Part shown: positions 1 to 7,878 of the stretch, piece after piece
Layout of the letters: each line of letters starts with the position of its first letter
Position numbering within the stretch: position 1 is the first letter of the stretch
Assembly (NCBI GenBank): GCA_048939465.1
Contig: JBHLPL010000090.1
Span: 1-7,878 of the forward strand
Direction of reading: 5' to 3'
DNA length: 7,878 nucleotides
Source of the DNA: Promethearchaeota archaeon
GTDB taxonomy: Archaea > Asgardarchaeota > Odinarchaeia > Odinarchaeales > JBHLKK01
Notes under the pieces: model-generated
The model's input: the letters and a program-made list of their open reading frames with translations, nothing else
Told to the model about the DNA's origin: nothing
Database searches by the model: none
Translations under genes and position numbers: made by a program

Positions 1-1302
1 AGGGTTTCTTAAGAATAGGACACCAAAGAGCAGGGTCGGAGCCGAAAGGATCAGTACAAATGCAAATGGAAGGAAGGGAGATATACCATATAAGAATCCT
101 CCAATCAATGGACCAAATATAAAGGAAATATCGAATATCGCGTATTGAAGCGCAAAACCCGTACTTCTTTTATCTCTGGGAGAGAATGCAGCTATCATAG
201 CAAACTCGGTATTGAACCTCAAGGCATTTCCTACGGAGAAAGGAATTTGAGATAAAAGGACATCAACGAGGTCCGATGCTCGTATGAATAATATAATGCC
301 TAGAAGATAGAAAGGCACCGCGAGTAACAAAAGATTTCTCTTGCTGTACTTGTCCACAATCCTCCCTGTCGGGATCTGAGCTATTGTATTGACTCCTATG
401 GAGAATGATATCCAGATTCCTAGCTCTACAACTGTAAAACCAAGTTCCTCATCAAGATAGATGGCCATAAATGCATTTATGGAAGCAAGGATAAGCGATG
501 CCAATATGATGAACCCATAGAGACCTAGAATAGACTTGCTTCGAAAACCAAGAGCTTGCTCGGGTTGATAGCTATCGTCTAGATTGCCACGAGCTTTGGG
601 ATTTCCCGTTATTGATTCCTCTGGGGTGTTTGCTGACACGGAAACTGGCTCATAAGTTTCTCTTAGCATTAGCCAACGAATAGCCGTTACAGTCATCATG
701 ACTGCTCCTGATATCACAAATAAATAGGGCAACGATATTAGGTACCGAAGATGTTCCGGCACCGGGCCAGCAAAGTAGATTATGAGAAAGGCAGCCAGCA
801 ATGGTGCTAAGATATTGAAGCCCCCTCCTATTGTTTGAAATACACCATTTGCAGTGCCTCTCCTATCCGAAGGAACTGACTCGGCCATCATAACCTGCAT
901 TGGGTTAACGTAGGCAGCGTGCAAAAGCTGTTGAATGAACACAGGAATCATCAATAAAACCCATGAATTGAAGAGAATGAAGCTTGTGTAAGCAACACCA
1001 GTCAAAAAGGTTCCTACTATAACAAAAGGCTTTCTTCCCCTCCTGTCGCTTATTCTTGCAAAGAGGATGCATGACAGAGCATGGGCCGAAGTCGTGACTG
1101 CAAGAAATATGCCGATCTCAAAGGTGCTGGCTCCAAGATCACGAATATATAGATTAAGAAAATTGTTCCAGCCAAAGAAGAGGATCATCATTCCCATTGT
1201 TACACTAAGGACATATATGTTTCTCCAAAGACTCTTATTAACGCTGAAGGATGATTCTTCTGAAGCTTTTTCATTAACATCCTTTTCATTAGCTTTACTC
1301 AA
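1..1302 (-). CDS. Major facilitator superfamily (MFS) transporter, 3'-partial (runs off the left edge)
   Basis: Translated by hand on the minus strand; it is absent from the ORF track because no stop falls in the window. It starts at TTG 1302 and is open for 434 codons: MSKANEKDVNEKASEESSFSVNKSLWRNIYVLSVTMGMMILFFGWNNFLNLYIRDLGAS... It shows MFS motif A (ARISDRRGRKP), its second-half counterpart (GRIVDKYSKR), ESVPSDRRGTANG, FSPRDKRSTGFA and FGPLIGGFLY, with about 12 hydrophobic segments split by a hydrophilic central loop. Confidence 0.92.
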   Translation of the reverse strand, partial: MSKANEKDVNEKASEESSFSVNKSLWRNIYVLSVTMGMMILFFGWNNFLNLYIRDLGASTFEIGIFLAVTTSAHALSCILFARISDRRGRKPFVIVGTFLTGVAYTSFILFNSWVLLMIPVFIQQLLHAAYVNPMQVMMAESVPSDRRGTANGVFQTIGGGFNILAPLLAAFLIIYFAGPVPEHLRYLISLPYLFVISGAVMMTVTAIRWLMLRETYEPVSVSANTPEESITGNPKARGNLDDSYQPEQALGFRSKSILGLYGFIILASLILASINAFMAIYLDEELGFTVVELGIWISFSIGVNTIAQIPTGRIVDKYSKRNLLLLAVPFYLLGIILFIRASDLVDVLLSQIPFSVGNALRFNTEFAMIAAFSPRDKRSTGFALQYAIFDISFIFGPLIGGFLYGISPFLPFAFVLILSAPTLLFGVLFLRNP

Positions 1303-1305
1303 TCT

Positions 1306-1315
1306 ACCTCACCCC
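1306..1315 (-). promoter_or_regulatory. Archaeal-type Shine-Dalgarno (GGGGTGAGGT) for the MFS gene
   Basis: The minus strand reads GGGGTGAGGT-AGA-TTG. GGTGA is complementary to the 16S 3' tail (AUCACC) and is typical of archaeal RBSs. Confidence 0.65.
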
Positions 1316-1550
1316 AAGGGTGCGTTATTTAGGGATCATATGGTATAAAAAAATATGGAGAGGTTTGTATTATCTTTGATGAATGGAATGTTATAATAGG
1401 CCCCCCTCTGGTTTGCTCATGACTTGACGCATCGCAATCAAATGAGGAAGTTGACATGGTTTTGCCTTTCCCCCTTCCTTGTCTGTAATCTTCCTCCTCC
1501 AGTCTACATCATCATCGGGACCTTGGTAATCTTAGACTTCTTTATGATCT

Positions 1551-1685
1551 TCAAATGAGCAGGGGACGTCTTAGCACCAAAGCAACTTGTTCAGGTTTCA
1601 GTACGTTTCTTGGGGACCCTATATCCTTTGTTACGTTCCTTACCTTCATTTTTACTACAAACAATTCTTTCAGCTCCCCTATCAT
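1551..1685 (-). CDS. Putative small protein (44 aa from ATG 1685; 37 aa from TTG 1664; 32 aa from ATG 1649)
   Basis: MIGELKELFVVKMKVRNVTKDIGSPRNVLKPEQVALVLRRPLLI*. It lies about 55 nt downstream of a minus-strand TTTATATA box, and AGGGGAG precedes the TTG start. I recognise no homology. Confidence 0.35.
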   Translation of the reverse strand: MIGELKELFVVKMKVRNVTKDIGSPRNVLKPEQVALVLRRPLLI

Positions 1686-1698
1686 TTTATGCCTATCA

Positions 1699-1740
1699 AT
1701 CCATTATGATAGACATGATAATAATATCATCATCATGGAT
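1699..1740. promoter_or_regulatory. Nested imperfect inverted repeat, candidate operator
   Basis: ATCCATTATGAT (1699-1710) pairs with ATCATCATGGAT (1729-1740) at 11/12 positions. An inner ATGATA-ATAA-TATCAT spans 1715-1730. It sits between divergent transcription units, next to a TATA box. Confidence 0.45.
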
Positions 1741-1747
1741 ATATAAA
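1740..1747 (-). promoter_or_regulatory. Archaeal TATA box (TTTATATA) for leftward transcription
   Basis: The minus strand reads AAAAACACAACC-TTTATATA, an A-rich upstream run followed by a consensus TATA. Confidence 0.5.
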
Positions 1748-1792
1748 GGTTGTGTTTTTAGTCTTTTATACCCAGATATAAGTAACCAAACG

Positions 1793-1800
1793 TTTAAATA
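1793..1800 (+). promoter_or_regulatory. Archaeal TATA box (TTTAAATA) for the ArsR-like gene
   Basis: ACCAAACG-TTTAAATA ends 52 nt before the ATG at 1853. Confidence 0.45.
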
Positions 1801-1852
1801 GTAATTAGCTATACATCAAATAACTAGCTACATATGAGAATGGCGATTTGAA

Positions 1853-2476
1853 ATGAAGCCCTTGAAAATAATCAGGGATCCGGAATCCTGTCAGTTGGTC
1901 GGAGATGAGACCAGACGAAAAGTGATTTTCCTTCTCAGGGCAAAACCAATGAATGTAAGCCAGATTGCTGAAGCCTTGGAATTGTCTCCCCCGACAGTAT
2001 ATCACCACATTCAAAAACTAAAAAAGGCCGAGATGGTCGAGGTGGCTTATGAGAAGAGATGTGGGCACCTCATCGAAAGCTACTATCGAGCCACAGCAGA
2101 GGTTTTCTATTTCATACTCGGTGAATCTCCACACGCTGCAAAATCACACAAGGAAGCTGTAAAATCCATAGTAGAAGGTCTAAGAAGACTTGGCTTTAAT
2201 GTAAAATACGATGAGAAAATTGCTGGAGAAATCGCTGCCGTGGAAAAGAGGTTGGATAGCTTTAAAGATAATGAGGAATTCATTGAAAGCGTCTCCAAGT
2301 TCGACGACATTAATCCGATATATAGACAGAGTATCGTGTGGATCGCGAAACTCCTTTCTGCATCCGATAAAGAGTATGACGACAGACTTAACCTGCAAAA
2401 GAAGTACAGAGAGCTCTATAAGTCCTTGAAGGAGTCGAACCGAAGTCAATATGCTGCTCCTATTTCCATTTCCTAA
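1853..2476 (+). CDS. ArsR/SmtB-like winged helix-turn-helix transcriptional regulator with C-terminal helical extension
   Basis: The N-terminal wHTH pattern is DETRRKVIFLLRAKPMNVSQIAEALELSPPTVYHHIQKLKKAEMVEV, followed by wing residues (ESYYRA). A helical C-terminal domain of about 110 aa follows. Confidence 0.88.
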   Translation: MKPLKIIRDPESCQLVGDETRRKVIFLLRAKPMNVSQIAEALELSPPTVYHHIQKLKKAEMVEVAYEKRCGHLIESYYRATAEVFYFILGESPHAAKSHKEAVKSIVEGLRRLGFNVKYDEKIAGEIAAVEKRLDSFKDNEEFIESVSKFDDINPIYRQSIVWIAKLLSASDKEYDDRLNLQKKYRELYKSLKESNRSQYAAPISIS

Positions 2477-2690
2477 CTGTTGATGATTTAAGAGACTAAT
2501 ACTCCAAAGTCCTTCTATGGTGCAAGAGGGTGACAAATCGTGAGACGTATCTCATTTCTTCAAAGACTTCCTCAAACATACTATACGTTTCGTAGGACTC
2601 ACTAATTCCTGAACATCCCCCGAACTTTTGATCAGAAGATCGCAAGCAGGTTCTGATTGAAAGATTTTCGCATCTTATTCTTTATGCACA

Positions 2691-3203
2691 TTAAGTCAAT
2701 CGTGGAATCCACTTCGCTACCCTTTTTTTATACTCTAGATAGTCTTTACCAAAGGTCTTTTCAAGTACTGTCTCTTCATAATTCGCCAAATAGTCATAGA
2801 TAATGATAATGATAATCCATGGGATGAGAGATACTGGCGAGACAGTCAGAAGGATGAATGAAAGGTACATTAGAATCGTACCAAGGTACATCGGATGTCT
2901 AACGTAAGCGAAAACTCCATCAGTTACGAGAGCTAAGGGTTCATGTTTTTCACTAGATATGTGTTTTTGGCCAAACAAAGCTTGATGAGACTTTGCCATT
3001 AACACGAAAGCGAGTGCCAGTACGATGAGGAACAACGCAATGCGAATAACCAGCGGCATGAGACCTGCAAACCCTGTCGCAACCTTAAGGACAAAGAAGT
3101 CCAGAATCAGTACAGCAAAGAACATGAAGAATGAGGCAATCTGCAGGGGATGATTCTTTTTGTGTTCTAAACCCCTCATATGATTCTTTCTTTTGGAATT
3201 CAA
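2691..3203 (-). CDS. Isoprenylcysteine carboxylmethyltransferase (ICMT)/PEMT-family membrane methyltransferase
   Basis: It carries the family motifs LVTDGVFAYVRHPMYLG and EETVLEKTFGKDYLEYKKRVAKWIP, plus 4-5 hydrophobic segments. The TTG start is preceded by AAGGAGGT. Confidence 0.88.
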   Translation of the reverse strand: MNSKRKNHMRGLEHKKNHPLQIASFFMFFAVLILDFFVLKVATGFAGLMPLVIRIALFLIVLALAFVLMAKSHQALFGQKHISSEKHEPLALVTDGVFAYVRHPMYLGTILMYLSFILLTVSPVSLIPWIIIIIIYDYLANYEETVLEKTFGKDYLEYKKRVAKWIPRLT

Positions 3204-3209
3204 TACGCA

Positions 3210-3217
3210 ACCTCCTT
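3210..3217 (-). promoter_or_regulatory. Shine-Dalgarno AAGGAGGT for the methyltransferase
   Basis: The minus strand reads AAGGAGGT-TGCGTA-TTG, a 6-nt spacer. Confidence 0.7.
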
Positions 3218-3419
3218 AATATGAAGATTACCAATTGGGGGGGTCTATCGTCTTTCTACCTTTAAGAATGTTAGGCATGATGAGCTATATTTTAAGATCG
3301 TAGGTCTTTTCCATCCATCTTCTGATTCAATGACTGTCAAGAGCTAACAGAGATCAAGTATTCTACGCGTTATCAGAAAGTGTAGCACAAAGGGAATAAG
3401 TGAAAAACATGCTAACTAT

Positions 3420-4493
3420 ATGAACAAGAAACCTAAGGTGGCAGTTTCAATGACTTGTGAAGAGACTCTGGATCAGTATGGTTTAATCATTGAAGAGAAG
3501 ATTGGGGAGTGCTTCTCTGGGATCTTGGATGAAGCGCAATCCTATCATCCCTTTATAGCGGAGGTTTATGCTGCTTTGAAGGAGTATGTGCTTAGAAAAG
3601 GGAAAAGACTTGCCTCCTACAGTACGCTTCAAGCATATAATGGTTATTCGAATGGCGTCGATCATCGAATTCTGAAGGTCTGCGTGGGAATAGAACTCTA
3701 CCGTCACTGCATTCTAATTCATGATGATCTTATCGATAGGGATGATCTTAGGAGAGGAAAAAGAACTATCCACAAATCGTTTTCTGAGAGACGAGATGAA
3801 CGATTTGGTGAAGGAGTTGCTGTCTTTCTCGGTGACGTGCTTTATGCATTAGCTGCTGAGGTGCTAATGAATTCAGGCTTTGAGGATTATAAGCTTGCCA
3901 AGGTTCTTCAAACTCTGTCTGAGGGTTATCGTGAAGTAAACGAAAGCCAGATCTTGGACCTGCTTTTTGAAGGCAAGGAAGTAAGCGCAGATGAATGGTA
4001 CGTTATGGCATCCAAGAGGGCCGCGTCCCTATTTAAGGTAACAATGCTGGTAGGTGCGATTCTAGGTGGTGCCACTGAAAGAGACTTAAAGCTCTTGGAA
4101 GAAGCAGCCTTAAACATCGGATACTCTTTCGATATTCAAGATGATATAATCGATACTTATACGTCTGAGGATCAGTACGGTAGGCCACCATGCAGAGATT
4201 TCGCATTAAGCAAGAAGCCTTTACACATTGTATATGCTTTAGATTCCAAGAACCAGAAAGAATCTGAGACCTTAAGGATGCTACTATGCAAGAAGCCTGG
4301 TGCAGAAGAGATTGACCTGGCAAGATTAATAATCAAGAAAAGTGGAAGTCTGGATGCGTCCAAAGAAAGGTCAAAGCTACATGCTGAGAAAGCAAAGGCA
4401 CTTATCGAAAGCACGAGGATGAATGAAGAAACTAAAAGATCTCTCAGTTCCCTTATCGACTATGTAGAAGAAAGCCTGGACTGGTACAAATAG
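3420..4493 (+). CDS. Trans-isoprenyl diphosphate synthase (polyprenyl synthetase family), divergent; start may be ATG 3450
   Basis: It has FARM LIHDDLIDRDDLRRG, GDVL, ESQILDL, SARM IQDDIID and region I GKRL. AGGTG at 3436-3440 precedes ATG 3450, which favours the shorter start. Confidence 0.93.
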   Translation: MNKKPKVAVSMTCEETLDQYGLIIEEKIGECFSGILDEAQSYHPFIAEVYAALKEYVLRKGKRLASYSTLQAYNGYSNGVDHRILKVCVGIELYRHCILIHDDLIDRDDLRRGKRTIHKSFSERRDERFGEGVAVFLGDVLYALAAEVLMNSGFEDYKLAKVLQTLSEGYREVNESQILDLLFEGKEVSADEWYVMASKRAASLFKVTMLVGAILGGATERDLKLLEEAALNIGYSFDIQDDIIDTYTSEDQYGRPPCRDFALSKKPLHIVYALDSKNQKESETLRMLLCKKPGAEEIDLARLIIKKSGSLDASKERSKLHAEKAKALIESTRMNEETKRSLSSLIDYVEESLDWYK

Positions 4494-4644
4494 TAGGGGT
4501 CTCAGCCCATAGTCTCAAGCAAGAATGTTTTTCCTAGTACTGACATAACACAAAAAAGGTAGAAGCCCAAGAAGAATCAGAAAAAACAAAAGGGAGCATG
4601 GAGAGGAGGGAAAGAGAATTAACAAGAAGAGAGATAGGCCTTCT

Positions 4645-5685
4645 GTGTCGCCTAAATACACTTTGAACTCTTCTTTTAAACGGTTCAGTCAACGCAACAA
4701 TATATTTGGTCGCTTGAACTGGGACAAATCATTTGATGAGTACGATGTCAGTATGTATTCTCGAATTCCGTCGATTCTTTCTCAAAATGCTCCAGGATAT
4801 GACCGTATTGACTTCGCCATGGCTTTAAGCTCTTGGGCAGTATACAACTATTTCAACGGAGCTTTCTCCTGGAAGAAGCTTGGGGATACACAATCAGTTA
4901 TGGCAGAACCGACGTTGCCCAGGTACGAGATAAAAAAGGGAAACATTGGAAGTTTTACCACGAAGATGAAAGCTGCAGTCAAAGCGTCTGGAGCATCACT
5001 TGTGGGAATAGCACCATATGATGCTAGATGGACCTATACCCGCGATAGGCAGAACAATCCTATTGAACTCCCTAGCAAGATGACTTCTGTAATAGCCCTG
5101 GCCGTTGAAATGGATCCGCTGGGCCTGGGAACCTCTCCAACACTAATTTCCAATCACGCTACCGGCATAGGATATTCAAGGATGGCATTTTTAGTCTCAA
5201 TAGTAGCGGAGCTAATCCGAAATCTAGGTTATGGGGCCATACCGTGTGGAAATGACACCGCCCTGTCGATACCAATTGCTATCGATGCAGGATTAGGACA
5301 GCTGGGACGAAATGGTCTTTTGGTTACCAGGGAATTTGGCTCCAGAGTCCGCCTTTGCAAGGTTCTTACGGATATGCCGCTCGAGCATGACAAACCAATA
5401 GATTTTGGCGTCACTGATTATTGTCGTCGCTGCAAGGAATGTGCTGAAGCTTGTGAAGCTGAAGCGATCTCTTTTGACGATGAACCTTCCTTTCGTACTA
5501 CGTGCATCTCCAACAATCAAGGAATCTTGCGATGGGCCGTAGATGTAGAGAAATGTTATCGATTCTGGATTGAGAATGGTGGGGATTGCTCTACATGTAT
5601 AGTAGTCTGTCCGTTCAACTTGCAGACAGGGGGCAAAAGGGACGTTCGGCCGGAAGAGTTCTGGGAGCATGCCGAAAAGAAATGA
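4645..5685 (+). CDS. rdhA: Reductive dehalogenase catalytic subunit homologue (cobalamin + 2x[4Fe-4S]), PceA-like, no Tat signal
   Basis: Motifs: SQRNNIFGR, GASLVGIAPYD, GYSRM, GYGAIP, AGLGQLGRNG, FGSRVRLCKVLTDMPL and DKPIDFGVT. The Fe-S motifs are C260-x2-C263-x2-C266-x3-C270 and C304-x10-C315-x2-C318-x3-C322-P. The second is the RdhA/QueG-type CX10-12CX2CX3CP motif. GTG start. Confidence 0.88.
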   Translation: MSPKYTLNSSFKRFSQRNNIFGRLNWDKSFDEYDVSMYSRIPSILSQNAPGYDRIDFAMALSSWAVYNYFNGAFSWKKLGDTQSVMAEPTLPRYEIKKGNIGSFTTKMKAAVKASGASLVGIAPYDARWTYTRDRQNNPIELPSKMTSVIALAVEMDPLGLGTSPTLISNHATGIGYSRMAFLVSIVAELIRNLGYGAIPCGNDTALSIPIAIDAGLGQLGRNGLLVTREFGSRVRLCKVLTDMPLEHDKPIDFGVTDYCRRCKECAEACEAEAISFDDEPSFRTTCISNNQGILRWAVDVEKCYRFWIENGGDCSTCIVVCPFNLQTGGKRDVRPEEFWEHAEKK

Positions 5686-5851
5686 TCGTGCAAAGAATCA
5701 AGCGTTATCACCCTCAGACCTGCTTCAGAACTCTAAAGGAAATTGTATTCTGCGCAAATAAGCTCTGAAGAATTCTGGTTCATGTTCACTTCCAGATAAA
5801 GAGAAGAGTATTATAGATTTTTCGATTTGTATAATCTGGACAGAAGTCAGG

Positions 5852-6406
5852 CTAGAAGGATTTGAATTTTTCTTTTTTGGCCTTGCAGATGGGGCAAATA
5901 TCCGGCGCGTCGCCTTCAACAGTGTATCCGCAGACTTGGCAGATTTGAACGGGCCCCAAATCCACATCTTCCCCTCGATCTACAGCTTGCTTAGCCTTCT
6001 GATAAAGGCTAGCGTGAATCTTCTCTGCCTCGAGGGCCCAGGCGAAGCTCGTCTCCGCTCCTTTTTCGCCTTGGAACTCAGCAACCGCTTTGTAAGCGGG
6101 ATACATCTCATTGATCTCGAACGTTTCTCCGTCAATGCCGGCCTGAAGATCTTCAGAAGTGCTTCTGGATCCAAAAACAGCCTCAGAAACAGTGACTGAT
6201 CCTCCTTTGCTCATAATGTTCCTGTAGTGGTTGGACGCGTGAATCCGTTCAGCAGAGGCCACGGCTGTGAACAGTCTGGCAACATTCGAGTATCCTTCTT
6301 CCGTTGCCCTTTTGGCGAAGATCGTGTATCTCATATTCGCTTGGCTCTCACCCGCGTAAGCGCTCTTGAGGTTGGCTTCAGTCATATGTCTAACCATTTT
6401 CCTCAT
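5852..6406 (-). CDS. rbr: Rubrerythrin (diiron domain + C-terminal rubredoxin-like domain); start may be ATG 6397
   Basis: The diiron ligand motifs are AGESQA, ERIH, GETFE..MYP and EKIH. The rubredoxin knuckles are CQVCGY and CPICKA. GAGG lies just upstream of ATG 6397. Confidence 0.95.
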   Translation of the reverse strand: MRKMVRHMTEANLKSAYAGESQANMRYTIFAKRATEEGYSNVARLFTAVASAERIHASNHYRNIMSKGGSVTVSEAVFGSRSTSEDLQAGIDGETFEINEMYPAYKAVAEFQGEKGAETSFAWALEAEKIHASLYQKAKQAVDRGEDVDLGPVQICQVCGYTVEGDAPDICPICKAKKEKFKSF

Positions 6407-6465
6407 CTCCTATCTTACTCTCTTTCCTCTTTGAATTCTAACAGACAGATATTTCAAAAAAGGAA

Positions 6466-6473
6466 TATATAAA
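6466..6473 (-). promoter_or_regulatory. TATA box (TTTATATA on minus; reads TATATAAA on plus) in the divergent rbr / radical SAM intergenic region
   Basis: A consensus archaeal TATA about 60-70 nt upstream of the rubrerythrin start. It is the same 8-mer as at 1740-1747. Confidence 0.5.
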
Positions 6474-6561
6474 TATCTCATTACAATGCCTCCTGTTAAG
6501 CATAAAAGGACAATGCACACATAATCTTTCTTCGTTCAGCAGACAGAAGGGGGAGTCTGAA

Positions 6562-7461
6562 GTGTTGAAAGGCGCACATTTTCTTCTGACTTATGCCTGT
6601 AATCTGGAATGTGACCATTGCTTTGTATACAGCGGCCCTAACGTTGAGGGAACCTTTACTCTGAAGCAAATCAGAAGTGTTCTTGATGAGCTGGCCAAGA
6701 TCGGGACAGTGAAGCATGTATATTTTGAGGGGGGCGAACCATTTCTTTTCTATCCTCTGATGCTCGAGGGAATTAGACTCGCTCAGGATCTTGGGTTTAA
6801 AACCGGAGTCGTAACTAACGCATACTGGGCGATTTCTGAAGAGGATGCTGAGCTTTGGCTAGCCCCACTCCACAAACTGAGAGTTGCAGATATCAGTATC
6901 AGCGATGATCTATTTCATTATGAAAATGAAAAGTCAAACCCTGCTAGACTTGCTTTGAAAGCTGGAAGGAAGTTAGGGATGCCCGCCAGCGTGATAACGA
7001 TTGAAAGACCCGTAGTGGAGAGCATAGACAAGGAACAGCCCAGAGGAAAACCAGTTGTTGGAGGAACCGTCATGTTCAGAGGAAGAGCGGTTGAGAAGCT
7101 GATCGAAGGCCTTCCTAAAAGACCGTGGGAGGAATTCACAGAATGCCCATACGAGGACTTAGAAAATCCCGAAAGGGTACATCTTGATCCATTTGGCGAA
7201 GTCCACATATGTCAGGGATTAAGCATGGGTAACATGTGGAAAACCCCTCTGTCAAAAATCATTGAAACTTATGATGCAAGTTCCCACCCCATTTGCGGAC
7301 CTCTGGTTAGGGGAGGACCTGCTCGTTTAGCCAAAGAATACGATCTTAAGCATGACGATGAATATGTCGATGCTTGTCACTTCTGCTATCTTATTCGGAA
7401 GGAACTATTGACTTCTTTTCCGAGGTACCTTGCACCGCGGCAGGTTTATGGACTTGATTAG
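6562..7461 (+). CDS. Radical SAM protein with C-terminal twitch/SPASM-like auxiliary-cluster cysteines
   Basis: It has C13-x3-C17-x2-C20 (CNLECDHC), GGEPFL, VTNAYWA, ISDDLFH and FRGRA. The C-terminal Cys are C195, C217, C245, C272 and C275. The GTG (or TTG 6565) start follows GAAGGGGGAG. Confidence 0.93.
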   Translation: MLKGAHFLLTYACNLECDHCFVYSGPNVEGTFTLKQIRSVLDELAKIGTVKHVYFEGGEPFLFYPLMLEGIRLAQDLGFKTGVVTNAYWAISEEDAELWLAPLHKLRVADISISDDLFHYENEKSNPARLALKAGRKLGMPASVITIERPVVESIDKEQPRGKPVVGGTVMFRGRAVEKLIEGLPKRPWEEFTECPYEDLENPERVHLDPFGEVHICQGLSMGNMWKTPLSKIIETYDASSHPICGPLVRGGPARLAKEYDLKHDDEYVDACHFCYLIRKELLTSFPRYLAPRQVYGLD

Positions 7462-7586
7462 TGACGAGAAACCGTTATATTATGCAAGAAGCTTTGCCTA
7501 AGGACTGGATCAAACTGTTTTCAGGCAGAATTACTGCCCCCAGGAACAGAGTCCTGCAATTATTGCAGGGAGCCTTCCCGAATTGA
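7461..7586 (+). CDS. Possible short peptide (41 aa from GTG; 34 aa from ATG 7482) overlapping the radical SAM stop
   Basis: The TAGTG stop/start overlap gives VTRNRYIMQEALPKDWIKLFSGRITAPRNRVLQLLQGAFPN*. I recognise no homology, and it could be a chance ORF. Confidence 0.2.
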   Translation: MTRNRYIMQEALPKDWIKLFSGRITAPRNRVLQLLQGAFPN

Positions 7587-7711
7587 GGGCGACATAATGG
7601 TTAATTATAAATATCTGAATGACCATATTGCTTATATTCAGATTTTTTGAAACGATTTTAGCGTTTCCGTGATATCCAAGCAATTATCCCCTTTACCTCA
7701 ATATAAGCAAT
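7501..7711. repeat. Cluster of inverted repeats in the intergenic region
   Basis: Nested stem AGGACT/AGTCCT, CTGTT/AACAG and GGCAG/CTGCC (7501-7555). CCTGCAAT-T-ATTGCAGG (7553-7569). ATCTGAAT/ATTCAGAT followed by a T run (7613-7648). GAAACG/CGTTTC (7649-7667). Perfect 12-bp arms ATTGCTTATATT/AATATAAGCAAT (7627-7638 and 7700-7711). Confidence 0.5.
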
Positions 7712-7853
7712 CAGTCCAGACCAGAAAAACACTCAATGACAGTTTGGTCCTATACAAAGCGATTGAACCGGTCAATCCTGAAGATAAGGAATGTAAGGGT
7801 TCAGGATAGAGAAAAGCTAAGATACGGGAAATCTTAAGGAGGAATATCTGGAA

Positions 7854-7878
7854 ATGTCTGTAGGGGAAATATCCAAGA
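7854..7878 (+). CDS. Probable start of a CDS running off the right edge (MSVGEISK...)
   Basis: AAGGAGG at 7836-7842 precedes ATG 7854, and an in-frame stop lies upstream at 7818. Only 8 codons are visible. Confidence 0.35.

What the first reader, a model, noticed from the sequence alone, without database searches (positions are those of the whole stretch)
4645..5685. Compact archaeal PceA-like reductive dehalogenase with no Tat peptide and no RdhB anchor
Seen in sequence: the 346-aa protein has both Fe-S motifs, the cobalamin-domain GLG..GR.G segment, Y177 in GYSRM and R236/K239 in RVRLCK. It starts directly with SPKYTLN, with no RRxFLK and no h-region. Neither flanking intergenic region holds a small hydrophobic ORF. 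Established knowledge, recalled rather than aligned: respiratory RdhAs such as Sulfurospirillum PceA have a Tat signal, an rdhB partner and a catalytic Tyr/Arg pair, and the VRL.KV.T.MPL..DKPIDFGVT..C stretch closely resembles PceA. RdhA homologues are known from Ferroglobus and Asgard genomes but are largely uncharacterised. Archaea use archaeosine rather than queuosine, so a QueG role is unlikely. Inference: this is a soluble, non-respiratory B12 reductase acting on an organohalide or some unknown substrate. The first cluster motif ends in C-E rather than C-P.
Basis: partly seen in the sequence, partly recalled or inferred. Interest (0 to 1): 0.72.

Follow-up and report, generated by a model that had tools for sequence, protein, structure and literature searches.

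The report
Leaderless compact Asgard reductive dehalogenase homologue
This gene encodes a small vitamin-B12 and iron-sulfur enzyme of the reductive dehalogenase family that stays inside the cell of an Asgard archaeon; it is a genuine, well-conserved member of a group already described in Asgard genomes, and nobody has yet found its substrate by experiment.

Summary
ORF 4645-5685(+) encodes a 346-aa RdhA-family protein: TIGR02486 scores 179 bits against a cut-off of 160, while QueG scores 56 against 200. All eight Fe-S cysteines are present. Y177, N203 and R236 align without gaps to PceA Tyr246, Asn272 and Arg305. The predicted fold matches PceA at Z 39, NpRdhA at Z 30 and QueG at Z 16.

No Tat or Sec leader is possible. 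The 32 in-frame codons back to the upstream stop are all charged, and this DNA is identical in five assemblies. No TatC was found in this genome or in five relatives, and no RdhB-like gene lies on the contig.

The protein is not unusual. It belongs to a large clade of 320-385-aa leaderless archaeal proteins. RDH-family matches occur in 205 of 301 Asgard genomes searched. Manoharan et al. 2019 already reported the absence of TAT and RdhB and the conserved Tyr/Asn/Arg in Asgard RDases. This scan has also noted such proteins in other genomes.

Points added here:
- C-E instead of C-P after the first cluster motif is a clade signature.
- dN/dS is 0.07.
- A PceA-like homodimer is predicted.
- The start codon is ambiguous.
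- Sister genomes do not support linkage to the neighbouring prenyl synthase.

Verdict: a new member of a known kind, of modest interest, with no experimental evidence on its substrate.

The parts
4645..5685 (+). rdhA-like CDS, 346 aa from the GTG start. It encodes a leaderless, compact, PceA-like cobamide and 2x[4Fe-4S] reductase.
   Evidence: The ORF is listed. TIGR02486 scores 179.4 bits, above the 160.35 cut-off. PceA is the top hit in the PDB at 1e-58. The AF2 model has pLDDT 93.3. Structural match to PceA is Z 39.4. dN/dS against the sister genes is 0.07.
4546..4548 (+). In-frame TAA stop that limits any N-terminal extension to 32 charged codons with no hydrophobic region.
   Evidence: Read from the sequence and translated. 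The region is identical in five independent assemblies.
4605..4620 (+). GGAGG(G) followed by 8 nt and an in-frame ATT (4618-4620). This is a possible Shine-Dalgarno element with a non-canonical start, which would give a 355-aa protein with a Lys/Arg-rich leader.
   Evidence: The block is conserved in both sister loci, while the surrounding leader DNA diverges. In the sisters the Val codon is GTA, so it cannot serve as a start there. That ATT is used as a start is an inference.
5161..5175 (+). T173 to Y177. Y177 is the equivalent of the catalytic proton donor Tyr246 of PceA.
   Evidence: Ungapped alignment to 4uqu. Y177 is invariant in 82 family members and in all 141 representatives compared.
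5251..5253 (+). N203, the equivalent of PceA Asn272.
5290..5316 (+). GLGQLGRNG segment of the cobamide-binding core.
   Evidence: Coordinates checked. G218, G221 and G224 are invariant, and G216, L217 and R222 are at least 90% conserved, across 82 family members.
5350..5361 (+). R236, the equivalent of PceA Arg305, and K239.
5422..5457 (+). First [4Fe-4S] motif, C260xxC263xxC266xxxC270, followed by E271 instead of Pro.
   Evidence: The Glu is clade-specific: 19 of 23 clade members, against Pro in 48 of 48 Tat-type representatives.
5554..5613 (+). Second cluster ligands C304, C315, C318 and C322-P323. The segment also holds W308 (PceA Trp376) and D314 (at the position of PceA Tyr382).
1853..2476 (+). 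ArsR-family winged-helix regulator. It is the only neighbour kept upstream of rdhA in all three genomes of this lineage and is a candidate regulator.
   Evidence: Pfam HTH_5. Synteny in L005 and L006. A regulatory role is an inference.

Best explanation
The gene encodes a cytoplasmic, probably homodimeric RdhA-family reductase. It is one member of the compact, leaderless archaeal clade of reductive dehalogenase homologues.

Proposed mechanism, by analogy with PceA:
- A low-potential cytoplasmic donor, most likely a ferredoxin, reduces the two [4Fe-4S] clusters.
- The clusters reduce a deeply bound, base-off cobamide to Co(I).
- Co(I) attacks a carbon-halogen bond of an organohalide that has entered the cell.
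- Halide leaves, and Tyr177 protonates the product. Arg236 and Asn203 tune the tyrosine.

The enzyme has no Tat leader and no RdhB, and the lineage appears to lack Tat. It therefore cannot be the outward-facing, quinol-linked terminal reductase of classical organohalide respiration. More likely it detoxifies natural organohalides, unlocks them as carbon sources, or uses them as an electron sink.

Shown here: family membership, fold, catalytic residues, absence of a leader, purifying selection.
Inferred: the cobamide cofactor, the electron donor, the organohalide substrate and the physiological role.
For: - Family: TIGR02486 RDH scores 179.4 bits, above the 160.35 cut-off, while QueG scores 56.2 against a cut-off of 200.
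- PDB sequence search: Desulfitobacterium PceA 1e-58, S. multivorans PceA 6e-46, NpRdhA 4e-24, QueG 7.5e-12.
- Fold: the model has pLDDT 93.3. VIA-align gives Z 39.4 to PceA (333 residues aligned, rmsd 2.5), Z 29.9 to NpRdhA and Z 16.2 to QueG. Foldseek TM-scores normalised to the query are 0.85, 0.67-0.70 and 0.45.
- Active site: Y177, N203, R236 and W308 correspond to PceA Tyr246, Asn272, Arg305 and Trp376. They are invariant or nearly so in the family. All eight Fe-S cysteines are invariant.
- Cytoplasmic location: there is no hydrophobic segment and no RR motif, and the 32 in-frame upstream codons are all charged. That DNA is identical in five assemblies. TatC was not found in the genome, which is 91% complete, nor in five relatives.
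- Phylogeny: the protein lies in a 10-row Asgard clade (SH-aLRT 99) inside a 23-row all-leaderless clade. The Tat-bearing representatives lie elsewhere.
- Selection: dN/dS is 0.07 against the sister genes.
- Homodimer: ipSAE 0.93 against a best control of 0.00. The runs agree in at least 97% of contacts and the partner's pLDDT is at least 92. The mark was reached by 20 of 30 proteins solved as pairs and 1 of 23 solved as single chains. PceA dimers are solved, so this pass may only reflect that likeness. Tandem-fused double-RdhA relatives exist in Peptococcaceae.
- Cobamide use in the cell: four other proteins with a B12-binding domain score above the cut-off in this genome.
- Literature: the same reading was reached for Loki- and Thorarchaeota RDases (PMC6737245).
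Against: - No member of this archaeal clade has been assayed, so dehalogenase activity rests on homology alone (PMC12219181, also asks for validation).
- Pfam PF13486 'Dehalogenase' is not detected in this protein at E <= 0.01, although many clade members hit it.
- No cobamide salvage or transport genes were found in the 91%-complete genome: CobS, CbiB, a PduO-type adenosyltransferase and BtuC/FecCD. The cofactor supply is therefore unexplained.
- No ferredoxin or other donor gene lies next to the gene.
- The wide spread in Asgard genomes (205 of 301), mostly as one or two matches per genome, looks more like a conserved core function than a xenobiotic trait.
- The start codon is uncertain.
Confidence: 0.6

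Rival explanations
1. The enzyme is a cytoplasmic B12/Fe-S reductase of this clade, but its natural substrate is not an organohalide. It would perform some other reductive elimination on an endogenous or common metabolite, much as QueG reduces an epoxide. On this reading the label 'dehalogenase' is a misnomer for the archaeal clade.
For: - The family is found in about two thirds of the Asgard genomes searched, and in 64 of 90 high-quality ones, mostly as one or two matches per genome.
- The Asgard sequences form one well-supported clade, which is consistent with long vertical inheritance.
- Purifying selection is strong.
- The clade has a signature Glu after the first cluster motif, and Asp or Glu at position 314 in all 23 members (aligned to PceA Tyr382); unlike the Glu, Asp/Glu there is also common in the other groups.
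- No substrate has been shown for any member.
Against: - The PceA catalytic set (Tyr, Asn, Arg, Trp) is conserved exactly as in the Tat-bearing representatives compared here, which are presumed to be respiratory enzymes.
- The fold is much closer to PceA than to QueG.
- The family is missing from several whole Asgard families, including four nearly complete genomes of this genome's own order. That argues against an essential housekeeping role.
Confidence: 0.25
2. The enzyme is part of an energy-conserving chain after all. It would dock on the cytoplasmic face of a membrane complex, for example a Nuo- or Mbh-like complex, instead of using Tat and RdhB.
For: In four Heimdall-type relatives (58-63% identity) the gene lies head-to-head with an 11-subunit Nuo-like operon containing NuoA, B, C, D, H, I and J-type genes.
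Against: - In this genome the Nuo-like genes lie on other contigs, C71 and C109.
- This contig and its two sister loci show no such neighbour.
- Published work found the synteny of Asgard RDase genes to be lineage-specific.
- The protein has no membrane segment.
Confidence: 0.08
3. The gene is decaying. Its ancestral ATG start has been lost, so it may not be translated properly.
For: - Sister locus L005 keeps an in-frame ATG 22 codons upstream of the conserved Val.
- In the window the nearby ATG at 4598 is out of frame.
- L006 has no canonical in-frame start upstream of the conserved core.
Against: - The window has a GTG exactly at the start of the conserved core.
- dN/dS is 0.07.
- All catalytic and cluster residues are intact.
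- The reading frame carries no stop and no insertion relative to its homologues.
- A conserved GGAGG plus ATT offers another possible start.
Confidence: 0.03
4. The protein is an archaeal epoxyqueuosine reductase (QueG).
For: It belongs to the same superfamily. QueG structures match the model at Z 16, and some databases label clade members as QueG.
Against: - TIGR00276 scores 56 bits against a cut-off of 200.
- Only residues 100-342 align to QueG, and in the tree E. coli QueG groups with the genome's own paralogue, outside the RdhA sequences.
- The genome carries a separate, more QueG-like paralogue, which itself scores below the cut-off.
- From established knowledge, archaeal tRNAs carry archaeosine rather than queuosine.
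Confidence: 0.02

Closest known systems
Putative reductive dehalogenases of Loki- and Thorarchaeota (Manoharan et al. 2019, mBio, PMC6737245)
   Same: - No TAT signal and no RdhB gene.
- PceA Tyr246, Arg305 and Asn272 are conserved.
- PceA is the closest characterised enzyme, at about 30-33% identity there and 31-34% identity in the structural alignment here.
- Gene neighbourhoods are lineage-specific.
- Cobamide synthesis is incomplete in the genomes.
- The window's protein falls in the same Asgard clade.
   Different: - It comes from a different Asgard lineage. NCBI labels its nearest relatives Hodarchaeota, at 80% identity.
- It lacks the extra N-terminal ferredoxin domain of the Thorarchaeota form.
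- Its start codon is ambiguous, and it may lack the Lys-rich leader that most relatives carry.
PceA, the respiratory tetrachloroethene reductive dehalogenase (S. multivorans 4UQU; Desulfitobacterium PceA2B2 complex 8Q4H)
   Same: - The fold matches over almost the whole protein (Z 39, 329-333 of 346 residues aligned).
- It has the same catalytic Tyr, Asn and Arg, the same Trp376 equivalent, and the same eight cluster cysteines.
- A dimer is predicted.
   Different: - It has no Tat leader and no RdhB.
- It is about 115 residues shorter than mature PceA. The loops or inserts and the C-terminal extension are missing.
- Glu replaces Pro after the first cluster motif, and Asp replaces Tyr382.
- It is cytoplasmic.
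Catabolic cytoplasmic reductive dehalogenases (NpRdhA 4RAS/6ZY1, BhbA, self-sufficient RdhAs)
   Same: Both are leaderless, cytoplasmic and non-respiratory, with the same B12 and 2x[4Fe-4S] core (Z about 30).
   Different: - It has no vestigial second cobalamin-type domain and no C-terminal reductase module. It is 346 aa against about 700-1070 aa.
- It is closer to PceA in both sequence and structure.
- It comes from a strict-anaerobe lineage, so oxygen tolerance and NADPH dependence are not expected. This last point is an inference.
Epoxyqueuosine reductase QueG (5D08, 5D6S; TIGR00276)
   Same: Both share the superfamily core and are leaderless, cytoplasmic B12/Fe-S reductases.
   Different: The protein scores far below the family cut-off. 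Only the core aligns. The catalytic residues are of the dehalogenase type.

Membership tests
RdhA (reductive dehalogenase catalytic subunit, TIGR02486 / PF13486) | Score above the curated cut-off of the family HMM | tested here: met
   TIGR02486 scores 179.4 bits against a cut-off of 160.35. The whole-genome search gives 173.6 bits, also over the cut-off.
RdhA (reductive dehalogenase catalytic subunit, TIGR02486 / PF13486) | Match to Pfam PF13486, the Dehalogenase domain | tested here: inconclusive
   There is no hit at E <= 0.01 for this protein. Many clade members at 50-60% identity do carry the hit, and the fold covers the region.
RdhA (reductive dehalogenase catalytic subunit, TIGR02486 / PF13486) | Two C-terminal [4Fe-4S] binding motifs (eight Cys) | tested here: met
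   C260, C263, C266, C270, C304, C315, C318 and C322 are invariant in 82 sequences.
RdhA (reductive dehalogenase catalytic subunit, TIGR02486 / PF13486) | Catalytic Tyr with its Arg (or Lys) and Asn partners at the PceA positions | tested here: met
   Y177, R236 and N203 correspond to Tyr246, Arg305 and Asn272 in an ungapped alignment. They are conserved in the clade and in the Tat-type representatives.
RdhA (reductive dehalogenase catalytic subunit, TIGR02486 / PF13486) | PceA/NpRdhA-type cobamide-binding fold | tested here: met
   The predicted model (pLDDT 93.3) matches PceA at Z 39.4 and NpRdhA at Z 29.9. This is a prediction, not a solved structure.
RdhA (reductive dehalogenase catalytic subunit, TIGR02486 / PF13486) | Bound corrinoid and reductive dehalogenation activity | not testable with these tools
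   This needs anaerobic expression, cofactor analysis and an activity assay.
Prototypical respiratory RdhA (PceA type) | N-terminal Tat signal (RRxFLK followed by a hydrophobic region) | tested here: not met
   There is no motif and no hydrophobic segment in the ORF or in the 32 in-frame upstream codons. The DNA is identical in five assemblies.
Prototypical respiratory RdhA (PceA type) | Adjacent rdhB membrane-anchor gene | tested here: not met
   - The only membrane proteins on the contig are an MFS transporter and an ICMT/PEMT-like methyltransferase.
- The 48-aa antisense frame has one hydrophobic segment and no family hit.
- No RdhB profile was available, so the rest of the genome was not searched for rdhB.
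Prototypical respiratory RdhA (PceA type) | Tat translocase present in the genome | tested here: not met
   TatC (PF00902) was not found in the 91%-complete genome, nor in five relatives, two of which are 97-98% complete. The control genomes gave matches.
Catabolic NpRdhA/BhbA-type RdhA | Extra N-terminal vestigial cobalamin-type domain and/or a C-terminal reductase module, and closest similarity to NpRdhA | tested here: not met
   The protein is 346 aa and consists of the core only. NpRdhA ranks below PceA in both sequence and structure. The self-sufficient forms are distant.
QueG (TIGR00276) | Score above the equivalog cut-off, and a full-length fold match | tested here: not met
   The score is 56.2 bits against a cut-off of 200. 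The structural match is Z 16 over residues 100-342 only.
Leaderless compact archaeal RdhA clade (Asgard RDases of PMC6737245) | Groups with the Asgard sequences, is 320-385 aa long, has no leader, and carries the C-E signature after the first cluster motif | tested here: met
   The nearest hits are from Hod-, Heimdall- and Thorarchaeota at 55-80% identity. The protein lies in a 10-row clade with support 99 inside a 23-row all-leaderless clade. E271 is shared by 19 of 23 clade members.

The most novel reading that the evidence does not exclude
The compact leaderless archaeal clade may be an ancient, mostly vertically inherited cytoplasmic B12 reductase. It is marked by CxxCxxCxxxC-E and is present in about two thirds of the Asgard genomes searched. 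Its real job may not be removal of pollutant halogens. It could instead reduce a common natural or endogenous compound, or re-oxidise ferredoxin as an electron sink. In Heimdall-type relatives it may be functionally tied to the Nuo-like complex that it sits beside.
Probability: 0.2. Interest if true: 0.6.

Novelty: new member of a known kind. Interest (0 to 1): 0.3.

Why it matters
RdhA homologues without Tat and RdhB are among the most widespread unexplained redox enzymes of anaerobic sediment archaea, including the Asgard relatives of eukaryotes. If they really dehalogenate, these archaea take part in the marine halogen cycle and could use organohalides as an electron sink. If they do not, a large 'dehalogenase' annotation class is mislabelled.

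This particular gene adds a clean, compact example of 346 aa with a confident model and a predicted dimer, which would suit heterologous expression. It does not change what is already known about the class.

Tried and rejected
- **N-terminal extension or hidden exon.** Earlier notes on this genome report tRNA-type micro-introns in protein genes, so I looked for an interrupted N-terminus. The ORF shows no insertion relative to 18 homologues. The leader is purine-rich and identical in five assemblies. The upstream ATG at 4598 opens only a 22-codon out-of-frame ORF. Rejected.
- **RdhB candidates.**
  - The ICMT/PEMT-like membrane protein matches isoprenylcysteine methyltransferases, not PceB.
  - The 91-aa ORF downstream of rdhA in the sister loci is hydrophilic.
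  - A 77-aa two-helix ORF upstream of rdhA in sister L006 has no PDB hit (including 8Q4H chain B) at E <= 10. It has no Pfam hit above noise, no counterpart in this genome, and none in the other loci.
- **Isoprenoid module idea** (methyltransferase, prenyl synthase and reductase acting together). The stretch between the ArsR gene and rdhA differs in all three sister genomes. The prenyl synthase is absent from both sisters. Not supported.
- **Conserved partner.** Eight related loci share no common neighbour. Four Heimdall-type loci share a divergent Nuo-like operon, but this genome does not.
- **Expression.** No RNA holder is listed among the public runs.
- **Rfam.** No RNA family match in the window.
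- **Named references for the tree.** Named PceA and NpRdhA sequences could not be fetched for the tree. Unnamed 50%-identity representatives were labelled by a crude Tat, TM or leaderless rule, and E. coli QueG and the genome's own paralogue served as outgroups. A few Tat-bearing rows are probably mislabelled as leaderless.
- **Literature.** Searches for an assayed archaeal RdhA found none.
Full report
**What is there.** The window is a complete 7,878-bp contig (C18) of a 1.96-Mb, 91%-complete Asgard archaeal genome bin. ORF 4645-5685(+) encodes 346 aa from a GTG start. Its neighbours are:
- an MFS transporter (1-1302, minus strand);
- an ArsR-family regulator (1853-2476, plus);
- an ICMT/PEMT-like membrane methyltransferase (2691-3203, minus);
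- a polyprenyl synthase (3420-4493, plus);
- a rubrerythrin (5852-6406, minus);
- a radical SAM protein (6562-7461, plus).

**Checking the observation.** These are GYSRM with Y177, RVRLCK with R236 and K239, GLGQLGRNG, CRRCKECAEAC followed by E271, and the second cluster ligands C304, C315, C318 and C322-P. The phmmer alignment to S. multivorans PceA (4uqu) has no gap between query residues 139 and 276. Y177, N203 and R236 therefore fall exactly on Tyr246, Asn272 and Arg305, and W308 falls on Trp376.

**Family.**
- NCBIfam TIGR02486 (reductive dehalogenase) scores 179.4 bits against a cut-off of 160.35. QueG (TIGR00276) scores 56.2 against 200.
- Against PDB sequences the order is Desulfitobacterium PceA (1e-58), Sulfurospirillum PceA (6e-46), NpRdhA (4e-24), QueG (7.5e-12).
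- An AlphaFold2 model built on 82 homologues has mean pLDDT 93.3.
- Foldseek and VIA-align give the same order: PceA Z 39.4 (333 of 346 residues aligned, rmsd 2.5), NpRdhA Z 29.9, QueG Z 16.2 over residues 100-342 only.
- 'Compact' therefore means PceA without its long inserts, its first roughly 20 mature residues and its C-terminal extension. The fold is not a different one.
- Pfam's PF13486 model does not reach E 0.01 on this protein, although many clade members hit it.

**No leader, no anchor.**
- The protein has no hydrophobic segment and no twin-arginine motif.
- The frame is closed by TAA at 4546-4548. The 32 codons between that stop and the GTG are all Lys, Arg, Glu or Gly-rich.
- This DNA is identical in contigs assembled from at least four other sequencing runs, so it is not an assembly error.
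- TatC was not found in this genome. It was also not found in two congeners, two 97-98%-complete genomes of the same order, or another Asgard genome that carries the enzyme.
- No RdhB-like gene is on the contig. The only membrane proteins are the MFS transporter and the methyltransferase, which matches isoprenylcysteine methyltransferases.
It has one hydrophobic segment and no family hit, and I regard it as a by-product of base composition.

**Where it belongs.**
- The word-indexed search returned more than 4,000 relatives. The best 120 are nearly all 320-385 aa (one is 310 aa).
- The named ones come from Hod-, Heimdall- and Thorarchaeota, 'Asgard group', Bathyarchaeia, Theionarchaea, Methanofastidiosia and Thermoplasmatota, and are mostly annotated 'reductive dehalogenase'.
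- The exhaustive search of 50%-identity representatives found 4,331 proteins at E <= 0.001 and 346 at E <= 1e-30.
- I built a maximum-likelihood tree of 149 rows (quick search, LG+G4). It was rooted on E. coli QueG and the genome's own QueG-like paralogue.
- In that tree the protein sits with its 80%-identical sister in a 10-row Asgard clade (SH-aLRT 99). That clade lies inside a 23-row clade (SH-aLRT 81) in which no member has a Tat signal. The Tat-bearing representatives lie elsewhere.
- My Tat labelling was a simple rule and a few rows are mislabelled. The all-leaderless state of the 23-row clade was also visible directly in the N-termini.
- Across 301 Asgard genomes the RDH family model matches in 205. 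Of these, 176 score above the cut-off, and 64 of 90 high-quality genomes have a match. Most genomes have one or two matches.
- Some families are fully positive. Others are fully negative, including four nearly complete genomes of this genome's own order.

**Is it functional?**
- Compared with the two sister genes (about 80% protein identity), dN/dS is 0.07.
- All catalytic and cluster residues are intact.
- There is no insertion or stop relative to homologues.
- Homodimer prediction: score 0.93 against a best control of 0.00. The runs agree in at least 97% of contacts and the partner's pLDDT is at least 92. This mark was reached by 20 of 30 proteins solved as pairs and 1 of 23 solved as single chains.
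- The predicted interface includes the long helix 167-193 that follows Tyr177. PceA dimers are solved, so the pass may only reflect that likeness.
- Relatives in Peptococcaceae and Desulfitobacterium are tandem fusions of two such modules, each with all eight cysteines. This fits a paired working unit.

**New details.**
1. The Glu after the fourth Cys of the first cluster motif is a clade signature. It is found in 19 of 23 clade members. All 48 Tat-type representatives and 63 of 70 other leaderless ones have Pro.
2. Position 314 is Asp or Glu in all 23 clade members. It aligns with PceA Tyr382, which I recall as a residue lining the pocket. That role is from memory, not tested.
3. The start codon is uncertain.
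   - The family's conserved core begins at 'SVSPxYTLN'. In most relatives it is preceded by a 14-45-aa Lys-rich leader that is not hydrophobic.
   - In the window the Val codon is GTG and can start translation.
   - In both sister genomes it is GTA. One sister has an in-frame ATG 22 codons upstream. The other has no canonical in-frame start upstream of the core at all.
   - All three share GGAGG(G), 8-9 nt, then an in-frame ATT (window 4605-4620) in otherwise diverged DNA.
   - An AUU start is possible but unproven. Either way no signal peptide can be made.

**Context.**
- The idea that the methyltransferase, the prenyl synthase and the reductase form one module is not supported.
- Between the ArsR gene and rdhA, one sister has nothing, the other has the methyltransferase plus a unique 77-aa two-helix ORF, and the window has the methyltransferase plus the prenyl synthase.
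- The 77-aa ORF has no similarity to PceB or to any Pfam family, and no counterpart in this genome.
- Only the ArsR-type regulator is kept upstream in all three. One Heimdall-type relative has an HxlR-type regulator in that position.
- In four Heimdall-type relatives the gene is divergent from a Nuo-like operon. In this genome those genes lie on other contigs.

**Cofactor supply.** CobS, CbiB, a PduO-type adenosyltransferase and BtuC-type permeases were not found in the 91%-complete genome. Four other proteins with B12-binding domains score above the cut-off. The cell evidently uses cobamides but must obtain them by an unrecognised route. The same was reported for Loki- and Thorarchaeota.

**Comparison with the literature.**
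- Manoharan et al. 2019 (PMC6737245) described putative RDases in nearly all Loki- and Thorarchaeota genomes. They reported no TAT signals, no B proteins, conserved Tyr246/Arg305/Asn272, PceA as the closest characterised enzyme, lineage-specific synteny and incomplete corrinoid synthesis.
- A 2025 survey of cold-seep metagenomes again lists Asgard RdhA-like genes and states that archaeal activity still needs validation (PMC12219181).
- I found no paper reporting an assay of an archaeal member.
- Earlier notes of this scan describe the same kind of protein in other Asgard genomes.

**Verdict.** The gene is one more member of an already described and very common archaeal clade. The open question is what these enzymes reduce, and it applies to the whole clade. 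It can only be settled at the bench.

Noticed in passing
window 4546-4665; L005:1119-1190; L006:5578-5680: The start codon of rdhA differs among three sister genomes. The window has GTG at the first conserved residue and an out-of-frame ATG at 4598. L005 has an in-frame ATG 22 codons upstream that its annotators did not use. L006 has no canonical in-frame start upstream of the conserved core. All three share GGAGG(G), 8-9 nt, then an in-frame ATT, which may be a non-canonical AUU start.
   Followed up: partly
L007:1-7158, L018:1-6122, L019:1-6083, L020:1-6086: In four Heimdall-type relatives (58-63% identity) the compact rdhA lies head-to-head, about 220-240 bp apart in three of the four loci, with a Nuo-like operon of NuoA, B, C, D, H, I and J-type genes. 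A glycosyltransferase and an aminotransferase are conserved downstream in three of the four (L007 ends just past rdhA). This genome does not share the arrangement.
   Followed up: partly
P0125, P0126, P0129 (Peptococcaceae / Desulfitobacterium sp. PCE1): Leaderless proteins of 685-709 aa that are tandem fusions of two compact RdhA modules, each with all eight Fe-S cysteines. In P0129 the second module has His and Gln in place of the catalytic Tyr and Arg.
   Followed up: partly
L002:1186-2121 (own genome, contig C130): A second member of the QueG/RdhA superfamily in this genome, 311 aa. It scores 75 bits on QueG (cut-off 200) and 40 bits on RDH, so it fits neither family. Its function is unknown.
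   Followed up: no
own genome G000, whole: No CobS, CbiB, PduO-type adenosyltransferase, BtuC/FecCD or TatC was found in the 91%-complete genome. Four proteins with B12-binding domains score above the cut-off (contigs C84, C107, C138 and C98), so the route of cobamide supply is unexplained.
   Followed up: partly
window 3190-4602 compared with L006:5045-5613 and L005:648-1047: The stretch between the ArsR gene and rdhA is a variable spot. The window carries the polyprenyl synthase here. Sister L006 carries a unique 77-aa two-helix ORF (L006:5221-5454). Sister L005 carries only about 400 bp and also lacks the methyltransferase.
   Followed up: yes
window 4515-4661 (-): A 48-aa hydrophobic frame lies antisense to the purine-rich rdhA leader. 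It has no family hit and is probably an artefact of base composition.
   Followed up: partly
window 5455-5457 (E271) and 5584-5586 (D314): Glu instead of Pro after the first cluster motif is specific to the compact archaeal clade (19 of 23, against 0 of 48 Tat-type representatives). Position 314, which aligns with PceA Tyr382, is Asp or Glu throughout the clade.
   Followed up: yes
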